Positions 1 to 64,000 of a DNA stretch of 64,000 nucleotides are shown here, one piece after another. The stretch is from Mobula hypostoma (Eukaryota), in the NCBI RefSeq assembly GCF_963921235.1, contig NC_086108.1:28274001-28338000 (forward strand), given 5' to 3'. Position 1 is the stretch's first letter, and each line of letters opens with the position of its first letter. The position numbers and the translations under genes are program-made. Under the pieces are notes generated by a model that saw only the letters and a program-made list of their open reading frames with translations, did not search any database and was not told where the DNA came from.

Positions 1-102
1 AGAAGAACGGATCACAACTTTAATCTACAACAGTGCCCTGCAGCAACATTATCGGGAAGCTAGTCTTCAGTCCCCTCAGATCTCCTACACCCTTGGCCAG
101 AA

Positions 103-838
103 AATCAGAATTGGAGTCAGGTTTAATATCACAGCATATGTCGTGAAATTTGTGATCTTCACAGCAGGAGTGCAATGCAAACATAATAATAGAGAAAGAG
201 TGAATTACAGTCAGTATGCATATTTAAAATATAGTTAAATACTGTAAGTAGCACAAAAATTAAAATTTTTTGAAGTAGTGAAATAGTGTTCATGACCATT
301 CAGAATTCGGATGGCAGAGAGGTAGGAACTGAACCACTGACTGTGTGCTTCAGGCTTTTGTACCTCCTTTCTCATGGTAGCAATGAGAACTGGGTGCGTC
401 CTGGGTGATGGGGGTCCTCAATGATAGATGCCGCCTTTTTGAGGCATTGCTCCTTGAAGATGTCTTGGATTCTAGAGACTAGTGCCCATGATGGAGCTGA
501 CTAAGTTTTAAAGACTCTGCAGCTTATTTGGATCCTGTGCAATAGCCCTCTCCCTGCCAACTGGACTGTGATCAGCCAGTTAGAATGCTCTCCATGGTAC
601 ATCTGTAGAAATTTGAGAATTTTTTTTTGTGACATAGTAATTCTGCTCAAACTCTAATGAAATACAGTCGCTGCCTTGCCTTCTTTGTAGCTGCACCAGT
701 ACGCTGGGTCCAGGATAGATCCTGAGATGTTGACACCCAGCAACCTGACATTACTTACTTTCTGTCCTCTGTGAGGACTGCTGTGTGTTCCCTCATCTTA
801 CCCTTTCTGAAGTCCACAATCAGTTCTTTGGTCTGTTG
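103..838 (-). mobile_element. Rex1/Babar-like LINE 3' fragment
   Basis: The ATCAGAAT..GGTTTAATATC tail and body recur at 4391, 31780, 41231 and 45968; the minus strand is a degenerate RT C-terminus similar to the element at 36105-37494. Confidence 0.7.
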
Positions 839-1164
839 AAACTAGAAGATAAATTGCAAACTTCAAAAGGGTGATTGTTTGATTTTTAAAACTCAGAAAG
901 AAAATTGCATATGTCTGAAATGGAAGTAGAGTGCTGGAAACATTCAGCTGGTCAGGCAGCATCTGTGGAGAGAGAAACAGTGTTACTATTGCAAGTTGAA
1001 TACTGACCCCCTCATTACAACTGGGGTGAAAGAGAGAAAGCAAGTTTTAAGTTGCAGTGAGGATAGACAGGGAATGGATGTGATAAGGAATATTCTGTAG
1101 AGCAGATGCCCATCACAGAAATTCACTGATAGGGTCTTTGACTTGAAGCATTCACTTTTGTTTG

Positions 1165-1355
1165 TAGGGTTGTTTATTGAACCTGGAGGTTAGGTCACAA
1201 ACATTTTGTCACCAGTTGCAACAACACTCAGTTGCGCATCGATGATGTCACCTTGACTGGTGACGAAACGTTTGCGACCTAACCTCCAGGCTCACCGAAC
1301 AACCCTACAAACAAGTAGCCAACCTGAGCTACCAATGTTCTCTTTCATTTTAAAC
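1165..1355 (+). mobile_element. Penelope-like element end (second family) with degenerate minimal hammerhead at 1235-1276
   Basis: CGCA-TCGATGA-T-GTCACC-TTGACT-GGTGAC-GAAA-CG-TT-TGCG, followed by CAACCTGAGCTAC; partial inverted copy at about 1165-1215. Confidence 0.6.
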
Positions 1356-1784
1356 ATTCACTTTTACTCTCTCCATAGACCTGATGTTTTGTTTGTTTTT
1401 TGTTACCCAAAGTTATTGAAGCATAAATTGCATAAATGGAGATACAATGATAATCAATCATCACATTTTATGGCAGCGGAGACTCCGGGGCTAAATTGCC
1501 TTTCCTTTGTTGCTGATGTCATAATGAAATCGGTGAGTTTCAGTTGGAGGGGAAGGTACTGATTGAGCTCCTCACTGGTAGCCCATGTTGTGAATGCCTC
1601 GGTCTCAGTTTGCCCATTTCGGTAGGAAATGAGGCTACAGGGAATTACATAGAGCATGTGTGCTTAAAAAAGAACGAGACATGACAGGTAAAACTGACTT
1701 ATCCTAGGAGAATTTTTCCCATTTTTTTCTTTCTTTTGAAAGTATAGACTATTCTCCTCCTAAAACTGGCTAGTAGTATACCAC

Positions 1785-2095
1785 CGGCTGGGAAGTGATG
1801 GTCCCAGTGGGGATAGATTGGGAAGTGATGGTCCCAGTAGGGAAAGGCTGGGAAGTGATGGTCCCAGTAGGAATAGGCTGGGAAGTGATGATCCCAGTGG
1901 GGAAAGGCTGGAATGTGATGATTTCAAAGGAGATAGGCTAGGAAGTGATGGTCCCAATTTATGGCAAGTGATGATCCCAACAAGGATAGGCTGGGAAGCG
2001 AGGATCTCAATGGGGATAGGCTGGAAAGTGATTATCCCAAAGGAAATAGGCTGGGAAGTGATGGTCACAATTAATGGCCCAGTGGGTTTAGGCTA
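1785..2095. repeat. 30-bp minisatellite, block 1 (about 10 degenerate units)
   Basis: Unit GGCTGGGAAGTGATGGTCCCAGTGGGGATA repeated in tandem. Confidence 0.95.
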
Positions 2096-2099
2096 GGTA

Positions 2100-3762
2100 G
2101 TCAGTCAGAAGTGCCAAGTAGATGATCTAGCTCAGCCTCCTCCAGAAGTCCCCAGCATCCCAAATGTCAGTATGCAGCCCATCTGATTGATTCCACGTGA
2201 TGTTAAGAAATGGCTGAAAGCACTGGATACTGCAAAGTCTATGGGCCCAGACAAAATCCGGGCAATAGACCTGAAGACTTGTGTTCCAGAACTTGCTGTG
2301 TCACTAGCCAAGCACCTACCTGGCAATGTGGAAAATTGCCCAGGCATGTCCTGTACACAAGAAACAGGACAAGTCCAACCCAGCCAGTAACCACCCTATC
2401 AGCCTTCTCTCAATCATCAGCAAAGTAATGGAAGGGGTGATCAACAGTGCTATCATGAAGCACCTACTCAGCAATAACCTGCTTACGGATGTCCAGTTTG
2501 GGTTCCATCAAGGCCATTCAGCTCCTGACCTCATCACCTCCTTGGTCCAAACATGGAATAAGGAGCTAAATACCAGAGGTGACATGAGAGTGATAGCCCT
2601 CGACATCAAGGCAGCATTTGACCGAGTATGGCGTCAAGGTGCCCAAGCTAAAATGGAGTCAATGGGAATTCGGGGGGAAACCCTCTACTGGTTGGAATCA
2701 TACCTGACACAAAGGAAGTTGGTTGTGGTGGTTGGAGGTCAGTCATCTCAGCCTCAGGACATCACTGCAGGAGTTCCTCAGGGAAGTGTCTGAGGACCGA
2801 CCATCTTCAGCTGCTTCATCAATGACCTTCCTTCCGTCATAAGGTCAGAAGTGGGAATGTTCACAAATGGCTGCACAATGTTCTGCACCACGCGTGACTC
2901 CTCAGATAGTGAAACAGTTCATACCCAAATGCCATCAGGACCTGGACAATATCCAGGCTTGGGCTGACAAATGGCAAGTAACATTTGAGCCACGCAAGTG
3001 CCAGGCAATGACCATCTCCAACAACAGAGGCTCTAACCATCATCTCTTGACATTCAGTGGCATCACCATCACTGAATCCCCTACTATCAATATCCTGGGG
3101 GTTTCCATTGACAGGAAACTGAACTGGTCTAGACATATAAACACCACGGCTACCAGAGCAGGTCAGAGGCTAGGAATCCTGCGACATGTAATTCACCTCC
3201 TGACTCCCCAAAACCTGTCCACCATCCACAAGGCTCAGGTCGGGAGTGTAATGGAATACTCGCCACTCGCCCGGATGAGTGCAGCTCCATCAACACCCAA
3301 GGAGCTTGACACCATCCAATATAAGGCAGCCCACTTGATTGGTACCTCTTCCACAAGCATCCAATCCCCCACCATTGACAAACAGTTGCAGCAGTGTGTA
3401 CTATCTACAAGATGTACTGCAAGAACAAACCAAAGTTCGTCAGGCAGCACCTTCCAGATCCATGACTATTACCATCTAGAAGGATGAAAACAGCAGATAC
3501 CTGGGAGCACCACCACTTGGAAATCACCCTCCAAGTCAATCACCATCCTGACTTGGAAACATATCGCCATTCTTTCATTGTCGCTGGTTCAAAATCATGG
3601 AATTCCCTCCTTAACAGCACTGTGGGTGTACCTACACCTCAGAAACTGCAGCGGTTCAAGAAGGCAGGTCATCACCACCTTCTCATGGGCAACTAGGGAT
3701 GGGCAATAAATGCTGGCTTAGCTGGAAACGCCCACTTCGCGTAAATGAATAAATAAAAAAAA
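2100..3762 (+). mobile_element. 5'-truncated CR1/L2-group LINE (frameshifted RT, A-rich tail) between the two minisatellite blocks
   Basis: ORFs with WKIAQACPVHKK, LDIKAAFDRVW, GVPQGSV and QAWADKWQVTF; ends AATAAATAAAAAAAA. Confidence 0.9.
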
Positions 3763-4186
3763 GGGATGGTCCCAGTGGGGATAGGCTGGAAAGTGATGGT
3801 CCCAGTGGGAAAAGGCTGGGAAGTGATGGTCACAGTGGGGATAGGCTGGGAAGTGATGGTCCCAGTGGGAAAAGGCTGGGAAGTGATGGTCACCGTGGGG
3901 ATAAGCTGGGAAGCGATGGTCCCAGTGGGGATAGGCTGGAAAGTGATGGTCCCAGTGGGAAAAGGCTGGGAAGCGATGGTCCCAGTGGGAAAAGGCTAGG
4001 AAGTGATGGTCACAGTGGGGATAGGCTGGGAAGCGATGGACCAAGTGAGAAAAGGCTGGGAAGTGATGGTCCCAGTGGGGATAGGCTGGGAAGTGATGGT
4101 CACAATGAATGGCCATTGAGGGTCACAGTAGGTATAGGCTAACCAGTGATAGTTCCAGTGGGGATAGGATGGAAAGTGATGGTCGC
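3763..4186. repeat. 30-bp minisatellite, block 2 (about 14 more homogeneous units)
   Basis: Same unit as block 1, with GGGGATAGG and GGGAAAAGG variants largely alternating. Confidence 0.95.
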
Positions 4187-4390
4187 AGCTCTCAGCCTAC
4201 TAGTAAAGAGCATCAAAAGGAGTTAAAATACATTGCACCTGATGTTGCTGCTTCAACGTAGTCTGGTCTTGCCACTAGAATCAATGGAACAACAAACCAG
4301 CCTCTGTCAATATTGTTTATTGACCTAGGAGAGTTTAACCTAATGTCAACAAGTACAAAAGTGACTGAAGAAACGCCTCCAATCTTTATG

Positions 4391-4998
4391 AATCAGAATC
4401 AGGTTTAATATCACCAACACATGTCATGAAATATGTTAACTTTACAACAACAGTACAAAAAAGTACATGATAAATAGAGAAAAAAACAGAATTACAGTAA
4501 GTATGCCTATTAAATCGTTAAAATAGTGTGCTAAAAGAGAAATATTAAAGTAGTGAGATAGTTTTATAGGTTCAATGTCCATTTAGAAATTGGATGGCAG
4601 ATGGGAAGAAGCTGTTCTGAATCACAGTGTGTGTGCCTTCAAGCTTCTGTACCTCCTTCCCGATAGTAACATTGAGAAGGGGGCATGTCCTGGCTAGTTG
4701 TGATCCTTAATGATGCAAGCCACCTTCCTAAGGCACTGCACTTTCAAAATGGCTTGGATACTACAGAGGCTAGTACCCATGATGGAGCCAACTAATTTTA
4801 CAAGTTTCTGCAACTTACTTCAATCTTATACAGTAGCACCCCCTTCCCCCATACCAAACAGTGATGCAACCATTCAGAATGCTCTCCACAGTACGTTTGT
4901 AGGTTTTCAAGTGTTTTGTTTAACAAACCAAATCTCCTCTAACTGCTAATGAAATATAGCCACTGTCTTGCGTTCTTTATAGCTGCATCAATATGTAT
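4391..4998 (-). mobile_element. Rex1/Babar-like LINE 3' fragment
   Basis: AATCAGAATCAGGTTTAATATC tail; similar to 103-838. Confidence 0.7.
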
Positions 4999-5254
4999 GC
5001 AAGTGAAAACCAAAATACTGCAGATGCTGGAAATCTAGAATAAAAATAGGACATGCTGCAAACATTCCGTAGGATGTGTGGCATCTGGGAAGAGAAACAG
5101 AGTTAACTTCTCAAGTTGAATACCTTTCATCAAGACTGAGAAGGAGACAAAGGGGATAAACTGTTAATTAGGATATCTGGTCAATGAGAAAATGGGAACT
5201 GTCAGATGTGGAGAACATAGCATAAAAATGTAGGAATTATATGATGCAGTGCAG

Positions 5255-5650
5255 AAACTGGGTACTTCATCAAAGACTCCAGCAGATTTCTATAGAAGTA
5301 CTCTGCAGAGCATGCTAACAGTTACATCACCATCTGGTGTGGAGAGTTAGAAAAAATTGCAGAGGATTATAAATTCAACTAACTCTATCATGGGCACTAG
5401 CATCCCCAACATCGAGGACATTTTCAAAAGGCAGTGCCTCAGAAAAGTGGCACCCATCATTAGAGACCGCCACCAGCCAGGGCATGCTCTCTTCTCATTA
5501 CTACCGTCAGAGAGGAGGCACAGGAGCCTGAAGGCACACACTCAACACTTTAGTAACAGCTTCATCCCCTCTGCCATCAGATTTCTGAATGGATAATGAA
5601 GCCATGAGCGCTACCTCACTAGTATTACTCTCTTTCTGTACTACTCATTA
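5255..5650 (+). mobile_element. Rex1/Babar-like LINE 3' fragment
   Basis: ORF 5357-5596 IIRDRHQPGHALFSLLPS...FSNSFIPSAIRFLN is homologous to the end of ORF 36530-37252. Confidence 0.8.
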
Positions 5651-5861
5651 TATATACAGTGTGATACACAAGCCAGGCATTACATTATGGAGAGCAAACT
5701 GTTGCCCATGCAGCAGGCTCACCCTCTCCAAGCAACTGATGAATCCAAAGGAACAGCAGAGATCAATACAGCTTTGCACCAGCAGCATCACAGGGATTGC
5801 CAGATAGAGTTGAACTCAGGGACTACAGCTCCAGATTTTTCCTTGGGGTTTACTCTGGAAG

Positions 5862-5950
5862 CCTGGCGAAGGGTCTCGGCCTGAAACGTCGACTGTACCT
5901 CTTCCTAGAGATGCTGCCTGGCCTGCTGCATTCACCAGCAACTTTGATCT
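5862..5950 (+). mobile_element. Single-arm Penelope-like fragment with mutated hammerhead motif
   Basis: CCTGGCGAAGGGTCTCGGCCTGAAACGTCGACTGTACC... nearly identical to 14200-14288. Confidence 0.8.
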
Positions 5951-6296
5951 GCCCAAAGTGACTGGTTTTAAGGTGCCAGTAACCCGTATTTGCCCCTTCT
6001 CCTGTCAGTAGAAACATTTCCTCTGGGCTTGGTAGCTAAGCCACACAGGAAGGTCAGTAGCTGGACTTGGTTGTTAGAGGCTATTTGAGATGCATGGCAT
6101 GCATGCCATTTGGAGCGTTTAATAGGTAGTGCGAACCTATAGCCTGGTTATGACAATGTTAAGCAACCTTATGTATATGTATGTGTGTGTGTATGTATAT
6201 ATACACATACACATAAACACACATACATATATATAATGTTGCTTAAAGTATGTCATGAAATTTGATTTTTGCAGCAGTCGTACAGTGCAAAGTACA

Positions 6297-7835
6297 CAGT
6301 GCCTATAAAAAGTATTCACCTTGCTTAGAAGTTTTCATATTTTATTGTTTTACAACTTTGAATCACAGTGGATTTAATTTGGCTTTTTTGACACTGATCA
6401 ATAGAAAAGACTTTTGTGTCAAAGTGAAAACAGATCTCTACAAAATGATCTAAATTAATTACAAATATAAAACACAAAATAATTGATTGCATAAGTATTC
6501 ACCCCCCCCACCCTTTAATAAGACATACCAAATCATCACGGTGCAGCCAATTGGTTTTAGAAGTCACATAATTCATTAAATGGAAATTTTTTTGGGACCT
6601 GTATGCATCGAAGGTGTTTCAATTAATTTTAGTAAAAATACACCTGTATCTGGAAGGTCCAACTGCTGGTGAGTTAGTATCCTGGTAAAAACTATACCAT
6701 GAAGACAAAAGAACACTCCAAGCACTCCGCAAAAATGTTAGTGAAAAGCACACATCAGGAGATGGATACAAGAAAATTTCCAAGTCACTGAATATCCTTT
6801 GGAGTACAGTTAAATAAGTAATCAAAAAATGGAAAGAACATGGTACAGCTGTAAATCTGCCTAGAGCAGGCCATCCTCAAAACTGAGTGACCGTACAAGA
6901 AGGGGAATAGTGAGGGAGGCCACCAAGAGACCTATGACAAGAGTGGCAAAGAGAAAGCCACTGTTAGAAGAAACTCCCATGAAATCTCAGCTAGAGTTTG
7001 CCAGAAGGCATGTGGAAGTCTCTGAAGTCAGCTGGAAGAAGGTTCTATGATCTGATGAAAACAAAATTGAGCATTTTGGCCATCAGACAAAGGGCTATGT
7101 TTGGTGCAAACCAAACACCACACATCATCAAAAACACACCATCCCTACCATGAAGCATAGTGGTGGCTGCATCATGCTGTGGGGATGCTTCACTGCAGCA
7201 GGCCCTGGAAGGCTTGTGAAAGAGGGTAAAATGAATGCAGCAAAATACAGGGAAATCCTGGAGGAAAACCTGATGCAGTCTGCAAGAGAACTGCGACTTG
7301 GGAGAAGATTCGTTTTCCAACAAGACAATGACCCCAAGTATAAAGCCAAAACTACACAGGAATGGCTTAAAAACGACAATGTTAATGCCCTAGTGTGGCC
7401 AAGTCAGAGTACAGACCTCAATCCAATTGAGAGTTTGTGGCTGGACTTGAAAAGGACTGTTCACTCACAATCCCCATGCAATCTGACAGAGCTTGAGCAG
7501 TTTTGTAAAGAAAAATGGGAAAAATTTGCAGTGTCCAGATATGCAAAGCTGATAGAGATCTATCCACACAGACTCAAGGCTGTAGTTGCTGCTAAAGGTG
7601 CATCTACTAAATACTGACTTGAAGGGGTAAATACTTGTGCAATCAATTATTTTGTATTTTGTATGTGTAATTAATTTAGATCACTTTGTAGAGATCTGTT
7701 TTCATTTTGACAAAAAGACTGTTTTTCTGTTGATGTGTAAATAAAGCCAAATTAAATCCACTGCGATTCAATGTTGTAAGCAATAAAACATGAAAACTTC
7801 CACTGGAGGGGGGTGAATACTTTTTATAGGCACTG
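6297..7835 (+). mobile_element. Tc1-family (DD34E) DNA transposon, near full length, transposase disrupted
   Basis: Roughly 200-bp TIRs (CAGTGCCTATAAAAAGTATTCACC / GGTGAATACTTTTTATAGGCACTG); TA on the right flank, CA on the left. Motifs SDENK, QQDNDPK and DLNPIE with 34 residues between the second D and the E. Stops and frameshifts in the N-terminal half. Confidence 0.95.
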
Positions 7836-8407
7836 TAAACTACACTCTGAAATACACAAATCAATAAATAAACAAATAAGTAAATAGATATTTTTGTATT
7901 TAATAGTGTTGTTTATGTATAGCGTAGTACTACTGCTGCAAAACATCCAATTTCATGACATATACTATTAGTAATATATCTGATTCTGAGGGAGACTGGA
8001 CATGTCCTCCACTCCCAAGCAAAAGAAAAAGAATAATTCTTGTTTACAGCTTATCTCCATGAGCACACTGGTTTCACCCTGTCAGAGGCATCTCCCTCCT
8101 CTACCCACTCTGAATCTTGATAAGTTTCTTTTGTCTCCTTCACAGTTCTGATGAGGGGTCCTTTCCTGAAACATTAGTTTTAACTCTCATCAAATAGATG
8201 CTGCCTGGCCTGCTGAGCATTTTTCACCATATTTTATTTCTTACCTTTATTTTTCCCATTGTATGTGGGATTTCCAAGACTTTCATTCTGAGAGTTGGGT
8301 ACTAACTTTATCAGCCCCCTCCCCAAGTGGTTGCTGAAGCAGCCCCACATATATCCGGCTGATAATTGAATCCTGTCAGTTACCCCAACATACAGCAAAA
8401 TCAAGTT

Positions 8408-8614
8408 ACACACATCCAAGTTGCTGGTGAACACAGCAGGCCAGGCAGCACCTCTAGGAAGAGGTACAGTTGACGTTTCGGGCCGAAGGGACTCGGCCCG
8501 AAATGTCGACTGTACCTCTTCCTGGAGATGCTGCCTGGCCTGCTGCGTTCACCAGCAACTTGGATGTGTGTTGCTTGAATTTCCAGCATCTGCAGAATTC
8601 CTCGTGTTTACGTT
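8408..8614 (+). mobile_element. Fold-back Penelope-like mini-insertion with 14-bp TSD
   Basis: Inverted arms centred at about 8488; AGCAAAATCAAGTT at 8394-8407 and 8615-8628. Confidence 0.85.
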
Positions 8615-10279
8615 AGCAAAATCAAGTTGACTGCTTTCCCATCTGGCCACAAAAACCTCCAACCATTTTCCCATCTTGAAGCAAAACATTGGCCCAGGAA
8701 GATTTAGTTACGGGGCTGCTCTACAACGAATAGAGAGGTCATACCCTTGGAAAGGAAACAAATGCCATCAAAGATCATGAACTTTACTTTGTAAGTGACC
8801 TCCTGTTAATGAAGCTGATGGGCTAAATGCACCGGCTTTTTAGTCATGCAAAGCATTCACACCATCTTATTTGCATTGATTATCCAAATGCATCGCTGGG
8901 ACCTGCAGTCTCTTGGCTTTCAACCCAGCTGCAACCATACTCTGCTCCGGCAATTCTAGTAGGTACAACTGTTAGGGCAAGTTGACCATTCCTGTTATTC
9001 ATTCATGTTAACTGCAGCAATTTAAGCACACAAAAGGTTTTTAGCCTGGACAGGGACCAAGGGAGTGATGCAAGATTTCTAGTGTTGAGGAAGGCATAAT
9101 AGACTCCGGGGAGAAGGCAGCAGCTGTAGTCTTTTCCCTTTGTAAAGAGTGGAGGGGCTGGATTAAATACTCTGGGGGGTTGAAAGGAACCAACACAAAA
9201 CATCATGTGTCATAGTAAATAGAATGGGCCTATATATCAACAGAGAATATAGTGAAAGTGTGGGTCCCACAGGGTAATAGAGTTATTCATGAGCATTACA
9301 AAAATTCACGAGAGAAGTATACCACTGAAAAAAATAGGAATTACATTGTTTAAAAGTATTGAGAGTTATTTTTGTCTTTAGTGCAGTGTAGGTTTGTAAT
9401 TGCAGATTCAAGTTTTATTTCTGTTTTAACTAATATTATGGATGAAGAAAACTTAGAAAATTCACCTTTTACTTATATACACTAATAAATCTCCACACTG
9501 GCGATGTATTTTATATTGTCAACTGGAATTTTTGCTTCAAAGGATGCAGTTTTCAAAAGACAGACATCAATTAATTCGTTAGGGGATGCTTAATCAAACA
9601 CACTATTTTGTGGTGTGTCCAAGCTAACTCAAGGGAAAATAACCTGCAACTATAATATCCTGAGCAGATCTGAGTAACTTGGAATGCATAAGGATTTTGT
9701 AGTTGTTACCAATTAAGTGCAGTTCATTATCCAAACTGAAGTTGAGGAACTTACCCAAAGATATTTTTTCAAATAAACGTCCTGAATGAAACTGAAATAA
9801 AAATCAAATAATTCAGATAATCTAATAATGTTGATTTATAAAATGCACAGAGATTTTACAAGCACTCAGTTCAAAGTTTTCTCATTTATATTTCAGAGAC
9901 AGTCTACGAAGTGCTGAATGGAGTTAGAAGAGCTATTTTCTGGTGTAGTTATGGGATGAAAGTTGGAGTACTTCCTGTAGAATTTCTAGAATGAGTTGTG
10001 TGTTGGAATTTATTTGGTCATGGGATCTGGATTTAGATGTTGCATCAGATAATCTGTCACAGGAAACAGGAAAGACTGTGCTCATGGATGTCTCAAACCA
10101 TTTACACCCAATTAAATATTATCCCTCCATTTCATAGCATAGCCTCAGCATTGGCTATGGGGATCTGTGGCCACTGATTAACACACAGCAAGATCACAAA
10201 ACTACAGTGACTAATAATCTTTTGATATTGTCAATTGATGGTATATTTCAGACAATTATGGAGCTGGTAATAAAATCTC

Positions 10280-10620
10280 CAAAACAGGCAAATCTTGAAA
10301 AACATCATTTTATAAGAAAGATATTGTGTTTGCAGTTTCTTGAAGTTGATAAAAAAAATGTTGGATGTTATCATATGGAGTTTCACACACTTCGATGCAA
10401 AGCCACCCAATGGATGAAAACTATACATGGAAATAATGTAAAGAAGTTGTGTTCAAACCAGGATGTTGTAAGTGGAATTGGTATGGTGGAATTTAAAAGC
10501 TTACTTCAAAGAATTTGGAACCTGGGTAATGGTCTGGGCCAAAGTTGTGATGACATAGCAATTAGTTCTCAAGATGGATGAAGGAATAGTTAAAGAGATA
10601 CAAATGAGTTGTTCACAGGA
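10280..10620 (+). mobile_element. Very old CR1 RT remnant
   Basis: FLEVD..VGCYHMEFH weakly resembles CR1 FFEEV..VDVVYMDF; QDVVSG follows. Confidence 0.35.
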
Positions 10621-11199
10621 CATCACTAGTGAATTTGACACTTATCATCCATAATGGTTCCTGCTGTGAAGAGATATAGAAGTTGACTAATGTAGTGTAT
10701 TTGGAGTTACTCCTAGACTAAACTAAGTAAGAATGGTACATTTCTGATATTGATGCTAGTTTATTTTTTCTTTTATTACCTGAAATTGAATTGTCCAATT
10801 GCCATGGTAGGCTTTCTGTTCATGTCCTAAGATTATTGGTTCAGAAGGTTGGCTGCCAATCCACTAAATTTACCGCAAAAATACCATACCTCTTCCCAGG
10901 GAACAGAAAGGAAATAGGACTGTACTGAACACTGTAAAAGTACTCAGGCAAAGGTGGGACTAGCTGGATTGAAGAGTTATAGTTTCTCCCAGCTCTACTG
11001 ATTTATTATTGACCTTCCAAACTTCTGATCCTGTCATTTTTCCTACTTCACCCATCCCACATGGAAATCCCCCACATTCACATAGTTAGTACTGCGAATG
11101 CTTCTAGGTCAGAAGAATGAGTGTAAGGATGCAGAGACATAGCAGCACTTCCTGATTAACTTGGGTAAGCAATAGAATAGCTCAAGAGAAGCCATCAGG

Positions 11200-12870
11200 C
11201 CATAAGACAGGAACAGAATTAGGTCATTCAGGCCTTTGAGTCTGCTCCACTATTCGATCATGGCTGATGTACTTTTCTGTCTCCACCCATTCTCCTGCCT
11301 TCTCCTCCTAACCTTTAACACCCTTTCTAATCAAACGCCTGTCAGCTTCCACTTTAAATATATTCCATGGCATGCCCTTCCAGCCATCTGTGGCAATGAA
11401 TTCCACAAATTCACCACCTTCTGGATAAATAAGATCCTTCTCATCTCTGTTCTAAAGGGATGTCCTTTGATTGAGGCTGCACCCTCAAGTTCTTGACTCT
11501 CCTACCACTCGAAAGATCTTCTCCATGTCCACTCTACATAGGCCTTTCAATAATTGGTAGGTTTCAGTGAGAACCCCCTCATCTTTCTAAACTCCAATGA
11601 ACCATTAAACATTTCTTATGCATGAAGTCTTTCATCCCAGCAATCATTGTTGTGAACTGCCCCTGGAGCCTCTCCAATGCCAGCACCCGCCTCCTTAGAT
11701 ATAGGACCCAAAAATACTCACTGTACTCCAAATATAGTGTGACCAATGTCTTATAAAGCCTTGGCATTTCATTATTGCTTGTATAGTTTAGTCCTCTGGA
11801 AGTGAATGCTAAAAAATTGCACTTGAGTTCCTTCTACCAACTCAACCTGTAAGTTAAACTTTAGGGAATCCTGCAGTAAGACTCTTAAGTCAATTTGCAC
11901 CTTCAATTTCTGAATTCTCTTTTCATTTAGAGAATAGTCCACGTCTTTATTCCTTTTACCAAAGTGCACGATCATACACTTCCCTACATTATATTCCATA
12001 TGCCACTCCTTTGCCCATTCTCCTCATCCGTCCAAGTCCTTCTGCAGACTCCCTGTTCCCTCAACACTATCTACCCCTCCCACCTATCTTTGTATCATCC
12101 ACAAACTAGGCCACAAAGCTGTCAATTCATCCACATTACTAACATACAAGGTGAAAAATGGTGGACCCTACACCAACACCTGCAGAACAATACTAGTCAC
12201 CGGAAGCCAGCTAGTCCCAGTTTTGCCTTCTGCCAGTCAGCAAATCTTCTGTCCATACTAATACCTCTCCTCTAATTCCATGGTCTCAATGTCTTCTTTA
12301 GAAGTCTCATTGTGGCAACTTGTCAAATGCCTTCTGTAAATCCAAGTAAACAACATCCACTGACTCTCCTTTGTCTTTCCTTCTTGTTACTTCTTAAAAG
12401 AATTCCAACAAATCTGTCAGGAAAAATCTCCCCTGAAGGCAACTGTGGTGGCACACTCTAATTTCCAGCATGTTGCTAGTGTCTCCACAATGAAAACTGA
12501 TGCAAAGTACTTAATCAGTTGTTTAATTGTTCTTCATTGCTACTTTTCCAGTATCATTTTCCAATGGTCAATGTCCATTCTTTTCTCTCTTTTACTCTTT
12601 ATATATGAAAAAACTTATATACAGTATCTGAAAAAGCTCTTTTATATTACCCTGTATTCGCTAACTTACCTTCATGTTTCATTTTCTTCTCCCCTTATTG
12701 CTTTATTAGGTGCCTTCTTTTTGTTTTTAGAAGTTTCCTAATGCTCTAGCTTCCTGCTACAATTTCCAATATTATACATCCTCTCGTTCTCATTTATGTT
12801 GACTTTGACTTCCCTTGGCAGCCATGGCTGCATTATCCTCCCTTAAAAATGCCTTTTACTTTTTTTGAGC
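11200..12870 (-). mobile_element. CR1 LINE fragments
   Basis: Minus-strand ORFs LYKTLVTLYLEYSEYFW and MEYNVGKCMIVHFG; 3' tail near 11200. Confidence 0.85.
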
Positions 12871-13961
12871 TGAAATTGTCCTGTGGATTCAGGATTTTCT
12901 ACCTTTGCTGCTGTACCCTCAAACTGCTACTATCCTCTTCCACCTCCTCTTTCATTCCTCTGCCTTTAGACTGTAAGACCATTAGACATAGGAGCAGAAT
13001 TTGGCTATCTGGCCCATCGAGTCTGCTCCACCATTCCTTCATGACTGATTTATTGCCCCTCTCAACTCTATTCTTCTGCTTTCTCCCCATTATCTTTGAC
13101 AACCTGACTCCTCAAGAACTTATCAAGCTCCGCTTCAAATCTACCCAATGAACTGAACTCCACGGCCATCTGTGACAATGAATTACATAGATTCACCACC
13201 TTCTGGCTAAAGAAATTCCTTCTCATCTCTTTTCAAAAGGGACAGCCCTCCATTGTGAGGCTGTGCCCCTGATCCTAAACTCCCCAACTATTGTATTGGA
13301 AACATCCTCCAAATCCACTCTGTCTAGGCCTTTCAGTATTCAATAGGTTTCAATGTGATCCCCCTTCATTTTCCTAAACTCAGGTGAGTACTGGCTCACA
13401 ACCGTCAAATGCTTCTCATACATTAACCCTTTCTTTCCTGGAATCATTCTCCCAAACCTCCTCTGGACTCTCTCCAATGTCAGCACATCTTTTTTCAGAT
13501 AAGGGACCCAAAACTGCTCACAATACTCTGTGTGGTCTGACCAAGTGCCTTATAAAACCTCAGCATTACATCCTCGCTTTTGTATTCTAGTCCTCTCAAA
13601 ATGAATGCTAACATTGCATTTGCCTTCCTCACCACCGACTCAATCTGCAAGTTAACCTTTAGGGAATCCTGCGTGAGGATTCCCAAGTCCCTCTGTGGTA
13701 CCTCTGATTTCTGAATTTACTCCCCATTTAGCAAATAGTCTACACCTTTAATCCTTCTACCACGGCATAACCATGCACTTTCCTGAACTATATTCCAACT
13801 GCCACTTCTTTGCCAATTTTCCCAATCTGTCTAATTCCGTCTGCAGACACCCTGCTTCCTCAACACTATATGCCCCTCCACCTATCTTTGTATCATCAAC
13901 CTTGGAGGTCCTGTCCTTTAACTTAGCACCTAACTCCCTGAACTCACTTTGCAAGACTTTT

Positions 13962-15997
13962 GCAAGAGGATAAGACATGAGAGAATAGAACCAATCAAGT
14001 GTGACAGTGGAAAAGTGTGTATGGAACTGGAGGAGATGGCACAGGTACTTAATGAATACTTTGCTTGAGTATTCACTATGGAAAAGGATCTTGGTGATTG
14101 TAGGGACACACATCAAAGTTGCTGGTGAACGCAGCAGGCCAGGCAGCATCTCTAGGAAGAGGTACAGTCGACGTTTCGGGCCGAGACCCTTCGTCAAGTC
14201 CTGACGAAGGGTCTCGGCCTGAAATGTCGATTGTACCTCTTCTTAGAGATGCTGCCTGGCCTGCTGCGTTCACCAGCAACTTGGATGTGTGTTGCTTGAA
14301 TTTCCAGCATCTGCAGAATTCCTCATGTTTGGTGATTGTAGGGATGACTTGCAGTGGACTGAAAAGCTTGAGAATGTAGATATTAAGGAAGAGGATGTTC
14401 TGGAGCTTTTGGACAGCATCAACTTGGATAAGTCACTGGGACCGGATGGGATGTATCCCAGGCTACTGTGGGAAGTGAGGGAGCAGATTGCTGAAGCCTC
14501 TGGTAATGATCTTTGTATCATCAATGAGGACAGGAGAGGTTCCAGAGGATTGGAGGGTTGCAGATATTGTTCCCTTATTCAGGAAAGGGAGTAGGGATAG
14601 CCCAGGAAATTATAGACCAGTAAGTCTTACTTCAGTGGTTGGTCAGTTGATGGAGAAGATCCTGAGAGGCAGAATTTATGAACATTTGGAGAGATATAAT
14701 ATGATTATGAATAGTCAGCATGGCTTTGTCAAAGGCAGGTCGTGCCTTATGAGCCAGATTGAATTTCTTGAGGATGTGACTAAACACATTGATGAAGGTA
14801 GAGCCGTAGATGTAGTGAATATTGATTTTAGCAAGGCATTTGATAAGGTACCCCATGCAAGGCTTATTGAGAAAGTAAGGAGGAATGGGATCCAAAGGGA
14901 CATTGCTGTGTAGATCCAGAACTGGCCTGCCTACAGAAAGCAAAGAGTTGTTGTAGACGGGTCATATTCTACATGGAGGTTGGTGACCAGTGGTGTGCCT
15001 CAGGGATCTGTTCCGGGGCCCCTACTCTTTGTGATTTTTATAAATGACCTGGATGAGGAAGTGAATGGATTGGTTAGTAAATTTGCTAATGACACAAATG
15101 TTGGGAGTGTTGATAGTGTGGAGGGCTGTCAGAGGTTACAGCGAGACATTGATAGGATGTAAAACTGGGCTGAGAAGTGGTAGATGGAGTTCAACCCAGA
15201 TAAGTGTGAGGTAGTTCATTTTGGTAAGTCAAAGATGATGGCAGAATATAGCATTGATGGCAAGACTCTTGGCAGAGTGAAGGATCAGAGGGATCTTAGG
15301 GTCCGAGTCCATAGAACACTCAAAGCTGCTACGCAGGTTGACTCTATGGTTAAGAAGGCATACGGTGCATTGGCCTTCATCAATCATGGGTTTGAGTTTA
15401 AGAGCTGAGAGGTAATGTTGCAGCTATATAGGTCCCTGGTCAGACCCTACTTGGAGTACTGTGCTCAATTCTGGTCGCCTCACTACAGGAAGGACGTGGA
15501 AACCATAGAAAGAGTGCAGGGGATATTTACAAGAATGTTGCCTGGATTGGGGAGCATGCCTTATGAGAATAGCTTGAGTGAACTTGGACATTTCTCCTTG
15601 GAGCGACAGAGGATGAGAGGTGACCTGATAGAGCTGTACAAGATAATGATAGGCATTGATCGTGTGGATAGTCAGAGGCTTTTTCCCAGGGCTGAAATGG
15701 CTGGCTTGAGAGGGCATAATTTTAAGGAGCTTGGAAGTAGGTACAGAGAAGATGTCAGGGGTAAGTTTTTTACGCAGAGAGTGGTGAGTGCATGGAACAG
15801 GTTGCCAGCGGCGGTGGTGGAGGTGGATACGATAGGGTCTTTTAAGAGACTCCTGGATGGATACATGGAGCTTAGAAAAGTAGAGGGCTATGGGTACCCC
15901 CTAGCTAGTTCTAAGGTAAGGACACGTTTGGCACAGCTTTGTGGGTCGAAGCGCCTCTGTTGTGGTGCAGGTTTTCTATGTTTCTATCCATCTATCC
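13962..15997 (+). mobile_element. CR1 LINE, 5'-truncated, nested in an opposite-strand CR1
   Basis: RT motifs NYRPVSLTS, DFSKAFDKVPH, GVPQGSV and RPYLEYCAQFWSP; tail TTTCTATGTTTCTAT. Confidence 0.93.
14107..14328 (+). mobile_element. Fold-back Penelope-like mini-insertion with 16-bp TSD and hammerhead-like motifs on both strands
   Basis: TTGGTGATTGTAGGGA at 14091-14106 and 14329-14344; about 90-bp inverted arms centred at about 14197. Confidence 0.9.
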
Positions 15998-17039
15998 ATC
16001 CCTCCCATGTCATTGGTACCAACAGGGACCACGATCTCTGGCTGCTCACCCTCCCACTTAAGAATGCTGTGGACTCGATCCGAAATGTACCTGATCCTGG
16101 CACCCAGGAGACAACAAACCATCCAGGAATCTTGTTCATGTCCACAGAACCTCCTTTCTATTCCCCTAACCAACTAATCCCCAATCACTACAGTTTGCCT
16201 GTTCTCCCCATTTCCCTTCTGAATCACAGAGTCCGTCTCAGTGCTAGAGACTTGACCACTGTGGTTTTCCTCTGCTAGGTCATCCCACCCAACAGTATCC
16301 AAAGCAGTATACCTGTTATTGAGGGGAATGGCCACAGAGATACTCTGCACTGGCGGCCTATTCCCTTTTACCCTTGTAACAGTCACACAGTTACCTGTTT
16401 CTAACACCTTGGGTGTAAGTATCTCCTTGTATGTCCTGTCTATCAACCCCTTGGCCTCCTGCATGATCCGGAGTTCATCCAGTTCCAGATCCAACTCCTT
16501 AACACGTTCTGTTAGAAGCTGCAGCTGGATGCTCTTCTTGCAGTTGTAGTCATCAGGGACATTGGAAGTCTCCCTGAATTTCTCACATCCCACAAGAGGA
16601 GCATTCCACTATCCTGCCTGGCATCCCCACTGCTCTAAATGTGCAATAAAGAAGAAAGAAAAAGTAAATAAATAATGGGAAAAAAATCTAGCTGTGGTCT
16701 ATTGTTCTCCTTGGGGAAGCCTCGATGAGCCAAACCCTCAACTCCCCACTCCAACACTGGTCCTTGCCAGGTGCCTAACTATGCAGAATCCAATGTCTGC
16801 TCAGGGACTGTGGCGTGCAAAATGTGCCGACTGCCCCCTCTCACTTTTAAACTCTCTCTCCCTCTATTCAATCCTGTGTCTCCTCGGGCTGTGGCACCAA
16901 TGTGCCGACTTCTCGCCTGCTTCGTTTAAACTCTCTCTCGCACTACACAACCCGGTGTTTCCTTGGGACTGTGGCAGGCAAAATGTACCTGATGTTTGCT
17001 TCTGCATCACCAACTGTGGGTGAATTCTATGATATTATC

Positions 17040-17525
17040 ATTGCTTCTGAAGAGTCACTGATCAATTCTGGTTCATTGCACAACACCAAATCCAGAACGC
17101 CCTTTCCCCAGTAGATATGACCAGACTACAAGCTGCTTTAAAGGCATTCCACCAATTTATTCTCTTGGGATCCAGTACCAACCTGATATTCCCATTCTAC
17201 CTGCATACTGAAGTTCTCCATGATCACCACAATATTACCTTTCTCCTGTTGTAATTTGTACCCCCAATATATTGGCTATTCTTCAGTGGCCTTTATAGAG
17301 CTCCCAGTTTGGCCTTTTTTCCCTTACAGCTTCTTAACTCCTCCCACAAGAATTTAACATCTTCTGATCCCATGTCACTTCTTGCTAAGGATTTGATTTC
17401 ATTTTTTTTACCAACTGAGTCGCCCCACCCTCTGCACATCTGCCTGTCTTTATAATAGGATGTGTATCCTTGGATGTTTATCTCCCAGCTGTGATCTTCC
17501 TTCAGCAACAATTCTGTGATGCCCA
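17040..17525 (-). mobile_element. CR1 endonuclease-region fragment
   Basis: ORF GITELLLKEDHSWEINIQGYTSY...LWEELRSCKGKK. Confidence 0.8.
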
Positions 17526-18567
17526 TGCTGTGCCTACTCTAACTGTACTATACACTCATCTACTTTGTTTCGTATACAAAGTGCCTTCAAATATGACGCC
17601 TTCAGTTTCATATTCACCATCCTTTCTCTCAAATTTGTCTCTATGTTGCCTGGTCAAATTCTTAAGCTTAACCTTCTGTCCTTATTTTTATTCTGGAGAC
17701 TTCAGTAACCTCTCTTGCATTCTCCTTTTCCTTTATCCACACTTTACCGATCTGTTAAACGTACCCCCTCTACTATTTACATTGAAGCCCTATTCATATC
17801 TCTAATTCTGCAATTCACTTGGACCCTGATCCACTGACCAAATCTGAAATGCCCAGTCATTTGGATGGCTTGAACAGATCCCTGAAACACACACAAATCC
17901 TCCTCAGGATAAAGGAGGGTGCATGGTGCTGGCAGTGAGTGCTGGTATTGCCTGATGTCACCCACTCCATGATATAACACGCACTTCCTGAGTTCATCAT
18001 TGGATGTGGGATGTATTCCTCATTGTGATATGTGCTGGTGTCAATGCATTTGTCGTTCTTGATTAACTTGAATCGCCTGCAGTGAATGGCTTACCAAGCC
18101 CCTTCTCGGTATTCTGATTAGCAGGTACATTGAATGGTGAAAGCAGAGAGACAAGCTGACAATGGAGTGACGAGTGACAGCCAACCCTCAGCATAATGTG
18201 GCACTTGGGATAGTGCCTGGTGCCTGACCACAAGCTCTAGTGAAGTGCAGGAGGAGAGTGGCCTGTTGAGGATTGGGCTCTCAATTGCGCTGACCTCCTT
18301 GATGGATGGATGAATGGTTAAAAGCTCTACTGCTAACAAGGCAGATTGACTGGGCACTCCATTATTGGCTGACCAGCCTGGAGAGCAAGTGTTTCAAATC
18401 AGGCAGGCCTCTCGACTGCTTGTTCTTCTGCAGCCATCTGTTCATCCAACTGTTGAATTAAACCTTGCAAGACTTTAAATTTTAAACACAAGGGCTCCAT
18501 AGTTTCTCCCTACTGCAAACAATTTTCCTTCCCTAATTTCCTGTACATTCATATTTCCCTGGCAGAG

Positions 18568-19247
18568 TGATACGTTTTTTGGCCCCCTGGCCACCCTCAG
18601 GGTCGCTCAGCTCGCTGTCGTCTAGGGAAACAGTCCTCGGCCCCGGCAAACTGGGTAATCAGTTTGTGTGGATGCTGTGTGATGTACCCCCCCCCAAATA
18701 ACAGACAATACACCAGATACGATTAAATGATTTGCAGTTTATAGATATTACTGGAACTATATAATTAATAGAGAATAAAATATAAAAGGAAAATAAAAGG
18801 CGCCACACTTATCAAAGTTCAATCTCTTCGTGCACAGACAGTTGGACCCTTCTTCTTCACCCTACGACCCCTCGGACCTCCTCGACCGGCCGCCTGGGAC
18901 CAACAACGCTGGTCAACCAGACACTCCGCACAAGTCTGTCTCCGTCTCCTCACCTCGCTCGGGGTCCGACTCCATTAGCGGACTCACAGCACCTGGTCCA
19001 TCCTCTGTCTCTCTCTCCCGCCTTCTCCCCAAAACCCCGCGCATACAATATCTTACAGATACACCAAAAACATAACAACTATCGCAATTGGTTCATAACA
19101 TCTTCTTATCAGTAACATGATTCAAACAAACTGCTAGTGGGAAGGACTTTCTCAGCAGTTAACATAACAAAGAAGCCCTTTCAATTATAACATAACAAAG
19201 GAGTCATTTTAATTAGACTACGCAATGACACAAAAAAAACCCTTACA
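18568..19247. mobile_element. Solo LTR-like element (680 bp)
   Basis: TG...CA termini (TGATACG...CTTACA); flanks AGAG/AAAG (4-bp TSD, one mismatch); CpG-rich relative to flanks. Confidence 0.6.
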
Positions 19248-19304
19248 AAAGATTTATTGAATGGTGTAGCAGGCATGAGGGGGTGAGTGGCCCACTCCTG
19301 TGTG

Positions 19305-20242
19305 ATAGGGCAACATGGTAGTGTAGCGGTGAGCACTTCACTTCACGGCACCACTGATCATCGATCAGAGTTCAATACCCGTCACTATCTGTAATGAGTT
19401 TGTACGTTGTCCCTGAGACCAAGTGAGATTGCTCCAGACGTTCCAGGTTCATCGCACATTAGAAATATATACAGGTTAGAGTTGGTAAATTGTGAATATG
19501 GTGCTAGTGTCAGAAGCATGGCAACACTTGTGGGCTGCCGAGCACAATCCTCACTCATTTATCTTGACATAACTGACACATTTCACTGTATGTTTTGATG
19601 TACTATACGCAGACATCCCACTCTGCAAAAACTCATTTCAGGGAGGTAGCACCATCAATTTGCAGGAGACTCCCGGAACTTCCGGGAGAGGTGGGATGTC
19701 TGCAATAGAGTAGATCCTGAGCAGCTAGCCAGCTAGTTTAAATAACGTTAGCTATGCTAATGAACAAATGACACCTGTTAAACTCACCTCAACATGTCTT
19801 TTACAGTCTTAACCCACCATGGGCAATAGAAAAGTCACTGTTGCAAACAGTGCAGCGAGCAACACTGTCATTATTTTTGACCCCTATTAGGCAGGGGTAC
19901 ACTTTAGTGTAGTCTGGGGTGGCCTACGTTTTATATTTTCGTTTTTTGGAACACTCTGCCATAGCGCGCTCTCGCTTGCACGCTCCCTCTCTCTTGTGGT
20001 CGCTCTCGCGCTCTCTCTTGCTCGCTCGCTCGCGCGCTCTCGCATTCCCTCGCTCGCACGCTCTCGCTTTCTTGGTCTCGCTCTCTCGCTTGCTCGCTCT
20101 CAAAAAAATTGATTTCCAGAATATTGTATATAATTTGCGGGCATCAGGGAACCACTATTTATATGCGGGAGACTCCCAGAACTTCTGGGAGAGGTGGGAT
20201 GTCTACTATACGTGTAGATGTGACAAACAAAGCGAACCTTTG
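19305..20242 (+). mobile_element. tRNA-derived SINE split by a DNA element
   Basis: A-box-like TGGTAGTGTAGCGG and B-box-like GAGTTCAATACC; the tail TTTCACTGTATGTTTTGATG resumes after 20212 as ATGTGACAAACAAAG. Confidence 0.7.
19610..20205. mobile_element. Non-autonomous TIR element (P- or hAT-like) with 7-bp TSD and a duplicated right end
   Basis: CAGACATCCCAC...GTGGGATGTCTA termini; CTATACG at 19603-19609 and 20206-20212; second right end ending at 19702; internal CTCG/CTCT microsatellite. Confidence 0.75.
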
Positions 20243-20479
20243 TATTTTCCCCTTCCTAGGCAGTGCCTCCCTCAGGTTTGAGATGACTTCCTTGCACTTG
20301 GTGTTTTGAGCAGCAGAATTTACCCATGCTTGAACTTTTTCACAGTGCTTAAGGGGACTGTGATTTGGTGGAAAAGACTCGTCAACTAAAACTTTTGTTC
20401 GTTACAGGACATATAGGTAGAAATATGCAAATCAGTCTGTTCTGGCAATTAGACCACTTTAGAGCAAATTACAGCAGCA

Positions 20480-20960
20480 TAATGGCACAGCAAGTAGAGC
20501 ATCAATTCTGACTTATGCTGCTGCCTCTGTGAAGTTTGTGCATTCTCCAGTAAATCAGTAAATGTGTGTGTTTCGTCCAGATGCTCCAGTTTCCTCCCAT
20601 ATCCCAAAGGCATGCAGATTGCAGGTTAATAGGGCACTGTAAATTTGTGTAGCACTTCATAAAATCCACAGCTTAGAAGATGGTCACATGGTCAAAATGC
20701 GTAGTATGCTATAGAGTACAGGTGACCTGGCTTCCCACCGCTTTCTGTAAGGAGTTTGTACGTTCTCCCAGTGACCGTGTGGGCTTCTTCCAGCTGCTCT
20801 GGCTTTTCCCCACAGTCCAAAGACAAACCAGTTGGTAGGTTAATTGGATATTGTAAATTGTCCTGTGATTATGCTGGGACTAAAATCGGGGGATTGCTGG
20901 GCAGCGTGGCTCGAAGGGCCAGAAGAGCCTATTGCATGCTATATCTCAATAAAATAAAAT
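20480..20960 (+). mobile_element. Two tandem degenerate SINE copies
   Basis: Core GGAGTTTGTACGTTCTCCC...TGCTCCAGTTTCCTCCCA shared with 19305 and 48830; tail CTCAATAAAATAAA. Confidence 0.65.
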
Positions 20961-21462
20961 CCTCCCTGTCAATGTTTGTATGATGTATGAATCTCTTCCC
21001 ACTTTACTCTGATGCAGCCATATTCTCCTCATATGCCTATTGAATAGCCTTCCCAGAGATATGGCAGTTCCAGTGGTTTCAACCACACAACATTTTCAGG
21101 ACACACTATTTCCCTCTTCCAGAGTAAAACATTCTCACTTGCTTAGTGCTTCCTGACAGTGGGTTTTAACTTTGGCAATATTCTTGTAAACTTTTCCCAT
21201 CCCACCCATGCTCTGATTGCCTTTTGGTAGAATGGAGACCACAGATGCCTACAATTAAGATTACATGGGCATGGGCAGGGTCAACTTTTCTCGGCAGCTT
21301 CCTATGTTTCTGTGCATTTGAATTGCCATACCAGACTATGATGCAACCAGTCAAGGTACATTCAACAGTACAGTTTGTTAGAGTATTCAATGTTCAAAAC
21401 TCCTTACCCTCCTAACAAAGTAAAAAAAAAATGCTTGTATGCTTTCTTTTTGATTGCATATA

Positions 21463-22109
21463 TAATCAGTAGCCACTTTATTAGGTATAGGAGTACAACC
21501 CAGTGTGACCTTCTGCTGCTGTAGCCCATCCACTTCAAGGTTCATTCAGCGATGTTCTTCTGCACATCACTGTTGTAACATGTGGTGGTTTGAGTTAGTG
21601 TCACCTTCCTGTGTCAGCTTGAACCTGTCTGGCCATTCTCCTCTGAGCTCTCTTATTAAAAAGGCATTTTCACCCACAGAACAGCTGCTCACTGGATTTT
21701 TGTTTTGTTTTTCGCATTATTATTGTTGTTTGTTGCACTATCCTCTGTAGACTCTAGATCAGGGCTTTCCAATCTTTTTGATGCTATGGACCCTAACCAT
21801 TAACCGTGGGATCCGTGGACCTCCAATTGGGAACCCCTGATCTAGAGACTGTTGTACAAGGAAATCCCAGGAGCTTATCAGTTTCTGAGACATTCAAATC
21901 ACCTTGTCTGGCACCAACAATTACTCCATGGTCAAAGTCGCTTAGATCACATTTTTCCCCTTTCCGATGTTTGGTCTGAATAACATCTGAACCTCTTGAC
22001 CACGTCTGCATGCTTTTGTGCATTGAGTTACTGCCACATGATTGGCTGATTAGGTATTTGCGTTAATGAGCAGGTGTACAGGCGTATCTAATAAAGTGGC
22101 CACTGAGTG
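21463..22109 (-). mobile_element. Non-autonomous Tc1-like element with residual transposase N-terminus
   Basis: TIRs TCAGTAGCCACTTTATTAG / CTAATAAAGTGGCCACTGAGTG + TA; ORF 21793-22023 DLSDFDHGVIVGAR..SETDKLLG..TTVSR. Same end seen at 54753. Confidence 0.85.
21760..21839. mobile_element. 80-bp hAT/Charlie-type MITE
   Basis: CAGGGCTTTCCAA...TTGGGAACCCCTG flanked by CTCTAGAT / ATCTAGAG (NTCTAGAN-type target). Confidence 0.8.
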
Positions 22110-23439
22110 TATGTATGTGCTGCACCTAGAACAGGTCATCTGATATGTTAATACCCAGGAATTTGAAGCTGCTAACTTTGTCCACTGCCAATCCCCCAAT
22201 CTAGACTGGTTTATGTTCACCCTTCTTCGACCTCCTAGAGTTAACAATCAGCTCTTTAGCTTTGGTGGCATTGAGCAACGGGTTGTTGTTACTCAACCAG
22301 GTGACCTGCTGTACCACAATCCAGTAAGTTGACTCATCATCACCTGTGATTCATCCAAGGTGCTACCAGTGAATTTGAAGAGGGCATGAGAACTGTGTTT
22401 GGCCATGCAGTCATGTGTGTGTAGAGTGCAGAACAGGCAGCCAGGCATTCAGCATTGAGACATACCTGTGTTGATGGTCCACAAGGAGGAGATGCTGTTA
22501 CCAATTCTTACTGATTCATGTCTGCCAATGAGGAAGTCAAGTGTCCAGTTGCAGAGCGAGGTACTGGGCCCCAGGTCTTGAAGCTGGATGCTGTATTTGG
22601 ATGGGCTGATTGCTTTTAATGCTGAGCAGTAGTCAGTGAACAGCAACCTGACATGAATTCCTATTGTCCAGCTGGTCTAGAGCAGAGTGAAGAGCCAGAT
22701 AAATCACATCTGCTGTTTACCTGTTGTGCTACTAGGCAAATTGGAGAAGATCCAGGTCATCTCTGCGGGAGGATTTGATGCATGCCATAACTAACTTCTC
22801 AAAGCAGTTGATATAAGTGCCACTGAATGGTGGTCATTAAGGCAGGTCACCATGCTCTTCTTGGGCACCAGTACAATAGACGCCTTCTTGAAACAGTTGG
22901 GATCCTCAGAGCATAGAAACAAGAGGTTAAATCTGGCCATAACTATTCCGCACAGTTTGTCCAATGAGATTTTTAATACTCAACCAGGTACACCATCTGG
23001 ACCAGGTGCCTTTTGGTGCCTCTCTTGGAGGATGCCCGGGCATCAGCCTCGGAGACTGAAATTACAGATTAGAGATGTGGTGGCTTGTTTAGGTGCATCA
23101 AGTTCTCCCTGTCAAAGCCTGCATAAAACGGGTTGAGTTCATTCAGAAGTGAAAGGTCATTGCCACTTATGCTACCTGATCTCGCCTTGTAGGAAGTTAC
23201 ATTGTGTAAACCGTACCACAGATGTCAAGCATCTGTCTATTATTCTAGTTGAGTCTGAAATTAACCTCTTTGCACTCACAGTAGCCTTCCAGAGGTCATA
23301 CCTGGGCTCGTTATATAACTCCTGGTCACCAGCCCTACACACCATGTTTCAACTCCAGTGTGTAAAAACAAAGCCACTGAATTTTTTTTTTCATTGTATG
23401 TACTATTGATTATTTCTTTGTTTTCTTTATGTCCTTTAG

Positions 23440-24260
23440 GTGCACTAAGTGAGGATCCAAAATTCCCAAAGATTCAATGGCCACCTCCAGACATGTGTGC
23501 GGACTGTCACAATGAGATCAATGGGCACCATGAGTGGATTTTAGATGCAGTGATGAACTTCCTCAATGTACATTATTCTCCAGATAATATAGACTACAGT
23601 TATCTTAAAGAGGAGGAGGAACTCCGGAAGAAGCAGCAGAAGGTGGAAGAAGATACTTGGCAGGGTCAAGAGAGGACTGTCCCAGAAGAAGAGTGGAAGA
23701 AAGACATAGATGAAGACAAGGGCAAGCAAGAAAAAGAAAAAAGCACAGAACAATCAATGATGAATGAAGAACGTCAAGTCAACCAAAGGAGTGTAAGGAG
23801 AATCAGAAGTCAAAAGAGGAGTTTTGTCAAGTGGAAACACACTGCTAGGAGGGATGTAGAAGATATTGTCGACCTGGACTTGTTTGTGAATGAACAATAC
23901 AAAAAACAAGCTTTGAAGGGCAGGGCTGAAAATGAGAGAGCCAGCATGATGAGCAAGAAATACCGTGGACCCCAACTGCACCTACAGTCCATTGATGAAT
24001 CCGGAGAGTCTAAGGAGATGCTGCAAAATTGGGTAGTCTGGGGTGGAGATAATGTCATTGCCAAGAAAAAATGGATTGGTCTGAGGGGGATGAACTTCTC
24101 CCGCATGGATACTGGCCTTTGTATTATGTTGTATTTCCTGACCGCTTTGTCTCTATTGTCATTGTACCTCTATTTCAAAATGATGTTTCGGTGTTGGAAA
24201 TTGAAATATTGGTTCGCATCAGCCTGTATTGGCATTAAATATAGCAGGGAAAGGAAGTGA
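23440..24260 (+). CDS. QSOX1: Sulfhydryl oxidase 1, terminal coding exon (end of ERV/ALR domain, charged linker, C-terminal transmembrane helix)
   Basis: Polypyrimidine tract plus TTTAG acceptor at 23439, phase 1. Translation GALSEDPKFPKIQWPPPDMCADCH...EDIVDLDLF...FSRMDTGLCIMLYFL matches QSOX family motifs, and WPPPDMC, EDIVDLD and FSRxDxxLC resemble non-mammalian QSOX1 more than QSOX2 (from recall). Stop TGA at 24258-24260. No upstream QSOX exon was recognised in 1-23439. Confidence 0.93.
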
Positions 24261-26374
24261 TAAAACAAAGACTAGGTTTATAGGCCTCAGGGAGTGCAAT
24301 GATATATGTTTCCACTCACATTAATGTTCCATTGACATGGAAGCTCTTGAATTAGAAACAATTTAGAACATTATTATCTTAGCTAAGGAAAATAATGTTT
24401 CCATGGGGTCACTTGTAAATTAACAATAATGGACACATTTGATCACAAAATAATTTCAAATCTAGAATATTAGATTCTGACTTGCTCACTCAAGTAAGAT
24501 AAAACACCAAGATTTCAAACCCTCCATGATAATGCTCCAGTGTTTTTGCAAAGGACTTCTGCTTGAGAAAACAATTTGGTATGTCACAGTCTATGAGGTA
24601 TGATTCAGAAATTACCACCTAACTCTGCAGAGGTAAATATGCACCTATCCTACATATATCAAAAAAATCTCTAAGACCAGACTTTGATGTTCTCATCTCA
24701 AAGCACATTGGATAAGTTTTATGGCAGTTGGTGAGAAAATAGGGTAAGGAGACAGAACCTCTGTGACTTCCTAAACCGGAGCAGGTAGATTTGCACACTA
24801 TGGTCCATTTGCAGGTAAAATGTAAACAGTTGCACTTCTCAAGTAATTATGCTGAAACATTTCCAACCAACCAATAAAATCCCACCATAGAAACATCCTT
24901 TTCCCAAAAGTACTGCACACAATGGATAACCCCATGCACAGCATATTTAGAAACATTGAATTTGCACAGGACTGACTGCTTAATCTTGAGGTGACTTTCA
25001 CAAGACAAATTCCACCATGGTCTCAATATGGTGGCTTAACACTAACTGCAAATTGTTCCCTCTGATTTTTCACAAGCGTCAAGTTGTCCAAACCTGTGCA
25101 GTGGTCCAAACTGACATCTTTTTAGAGGAGATTCTAAAACAAGGCTCTGTTTGGTCACTCAAGTGATTGTTAAAAGTCACTTTGCAGTATTCGAAGAAGA
25201 ATAATACAAGCCCCAGAAATTTATTTTGCATACTGATAACATAGCCAGTGTTTATTGCATAATCCTAAATACTCCTCAGCTGACTGATTGCCTTATTGAG
25301 ACATTCAGAGGATAATTGAGAACCAATCGCATTACACAGGGTCTGGAGTCATATACAGGCCAGTCCATGTCAGGAGGCACATTTCCTTCCCTGAAGGTCA
25401 TTAGCAAACCTGAGGTTTTTACAAGAATCCAACAGTTTCACAATTTGTTTTAAAATTAATAATCATCATATTGTTATTTGTATAGAAATTGGCTGCCATG
25501 TTTCCGACATTATAACTTCACTCAGGAAGGAGATGATTGGTGAGAAAGTACTTTGGAGACCGCAAAAGGCACCGTATCAAAGGAAACCCTTTCTTCGGAC
25601 AGAAGTAATGAAGTGATCAAAAGCATTGAAGTTGCTGATGATAGTGCTTATCTTGCAGCGGGAGAAGTTCTGCATGCCTTATGGCTTCCTTTGAAGGAGG
25701 CAACCTTGTGGGATAGATCTCAGAATATCCCTGTTTGAAAGCAAGTTGAACTGCTCCAACAGGTATTAAAAATGAAAGAAAATCAGCTACATTCACACTG
25801 ACGAAGAGCAAAGAACTCTAAACAGATGATCTCCAAATAATCTTTTACTGTTTGCTCCATTGCTTCTTTTAGTGGTTTGAAAACAATTGGCCACCTTCAG
25901 TTCCTGGTATCGGTATTCTGAAAAGGCATTTCACAAGATTTTCTGCCCTGCCTGGGAAGTACACATTTTTGATTTGTTTCTGTACTGCTAACATAATCAT
26001 TTTTTAATTAAAAGGAAATCCTTGAGTTTCACCTTTGTAGGACTCTTTCAGTTCTTATTTCACTGGTTTCCATCATCACCAACCTGAAGAAAAACTGTTT
26101 TGGGTTAATGAAAACGCAAAAGATTCCACAGAGGCTGGAAATCTAGAGTAACACAAAATCCTGGAGGAATTCAGCAGCATTTATGGAGAGGAATAAAGAG
26201 CAGGCACTTCAGGATGAGACCCTTCATTACTGATTAATGTAATACACCCCTCACACTGAGACGCTAAGACACCCAGTGAGCACAATCCCTGGTTTGAAAG
26301 ATCAATGCAACACCCGCAGAGGACATTTATGCCCATTTAATGCTTCTTACATTGTTATACCGACTTCACATTTA

Positions 26375-26851
26375 CGAGGGGTGATTGATATCTTCCTGGC
26401 CTAAGGTAGAAGGAGTCAATTTTAGAAAACCTAGCACATTTATATTTCAACATAGCCCCCTCCTACATTTACACACTTAGTCCAGCGGTCGTGGAGCATA
26501 CGGATCTTGTACCTCCAGAAAGTGTCCACAGCAGGGGTGATTGATAAGTTGGTGGCCTCGGGTAGAAGGAGATGAGTTATACAGCTCTCGTTGCATGCAC
26601 ATGCAGTTCAACTCTTTGAGTGATTATGCTGAAAGTTTGAAGTTAATAACTCATCTCCTTCTACCTTAGGCCACGAATTTATCATTTACCCCTGCTGTGG
26701 ACATTTTCTGGAGGTCCAAGATCCGAATGCTCCACGACCGCTGGACTAAGTGTGTACATGTAGGAGGGGAGTAGGTTGAAAAATAAATGTGCTAGTTTTT
26801 CTAAAATTGACTCCTTCTACCTTAGGCCACAAACTTATCAATCACCCCTCG
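26375..26851. mobile_element. Mariner-type palindromic MITE (477 bp) with TA TSD
   Basis: TA|CGAGGGGTGATTGATA...TATCAATCACCCCTCG|TA; arms of about 205 bp with an internal copy of the terminal motif at about 26535. Confidence 0.92.
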
Positions 26852-27599
26852 TAAAATATATTTCACTGGCCTTGGGAAAGTGGAGGAGGGACTGAGGTCA
26901 TGAATCAATTATCTTTCTTTGCTTTTGGTGCTGAGCAGTCTGCAGGTGAGCACGTGTTTTGTAATGGCAATGCCACATTTATAAAGCCGTATTGTACCAT
27001 CAATGTAATGAGAGCTTTATATAATAATATGCAAGTTCATTATCTGTTGGGAAAGATAAGGTAAAGTCTGATTGTTTTCTGTGAGAAATTAATTTTGAGT
27101 TCCATTTGAACTTGACACATTCAGTTGCATTGAAGGCGGTGGAAGCAAATGCTGGGTGATGAATACAGTTATACATAGCAGGGATAGGCCCCACCATCCA
27201 CTATGATCGTGGCTATTCTGCCCCAGGGCTCTTCTCACCATTTCCACAACAGGCTCTTTTGAGGTCACTAAGAATTAGCAGCTGATTAGGAAGGTTTAAC
27301 TTTTGTGAGAAACTCTATGGTGGTATTTCAAAATAATATTTATTGTTATATGTACAAGTGGAATTGAAGTCTTGCAGTGGTATCACAGGCACATTTGTAA
27401 GAAAAATATAAATGATACACATTAGTTTTCTTTTCAGTTTCTCTGTCCATTTAGCTTATTCAACTGACTTTGAGGGAGGAAAAAGGCTGTTTGACCCTAT
27501 AAGTGCCACTGAGGAGGACATGGCACAACCTCCATGAATATCTCCAAGCAGAGAAGGCTACCAATGGCTTCACCATCCCTAGTTTTTCTCATCTAACAT

Positions 27600-30095
27600 T
27601 TCAAACATAGAACACAGAACAGTACTGCACAGGACCAGGCCCCTTCACCCAAAATGTGCCAGATCAGCTAAAAAGCCAATCAAAAATCAATCAAATCAAA
27701 CCAAGTTCAATTATCATTCAAGCCATACATAGATACAGCTGAACGAGACACGCATTCCCCTGGGGCCAAGGTGCAAACATTCAAAATAGCAAGTAACATA
27801 ATTCAAAATACCAAGCAAAGAAACATATTCACGTGAAAAATAACATACCCTGAGCAACAATGTCCAGCAGTCAATGTACAATCTCCCAACAGTGTACAGA
27901 TGCATGCAATCCAGCCTGTCACTCCAGCGTTCAAACATGAGAGGGCAGCACCGATGGACAAGGCCAGGGCCCAGCTAAGCTCAACCACGCAGTAGTGCTT
28001 CCACGTCTCTCACCTGCTCGGCAACAGCAGCCAAGCCCGAGGCTTAAGGCCTGGTCCTCACTACAACTCAGTCTATGCAGCTCCCATGTCATCTGTCCCT
28101 CACCAGACAAGGGTAACAGGCCAGACAAGGGCAACTTACATTATCACTGTTTAACAGAGTCTTGCGATCACAAGTGAAACGTCCGAGACAAGCTCCCATG
28201 GTTATACTGTACCAACTGCAATGCTTGCAAGCTGGGGTGGAGCAGCAACACAGTCTGCAGCCAGGTCAGTTCATCTGAATCCAAACCGGCTCCACCGACA
28301 TCCCAACCAGCTCATCCGATACCCTGAACAGCTCCTTCAACACCTCAGCCAGCTCCTCCACTGATACCAGTCCAGCTACTCTGATCAACAAGTAGCTCGC
28401 TGATGGAGTAGCCCTGCAGTACCCAATATTCTTGGAGCAGAATTGTCTTTGGATTGTAAAAAACAAATTTTTAGCGACACTTTCGTGCTAAGTAACAACA
28501 CGAATTTAGCGGTGCCGCCTTGCCTGCAAAATGTTTCCAGCATTTTGTCGATATGAATCTTCTTTCAGGAATTGGCTGGGTCCTTTTTTTCGCCACTCTC
28601 CTGCTGTACGTGGGGGGAGCTAATGTGATGCAGCCTCAAATACAGGGCTTAGTCGGAGTTGTTAACCCTTACGCCATGTGGATCGAACACAGGTGAAATA
28701 TGAGTATTAAGCACAAAAAAAAACAAATTTTACAAATTAAAAAGCACCTTTGATTGCCCCCAAAAGGCTGCTGCATTCACATGCACTGCCAAAGAAACCC
28801 AAAAACTAATCCCCCCTACCTACACAATGTCCATTTCACTCTACCTTCCTCATACTCATGTGCCTATCTAAACGCCTCTTAAGAGCCTCTAATGTATTTT
28901 CCTCTACCACCATACCAGGCAGTGCATTCCAGGCATCCACCACTCTCTGAGTGAAAAACCTACCCCTCAAATCCCCTTTCAACCTACCTTTGAACTTGCA
29001 ATGCATGCGTTCTGGTATTAGACATTTCAACCCTGGGAAAAAGATACTTCCTGTCTACTCAATCTATGCCTCTCGTAATCTTCTAAACCTCCTCAGCCTC
29101 TTCTGCTCCAGAGAAAACAGCCTAAGTTTATCCAGCCTCTCGTAATAGCACATGCCCTCTAAACCAGGCAGCATCCTGTTAAACCTCTTCTGCACCCTCT
29201 CCAAAGCCTCAACATCTTTCCAACTTGGGTTACGCCATATCTGGAATATTGCATACAGATTTTTGCTGGTGGGGGTAGTGGGGGGGTCATTGCCTTGCTG
29301 CTGCTTGTGCATGGGAGGGGGAGCTGTGGGGGGGCTTTGGGGTTCTAACATTTAACTCTCATTCACTCTTTGGGGCACTCCTCTGTTTTCATGAATGTTT
29401 GCAAAGAAAAAGAATTTCAGGATGTATATTGTATACCTTTCTCTGACATTAAATGTACCTATTGAAACCTCTATCAGCATTTTCAAGGAGCTATGAACTT
29501 GAACCCCAAGATCTTTCTGCTCAGCAACACTGTGAAGGGTCATTTGCTCTACCGAGGTATAGCACCACACATTTATCTGAGTTAAACTCCATCTGCCAGT
29601 TCTCAGCCCAATATCTACAACTGATCAAGATTGTGCTGCATTCTTTGCCAGTCTCCTACACTAGCTACAACCCCACCAGTCTTGGTATCATCTGCAAACT
29701 TACTAACCCACCCATCAACATTTTCATCCAAGTCACTTATATACCTCACCAACAGCAGCCGTCACAGCACAGATCCCTACAGGACACCACTGGTTACAGA
29801 CCTCAAGCTCGAATAAGTCCTTTTCACCACTACCTTCTGTCACCATGGACTCCATGCATCCTAATATGGATTAGCCTCCCATGAGGGACTTTGTCAAACA
29901 CCTTCCTAAAATCCATGTTGACAACATCCACTGCATTACCTTCATCAATCTCTCTCATCACCTTGTCAAAAAACTCATTCAAATTGGTAAGATACAACTT
30001 GCCCCACACAAAGCCATGCTGCCTCTCCCTAATTAAGCCATACGTTTCTAAATAATCATATATCTTATCGATAAGAATTTTCACCAGCAACTTCA
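27600..30095 (-). mobile_element. CR1 LINE split by two insertions (about 27690-28790 and about 29262-29470)
   Basis: Tail AACATAGAACACAGAAC at 27604; minus-strand ORFs FFTQRVVDAWNALP, LERVQKRFNRMLPG and MDFRKVFDKVPH. Confidence 0.8.
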
Positions 30096-31779
30096 TGCAA
30101 GCTTTAACTGAGCACTGCAAGATCTGTGGGTGATACCCAAGCTTAACCTGCTTTGTCTGTTCACTGTCCCCTGTCCTGCAATTTCCCCTTCCTAGTTCTA
30201 CAATTTAATTCCATTTTCCAAGTTATGAATTAAGCTATTTATGCCACTCTGTGAGTTCATTCCAACGGTTTAAGTACAGTTGAGATATTTTCCAGTATCT
30301 ATAAGAATCTCTTTGAAACCAGTAGTATTAGTTGTTATTATCATTGCAGTGATGTTACAAACAGAGGCAGAGCATTTTAAGAGCAACTTGTCTGTGATTG
30401 CTTGTGTGTGACATGTCTGAGAGAGACCTGTCTGCTAATGCGTGGAAGAGAAAGGAGGACACAACATTTATCGCCTGCTAAAGCCCACGACCGATTGCTG
30501 CCTCAGGCAAGCTTTACTTTGCTGATGGAATGTGTGTGAGATTGCCGGGCTCTACCTTTGAGGGAGAGGAGAATTGCAGCAGAGGCGTTTGATGCTTAAT
30601 TTACTTTTTGAAAGCAAAGTAGGAGGAGGATTATCTCAAACTCTGTCATGAAAGATGATTTGCAGGACACACAAGTGCCATTCTTCATTCTGCATCCTGC
30701 TCACTTGGTAGCAAAGTAACACAGCACTGCCCTTAAAGTGCTTTCATGTGCGTGCTCAGAATGTGCTTTCCCTAGAGCCTGTCAGTCAACACCCTGCCCG
30801 TACACTCTGTGCATCGTATTCAAGGAAGGAAGGAAGTAGGCTGTCACTGCATTACCCATAGAATTGAAAGCTACTAGTGCAACATTTTTACACCAGATAG
30901 CCATTAATTGTTAATAATCCCGGATTTAAATCATCAGTCAAGTTTACTAGTCTATGGTGGAGCTAATGCATCTGTTTTAAATCACCACAAGGATACCTAG
31001 TAGTGGATTTTAACTACTGGAGTTGTGGATTGGCTGCCCATTGTACACGCCAGCCAATTTTGCTTTCAATTAACTCCAGTGGAAAAGAAATTCAGGCAGT
31101 GTGTGTAAATGGTAGCTGATTAACTACGGTCAGGTTTTTTGCTAAGTTGAAATTGACACATCGGATTTTAGTTGCAGCACTGAAATGTCGACAACATATT
31201 GCCAAGCAACAGGTCAGTGAATGTGGCAGGGGTGCACTGCAGAACCCTTCAAATTGACAGGAGGATTCCTTTAACAAGACAACTGGAGTCATGCATGCTG
31301 TGTAGTAAGGGTAATGATTAGTCATGGTGTCTGGCCCTTGGGGAGCTGCTGTGACACTCCTCCAAGCTAATTTAATTAAGGGCTCTTGACAGCCCTACAG
31401 CATGAGACTGTCAACTCTCCTTCAAGAGCTGCCAGGTTCAGAGAAGGCTCACTTGAAAATGCAGCCTGGCCTTAGAGTTGACAGGATATGCAGAGAGCTG
31501 AGTGTCCAGGACTTCCTGCTCTAGTAGCCCTGCTGTAGTGTAGGATATAGGTCCTGCCCAGATTACAAACGCTCGACTTGAGTGTACAGCTGTGCAGGTG
31601 AACAAGCATTGGAAAAGCTGGAAGGATGAATTTGATGGCTCCTGGACGAATGCAAGTATTTTCTGCTGCATGGGAAGTTGGTTCACTGCAATATCTGGAT
31701 GGTTGAGTTCCACACATTGTCTTGGATGGTCTCAGGATCAGAAGCAGGCACTGACATCACTGACATATATGTTGTTTCC

Positions 31780-32325
31780 GTGGCAGCAGTAGAGTTCAAG
31801 GCATAAAGAAAATGTTAAAATTAAGTAAGTAAAATATAAAACGTGCACTCGAGGAATAGTGAGATAGTATCCACAGGTTCTTGGATCATTAATGAATCTC
31901 ATAGTGGAGGAGAAGAAGCTGTTCCTAAAACATTGAGTGTCCATATTCAGGTTCCAGTATCTTCTTGCAGAACAGGAGAGGGCACGTCCCAGATGGTAAG
32001 GGTCCTTAATGAGGCAACGCATCTTGAAGATGTCTTCAGTGGTGGGGAGGATTGTGCCCGATGATGAAGCTGGCTAAACCTACAACCCTCTGTGTCTACT
32101 AGCCTCTCTACCGTCTTTTGATCCTGTGCTATGGAGCCTCCGTATCAGACAGTGATGCAAGCAGTTAGATTGCTCTCCCCTGTACATCTGTAGAACTGTT
32201 CTAGTCTTTGTCTAGTCTTTGGTGACATACTAAATCTCCTCAAACTCCTAATGAAGTAGAGCCTCTGGCATGCATTCTTCATAATTGCATGAATGGTTTG
32301 ATCGCAGGATAGATCCTCTGAGATT
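31780..32325 (-). mobile_element. Rex1/Babar-like LINE 3' fragment
   Basis: Minus-strand ORF IKDPYHLG...FRNSFFSSTMR. Confidence 0.7.
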
Positions 32326-32679
32326 GTTTAAGTTTCATTTGAATGTGTTGTTGGGCAACTACATTTCAGTTAGCAAACGCTTCTCAGAAACGGAACCCTG
32401 CTATGAACTGGGGAGGAGCAGTTATAAGAGGAAGATGAATTAGCTATCCCCTAGATGTTACCTAAATATTTTACTCTGCACTCTGAGGCTGTGACTCTCG
32501 GTTTCAGACCCCTTAGATACAGGAGGCAGGTAAGGAGACTTGAATCCAATGTTTATTATGAATTGCTGGCATTTAATTGGAACACAAATGGAAGTACCTC
32601 AAGCATTGGAATTCCAAAGAAAGAAAGTGAGAAAATGTTGGAAATACTCAAAAAATAGGTTGCAGAAATGTTGGATGTT

Positions 32680-33180
32680 TTCTATGCAGCATCAAAGGCT
32701 AAAGGGCAACCTGATAGATATTTATAAAATTCTGAGAGGCATAGATAGAGTAGTCAGACTTTTTCCCAGGGTTGTAATGTCAAATGCTAGAGGACACTAA
32801 AATAGGTCAGGTTATTGACACAGAAGATGTTTATTGGGATTTCCGGAGGGATCTTGATCAGCTGAGTAAGTCAGCAGAGGAGTCGCAAGTTGAGTTTAAC
32901 TCAGTTAAGTGAAAAGTGTTGCATTTTAGGAAGACAAATGAGTCCAATGAGACAGATGATCTGCAGCACTTCCTAGGTCCTTACCAGTGAATGGTGGGGC
33001 CCTGGGGCGTGCTTTAGAACAAAGCAACCAAGGAGTGTAAGTACGCGGTACCCCTAAATTGGCATCACAGGTAGAGAGGATGATGAAGAAGACTCCAGCC
33101 ATACTGGCCTTCATCAGTCAGAGCACAGAGGTTAGGAGATTAGGTTGCATTTGAACAAGTAGTTGGTGAAATTGCATTTG
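32680..33180 (+). mobile_element. Degenerate CR1 fragments
   Basis: RLKGNLIDIYKILRGIDRV..LFP and further RT C-terminal remnants. Confidence 0.7.
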
Positions 33181-33860
33181 CAATTAAGATTTCTGGATTA
33201 TTGGAATCTCTTCTGTATAAAAAAGACAGGTTATACCTGAACCTAAGGTGGGGGGGGGGGCCGGTTTCAATATTCTTGTGGACAGGTTTGGTAGAGCTGT
33301 TGGGGAGGGTTTAAATTATTTCGGCAGGGGGTGGGAACTGGAGTGATAGGGCTGAGGATGGGACAGTTGTTACACAAGTAGATGCAGTGCATCGTGAGAC
33401 TGTGAGGAAGGACAGACAAATAATAGGGCAAAATTGAAGTCAGTGGATGAGTTAAAGTGGCGGTCAAAACCAAAAAGGGTGAGGAATGCAGGACTGAAGG
33501 TGTTATATTTGAATGCACACAGTATAAGGAATAAGGTAGATGATTAGAGATTGGCAGGTGTGACATTGTGGGCATCACAGAGTCATCCTGAAAGATTATA
33601 GCTGGGAACTTAACATCCAAGGATACACATTGTATCAAAAAGGCAGGAAGGTAGACAGAAGGGGAGGAACGGTTGCATTGGTATAAAAAAAGAAATCAAA
33701 GGCTTAGAACGAGGTGACATAGGATTGGAAGGTATAAAATCCTTCTGGGTAGAGTTAAGAAACTGCAAGAGTAAAAAGACCCTGATGGGAGTTATCTGCA
33801 GGCCTCCAAACAGTAGCCAGGATGTGGCAAACAGTTTACAATGAGAGACAGAAAAGGCAT

Positions 33861-35828
33861 ATTTTTGGGGGGAAAGTTATCAGGAAAGTGGATGAAGACA
33901 AGCCAATGGATGTTGTCTACATGGACTTTAGTAAGGCATTTGACAAGGTTGGTCAAAAAGATTCAGTCACTCAGCTTTCAGGATGGGGTAGTAAATTGGA
34001 TTAGACATTGGCTTTGTAGGAGAAACAGAGAGTGGTAGTAGATGGTTGCCTCTCTGACTGGAGGCCCATGACCAGTGGAGTGCTGCAGAGATCAGTGCTA
34101 GGTGCGTTGTTATTTGTCATCTATATCAACGATCTGGATGATAATGTGGTTAACTGGATCAGCAAATTTTCAGATGACACCAAGATTAGGGGTGTAGTGG
34201 ACAATGAGGAAGACTATCATGTCTCGCAGGCGAGTCTACATCCACTGGAAAAACAGGTTGGAAAAATGGCAGATAGAATTTAATGCAGATAAGTGTGAGG
34301 TTTTGAATTTCAGTAGGACCAACTAGAATAGGTCTACACAGTGAATGTTAGGTCACTGAGAAGTGTAATAGAGCAAAGGGATCTGGGAAAGATGTAAACA
34401 AGGATGAAAGAGTACAGAGAAAATTTACAAGGATGTTGCCAGTTCTGGAGGACCTGAGTTATTAGGGAAGATTGAATAGGTTAGAACTGTATTCATTAGA
34501 ATGTAAAAGATTGAGAGGAAATTTGATCGAGGTATATAAAATTATGGGGGGTATAGATAGCAAGAAGACAATTTTCACTGAGGTTGGGTGGGACTACAAA
34601 AAGAGGTCTTGGGTTAAGGGTGAAAGGTGAGAAGTTTAAAGGGATCAGCAAGTTTGCTGATGATACAAAGATTGGAGGTGTAGTAGACAGTGAGGAAGGT
34701 TTTCAGAGCCTGCAGAGGGACTTGGACCAGCTGGAAAAATGGGCTGAAAAATGGCAGATGGAGTTTAATACTGACAAGTGTGAGGTATTGAACGTTGGAA
34801 GGACAAACCAACGTAGAACATACAGGGTTAATTGTAAGGCACTGAGGAGTGCAGTGGAACAGAGGGATCTGGGAATACAGATACAAAATTCCCTAAAAGT
34901 GGCATCACAGGTAGATAGGGTCGTAAAGAGTGCTTTTGGTACATTGGCCTTTATTAATCAAAGTATTGAGTATAAGAGCTGGAATGTTATGATGAGGTTG
35001 TATAAGGCATTGGTGAGGCCGAATCTGGAGTATTGTGTTCAGTTTTGGTCACCGAATTACAGGAAGGATATAAATAAGGTTGAAAGAGTGCAGAGAAGGT
35101 TTACAAGGATGTTGCCGGGACTTGAGAAACTCAGTTACAGAGAAAGGTTGAATAGGTTGGGACTTTATTCCCTGGAGCGTAGAAGAATGAGGGGAGATTT
35201 GATAGAGGTATATAAAATTATGATGGGTACAGATAGAGTGAATGCAAGCAGGCTTTTTCCACTGAGGCAAGGGGAGAAAAAACCAGAGGACATGGGTTAA
35301 GGGTGAGGGGGGAAAAGTTTAAAGGGAACATTGGGGGGGGCTTCTTCACACAGAGAGTGGTGGGAGTATGGAATGAGCTGCCAGACGAGGTGGTAAATGC
35401 GGGTTCTTTTTTAACATTTAAGAATAAATTGGACAGATACATGGATGGGAGGTGTATGGAGGGATATGGTCCGTGTGCAGGTCAGTGGGACTAGGCAGAA
35501 AATGGTTCGGCACAGCCAAGAAGGGCCAAAAGGCCTGTTTCTGTGCTGTAGTTTCTATGGTTTCTATGGTTTCTATGGAACATGAGGGGAAACTTCTTCA
35601 CTCAGAGGGTCATGAGAGTGTGGAAAGAGCTGCCAACACAAGTGGTGCATGTGAGCTTGATTTCAACTTTTAATAGAAATTTGGATAAGTACATAGATAG
35701 TAGGGGTATGGAGGGCTATGCTCCCGGTGCAGGTTGATGGGAGTAGGTAGTTTAAGCAGTTTCAGCATGGACTAAGTGGGCCAGAGGGCCTGTTTCTGTG
35801 CTGTACTTCTCTATGACTAGGACTCTAT
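33861..35828 (+). mobile_element. CR1 LINE (older), nested
   Basis: DVVYMDFSKAFDKV and YINDLDDNVVNWISKFSDDTKI; tail CTATGACTAGGACTCTAT. Confidence 0.85.
34645..35576 (+). mobile_element. Young CR1 3' fragment, nested
   Basis: Nearly intact ORF2 end ([12 protein letters not shown]...), one frameshift near 35280; tail (TTTCTATGG)n. Confidence 0.95.
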
Positions 35829-36104
35829 GTAAAAAGGGCAATGTTGTGATAATCATGGGGGATTTCAGCATGCATGGGTGATTTCAATAGATTGTGAAAA
35901 TCCATTTGGTGCTGAATCCCAAGTGAGAGAATTTGTAGAACGCGCACAAGATGGCTTTTTATAGCAGCTTGTGTTTAGTCCACTCAAGGAATAGCAATTC
36001 TAGATTTATTTAGAAATCTTAAGATAAAGGAACCTTTAGGAGGCAGTGATCATAATATGATAGAATTAATCCTGCAGTTTTAGAAAGAGAAGCTAAAATC
36101 GGAT

Positions 36105-37494
36105 GTGGCTCTGGCATCAATTGCTATGAGATACTTCGAGCAATTGGTTATGGCACACATCAACCACAACCTACCGGTCAACCTTGATGCTTTGCAATTC
36201 GCCTACCGGAGCAACAGGTCAACGGCAGATGCCATCTCTCTGGCCCTACATTCCTCCTTAGAACACCTGGAGAATAAAGATGCATACGTAAGGCTCCTTT
36301 TCATTGACTACAGCTCTGCCTTTAATACCATCATTCCAAATAAACTGATTCCTAAGCTCCGGGACATGGGCCTTAGCACTCAGATCTGCAGCTGGATCTT
36401 CAACTTCCTCACAGACAGGACCCAGTCTGTAAAAATAGGGGACAAGCTCTCCTCTACAATCACTCTGAGCACCAGTGCCCCACAAGGCTGTGTACTCAGC
36501 CCCCTGCTGTACTCACTGTACACCCATGATTGTGTAGCCAAGTTTCCATTGAACTCAATACTGTATATAAGTTTGCTGATGACACAAAAATTGTAGGCCG
36601 TATCTCGGGTAATGATGAGTTTGAGTACAGAGAGGAAATTAAGAACCTGGTGGCATGGTGCGAAGACAATAACCTATCCCTCAACGTCAGCAAGACAAAG
36701 GAATTGGTTGTTGACTTCAGAAGGAGTAGCGGACCGCACGACCCCATTTACATTGGTGGTGCGCAAGTGGACCAGGTCAAAAGCTTTAAGTTCCTCAGGG
36801 TCAATATCACAAATGATCTGACTTGGTCCAACCAAGCAGAGTCCACTGCTAAGAAGGCCCACCAGCGCCTTTACTTCCTGATAAAATTAAAGAAATTTGG
36901 CCTGACCCCCAAAACACTCACTAATTTTTATAGATGCACCACAGAAAGCATTCTTCTAGGGTGCATCACAACCTGGTATGGAAGTTGTCTTGTCCAAGAC
37001 CGGAAGAAGCTGCAGAAGACTGTGAACACGGAGCAGCACATCACACAAACCAATCTTCCGTCCTTGGACTCACTTTACACCGCACGCTGTCGGAGCAGTG
37101 CTGCCAGGATAATCAAGGACACGACCCACCCAGCCAACACACTTTTTGTCCCTCTTCCCTCTGGAAGAAGGCTCAGGAGCTTGAAGACTCGTACGGCCAG
37201 ATTTGGGAACAGCTTCTTTCCAACTGTGATAAGACTGCTAAACGGATCCTGACCCAGATCTGGGCCATACCCTCCAAATATCCAGACCTACCTCTCAGTT
37301 TTTTTTGCACTACGTTACTTTCCATTTTTCTATTTTCCATTTATGATTTATAATTTAAATTTTTAATATTTACTATCGATTTGTACTCCAGGGAGCAGGA
37401 AGCGCAGAATCAAATATCGCTGAGAAGATTGTACATTCTAGTATCAATTGTTTGGTGACAATAAAGTATAAAGTAGAAGTATAAAGTATAAAGT
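36105..37494 (+). mobile_element. Young Rex1/Babar-like LINE, 5'-truncated
   Basis: [45 protein letters not shown] and KFADDT; single frameshift near 36560; tail (TATAAAG)n. Confidence 0.93.
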
Positions 37495-38179
37495 ATCAGT
37501 ATTACAGCAGAGTAAAGGGAATTACAGAGGCATGAGAAAGGAGCTGGCCAGTGTTGATTGGAAGGGGACACTAGCAGGGATGATGGCAGACAGCAATGTC
37601 TATATATATGAATATATATATTCTCAGCTGCACATTACACTAGTGATGGCAGTTCAAAATTACTTGATTCTCTTGCAACACCTGGCATTGTAATAGTTTA
37701 CAAGTTCTCTGTTGGGTCTTGCTCAGCACATACCTTTCAACGTACTTTCAACCAAAGTCCATTGTCTTTCACTTCCTGTGATACTACATGATCTGTGGGT
37801 AAGGAGCAACACATCTCAAGTTTAGCTAGCTTTTGTCACAATACGGACTGATCCTGTCCTAAAGAGGAAGGTTATCTGAGATCGTGTGGGCTACCCCTGT
37901 GTTCAGTATATCAATAATTAAAGACTGGTCAGGCAGCCCCGCAATACATAAAATTATTTGTACTCTAATGTACTAAGAAATGAAACCATGAGGTCCTAAA
38001 TTTATTGTCTGCCTGCTCCCCAATCAGAATCCTAAGGATTGAGGTTGTTGGAGTTCACTGGTTTCACTCCATATTTGTTAAATGCAGTCAATTATAGGTT
38101 CTTCCTCATCCACCTTTTCACATTCTAGTTCATAGACAGTGTGTGGTGCCTGCATCACCATTTCTGGTAAGTTCACAGA

Positions 38180-39450
38180 TTGATCAGTTACTGCAACCAG
38201 TTAGCATCAGACACCAGAGTCAGCCTTGGTAAGAGTGAGGCCATGCTCTCCAGCAGCTGGTCCGACCGTTGCAGCGGCCCCTTCGCTCTGAAGGTGGTGG
38301 GGGCCTGGTTTGGAGGGGCTAAGCAACATAAAAAGAATTGGCTGGAGCAAATTGGGAAAGTCAAACAAAAATGGTCTGTGGAAAGGCTCCAAGATGCAGT
38401 GAATTTGATGGGTCAATACACGAGTCTAGAGAGAATGGGGGCCAAAGTATTCCAAACATTGCCCTTATGCTGAGGACCACCTTCATGGATCTAAGGTACA
38501 TGGGCACCAGGTGTCATCACCTGCTAAGATTCTACCTGTCCCTGCTGTTGCAGAAGATAGGCCCGGCCACTTTACTACACAATGTCTATTTGTGGAGGGG
38601 TTCTTCCAATTTAAGACCAAGTTTGACCATAAGTCCATCAGGCAGTGGTTAGCGTAGAACATACCGCAGATACTGTGGGACAGGGACACTATGGGTTCTG
38701 TGAGTTTGCTCCCTAATCAAACAGTCCAAACCATCTACCATCTGGCAGAATGCCTCGTCGCCAGAACTAACCAACAAGCACCAAGACCTTACTTGGCTGG
38801 GGATGAGAATGGCCTCACTGTCAGGTCCTTCCTGTACAGACATCACATCATTCCCAATGCACACCCCCCTATAAAGGCTATAGTGAAGAAGTGATGGACC
38901 CCCACCTCATTGCAGACGATGGATTTGCTAAGACTGTGGAGAAGAATGCAAGGCTCCCTGTCGTGCTTTATCCCACAGCTGTATGGTGGATTCTCTAATC
39001 TCTGGGCTGTTCACAGGAACACACATTAAGACAGACATAAAGTACTGCTGGAAGATCATCAGTTCAATGAAAGACAGCCTTTGGTCTGTCCGAATCTTGT
39101 TGGTCTTGCGGCAGCGAAGGAATGCTGCAGACTGGCACAGTGGAGGCTGTGGAACTACATACTCAGGGATGGTCAAAAGATTGGTACTGCCAATGCTATG
39201 TCTCTACGGGGAAGAACCTTCCACTATTACATATGGAGGGCTAGATTAGGGTGGGGAAGCCCCTTGGACAATGAATGGGACATCACCTCAGGGGGCCATG
39301 TGAGTGGCATTTGTGCTATGTTTGTTTGTGTTGTTTTTCTTTAAAGGTTTACGCTACTGAATGAAATAACCAGGAATGTAAACGTTTGCTTGCACTGTTT
39401 CTTTGAATATTTTGTTATTACAAGTAAAGTCAATTTCTGCAATTAAAAGA
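38180..39450 (+). mobile_element. Degenerate L1/Tx1-like LINE 3' portion
   Basis: GAWFGG...NWLEQIGKVKQK and CWKIISSMKDSLWSVR resemble the Tx1-type ORF2 C-terminal region (from recall). Confidence 0.6.
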
Positions 39451-39779
39451 ATATTCTGGAGTGTGATTACATGACTTTATCTATTTTTTCACATTGTATC
39501 ATTTATTTTCATACATATGACACGAGAGTAGCATTCTTGTTCACTTCGGTCAGCTGGTTAAATTGCTTGCTTGACCAGCAGGAAACCAAATGCACTTGGT
39601 TAATCTAGGTTGTCTTTCACTCAGATTCTGGCAAGTCTAACTGTATGCAAGGACTGCAGTGTAAGCCCTGATCAATTGATCCATATTACAACATTGACAC
39701 ATGTGAGTAGATCCCTGACAAAATCTATGGTTCTTTAAGCATTCTCTAGCTGCCACTCGAAGGTATTGTAGCACTTAGA

Positions 39780-40250
39780 GTCATAATCATAGAAAAATAC
39801 AGCATTGAAACAGGTCCATTGGCACATCTAGCTGCCTACTCCCATCAACCTGCACTAGGACCATAGTCCTCCATACCCCCACCATCCATGTGCCTGTCCA
39901 AAATTCTCTTCAATGTTGAAATCGAGCTTGCATGCACCACTTGCACTGACAGCTCATTCCACCCTCTCATAACCTTCTGAGTGTAGAAGTTTCTCCTCAT
40001 GTTCCCTTTTAACTTTTCACCTTTCTCCCTTAACTATGACCTCTAGTTGTAGTTCCACACAACCTCAATGGAAAAAGAATGCTTGCATTTACCCTATCTA
40101 TACCTCTCATAATTTTGTATACCTCAATCAAATCTGTTCTCAATGTTCTGTATTCCAGGGAACAAAGTCCTAACCTATCAAATCTTTCCATATAACTCAG
40201 GTCCTCCAGACCTGGCAACATCCTTGTAAATTTTCTCTGCACTCTTTCAG
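39780..40250 (-). mobile_element. CR1 3' fragment
   Basis: ERVQRKFTRMLPGLEDLSY...LIEVYKIMRGIDRV. Confidence 0.88.
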
Positions 40251-41230
40251 GTACAGGAGCTTGTATCAGCAACATAAGCCTCAAATGATTCAGAGAACAC
40301 TCGCTTGTTCTGTTGTCTGCCTTGAACTGCTAGGACATTTCTTAACCCACAGCCCTTCCAAAAGAAGAAGAAATTCAGCATCAGTTGCTTGCATGATTCC
40401 AATCCAACAATACCCAATGTGTTAACATGAATACTGTAAGGCTGAATAATGTTGAAGACAGCTGCAGATATCCCATCTAAGTCTTCCCTCCCCCTTGTGT
40501 TCGTGGCCAGTAATTAACAAGGATTTAGACAGCATGTACCCTACCATCTGGTCACTCTCAACCAACTAAATCCTAACAAATTCATTGGGATTATAGTGAC
40601 CCAATAATCCAGCCTTCCTTTGAACTGAAAAGGATTTAAAAGGATTTGAAGCTACATGATAATAAAGTTTATTAGGATGCAATCGGCTTTAGTTCACTGT
40701 CTCAGATAGTATCAGAGGGATGAAAGCAAAAAATAAAAATGAGGCACATCTCTGATTCCAGTCCTGTGGGTAGACAACCTACCTCAGAAGGCATCTTTTA
40801 TTACCTCACAGTGAATAAACTTGCACCATTCTTTCAATGGATTAACATGGGATCTTTAGGGAGAACAAACCAATCACAGTTTGCCATTGTTTTCTTTTAC
40901 TTGTATATCACTACTGTTTTAACAAAAAAAAATTCAATCTCTGTCTTTTAGTCACCTCCTCTATCACTCCTCTGACAGCAGTGAAGGGCCTGATACACAA
41001 CCCAGTAAATGCTCTTGGAGTTAAAGACTGCTTCTCTCCTAAATATGCATGGGTAATTATTATTGTAATGTTTACCAAAAGAGCTAGGCATATTGTATAA
41101 CTAATGAACTGGAGCTTTTATTTAAATTGCTTTCATTATATTACATAACATTAAGGAAAATAAATTTCAGTCAGAAGTTGAATCACTTTAGATAAATGCT
41201 CTTACTTCCAATGTCTTGTCCATCATATTG

Positions 41231-41500
41231 AGAATCAGAATCAGGTTTATTATCACCGGCATGTGACGTGAAATTTGTTAACTTAGCAGCAGCAGTTCAA
41301 TGCAATACATAATCTAGCAGAGATGAAAAAAAAAATAAAATAAAAATAATAAGAAGAATAAATAAACAAGTAAATCAATTATGTATATTGAATAGATTTT
41401 TTTTAAATGCCCAAAACAGAAATACTGTATATTTAAAAAAAAGTAAGGTAGTGTCCAAAGATTCAATGTCCATTTAGGAATTGGATGGCACAGGGGAAGA
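41231..41500 (-). mobile_element. Rex1/Babar-like 3' tail
   Basis: AGAATCAGAATCAGGTTTATTATC end, as at 4391. Confidence 0.65.
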
Positions 41501-41514
41501 AGCCCCTCTCTCTT

Positions 41515-44500
41515 GCTGGTTTGTATTGCTAGAGACAAATTAGTGCATAGCTGAGAAGCTGGTGCAGGGAACAGGGCTTCAGGTTCTTGGATCATTGGGA
41601 TCTCTTCTGGGGGAGGTATGACCTGTTCAAAATGACAGTTTGCACCTGAACCTGAGGGAGCCAATATTCTCGTGGGCAGGTTTGTTAGAGTTGTTGGGGA
41701 GGGTTTAAACTAATTTTTCAGGGGTGGGAACCATAGTGAAGGAATTCGGGATAGGATGGATGGTAAAAAAGCAAAGATTGCATGCAGTCAGACTGTTAGG
41801 AAGGGCAGGCAGATGATAGGACAAAATTGCAACCACCAGGGTGAGTATCAGTGTATTAAGGATGCAGAATCAAAAAGGGTAACAAATCCAGTACTCAAAG
41901 TGTTATATCTCAATGCACAGAGTATAAGAAATAAGGTCGCTCATCTTGTTGCTCTATTACAGATCGTCAGGTACGATGTTGTGGCCATCATTGAATTATA
42001 GCTAAAGGATGGTGATAGTGGGAGTTCATTGTTCAATGTTACACATTGTATTGGAAGGAGAGGAAGTTAAGTAGAGGGGGTGGACTGGCTCTGCTAGTAA
42101 AATTGGCATCAAATCATTAGAAAGATATGACATAGGATCAGAAGATTTTGAATCCTTGTTGGTTGAGCTAGGAAACTGCAAGGGTAAAAGGACACTGATG
42201 GCAGTTATATACAGGCCTCCCAACAGTAGCTGGGATGTGTACCACAGAATACAATGGGAAATAGAAAAGGAATGTCAAAAGGCAATGTTATGATAGTCAT
42301 GGGACATTTCAACACACAGGTCAATTGAGAAAATTAGGTTGGTAATGGATCTCAAGACAGTAAGTTTGTTGAATGCCTATGAAATGGCCTTTTAGAGCAG
42401 TTTGTCATTAAGCCTACTAGGGGATCAGCTATACTGGATTGGGTATTACGTAATGATCTGGAGGTGATTAGGGAGCTTAAGGTAAAAGAACCCTTAGGAG
42501 ACAGTGATCACAATATGATTGAGTTCAACTTAAAATTTCATAGGGCCAAAGTCAATTCTGAGGTAGCAGTATTTGAGTGGAGTAAAAGAAATTACAGTGG
42601 TATGAGAGAGGAGCTGGCCAACGTAAATTGGAAGGAGCTTCTGGCAGGGATGACAGCAGAGCAGAAATGGGGTGATTTTCTGGGGAAAATGAGGAAGGTG
42701 CAGGATAGATGTATTCCAAAAACAAAGAGATACTCAAATGGCAAAATAGTACAACCATGGCTGACAAGGGAAGTCAAAGCTAATGTAAAAGCCAAAGAGA
42801 GGGCATACAACAAGGTAAGAATTAGTGGTAAGTCAGTGGATTGGGAAGCTTTTAAAAACATTTAGAGAACAACTAAATGAAGCATTAGGGAGAAAAAGAT
42901 GAAATATGAAAGCAAACTAACAAAAAATAAAAGCTTTTTCAAGAATGTGAAGAATAAAAGAGAGATGAGAGTGCATATAGGACCACCAGAAAATGAGGCC
43001 AGAGAAATAATAACAGGGGACAAGGAGATAGCAGATGAACTAAATGAGTATTTTGCATCAGTCTTCACTGTGGAAGACACTAGCAGTGTGCAAAATATTG
43101 AAGGATGTGAAGGAAGAGAAATGAATGTAGTTACTATTACAAGGGAGAAGATGCTCAAAAAGCTGCAAGACCTAAGGGTGCGTAAGTCACCCAGACCAGA
43201 TTAACTGCACCCTAGTGTTCTGAAAGAGGTATTTGTAGAGATTGTGGAGGCATGAGTAGTGATCTTTCAAAAATCATTGGACTCTGGCATGATGACAGAG
43301 GAGAGGAAAATTGCAAATGCCACCCCACCCTTTAAGAAAGGAAGAAGGCAACAGAAAGGAAGTTATAGACCAGTTAGCCTAACCTCAGTGGTTGGGAAGA
43401 TGTTAAGTATGAGGTTATGGACTACTTCATGAAACAGGACAAGATAGGACTAAGTCAGGATGGTTTCCTTAAGGGAAAATCTTGCCTGATAAACCTGTTG
43501 GAATTCTTTGAGGAAATTACAAGTAAGATAGATAAAGAGGACGCAGTGGATGTTGTATATTTGGACTTTCAGAAGGCCATTGACAAGGTGCCACACATGA
43601 GGCTGCTTACCAAAGTAAGAGCCCATGGTATTACAGGAAAGTTACTAGTATAATTAGAGAATTGGCTGATTGGTGGGAGGCAGTGTGTGGGAATAAAAGG
43701 ATCCTTTTCTGGTTGGCTGCCAGTGGTGTTCCGTAGGGATCGGTGTTGGGACCACTTCTTTTTCTGCCGTATATCAATGATTTAGATGATGGAATAGATG
43801 TCTTTGTTGCCAAGTTTGCAGATGATATGAAGATTGGTACAGGGGCAGGTAGTGTTGAGGAAACAGGTCGGCTGCAGAAGGGCTTAGACAGATTAGGAGA
43901 ATGGGCAAGAAAGTGGCAAATGAAATACAATGTTGGAAAATCCATGGACATGCACTTTACTAGAAGAAATAAATGAGCAGACTATTTTCTAAATGGGGAG
44001 AAAATCCAAAAATCTGAGATGCAAAGAGACTTGAGAGTCCTTGTGCAGAACACCCTGAAGGTTAACTTGCAGGTTGAGTCGGTAGTGAGGAAGGCAAATA
44101 CAATGTTAGCATTCATTTCAAGAGGTGTAGAATACAAGAGCAGGGATGTGATGCTGAGGCTTTATAAGGCTCTGGTGAGGCCTCACCTTGAGTATTGTGA
44201 ACAGTTTTGAGCTTCTCATCTTAGAAAAGATGTGCTGGCATTGGAGAGGGTTCAGAGGAGGTTCACAAGGATGATTCCAGGAGTGAAAGGGTTAGCGTAT
44301 GATGAATATTTGATAGCTCAGGGTCTGTACTCACTGGAATTTAGAAAGATGGCGGGGGGGGGGGTGGTATCTCATTGAAATCTTTCGAATGTTGAAAGGC
44401 CTAGACAGAGTAGATGTGGAAAGGATGTTAGTCTCAGACAAGCCTCAGGATAGAGAGCCATCTATTTAAAACAAAAATGCAGAGAAATTTCTTTAACTAG

Positions 44501-44735
44501 AGGGTGTTGAATTTGTGGACTTATTACCACAGGCAACTTTGGAGGCCTGTTCATTGGGTGTATTTAAGGCAGACCTTGTGGGTTCTTGATTGGACATTAC
44601 ATCAAAGGTTACAGGAAGAAGGCCAGGGAGTGGGGCTGAGGAGGGAAAACAAAGGATCAGCCATGATTGAATGGCAGAGCAGACTCAATGGGCCAAATGG
44701 CCTAATTCTACACCTATGTCTTTTGGTCTTATTGT
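41515..44735 (+). mobile_element. Long decayed CR1 (end of ORF1, endonuclease, RT, 3' tail), about 3.2 kb
   Basis: LYLNAQSIRNK, EPLGDSDHNMIEF, LNEYFASVFT, YLDFQKAIDKVPH, KFADDMKIG and RPHLEYC in collinear order, with many stops. Confidence 0.93.
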
Positions 44736-46770
44736 CTAGCCTTCTGATATTCTCAGGACTCCTTATCATCACAGTGGGCAAATGTATTAACTGTGGTTAG
44801 TGTCATGATTGAATCCATCCTCATCCTTCAAAAGAGATCAAAACTGTGCTTTTCTCAAGCTTATCATGTCTCAATCAGTGAAGTACTTCTACAGTTTAGT
44901 GAATGCCAGGAATGTTAGAGGGATCTTATGGTAAAAAATATGCAAACTCCAGCTGATATTCCACTCTCAGGTATCCTGAATCCAATTAAAATATTCCTTG
45001 TGCTCCATTTGGCCCAACAAATCTGTCTCCAACAGTCAATGAGATGATGGTTTATCTGAACCACAGTTCTACCATCCCTGAGTCCAAATCCCTTAAGATC
45101 ATTCTCAAACTTGGATAAGAGATGAACCAACTGCACAACTCAGCTATAAAAGTTATAAGGGCAATTGGTTCTTACAATGGATCATCACTCATTCTGAACA
45201 GCAATTTTTTTCTGGATGAGTAACACCATTGATACAAGCCAGTTCTGGAAACTGAGAAGGTAAAGGACCAAACCCTAAAAGGTTTAATCATGACATTGAG
45301 ATTTAATGCCTGTCACAGTTTATCTATTTGAGGGTCCCTTGGCTGCTGCTCTGGAATAAGTAGCATTAATTATTCTTGAAGCAATTTGCCCCACAGTGAA
45401 GGTGAGTGGTCAGATCTCATAGGAAGTAAGGAGAGTACAGTGGGAATAGCTGTTTGATAGCCAGCAAGGATTCAATAAGCTGAATGGCCTGTTCCCTTCA
45501 GACTTATTGTTTCTTAGTATAAAGCCACACTGCTAGATAACAGCCAAAATATGTATTATCATGAAGTGTAGTAATGTAACCATTCCTGATAGCAATTCTG
45601 TGCCTTTTGCTGTCAAATACCTGGAATTTCCAGAGAACCCTAAATACTGTGCTAGAATACCATAGATACAATAGGACTAACGGCTTGGTCACAATAAATT
45701 CAATATTACATATCTCCAGAGTTGAAAGTATGTTGCATGGTCCTTCCTCTGCAAAGATTGGCCTTGGAAGTTCAATATGGGTGCAAGGGACTGGGAGCTT
45801 TCCCTCAAGGTTGAGGACACTAGCATGAGTCAGACTTTAGGAATTATGGTAATAAACAGGACAATAATTTACAATTTTTGGAAATGAAATTTGTATACTT
45901 ATTTATTGGTTGAGATACAATATGGAATAGGTCCTTTCGGCTCTTTGCATTGCACCCAGGAATCCCAAAGTTCAAAAGTAAAATTTATTATCAGCTGCAT
46001 ACGTGTCACCACATACAATCCCGAGATTCTTGTTCTGCAGGCATACTTAGCAAATCTATGGAACAATAACTGTAAACTGTAAACATCAGGAACTATAAAC
46101 TCTAAACAAACTGTGCAAATGCAGATATAAATAAATAGCAATAAATAATGAGCATAAAACAACAATATAACAGAGTCTTAAAATGAGTGTAAGTTATCCC
46201 CTTTTGTTCAAGAGCCCGATGGTTGAGGGGTAGTAACGGTTCTTGAACCTGGTGGTGCGAGTCCTGAGGCTCCTGTACTTTCTACCTGATGGCCATGGTG
46301 AGAAAAGAGCTTGGCCTGGGTGGTGAGGATCTTTGATGATAGATGCTGATTATCTACAGCAACATTTCATGTAGATGTGCTCAATGGTTGGGAGGATTTT
46401 ACTCATGATGTGCTGGGCTGAATCCACTACCTTTTGAAGGATTTTCCACTCAAAGGCATCGGTGTTTCCGTACCAGTCCATTATGCAGCCGGTCAGCACA
46501 CTTTTCACCACACATCTATAAAGGTTTGCCGATGACATGCCGAATCTCCACAGACTCCTGGGGAAGTAAAGGCTTTCTTGTGCTTTCTTCACAACAATGG
46601 GTTCACTCTTCACAATAAACCCATTATTTGATGGGCCCAGGACAGGTCCTCTGAGATAGTGACACCCAGGAATTTAAAGTTATTGACCCTCTTCACCTCT
46701 AGTCCTCCAATGATTACTGGCTCATCGATCTCTGGTTTCCCTCTCCTGAAATCTACAATCAGTTCCTCGG

Positions 46771-47069
46771 CGCAAACACAAGGAAATCTGCAGATGCTGG
46801 AAATTCAAGCAACACACACAAGATGCTAGTGGAACGCAGCAGGCCAGGCAGCATCCATAGAAAGAAGCACAGTGGACGTTTTGGGCTGAGACCCTTTGTC
46901 AGGACTAACTGAAAGAAGAGGTAGTAAGAGATTAGTAAGATTCAAATCCCTTACTATCTCTTTTTTCAGTTAGTCCTGACGAAGGGTCTCGGCCCGAAAC
47001 GTCGACTGTGCTTCTTCCTATGGATGCTGCCTGGCCTGCTGCGTTTCACCAGCATTTTGTGTGTGTTGC
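46771..47069 (-). mobile_element. Fold-back Penelope-like mini-insertion with 13-bp TSD
   Basis: ATCAGTTCCT(C/T)GG at 46758-46770 and 47070-47082; arms of about 130 bp centred at about 46942. Confidence 0.88.
46972..47007 (+). ncRNA. Minimal type I hammerhead ribozyme motif (best copy in the window)
   Basis: AGUC-CUGACGA-A-GGGU-CUCG-GCCC-GAAA-CG-UC|GACU: complete core, helices I and II, and palindromic ACGU in place of helix III. Confidence 0.75.
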
Positions 47070-47214
47070 ATCAGTTCCTTGGTCTTATTGACGTTGAGCG
47101 AGAGGTTGTTGTTATTACACCACTCAGCCAAGTTTCCAATCTCCCTTCTGTATGCTGATGCATCACCAACTTTCATACAGCCCACGACAGTGGTGTCATC
47201 AGCAAACTTGTCGT

Positions 47215-47388
47215 GGGACAGTTTACAATGCCCAATTCACCTACCAACCATTACATCTCTGGACTGAGGGAGGAATCCCAACGGTCACGGGAGAATGTAC
47301 AAACTGCTTACAGGCAGTGGTGGGAATTGAACCTGGGTGGCCTCTACTGTGAAGTGTTATGCTAACCAATATGCTACCGTGCTGCCCC
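47215..47388 (-). mobile_element. tRNA-derived SINE
   Basis: GGGAATTGAACC (B box, reverse), GGAGAATGTACAAACT core, GCTACCGTGCTGCC head. Confidence 0.65.
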
Positions 47389-47759
47389 AGTAATGAAATT
47401 ATCATTTCTAACAAATGGAACCACATTTTTCAGAATCACCAGCCCCAGCCTGTCAGCACAGAGAAATTTAGTCCAGAAATGTGGAGGATGAGTTTATTTC
47501 CAAACTGACCATATTCACAATTCAGAAGAATAACCTGATAGAAGTTTGAAAAGGTGCACCTTTCAACAAGCTAGTTAGGAGAGAATATGAAAGAAATGAA
47601 GACTTTTTTCCCCTACAGCTAGCAACCTGTTCAGAGGAGGTACTTCTTTTGCACCTGTTTCCTATCAATGGACAGCTAAGCAGAAGCTGTAATTAAGTTC
47701 ACAATTGATGTAAAGCTTTGGCCCGCCCATAGAAAAGCTTATAATAGAGTGGCTTTGGT

Positions 47760-48080
47760 GAGGATGCTTCCTATAGTGGGTAAGTCTAAGACCAAAGGGC
47801 ACAGCCTCAGGATAGAGTGACATCCGTTTAGAGCAGAGATGAGGAGGAATTTCTTTAGCCAGGGTATTGTGAATCTGTGGAATTCATTGCCACAGGCAGC
47901 TGTTGAGGCCAAGTCATTGAGTGTACATTAAACAGAGATTGATAGATTCTTCATTGGCAGGGTCATCAAAGGTTACAAAGAGAAGGCAGGAGAATGGGGT
48001 TGAGAGGGATAATGGGGTTGGTAGAATAGGCTTAATGGGCCAAATGGCCTAACTCCACTCCTATGACATGGTCTTATAAA
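47760..48080 (+). mobile_element. CR1 3' fragment
   Basis: GAGATGAGGAGGAATTTCTTTAGCCAG...GTGAATCTGTGGAATTC; tail ATGGTCTTAT. Confidence 0.8.
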
Positions 48081-48829
48081 GTGTATTTAGAGCACATAGG
48101 TCTAGTAAGAGAGGGATAAGAAAGGACCGGTGTGTGTGGAGGGAGAGGGGGAAAGAGGGAGAGAGTACCGCTGCAGGGATCAGTGTTTCAACCGTGCCAG
48201 CTGTTAATTTGGTCTGCCTGGTAATTTACTTAACAGCTGCCATTAAATTTTATACCTTGCAATGCCAACACTCATATATGGAGGCAGAAGAGTGAGGGCA
48301 AATGGATTATCCTAATGAATGTGTTGGTGAGTGGCCAGGGATTTGGGTACTTAATTATCCTATCTACCTCCCAGGTGATCATTCAGCCCTGGGAATGTGC
48401 CACACCAGGTATCCCCATGACACTACAGTTCAAATTCTCCATGCAATGCTTCAAAGGCAGTAATGCACGAGGAATGACTTCACCCCATGTGACCACGCCT
48501 GGCATGGAGAATTTAGAGGAAGTGTCCAGTTAGATTTTAAGTGCAGACCTGAACAACTCAGCATCTCTATCTGAAGTGTGGGAAGGTCAAGTAAAAATCA
48601 TTATGTTCTTTAAAGTGACAGTACAGATCAATAGTTATGGTTGGACTCACTAAATTCAATCAGTACAACATATTAACTTAATAAGGTCCTATTCTTTTCC
48701 ATATAAATAGATAACCCTACTTATGAGTTCTACTTATGAGTTTTTTGTTGTTAATTACATTGTTGCATTATTATGCTTGACCAAGTGTTGCCTTCACAGT
48801 CTTATGCTACATTGTTAGAAGAACATCTA

Positions 48830-49165
48830 CCTCACAGTACGAGAAGCCAGGTTCAGTACTGACTTTGGGGCCACCTGTGTGCCCATACAGTCACATGGTT
48901 TCCCTGCGACTGCATGGGTTTCCTCCTGATGCTCCAGTTTCCTTCCTCACCCCAAAGGCATGCAGGCTGGTAGGTCGATTGGTCACTGGAATTTGCCCTC
49001 AGTGTGTCAGTGAGTTATGGACATGGTTGGGAGAGATGGCATACGAGCTCAGGAGAATATTGAGTGAATAAAAGATGGCATTAGTGTCAGATTCACGTAA
49101 ATGAATGTGCAAATGACAATGTGCACAAAAGGACTTGTTTCTAGGCTGTATGGTTCACTGAATCT
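48830..49165 (+). mobile_element. Degenerate SINE
   Basis: TGGGTTTCCTCCTGATGCTCCAGTTTCC core shared with the other SINE copies. Confidence 0.55.
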
Positions 49166-50084
49166 ATCATTATTCTTGTTTATATGTTTGACATTTACCC
49201 AGCATATTATTCCAAGCAATCAGCTGACTATGGCTTGCAACTCAGGGTGTGTCAGGGAGCTTAGAGCAGGAAATAGAGATATGTCACCTCCTTCCACAGA
49301 TTCTTTAGGGTCACTACCAAGGCATTTCCTGAAAAACAATACATTCCCAAGCTTGCATTTTTCCAAAGGAGCCATCACCAGTGGGGTACTGCAGGAAACC
49401 ACTCTTAAGACTGTTGTGCTTCCTGTGGAGGTCAAGGTCACATTGACAACCAACTTCGTCAGATCTTTCCAAGTAACAGATCTCTGTCATGACCTCAACA
49501 TTGCTCTTCTCCACAGCACCAGAAGGCACCCAGGAACGATATTCACAGGAGGATTATACCAATCATTTTTATTTCAGTAGAGCAAGTGAGGCCCTGTTGT
49601 GTTTTAAATCACATAAGATTTATTCTCCTAACATCATTCCTGGAATTCGATTCCAATCAGTGATCACTGATATTGAGATGAAATTTATGACAATGATCCT
49701 AAACCAACCTTTCACTGCTATCATTGTAATAATAGTGTTAATTTGTAACAATGTTCTGGATCTATCCTTAATTCAAAATTTATTACCTTACATATATTTG
49801 TAATACCAATTCTCACTCACTCTCTTTTAGCACTCAAACTCTTTTCCAAAATTTCCTATTCTCTGGTTCTAGATACCAACCTTACTATTCCTCTTAAACA
49901 GGGAGATTCAGCAGATGCTGGAAATTCAGAGTAACACACAAAATGCTGAAGGAACACAATAGGTTAGACAGCCTCTATGGTGGGGTATAAACGGTTGCCA
50001 TTGTGGGCTGAGACCCTGCATCAGGACTCGTGTTAGACCATGAGACCATAAGATATAGGAGCATTTGACCCCTCGAGTGTGCTG

Positions 50085-50810
50085 TGTTTCAAAAATCAAG
50101 GGGCTGGTTGTAGATTACAGGAGGAATGGAGACAGGCTAACCCCTATTGACATCAATGGATCTGGGGTTGAGAGGGTAAACAGCTTCAAGTTCCTCAGCA
50201 CCCACATTACTGAGGACCTCACGTGGTCTGTACACATGAGCTGCGTGGTGAAAAAGGCACAACAGTGCTTCTTTCACCTCAGACAGTTGAGGAAGTTTGG
50301 TATGGGCCCCCAAATCCTAAGAGGTTTCTACAAATGCACAATTGAAAGCATCCTAACTAGCTGTATCACTGCCTGGTATGGGAACTGTACCTCCTTTAAT
50401 CGCAGGACTCTGCAGAGAGTGGTGCGGACAGCCCAGCACATCTCTAGTTGTGAACTACATGATTCAGGACATTTACAAGGACAAGTGTGTAAAAAGGGCC
50501 CATAAGATCATTGGGGACCCTCGTCACCTCAACCACAATTTATTCCAGCTGCTACTATCCAGGAAACGGTACCACAGCATAAAAGCCAGGACCAATAGAA
50601 CAGCTTCTTCCACCAGGCCATCAGACTGATGAACTCACACTGATTTGAGTGTACTCTATATTACATTAACTGTTCTATTTATTATAAATTATTAGAAATT
50701 ACTATGATTGCACATTGCACATTTAAACAGAGACGTAACAAAAAGATTTTTACTCCTCATGTATGTGAAGGATGTAAGAAATAAAGTCGATTCAATTAAA
50801 TCCAATTCAG
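50085..50810 (+). mobile_element. Rex1/Babar-like LINE nested in a minus-strand CR1 tail (about 50035-51160)
   Basis: ORF VERVNSFKFL..DLTWS..KKAQQ..CTIESILT; tail AATAAAGTCGATTCAATT; flanks are CR1 3' sequence. Confidence 0.85.
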
Positions 50811-51449
50811 TTCATCATGGTTGATCCAGTTCCCTCTCAGTCCCAATCTCCTGCTGTCTTCCCATATCCCTTCATGTCCTGACTAATCAAGAATCTATCA
50901 ACATATGCCCTAAATATACCCAATGACTTGGTCTCCACAGCTGCCTGTGGCAACGAATTCCACAGATTCACCACTCTCTGGCTAAAGAAATTCCTCCCCA
51001 TCTCTATTCTAAATTGAAGTCCCTCTGTTCTGAGTCTCTGTCCTCAGGTATTAGACTCCAGCACCGTAGGAAACATCCTTTCCACATCCATTCTGTTGAG
51101 GCCTTTCAACATTTGAAAGGTTTCAATGAGATCCCCCCGCCTCATTCTTCCGAATTACAGCATCTTGTGTATGTTACAGTTCCTCTCTGAAGTTTCATCT
51201 TTCTACAGCTAGAGCTGTAGTTTTTTTTCACACCGTGCTTTGACTTTCACTCCACAGTTATAGAATCAAACAGGATGGTCCTTTGGCCCAGTCCTTCATG
51301 CTGACCGCATTGCACAGTGAGCTCTTCCCATCTGTCCATGTTGTCTAATTTTCTCTCAAGGTCAACAATTTGTTGACGTTAGTTGTTACTGTAGGACAGC
51401 AGTTGAATATGTAGAGGACCGACCATTTAGAATTAGATGTGTTCAAAGA

Positions 51450-52100
51450 TTCCATGTGATTAATGTATGAGGAACATTTGATATCTCTTGGCTCGATGGA
51501 GTTCAGAAGGATGAAGGGAGATCACTTTTAAACCTAGCAAAAACTAAAAGACCTGGATAGAATAAACAGGGAAATGATGTTTCCACTAATAGGAAAGTCT
51601 AGGATCTGAGGTAACACCCTTTAAATAAAGGAGGGTCCCTTTAAAACTGCTGTAGTTGTATCAGCTCCAGACTTCGAGGCAAATGGTCCTGAGTTTGAAT
51701 CCGGCCGGCCCTTGCATGCTTTCCATCTGTGCTGGGTTGAGCATTGAGCTAGCAACTTGGCCTTGTTGATAAAAACAGTCAAATGCTACAGAAACAGCAA
51801 AGCAGCCAGCCAATGCACCACAGGTTGCAAGAAGGAACAACAACAACTTTAAAATTGAGTTGAGCAGTAGTTTTTTCAGCCAGAGGGTGGTGAATTTGTT
51901 GCCATAAAAGACTGTGGAAGTCAAATCCTTAGGTATATTTAAGGCAGATATTGACATGTTCATGATTGGCAGGAAGGTTAAGGGTTATGGGGAGAAGGCG
52001 GGAGCATGAGGTTAACAATCAGGCACAATTGCGTGGTGGAGCAGATTTAATGAGCTGAATGGCTAATTCTGCTCCTATATTTATAGTCTAATGGTCTTCT
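51450..52100 (+). mobile_element. CR1 3' fragment split by a SINE
   Basis: CR1 3' motifs on both sides of 51649-51846. Confidence 0.75.
51649..51846 (+). mobile_element. tRNA-derived SINE with (CAA)n tail and 11-bp TSD
   Basis: B-box GAGTTTGAATCC; tail AACAACAACAA; CTTTAAAA(C/T)TG on both sides. Confidence 0.75.
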
Positions 52101-52708
52101 TTGAAAAAGTATGACACCTCCATGAAGTCCTGGAAATTTCCAGTCCATAACTACTCAAAGCGGAGAAGGAAGTCACATATGGACCACCCACCCATCCTTT
52201 GAGACATCTCCTGCCCAATCTGAGAAAGGATCAGTGGTTCCCACATTGTCCTCATTCAATCACCTCTAACCCAAAGTGGAAGAAAGTTATCCCTGATCTT
52301 GGGTTGTTCATTAAAAAATATTACCTTCTCTATTTCTTGAGGAAATGAAGAAATGCTGAAATATATTTGGAATTGTCAGCATTGGAAGGGTTAATTTTCT
52401 CCATCCCACATGGTAGGTATTCCTTACATAATTAACTAAGCAAAAGACATTCAGCTTACACGACAGGGGATGGCATATTAGAATTTAATGAGTTGAGCAA
52501 AAGGCTTCACTAACCCGACACAGACACATAACTGCTTGGAGTTATTTCCCTGTGATTGTCAAATGCTGTCATAGCCTGTTTTGAAAAAGAGCCACTCACA
52601 ATTTTTTTTACTGTTGTGCCTTTCCAAGACATTAAACTGCAAACAATCTCAATATGTAACCATGCTTATTTAATCCTACCAGTAGATTTGGAGGATTTTG
52701 CTGACATG

Positions 52709-52954
52709 CAGCACTGTGCAAAAGTCTTAGGCACTTATATGTTTCTAAAGTGCCTAATACTCTTGCACAGTACTGAATATTGATTGGTTAAAATAGGAAG
52801 GTGGTTAGGAAACAGAAAGAAGAGTATCTAGCTTTGAATTAGCTTAGTAGTATTAAGTGTTTTTTGGTAACTAGAAGACATAGTATAGCGTACTGAGCAA
52901 AAGTCTTAGACACGCTAGCTATATCAATGTGCCTAAACCTTTTGCGTAGCTCTG
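52709..52954. mobile_element. Two roughly 66-bp palindromic Tc1-type mini-elements (52709-52775 and about 52889-52954)
   Basis: CAGCACTGTGCAAAAGTCTTAGGCAC...GTGCCTAATACTCTTGCACAGTACTG plus a more diverged copy. Confidence 0.75.
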
Positions 52955-53314
52955 CAGTATTGGTGGTATCTATACAATGCTTTGACGTGCCTGCTGTAGG
53001 GAATCCAAATTTCAGAAGAGTATAAGAGGCAAAGGTCAGTGCAGGCCAATAAACAATGAGTTTTATGTTGAGTATAAACACTTCATTCTGAAAAAGTTAA
53101 ATGCTGTATTGACACACAGAAGGTGAATTTCAAGACTGATGTGTGCCTTCACTGAAAGACGGCTCTCAGAATATAGAAAGTAGCCAGACACACAAAATGC
53201 TGGAGAAACTCATCAGGTCAGGCAGTGTCAATAGAAGGGAATAAACAGTCAACATTTCAGGCAGGGACCCTCCATCAGTTTACTTTCCTCCATAATGTCA
53301 TTACAAGAAAGGTA

Positions 53315-53915
53315 TAGCAGTGCCTTCACTTTCTTCATAGTTTGCGAAGATTTGGCATGTCTTCTAAGACTTTGCCAAACTTCTATAAAGGCACAGTGGT
53401 GAGTATTCTGACTAACTGCAACACAGCCATGCCCCTGAATGGAAAAGCCTACAAAAAGTAATGGATACAGCTGAGTCTATCACAGGTAAAGCCCTCCCCA
53501 CCACTGAGCACATCGACAAGAAGCTTAGTCATAGGAAAGCAGCATCCATCTTCAAGGAGCCCCACATTCCAGGCCACGCTCTCTTCTTGCTGCTGCCATC
53601 ATGAAGGAGGTACAGGAGCTTTAGGTTCCACACCACCAAGCTCAGGAACAGTTATTAACCCTCAACTATCAGGCATAACTTCACTCACCCCAACACTGAA
53701 CTGATTCCTTAACCTATGGAATCACTTTCAAGCATTCTGCAACTCATGCTCTCAGTGTTTATGATTATTTGTTATTATTGTTTGAGTTCTTTTTATTTGT
53801 ACCATTTGTTCTTTTTTTTTTGCTTGCTGGCTGTTTGTCTACCTTTGTGTACAGATTTTCACTGATTCTGCATGCTTCTTTGTTTTACTGCAAATGCCCT
53901 CAAGAAAATGAAACT
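53315..53915 (+). mobile_element. Rex1/Babar-like LINE 3' fragment
   Basis: Homologous to the reverse complement of 46240-46590; tail GCCCTCAAGAAAATGAA. Confidence 0.7.
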
Positions 53916-53920
53916 TGGGG

Positions 53921-54740
53921 TGTTACAATGGGGGGCGTTGAGAACGGACCCAAATGCAAGACACAGATACTGAAGTACTAGGAACGGGAACGGACAAAAC
54001 TAAATGACGGGACAGGATGCAGACTAGGAGTTGGGACAGGAACACAGACTAGGCTAGGGGACCCGGGTTCTTGGAGGCTAGATGAGGACATGACAGGTCA
54101 AGGGTACTTCAAGGCAACTCATGGGCAGGACACGGGACTCCACCCCACGGAGGCAAGGACAGGGAGGGATAGACCCAACCGCAGGGTAATGGCAAATGGC
54201 CTGGCTTACCCGATGGAGGCAAGGGACAGGAAGGGACAGAACTATCTGCAGGGTAACGGCAATCGGTCTGGCTTACCCGATGGAGGCAAGGACAGGAAGG
54301 GACAGAACCAACCGCAGGGTAATGGCAAATGGCCTGGCTTACCCGATGGAGGCAAGGGACAGGAAGGGACAGAACCATCTGCAGAGTAATGGCAATCGGC
54401 CTGGCTTACCCAACAGAGGCAGGGGACAGAAAGGGAGTTAGGCCCGGGGTAGCTCCAAAATCCGAGGCAGCCAGTAACCTTGGCGGGCTATGGAACAGCC
54501 AAATCCATATCTCGATGACTTCACTAGCCTTCCACCGGTGAGTTGCTCCAAGGGGAGACTGATGAGATGACCAATCACCCACACTCGATCCCGGGGCCAC
54601 TTATATTCCCAGCCCCAAGATGAGCATCAGGTGCTTATGGTTATGTCCAACTGAAACCAGGGACAGCCGGAAGACCTGGAGTCCAGAGACTGTGGATCGG
54701 ACCGTGAAACGGAATGTGGACTTCGGACCGGACCATGACA
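53921..54740 (-). mobile_element. Solo LTR (Gypsy-like) with internal 66/67-bp tandem repeat
   Basis: TGTTACA...CATGACA termini; flanks TGGGG/TGGAG (5-bp TSD, one mismatch); repeat units start at 54149, 54215, 54282, 54348 and 54415. Confidence 0.75.
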
Positions 54741-54752
54741 TGGAGGTGCCAT

Positions 54753-54892
54753 ACACTCAGTGGCCACTTAATTAGGTACACCGGTGTACCTGTACTTAAT
54801 TCTAATATCAATCAGCCAGTCATGTGGAAGTAACTCAATGCATAAAAGCATGCAGACATGGTCACGAGGTTCTGTTCCAACTAAACATCAAA
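54753..54892 (+). mobile_element. Tc1-like element left-end fragment
   Basis: TA-CACTCAGTGGCCACTTAATTAGG, same family as 21463-22109. Confidence 0.75.
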
Positions 54893-55559
54893 AGGTAGCT
54901 GATTACAGTAAAGAACCACTTAGTGTAGTCTCTATTATTCCTTTAGATTAGTAACAGTCTATGAGTAAACATTGGAGCTGAGTTGCAGATTTGCAGGGAG
55001 AAAGATGGGGGAAGGAGAAACTTGTTGGGGCAATAACAAGATCTTGCTTGATACCAATTGGACTGAATTGGATGTGTTAGTGACCCAAAGGTGAAGATCG
55101 TGCCTTTTATGCCGTCGTGAAGCAAATATAAGATGGAAATGAATAGTATGCTGGCACCTGTAGTAGAACTATCGGACTCCAAGAGACTTCATGGTATACA
55201 GTCTGAGAATGAAGGTGCTCAGGTCACCACAATCTGGTATCAGATCTGCTGGGAGCGTCTAGCAGGAAACATTAATATTTAAACATCACCCTTGTGGAAT
55301 ATACCTTAAACAACTGACAGGAAGAGAATGCATTCAAATATTCCTGAGCTCTTGTGAGCTAAAAGTTTAGAATTCTAGTGACAAAAAAGAATTCTTGCTG
55401 TAGTTGATTTTGTTTCCCTTTCCAGTTTTGTCAGGTACCCATCACTGGTACTTGTTCTTCATTTAGTTCTTTTTCATGTCCGAGCTGATTTGCTGAAGGT
55501 GATGGAATTGAGATGCTCCAATCTGGGAGACCAGTCTACACTTCTTTTTCTGCACAAGC

Positions 55560-56050
55560 TGCAGTCCTATTCCATTTACTGCTCACAGTTTCCCCCTTTC
55601 TATTTGCTCCTTCCAATTTTCTAATTTTTATTTCTTCTCTTTTACTCTTATACTTGGTCCTTTGCCTCCTTTTTTGTACTTTTCTGCCTATTTGTATCCT
55701 TTTTCATGCCTTTCTCTCATACATTCACTTTGATGCTTCTTTACTGCATCATTTTGTAATTTTTGTTCATTTAATTCCCGTAGTATGTTCCATATTCTCT
55801 CTTCATTCTTTTCCCTTTCTCTCCCCTTTTTAAATTTTTTTTCTCTCTGTTGTTTTCCTATCCACTATTCCTACTCTAATTTTATTCTTTTCATCTCAGA
55901 GCTTTCTCTTTCATTCCTCATTTTTCTAATTCTTCAAAAATCTTAATTCTATCCCCCCCATGCCCTTCATATCTTTTAAATTTTAGCCTCCCCCTCTTTT
56001 GTTCCACTTCTCTCTCTGTATTCCCCTTTTCTCTGCCTCCTGCCCTCTTA
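55560..56050. repeat. Long pyrimidine-rich low-complexity tract
   Basis: About 500 bp dominated by T and C on the + strand. Confidence 0.85.
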
Positions 56051-57088
56051 AGCAAGCTGCATGCTCCTTAACTTCTGCTGTCTTGCGATGGAGAAGAGCA
56101 ACTCTTTATCCATGTCTTCAGAGCTGAAAGTTTGTACCTGTTAGCAACTATTCTTGTCAGCAGTTACTGTGTCCTTTTGCGAAGGATGTTCTGTTGGGAA
56201 ATAAAAACCTGCCCTGAACAGGGTACGCCTGTTCGTCTGCAACAGAAATGTGAGAAATGGTTAAATGCTTAAATAGTTTATAATTAGCACAAGCTTTGTA
56301 TCAATAGATAACAGGCAAAATAATTAATGGAAGGTTAGTAGAATGGTAATTGCCACTGCAGGAAGTATGCAGATATAGATTTTGTATGAAAGTTCCATAA
56401 TTCGCCATCTTATCCAATCCAATTAGGCTTTGTTGTCCTTGCACAATCAACTGCTACTTGAGTATTATCTACTTCTATAAAAATAGCAAAGCTGCAGACA
56501 GTGGAAGTCTGAAATGAACTCAACAATGGTGAAAATACTCAGAAGGTCAGGCAGCATCTATAGAGAGAGAAATGGAGAGAGTCATTTCAGACTAATAATC
56601 TTTCATCAATTCTGCTGCCCTCCACGTATGATGAAGGTGTTTAGTCACATGGGTAGAAGCAGGGTTCCCTCAGTCACTCCAGTCTCCTGTGGCTCACACG
56701 TTGTCTAAAATATAAAGCTGGTGAATGACTGGAACAACCAAACTTGCCCTTGCCTGGAAATGGAAATGGTGCTGTTTCAGTTCTGAAAAATGCCGCTATC
56801 GTTCAGTCATATTATTAATTTTTTAATGATTAAAACCTCATACACTGAAAAAAAACTTCCCAAGCCTTTCCTGTACTTCATTCATTCATTCATTCATTTG
56901 TTTATTTAGCTATTTATCTTTCAATCTATCTATTTATTTCTGTGGCAATATAGCATGGAGTAGGCTCTTTCGACCCTTCAAGCCATACCACCCCAGCAAC
57001 CCCGGACAAACCTGGTTAACCCTAACCTCATGCTCGGACAATTTACAACGACCAATTAACCCAGACAGTGTGTCTTTGAACTGTGGGA

Positions 57089-57822
57089 GGGAGGTGCAAC
57101 GAGACCTGGGTGTCATTATACACCAGTCATTGAAAGTGGGCATGCAGGTACAGCAGGCGGTGAAAAAGGCGAACGGTATGCTGGCATTTATAGCGAGAGG
57201 ATTCGAGTACAGGAGCAGGGAGGTACTACTGCAGTTGTACAAGGCCTTGGTGAGACCACACCTGGAGTATTGTGTGCAGTTTTGGTCCCCTAATCTGAGG
57301 AAAGACATCTTTGCCATAGAGGGAGTACAAAGAAGGTTCACCAGATTGATTCCTGGGATGGCAGGTCTTTCATATGAAGAAAGACTGGATGAACTGGGCT
57401 TGTACTCGTTGGAATTTAGAAGATTGAGGGGGGATCTGATTGAAATGTATAAGATCCTAAAGGGATTGGACAGGCTAGATGCGGGAAGATTGTTCCCGAT
57501 GTTGGGGAGGTCTAGAACGAGGGGTCACAGTTTGAGGATAGAGGGGAAGCCTTTTAGGACCGAGGTTAGGAAAAACTTCTTCACACAGAGAGTGGTGAAT
57601 CTGTGGAATTCTCTGCCACAGCAAACTGTTGAGGCCAGTTCATTAGCTATGTTTAAAAGGAAGTTAGATATGGCCCTTGTGGCTACAGGGGTCAGGGGGT
57701 ATGGAGGGAAGGCTGGGTTCTGAGTTGGATGATCAGCCATGATCATAATAAATGGCGGTGCAGGCTCGAAGGGCCGAATGGCCTACTCCTGCACCTATTT
57801 TCTATGTTTCTATGTTTCTATG
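57089..57822 (+). mobile_element. Young CR1 3' fragment inserted in a minus-strand SINE (about 56880-57970)
   Basis: Uninterrupted ORF2 end to the stop at 57723; tail (TTTCTATG)n; host reads CTGTGGGAG|GAAACTGGGGCACC. Confidence 0.93.
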
Positions 57823-59892
57823 AAACTGGGGCACCCGGGTCAAAACCCATGCATTCCAAGGGAGAGACGTAAAGACTCCTTACAGAATGGCATCAGAATT
57901 GAACTCTGGACACTGGAATGACCCGAGCTGTAATAATGTCATGCCACCATGTAATATGCCACCATGTACTTGGGTATCTCAAGCCATCGAGATCGTTCAT
58001 ATAATGATTTAGGATACCTTCTCATTTTTGTCGACTGGAATGCCAACTTCAGCAACAACGCAAAGGGATTAAGGAAGTGCAGATGATGAATGCCTGAAAT
58101 AAGAACAGAAAAACTCTGAAAATTTTCAACTGGTCAGGCAACATCTGTGGAGCAAGACACAAGGTTGGAATTTCAGGTGAAAGCAGACCGGCAGAGCTGG
58201 TGATGCAACAGCATAGTGAGAAAGCAGTCAGTTTCATTACAAGATCTGTTAATGTATTCTCACGTATTCATTAAATGCTGAAAACACCTAGCAAGACAGG
58301 CAGTATCTGAGGAAGGGCCCCCCAGCTGAAATATTAACTCTGCTTTCTTTTCCACAACTGCTGACTGACATGTTGAGCATTTCCAGCATTCTCTTTTCAC
58401 CTCAAGGGAATAGGATTCAGATTCTGGGATAGCAACATCAGAATTAAACCAAAAAGAATGAAAATTAAACTCAGTTTGAGAATTAATATAAGCCCAATTA
58501 ATATAAACCCAAAATGCTGCAAATATATTTAATTCCCTAACACATTAAGTGATTGTTTGCAAGTATACCGATTTCTGTTTTATGATAAATAACTTTGATT
58601 AAATTATATGGATACAGGCATTTAGTTTTGTATATGATAATGCTTAATAAACAATTCAATCCTGACCAAGACAATATGGGAAATCTATTATGAAGTTAGG
58701 CCAAATGTAATTGAAGATGGGTGAAGAATAGTCTTTAAGAAACTGCTATTCTTTAAAATGAAGTGTGAAGTACAGTGATTTCTGTAAAACCAATTTTTGT
58801 CTGCTCTCTACTTCCCTTGAAAGGCCAAACATTGGAATCTGATGATAAGCTGTTGAAGAGGAGGAAGCATAGGTGGTGGTGGTGGTGGAGGTGGGGGCGG
58901 GGAGGCGGGGGTGGGGGGGGGTAGCTGTGAGAATTTCCTGTCCTCCTATACCCTGCTACCTGCTGAACACGCTTCTGCCAAATTATCCATTGATTTTAAA
59001 TTCATCAGTGGCTGCTTTGCTAGCACTAGGCTTAATTTCCCAAGATACCATTTAGGTTAAAGGCATCCTGTCAATAAAGTGCAAATCTGAAAACCCTTGC
59101 AAGCTTGCTCGCATGCTCCCTCCACCTCGCCATCTCTCACCTTCCCTCCGCACCATGGACCCCGTGCTATACTGGGCACTCGGCAGGAAAATTGTCTGAC
59201 GCTGTTGACTCGAAAGGAGATTAATAGGGCCAGTTCCCCTCAGTCCTGTACCCCACCATAAACTACCTCCCGGTTCCATTTCCCGTTCAATAATTACTTG
59301 ATGAGAGAGACTATGATGAATTCTATACATGAAATATGTCCGCTCCCTTTGACTCGTCGCTGTATATTAACCAGCCCAAGAAACCGCCGAGATCAACCTC
59401 TATAGAATTGCCCTCCCTGTCCTCAACACATTCATTTCATGGCTCCCAGTGATTATAAAAGAAATTATAAGACAACAGGTCATTTATCCAGGCGGCCAAC
59501 ACTGTCCCCCACCCAGGATGTAATCGACCAATTCTTTGAGGGAAAGCACGTGTCGGAGTGCAGTGTCATTGGTATCGGGCATTTGTTTTCCAACTAGAAA
59601 CTAATATTATTTCAATTTATACCCCGTATATAGATGAATATATTCCTGGTGTTAAATAACGTGTCTTTAAAGCACATTTGCTATTTGTAGATAGGCCTGC
59701 CTGTCATTTTTACGGCCTTTGGAAAATAGCTAGAAGAAAACTGACAATATTGCGGAGATAGAAGCCAAGAGTATGCGCAGTTTGCATGCGTCGTTCTTCT
59801 TGCAGTTGTCCGTACAGACATACAGGCAAACGATTGTACATAGGAGGCTTTCCATTAATTAAGGAACCAGAACGAAATGCTGTTATTTTTCC

Positions 59893-59990
59893 AGTCCTGA
59901 TAAAGGGTCTCGGCCCGAAATATTAACAGTTTAGTTTTTACCATAGATGCGGCCTGGCCTGCAGAGTTCCTCCAGCATTTTGTGTCTGGC
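59893..59990 (+). mobile_element. Single-arm Penelope-like fragment with mutated hammerhead
   Basis: AGTCCTGATAAAGGGTCTCGGCCCGAAATATTAAC...GATGCGGCCTGGCCTGC. Confidence 0.75.
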
Positions 59991-60523
59991 GTTATTTGTA
60001 TGTCGTTTGTTCACGTTTATATTAATAACTGTAGTTGGAATTAAGTGTTGACCGTGCAGTTAAATAGACCTGAATCTTTGCAAATAGTTTGAATAAAATT
60101 GACTACCTACTGATTTGTGCATAATACATCTGGGTCTATTTGCTTGTATGTAAACTAGAGGCGTTGTTGCGTTGTTCTTGATGTAAATTGATATATTTCA
60201 GACTTGATAGACCTTCCTCAGGCATAGACGAAGGTCCTATAGCTCAATACTTAATGCTCTCACACAGCCGTGCTATTATCCACACACATCATCGCCCATC
60301 TCCAAAAGGAACCATTTGGGTGCTGGGCTGACAATGTTGAAGGGTGCAGCGGTTGGTTAAGAATTTGTTTGTCCGGGTCACGATGACAGAAGCGAGAAAT
60401 ATTATTTTGTGGTGGAGGGGAGGATGGGATTGTTGGTGGAAAGGGTGGGCGGGATGGGGGGGTGTTGTTTTTGAAGTGACGGAAGGAGGACAGGTCCACA
60501 GCGAGAGTCTGGAGATCTCAGAC

Positions 60524-60626
60524 ATGGACAGCGAGAGGGAGCTGAGTTACCGGGAGCAAGAGACACAGAGTTTGAACAAAGATTTCCTGATGGCATTTCT
60601 GGGTCAAAACCAACAAATTGGAAACG
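60524..60626 (+). CDS. LHX4: Candidate first coding exon of the neighbouring LIM-homeobox gene (LHX4 by synteny), LHX3b-like N-terminus
   Basis: Strong Kozak context (GACATGG); 34 codons MDSERELSYREQETQSLNKDFLMAFLGQNQQIGN + 1 nt; phase-1 donor ACG|GTGAGA. DFLMAFL followed by 8 residues parallels human LHX3b DLLLALL-ARRADLRR|E. Lies downstream of QSOX1 on the same strand. The LIM exons are not in the window. Confidence 0.62.
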
Positions 60627-63600
60627 GTGAGAGAGGACCTATAGCCGGACAGTGTTAGAGTAAGATGTATTTACGAGCGTCTGTCATTGATATTCATAGA
60701 CCTAGCCTGAGCACGTCGACTGCATTATAACTCTGAGGGACGTCCTCGAAAAAATAAACAATTTATTTAAATGGATAGGTCGAAGTGAAAAATATTCCTA
60801 GCTACGGAGCATAAAAAAAGCAAATTTGCAAATTCTTTAAGTAGATCATTCCTCACAGATGCCACCCCCAATATCTCCCTCCCCCCCCCCACTCCCCACC
60901 CCCCGGTAGCTAGCCGGAACTGGGAATGGAAGACCCAGACCGGTGCTTTGGTCTGATCTGTACAGAATACCAAGTTAGGCTGATTGTAAGTATATTTATC
61001 AAACAGACAACGTGTCATTTCCCCCTCTTCTAAATAAATTTCATCGTGATGTATTTTTGTTGCTTCCTTGAATGTACAAGTTTAAACAGGCAAGATACAG
61101 TTACATAGTCAATTAATCCACAGGCGGATTTGTCAGGAGACAGCAATTCCCTAATAGCATTTGCGCCAAAGTGCAATTTAATTTTCTCTCTCTTATCAAT
61201 AGCTTTCTTCTCCATCTGACAATTACGGCGGCTGAAGGGGGGAGTCTGGCTTTTGTTTGTACTGTTTTGTCTTGTGATTTACCAGAAACAGACATTTTAT
61301 TTCTCTCTCTTCCTTAATCGATTGTTATCGTTATTATTATCGTGATAATTGCGAAATATGTAATTGTACAAAGTCCATCTGACTCCTCGCTGAAGGGTGC
61401 GTAGCCTGGTTGGGGTTCTGAGATCCAGTTAGCCGGTAGGTCTGATGTTCATTCTTTGCATTATACATCGCAGGAAGGGTGCATCTGATGGGAATCTTTT
61501 AATATCGAGGCTCCTACCCCGCTATTAGCCGAGTATTCCTGTCCTTTTCCCTGCCTTTTCTTGCTACTCATGCGGATCATATGTTTGCCTCAATATACTT
61601 AATAATAGTCTCACCCTAGAGGAGAAGGCTCGCGGTTTTTGAAAATACAGTATTTATTCCCAGAATCATTATTAGCTACAGAGGGAGAAATATAATCTAC
61701 AGAACGGCTTGTTTCTATTAACTATATGTAAACTTCAATGGACAGAATCGAATTACTTGGTTGGTTGTCCCAGTCGCGGATTTGCTAGTAGATAGGGCCC
61801 AAGAATAGAATCAATGAAAGTGTATTTCATACACAAATCAAACAGAACTGAGGCAGTGGCAGGAGACAATGCCTGTACTGAATGTACCACGATAACACGT
61901 GCAACACCCACCATTGCATTGAGGTTCCCCCCCGCCACGCTGAGTAGCAACTCTGGGTGTTAAATCTCTTCAATGGATATAAAAACTCATCGAACATTCC
62001 CAAGACATCAGGAGTAAAAACTCACATGGCTCGAATATAAACCCGCGACACCGGGTGTAGAACACACTGAGCGAAGTATGGCCCCGGCTGTACTGGGTTT
62101 AAAACTCACTTCAGCGGGTATGAAGTGGCAATCTACTCGGTGTTATCTCACTGGCTGAGCGTAGTCCCGCTTCTCAGCGGCGCTGTGAGATTTTTGTTGA
62201 ACAGTACTTCACAAAACGAGGAGCCGCTTACCAGATCACTCATTGCATGGAACCTGCTTTTTCCGAAATTGCTCGGACAATGCGGAAGTTAAATAAAAGA
62301 TCGCGTTCTTGTCCGGTCACTGGACTCACGTTCCGTCTGTTTAGCCATCTGATTCCTCTCGCACCCTAACCTTCTCATCAACATCAAGAGACCGAATCCC
62401 GGACACCGCTGTCCCAATCTGCAATGCATAGCTGCTGGAAGTTGAGAGGAACAGTTATTTTATTAACGGGGGTCTAAAATTTACACTTTGCAAAGTACAC
62501 CCATCTATTATAGTTCGGAATTCAGGGACATTTACAGATGATTTCGTGTGAAGAATGACATCCGTGATGTACTTTGTCAAATGAAGGTTTTATTAAGTGT
62601 ATACAGTATCTTAAGAATGTTGCTATCAGTACTAGTTCTTCGGCGATTGTTCAAAATCTATCAGTTCTTGTAATGAAACAAAGGTTCAGATTAGGATTGA
62701 GCTGCCGATATACTTGTTGATTAAATTATAATGCTCTCTGCTGCATACCACTCTGTTTTGCCTAATATGTAGAACAGTTCTCTGTAATACATTAATCCAC
62801 ACTGTACAGATAAGTTATGACACGTGTCTTCATCTTTTTCATGCTAACAGTAAATAGGCTTCCAGAGAACTTCAGTAGTTACAACACATTCAGAGTGTCT
62901 TGGAAAGAAGACAAATGTTGATATTTAAGTACAAGTCTTTTGTGTATGCAATATTATCGTCTATTTCATATCAGTCGGAACATCATTGCGCCCAATGTGA
63001 TACTTTACACTGATTTCCTTAATAGATTTATTTGGTACGTAAAATAATAATCCGTATTATAACACAGCAGATTCTGCCTATAATTTTCAGAACTTTTGAT
63101 GACAATACCCACTACTTCCTTTGATAAATTCTGCTCCTCCCCTTATGCTAAGTCAGTTCATTTTAGGATAAGTGTGCCTTCTATGTGGCTACGTCTGTAT
63201 ACAGTATATTCCGCCGTGTTTTTATATTTCTGTTATTATGTCAGATCTGCAAACAAATCAGGAGGTTTGCGATTAGGTTGGAAATAAATCAGATAAAAGA
63301 ACGTCCAGCTGTTGTATTTACTAAACAGCTGACCAATAGAGAGGATGTTCGTTCAGTCCATTCACGGAAATTTTGCTTGTTGAACTGGTTTTAATACAAA
63401 TCTTTGTGAGTGTAAACTCAAATAGCTATTTGAAGTTTAATTGTGTGAAAATCCATATGCCTGTTTTATCTCTTATGATGTGAGTGCGGGGATGTAAATT
63501 TCCATATTATTTACGTGCATTCTCTTTTCTCTCTACCCACGCCCCACCCCGTCAGCTTTTTCGACAACAGTTTTTTTTAAAATATATAACGCTTGGCACC

Positions 63601-64000
63601 TAAGAATCTATCTCAGAGCTCAAAGCAGTGTTGAAAGACAAATCGGGGCAGTAAACCACAGATGTGGGGAATAGTCATACATTTGCCAGTTAGACTTTGA
63701 GTGCAGGAAAAGAGGGAAAAGGGGGAAAGAGGTTTTTGAAGGGGACTTCTTCCTGGAAACTGTGACTGGAGTCCTGGTATCTGAAGGCTATAGGAATGGA
63801 GGAGCTGACAGAGATAGAAATTGAAATTGTTTGCTCTCTAACTCCTCCTTTCTGTGTTCTGTATGCCCAGCTCCTGCCCTATTCACTACATAGGTACTAT
63901 CCTGAGTGCGCCCGAGGCCTGATGCGTTGCCCTCTCGCACCAAGCTTTGTCCCTCCCCTTTATAATCTACTTATGTTGTTCCAGCTGTTCAAGAGAGCTC

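Follow-up and report, generated by a model that had tools for sequence, protein, structure and literature searches.

LHX3 and LHX4 are developmental regulators of the pituitary and of motor neurons, and the 64,000-nucleotide stretch of Mobula hypostoma DNA analysed here (the window) raises the question of whether LHX4, like LHX3, can begin with a b-type first exon. The a/b isoform pair is in print for LHX3; for LHX4 our searches of the open-licence literature showed neither such a pair nor any report of a b-type exon. The segment at 60524-60626 is, in our reading, very probably an LHX3b-type alternative first coding exon of ray LHX4, with its LHX4 identity given by synteny and its splicing predicted. 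The candidate exon and its donor are as follows:

60524..60626, plus strand: predicted b-type LHX4 first exon, coding part (34 codons and the split-codon base G), from the sequence, the junction-anchored match and the invariance in relatives
60627..60632, plus strand: predicted phase-1 splice donor, ACG/GTGAGA, from the sequence; no difference is listed in four related organisms

The window sequence has a start codon at 60524-60526 in the context TCAGAC ATG G (60518-60527), with a purine at -3 and G at +4, and 34 open codons from this start are followed by one base, G, at 60626 and then GTGAGA. These are the Kozak ATG, 34 codons and phase-1 GT donor that an earlier note on this DNA had described, and the sequence confirms them with the same peptide. 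The exon sits inside a 105-codon stop-to-stop frame (60341-60658). Stretches of 15-45 codons running from an ATG to a phase-1 GT number 349 on the plus strand after 24,300, among which the candidate exon ranked sixth by the score of a rough donor matrix; an ATG with a phase-1 GT is common and not by itself beyond chance. What places the exon above chance is its junction-anchored match to gar and sturgeon LHX4, together with its invariance in relatives and its CpG-rich setting.

Other start codons lie nearby. The in-frame ATG at 60383 would give a longer start, which we rejected because a 4-base insertion after 60455 breaks the frame in two (X1 and X2) of the three relatives' contigs that cover the site. 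Out-of-frame ATGs at 60424 and 60454 also precede 60524, and could be upstream open reading frames if transcription begins before them.

We then turned to the gene next to the exon, which anchors its assignment:

23440..24260, plus strand: last coding exon of QSOX1, the synteny anchor, with a phase-1 acceptor, from 100% identity over 273 aa to XP_062919833.1

The protein matched, XP_062919833.1, is sulfhydryl oxidase 1 of Mobula hypostoma, and all 273 aa encoded at 23440-24260 are identical to it. Among the 120 matches listed to the QSOX frame (of 123 found), 97 were named QSOX1 or sulfhydryl oxidase 1, 23 were unnamed or otherwise named, and none was QSOX2, the call between QSOX1 and QSOX2 being made from the names and ranks of these matches. 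The identification of the upstream gene as QSOX1, proposed beforehand, is thereby borne out. QSOX2, for its part, pairs with LHX3. A QSOX1-type protein of the epaulette shark Hemiscyllium ocellatum, XP_060686104.1, carries the NCBI name 'LIM/homeobox protein Lhx4 isoform X1', which we read as merged gene models, and in the Nibea model P0157 QSOX1 is fused in front of LHX4. Because QSOX1-type models are tied to LHX4 in these shark and teleost records, we infer by synteny that the gene downstream of QSOX1 on the same strand is LHX4, with its gene body outside the window.

Only the last coding exon of QSOX1 was found in the window, with none earlier in 1-23400, and the last QSOX1 intron must therefore exceed 23 kb. 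Long frames in 1-23400 and at 24-58 kb resemble, by eye, remnants of reverse transcriptases and Tc1-type transposons. The acceptor of the last QSOX1 exon (23439-23440) is of phase 1, the same phase as LHX4 exon 2, so a splice running through from QSOX1 into LHX4 would keep the frame; the shark name 'Lhx4 isoform X1' may reflect such a splice or, equally, an annotation merge.

No LIM or homeodomain exon was found in the 64-kb window. Our searches of the window also agree with the prior observation that it holds no canonical MMQ-type LHX4 start, the best score for such a first exon being 12.6 versus about 70 between true members. The canonical ray exon either lies past 64,000 or has been lost or has diverged in rays. 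In the first case the b-type exon would precede the canonical one, the opposite of LHX3, in which exon 1a precedes exon 1b. The canonical LHX4 start is, by eye, unlike pig LHX3a, and possibly does not correspond to exon 1a.

Comparison proteins were gathered independently of the window peptide, in a homologue search seeded with an internal exon of a teleost LHX4 (locus L052, one of 119 metagenome loci fetched with a short homeodomain motif). The best 120 of 214 matches, together with the listed members (at most 15 each) from 19 look-ups in 18 clusters, gave 309 proteins, of which 155 included the LIM1 start and 134, one of them a slicing artefact, reached back 16 residues or more from the junction; 110 N-termini were of the canonical MMQ type. 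Among the matches listed, just two of the 134 LHX4 N-termini scored above zero against the window peptide: XP_058887917.1 (sturgeon, the sterlet, isoform X3), with a score of 30, and XP_015211910.1 (gar, isoform X1), with a score of 24. Both are predicted RefSeq models that carry no b-type label. Past the junction each agrees fully with the MMQ isoform of its own species, and at the junction it has Glu where that isoform has Gln; this replacement fits a swap of phase-1 first exons, and the window exon ends in G. The sterlet isoform is LHX4 by sequence comparison, being nearer to solved Lhx4 (278 bits) than to solved Lhx3 (255 and 244 bits).

The last 16 residues before the junction are KDFLMAFLGQNQQIGN in the ray, DELLLAFLEQHSQLHR in the sterlet and KEILLVWLQKQEQLHQ in the gar, with 6/16 identities between ray and sturgeon and 4/16 between ray and gar. 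We scored the last 16 residues of all 2,998 open 16-codon stretches that end at a phase-1 GT, on either strand of the whole window, against the gar and sturgeon isoforms together, and the donor of the candidate exon ranked first (score 54; next 27). This first rank held for anchors of 12-29 residues and became second for 10, the 16-residue anchor having been chosen after the match was seen; against gar alone the exon ranked 11th with a 10-residue anchor and third with 12. Sliding by one codon gave negative scores, and none of 200,000 shuffles reached 54. Counted from the junction, the peptide thus lines up exactly with the gar and sturgeon N-termini, in keeping with the phase-1 register proposed earlier. 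It had also been suggested that this lineage may retain a b-type exon in LHX4: the predicted exon is not peculiar to the ray lineage, since the gar and sturgeon RefSeq models have an N-terminus of this type.

The named proteins gathered from the matches listed included neither an LHX3 nor a shark or ray LHX4, and the two coelacanth entries gathered came without an N-terminus. Direct searches with the peptide gave no match in longer proteins, 50% representatives, the ESM Atlas, Pfam or an exact look-up; for a diverged start of 34 residues these are weak negatives, and the same searches also missed the gar and sturgeon isoforms, which are possibly not cluster representatives. A resemblance of the first half of the peptide to an internal stretch of LHX4 was taken as chance (E about 17).

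To place the peptide relative to the LHX3 isoforms we used pig LHX3b, which ends GDLLLALLARREDLRR before Glu-Ile-Pro (decoded by eye from a shifted font in the supplement of PMC4919287, and checked against the primer and the Arg26 of LHX3a given in the available text of that paper). Scored by hand with BLOSUM62, pig LHX3b reached 21 against the ray peptide (4/16 identities), 30 against sturgeon, 24 against gar and 32 against L001, a further reading frame introduced below, whereas pig LHX3a scored -20 against the ray; as a scale, the best chance scores were 17 for the sterlet alone and 21 for the gar alone, neither obtained with the pig peptide. The ray peptide carries a leucine-rich motif at a fixed distance before the LIM1 junction, as LHX3b does and LHX3a does not, and the contrast of 21 with -20 supports its description in the earlier note as b-type.

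The first seven ray residues are closer to pig LHX3b than to gar or sturgeon LHX4 and, taken alone, are also compatible with LHX3. Were the downstream gene LHX3, the exon would be an ordinary exon 1b; this resemblance, the location of the gene body outside the window and the lack of a ray LHX protein among those gathered all accord with that, but the neighbour is QSOX1, whose type of model is tied to Lhx4 in shark and teleost, and the C-terminal half of the peptide scores 30 and 24 against the bony-fish LHX4 isoforms and 21 against pig LHX3b. We consider an LHX3 identity very improbable, and, even if it were true, the b-type start would remain in gar and sturgeon LHX4.

The age of the motif was approached through L001, in which positions 178-1380 (L001:178-1380) form a complete Lhx3/4 reading frame, spliced and free of introns, that encodes two LIM domains and a homeodomain. 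It is 51-53% identical to vertebrate LHX4 and about equally near to solved Lhx4 (199 bits) and Lhx3 (197 and 193 bits), and we take this single record to be of a non-vertebrate, pre-duplication Lhx3/4 type. It ends SEVLLSLLARHKTLEA before the LIM1 start, in the same register as the ray peptide, and its motif scores 29 against sterlet, 20 against gar, 12 against ray and, by hand, 32 against pig LHX3b. Averaged over the three LHX4 motifs its score is 20.3, a value that only one of 66,498 unrelated 16-mers reached; the ray comparison on its own is weak, its score of 12 ranking eighth of 2,998 and being reached by 148 of the 66,498. Canonical LHX4 starts scored -13 to -25 against the b-type motifs. 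In a scan of 22 non-vertebrate loci no separate b-type exon was found (best 11.5), on contigs that are short and may miss first exons.

Convergence of leucine-rich helices, or chance, might in principle account for the resemblance between the ray, gar, sturgeon, LHX3b and L001 sequences: the comparison covers 16 residues alone, the anchor length was picked after the match was seen, and ray against L001 is weak. A shared origin is nevertheless indicated by the distance to the junction, fixed in five sequences, by a rank that is robust to anchor length and lost on sliding, and by the negative scores of other N-termini (canonical LHX4 starts at -13 to -25 against the b-type motifs, pig LHX3a at -20 against the ray), and we regard convergence or chance as scarcely credible. 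With the motif in L001, pig LHX3b and gar and sturgeon LHX4, all in the same register, the pre-duplication origin put forward in the earlier note is supported. The motif is apparently older than vertebrates; the one Lhx3/4 gene that preceded the duplication probably had it, and probably handed it on to both LHX3 and LHX4. Teleosts and amniotes probably lost it from LHX4 later, where its being missing from the sampled annotations does not equal being missing from the genomes.

Next, we compared the region 60150-60950 with contigs of four related organisms, taken from the six sequence sets (X1-X6) that share it (X7-X12 share next to none of it), and measured CpG content per kb:

60493..60643, plus strand: block without listed substitution or indel in the four relatives, made up of the coding exon, the first 17 bases of the intron and, ahead of the ATG, about 30 bases that are presumably 5' leader
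59001..63500, strand not assigned: CpG-rich stretch around the exon, likely promoter region, from CpG observed/expected

None of the 40 listed variable places (of 43; the tallies fully account for contig X6, and for contig X1 up to 60587) falls within the exon, and none of the nine indel rows listed for 60150-60950 lies between 60493 and 60643. A gap of at least 151 bases free of variation arose in 0.16% of 100,000 permutations. For the union of the four relatives, 0/103 bases vary in the exon and 40/586 in the flanks (Fisher p 0.0013), and contig X2 alone gives the same contrast (Fisher p 0.006); the relatives are close (mostly 90-95% alike) and of common ancestry. CpG observed/expected was 0.63-0.86 per kb at 59-63 kb versus 0.05-0.42 in each kb of 24-59 kb, and the exon lies in the sole CpG-rich stretch of the 24-64 kb measured. 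CpG-rich DNA is expected around developmental promoters, and the stretch is likely a promoter region. These results indicate that the exon is a real and constrained sequence.

The kind of constraint is a separate matter. No synonymous change occurs in the exon among the four relatives, and with relatives this close coding and regulatory constraint are indistinguishable and dN/dS is not computable. No RNA record appeared among the listed sequences that share the region, a result with no bearing on expression. The block could accordingly be a former b-type exon whose splicing ceased in rays and which was retained as promoter or regulatory DNA, as the spread of invariance about 30 bases upstream and 17 bases downstream of the coding part, synonymous sites included, would allow; yet there is no damage to the ATG or its Kozak context, to the open frame, to the spacing of the motif or to the donor, variation returns near both exon ends, and the window yielded no other LHX4 first exon. 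We give such a relic only a slight chance and retain the reading of a spliced first exon. A second well-placed ATG occurs in the highest CpG bin, at 62078-62123, with 13 codons and a phase-1 donor (CGG/GTATGA); this mini-frame showed no match to known LHX4 starts.

As a working model for the b-type exon of ray LHX4, a promoter in the surrounding CpG-rich stretch would start the transcript, translation would begin at 60524, and a phase-1 splice would join the exon to the LIM1 exon beyond the window, its last G completing a Glu codon with exon 2. The resulting Glu-Ile-Pro junction would be that of the gar and sturgeon isoforms, and a short hydrophobic helix would be placed directly before LIM1. 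The motif of this helix consists of an acidic residue followed by hydrophobic-Leu-hydrophobic-small-aromatic-Leu, fixed 15 residues before the junction. In the AlphaFold model of the sturgeon isoform, residues 19-34 are helical at low confidence (pLDDT about 57); the lone ray peptide was modelled as all helix, which carries little weight given that short peptides often fold so, and modelling the peptide in complex with the LIM1-LIM2-homeodomain part of that isoform gave a score of 0.00, which speaks neither for nor against contact.

On the model of LHX3b, such a helix may make a weaker or differently partnered LHX4. The b-domain is reportedly the 'isoform-specific inhibitory domain' of Sloop 2001, said to restrain the full protein both in binding DNA and in activating targets. 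In its available text PMC2330153 merely cites that study; DNA binding and target activation by LHX3 are described as isoform-dependent in the accessible parts of PMC3405102 and PMC5356396, and pig LHX3b as repressing two pituitary promoters in one cell line in those of PMC4919287. For the ray peptide we hold a damping role to be about evenly balanced, because the hydrophobic block is kept and the arginines are not, and its activity may differ from that of LHX3b because the arginine-rich end is missing. The five-way alignment singles out a few b-domain residues as candidates for the inhibitory action, namely the hydrophobic block and not the arginines.

If this reading is true, the b isoform is ancestral and the usual single LHX4 start is a product of loss, making the pair a clear example of duplicates that diverged when one of them dropped an isoform, and the feature extends beyond rays to gar and sturgeon. 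A broader and more doubtful proposal is that the helix is an ancient Lhx3/4 module older than vertebrates, that both copies kept it through the vertebrate genome duplications, that LHX4 lost it separately in the teleost and the amniote line, and that in rays it sits in perhaps the main or only LHX4 first exon, giving by default the damped form that mammals produce from LHX3 alone. Kobayashi 2010 may already contain a comparison of chordate N-termini.

Of the closest known systems, the gar X1 and sterlet X3 LHX4 isoforms share with the ray exon the paralogue (by synteny), the register and the best peptide matches, but differ from it in their N-terminal halves; gar and sterlet also have a canonical MMQ start, and the ray window shows none. 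Mammalian LHX3b (exon 1b) resembles the ray exon in its short alternative N-terminus, which meets the LIM1 exon at Glu-Ile-Pro (a predicted junction in the ray), in its acidic residue and hydrophobic block 15 residues before that junction, and in Glu-Leu at positions 6-7. Unlike LHX3b, the ray exon sits beside QSOX1, at the LHX4 position, and encodes 34 versus 31 residues (human LHX3 isoform lengths appear in the available text of PMC5356396); its peptide ends in polar Gln/Asn and pig LHX3b in an arginine-rich stretch, and the window has no recognised 1a-like exon upstream, in which LHX3 differs.

Older parallels come from lineages that separated before the duplication. Ascidian Lhx3/4 has, in the available text of PMC4356046 and PMC10810493, alternative first exons from separate promoters and no vertebrate duplication; Drosophila Lim3A and Lim3B likewise have alternative first exons and separate promoters, and LHX3a and LHX3b are called their homologues in that of PMC2935391. 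The proposal that the a/b switch predates the LHX3/LHX4 duplication is thus supported by the motif but is not new in itself, alternative first exons in pre-duplication Lhx3/4 having already been published (PMC4356046, PMC2935391). What is new here is the b-type exon in LHX4 and the match at the level of the motif; the accessible parts of the ascidian and fly accounts contain no motif comparison and no mention of an LHX4 counterpart. Both systems have in common with the present model one Lhx3/4 gene that uses more than one first exon, in animals whose lineages did not undergo the vertebrate duplication.
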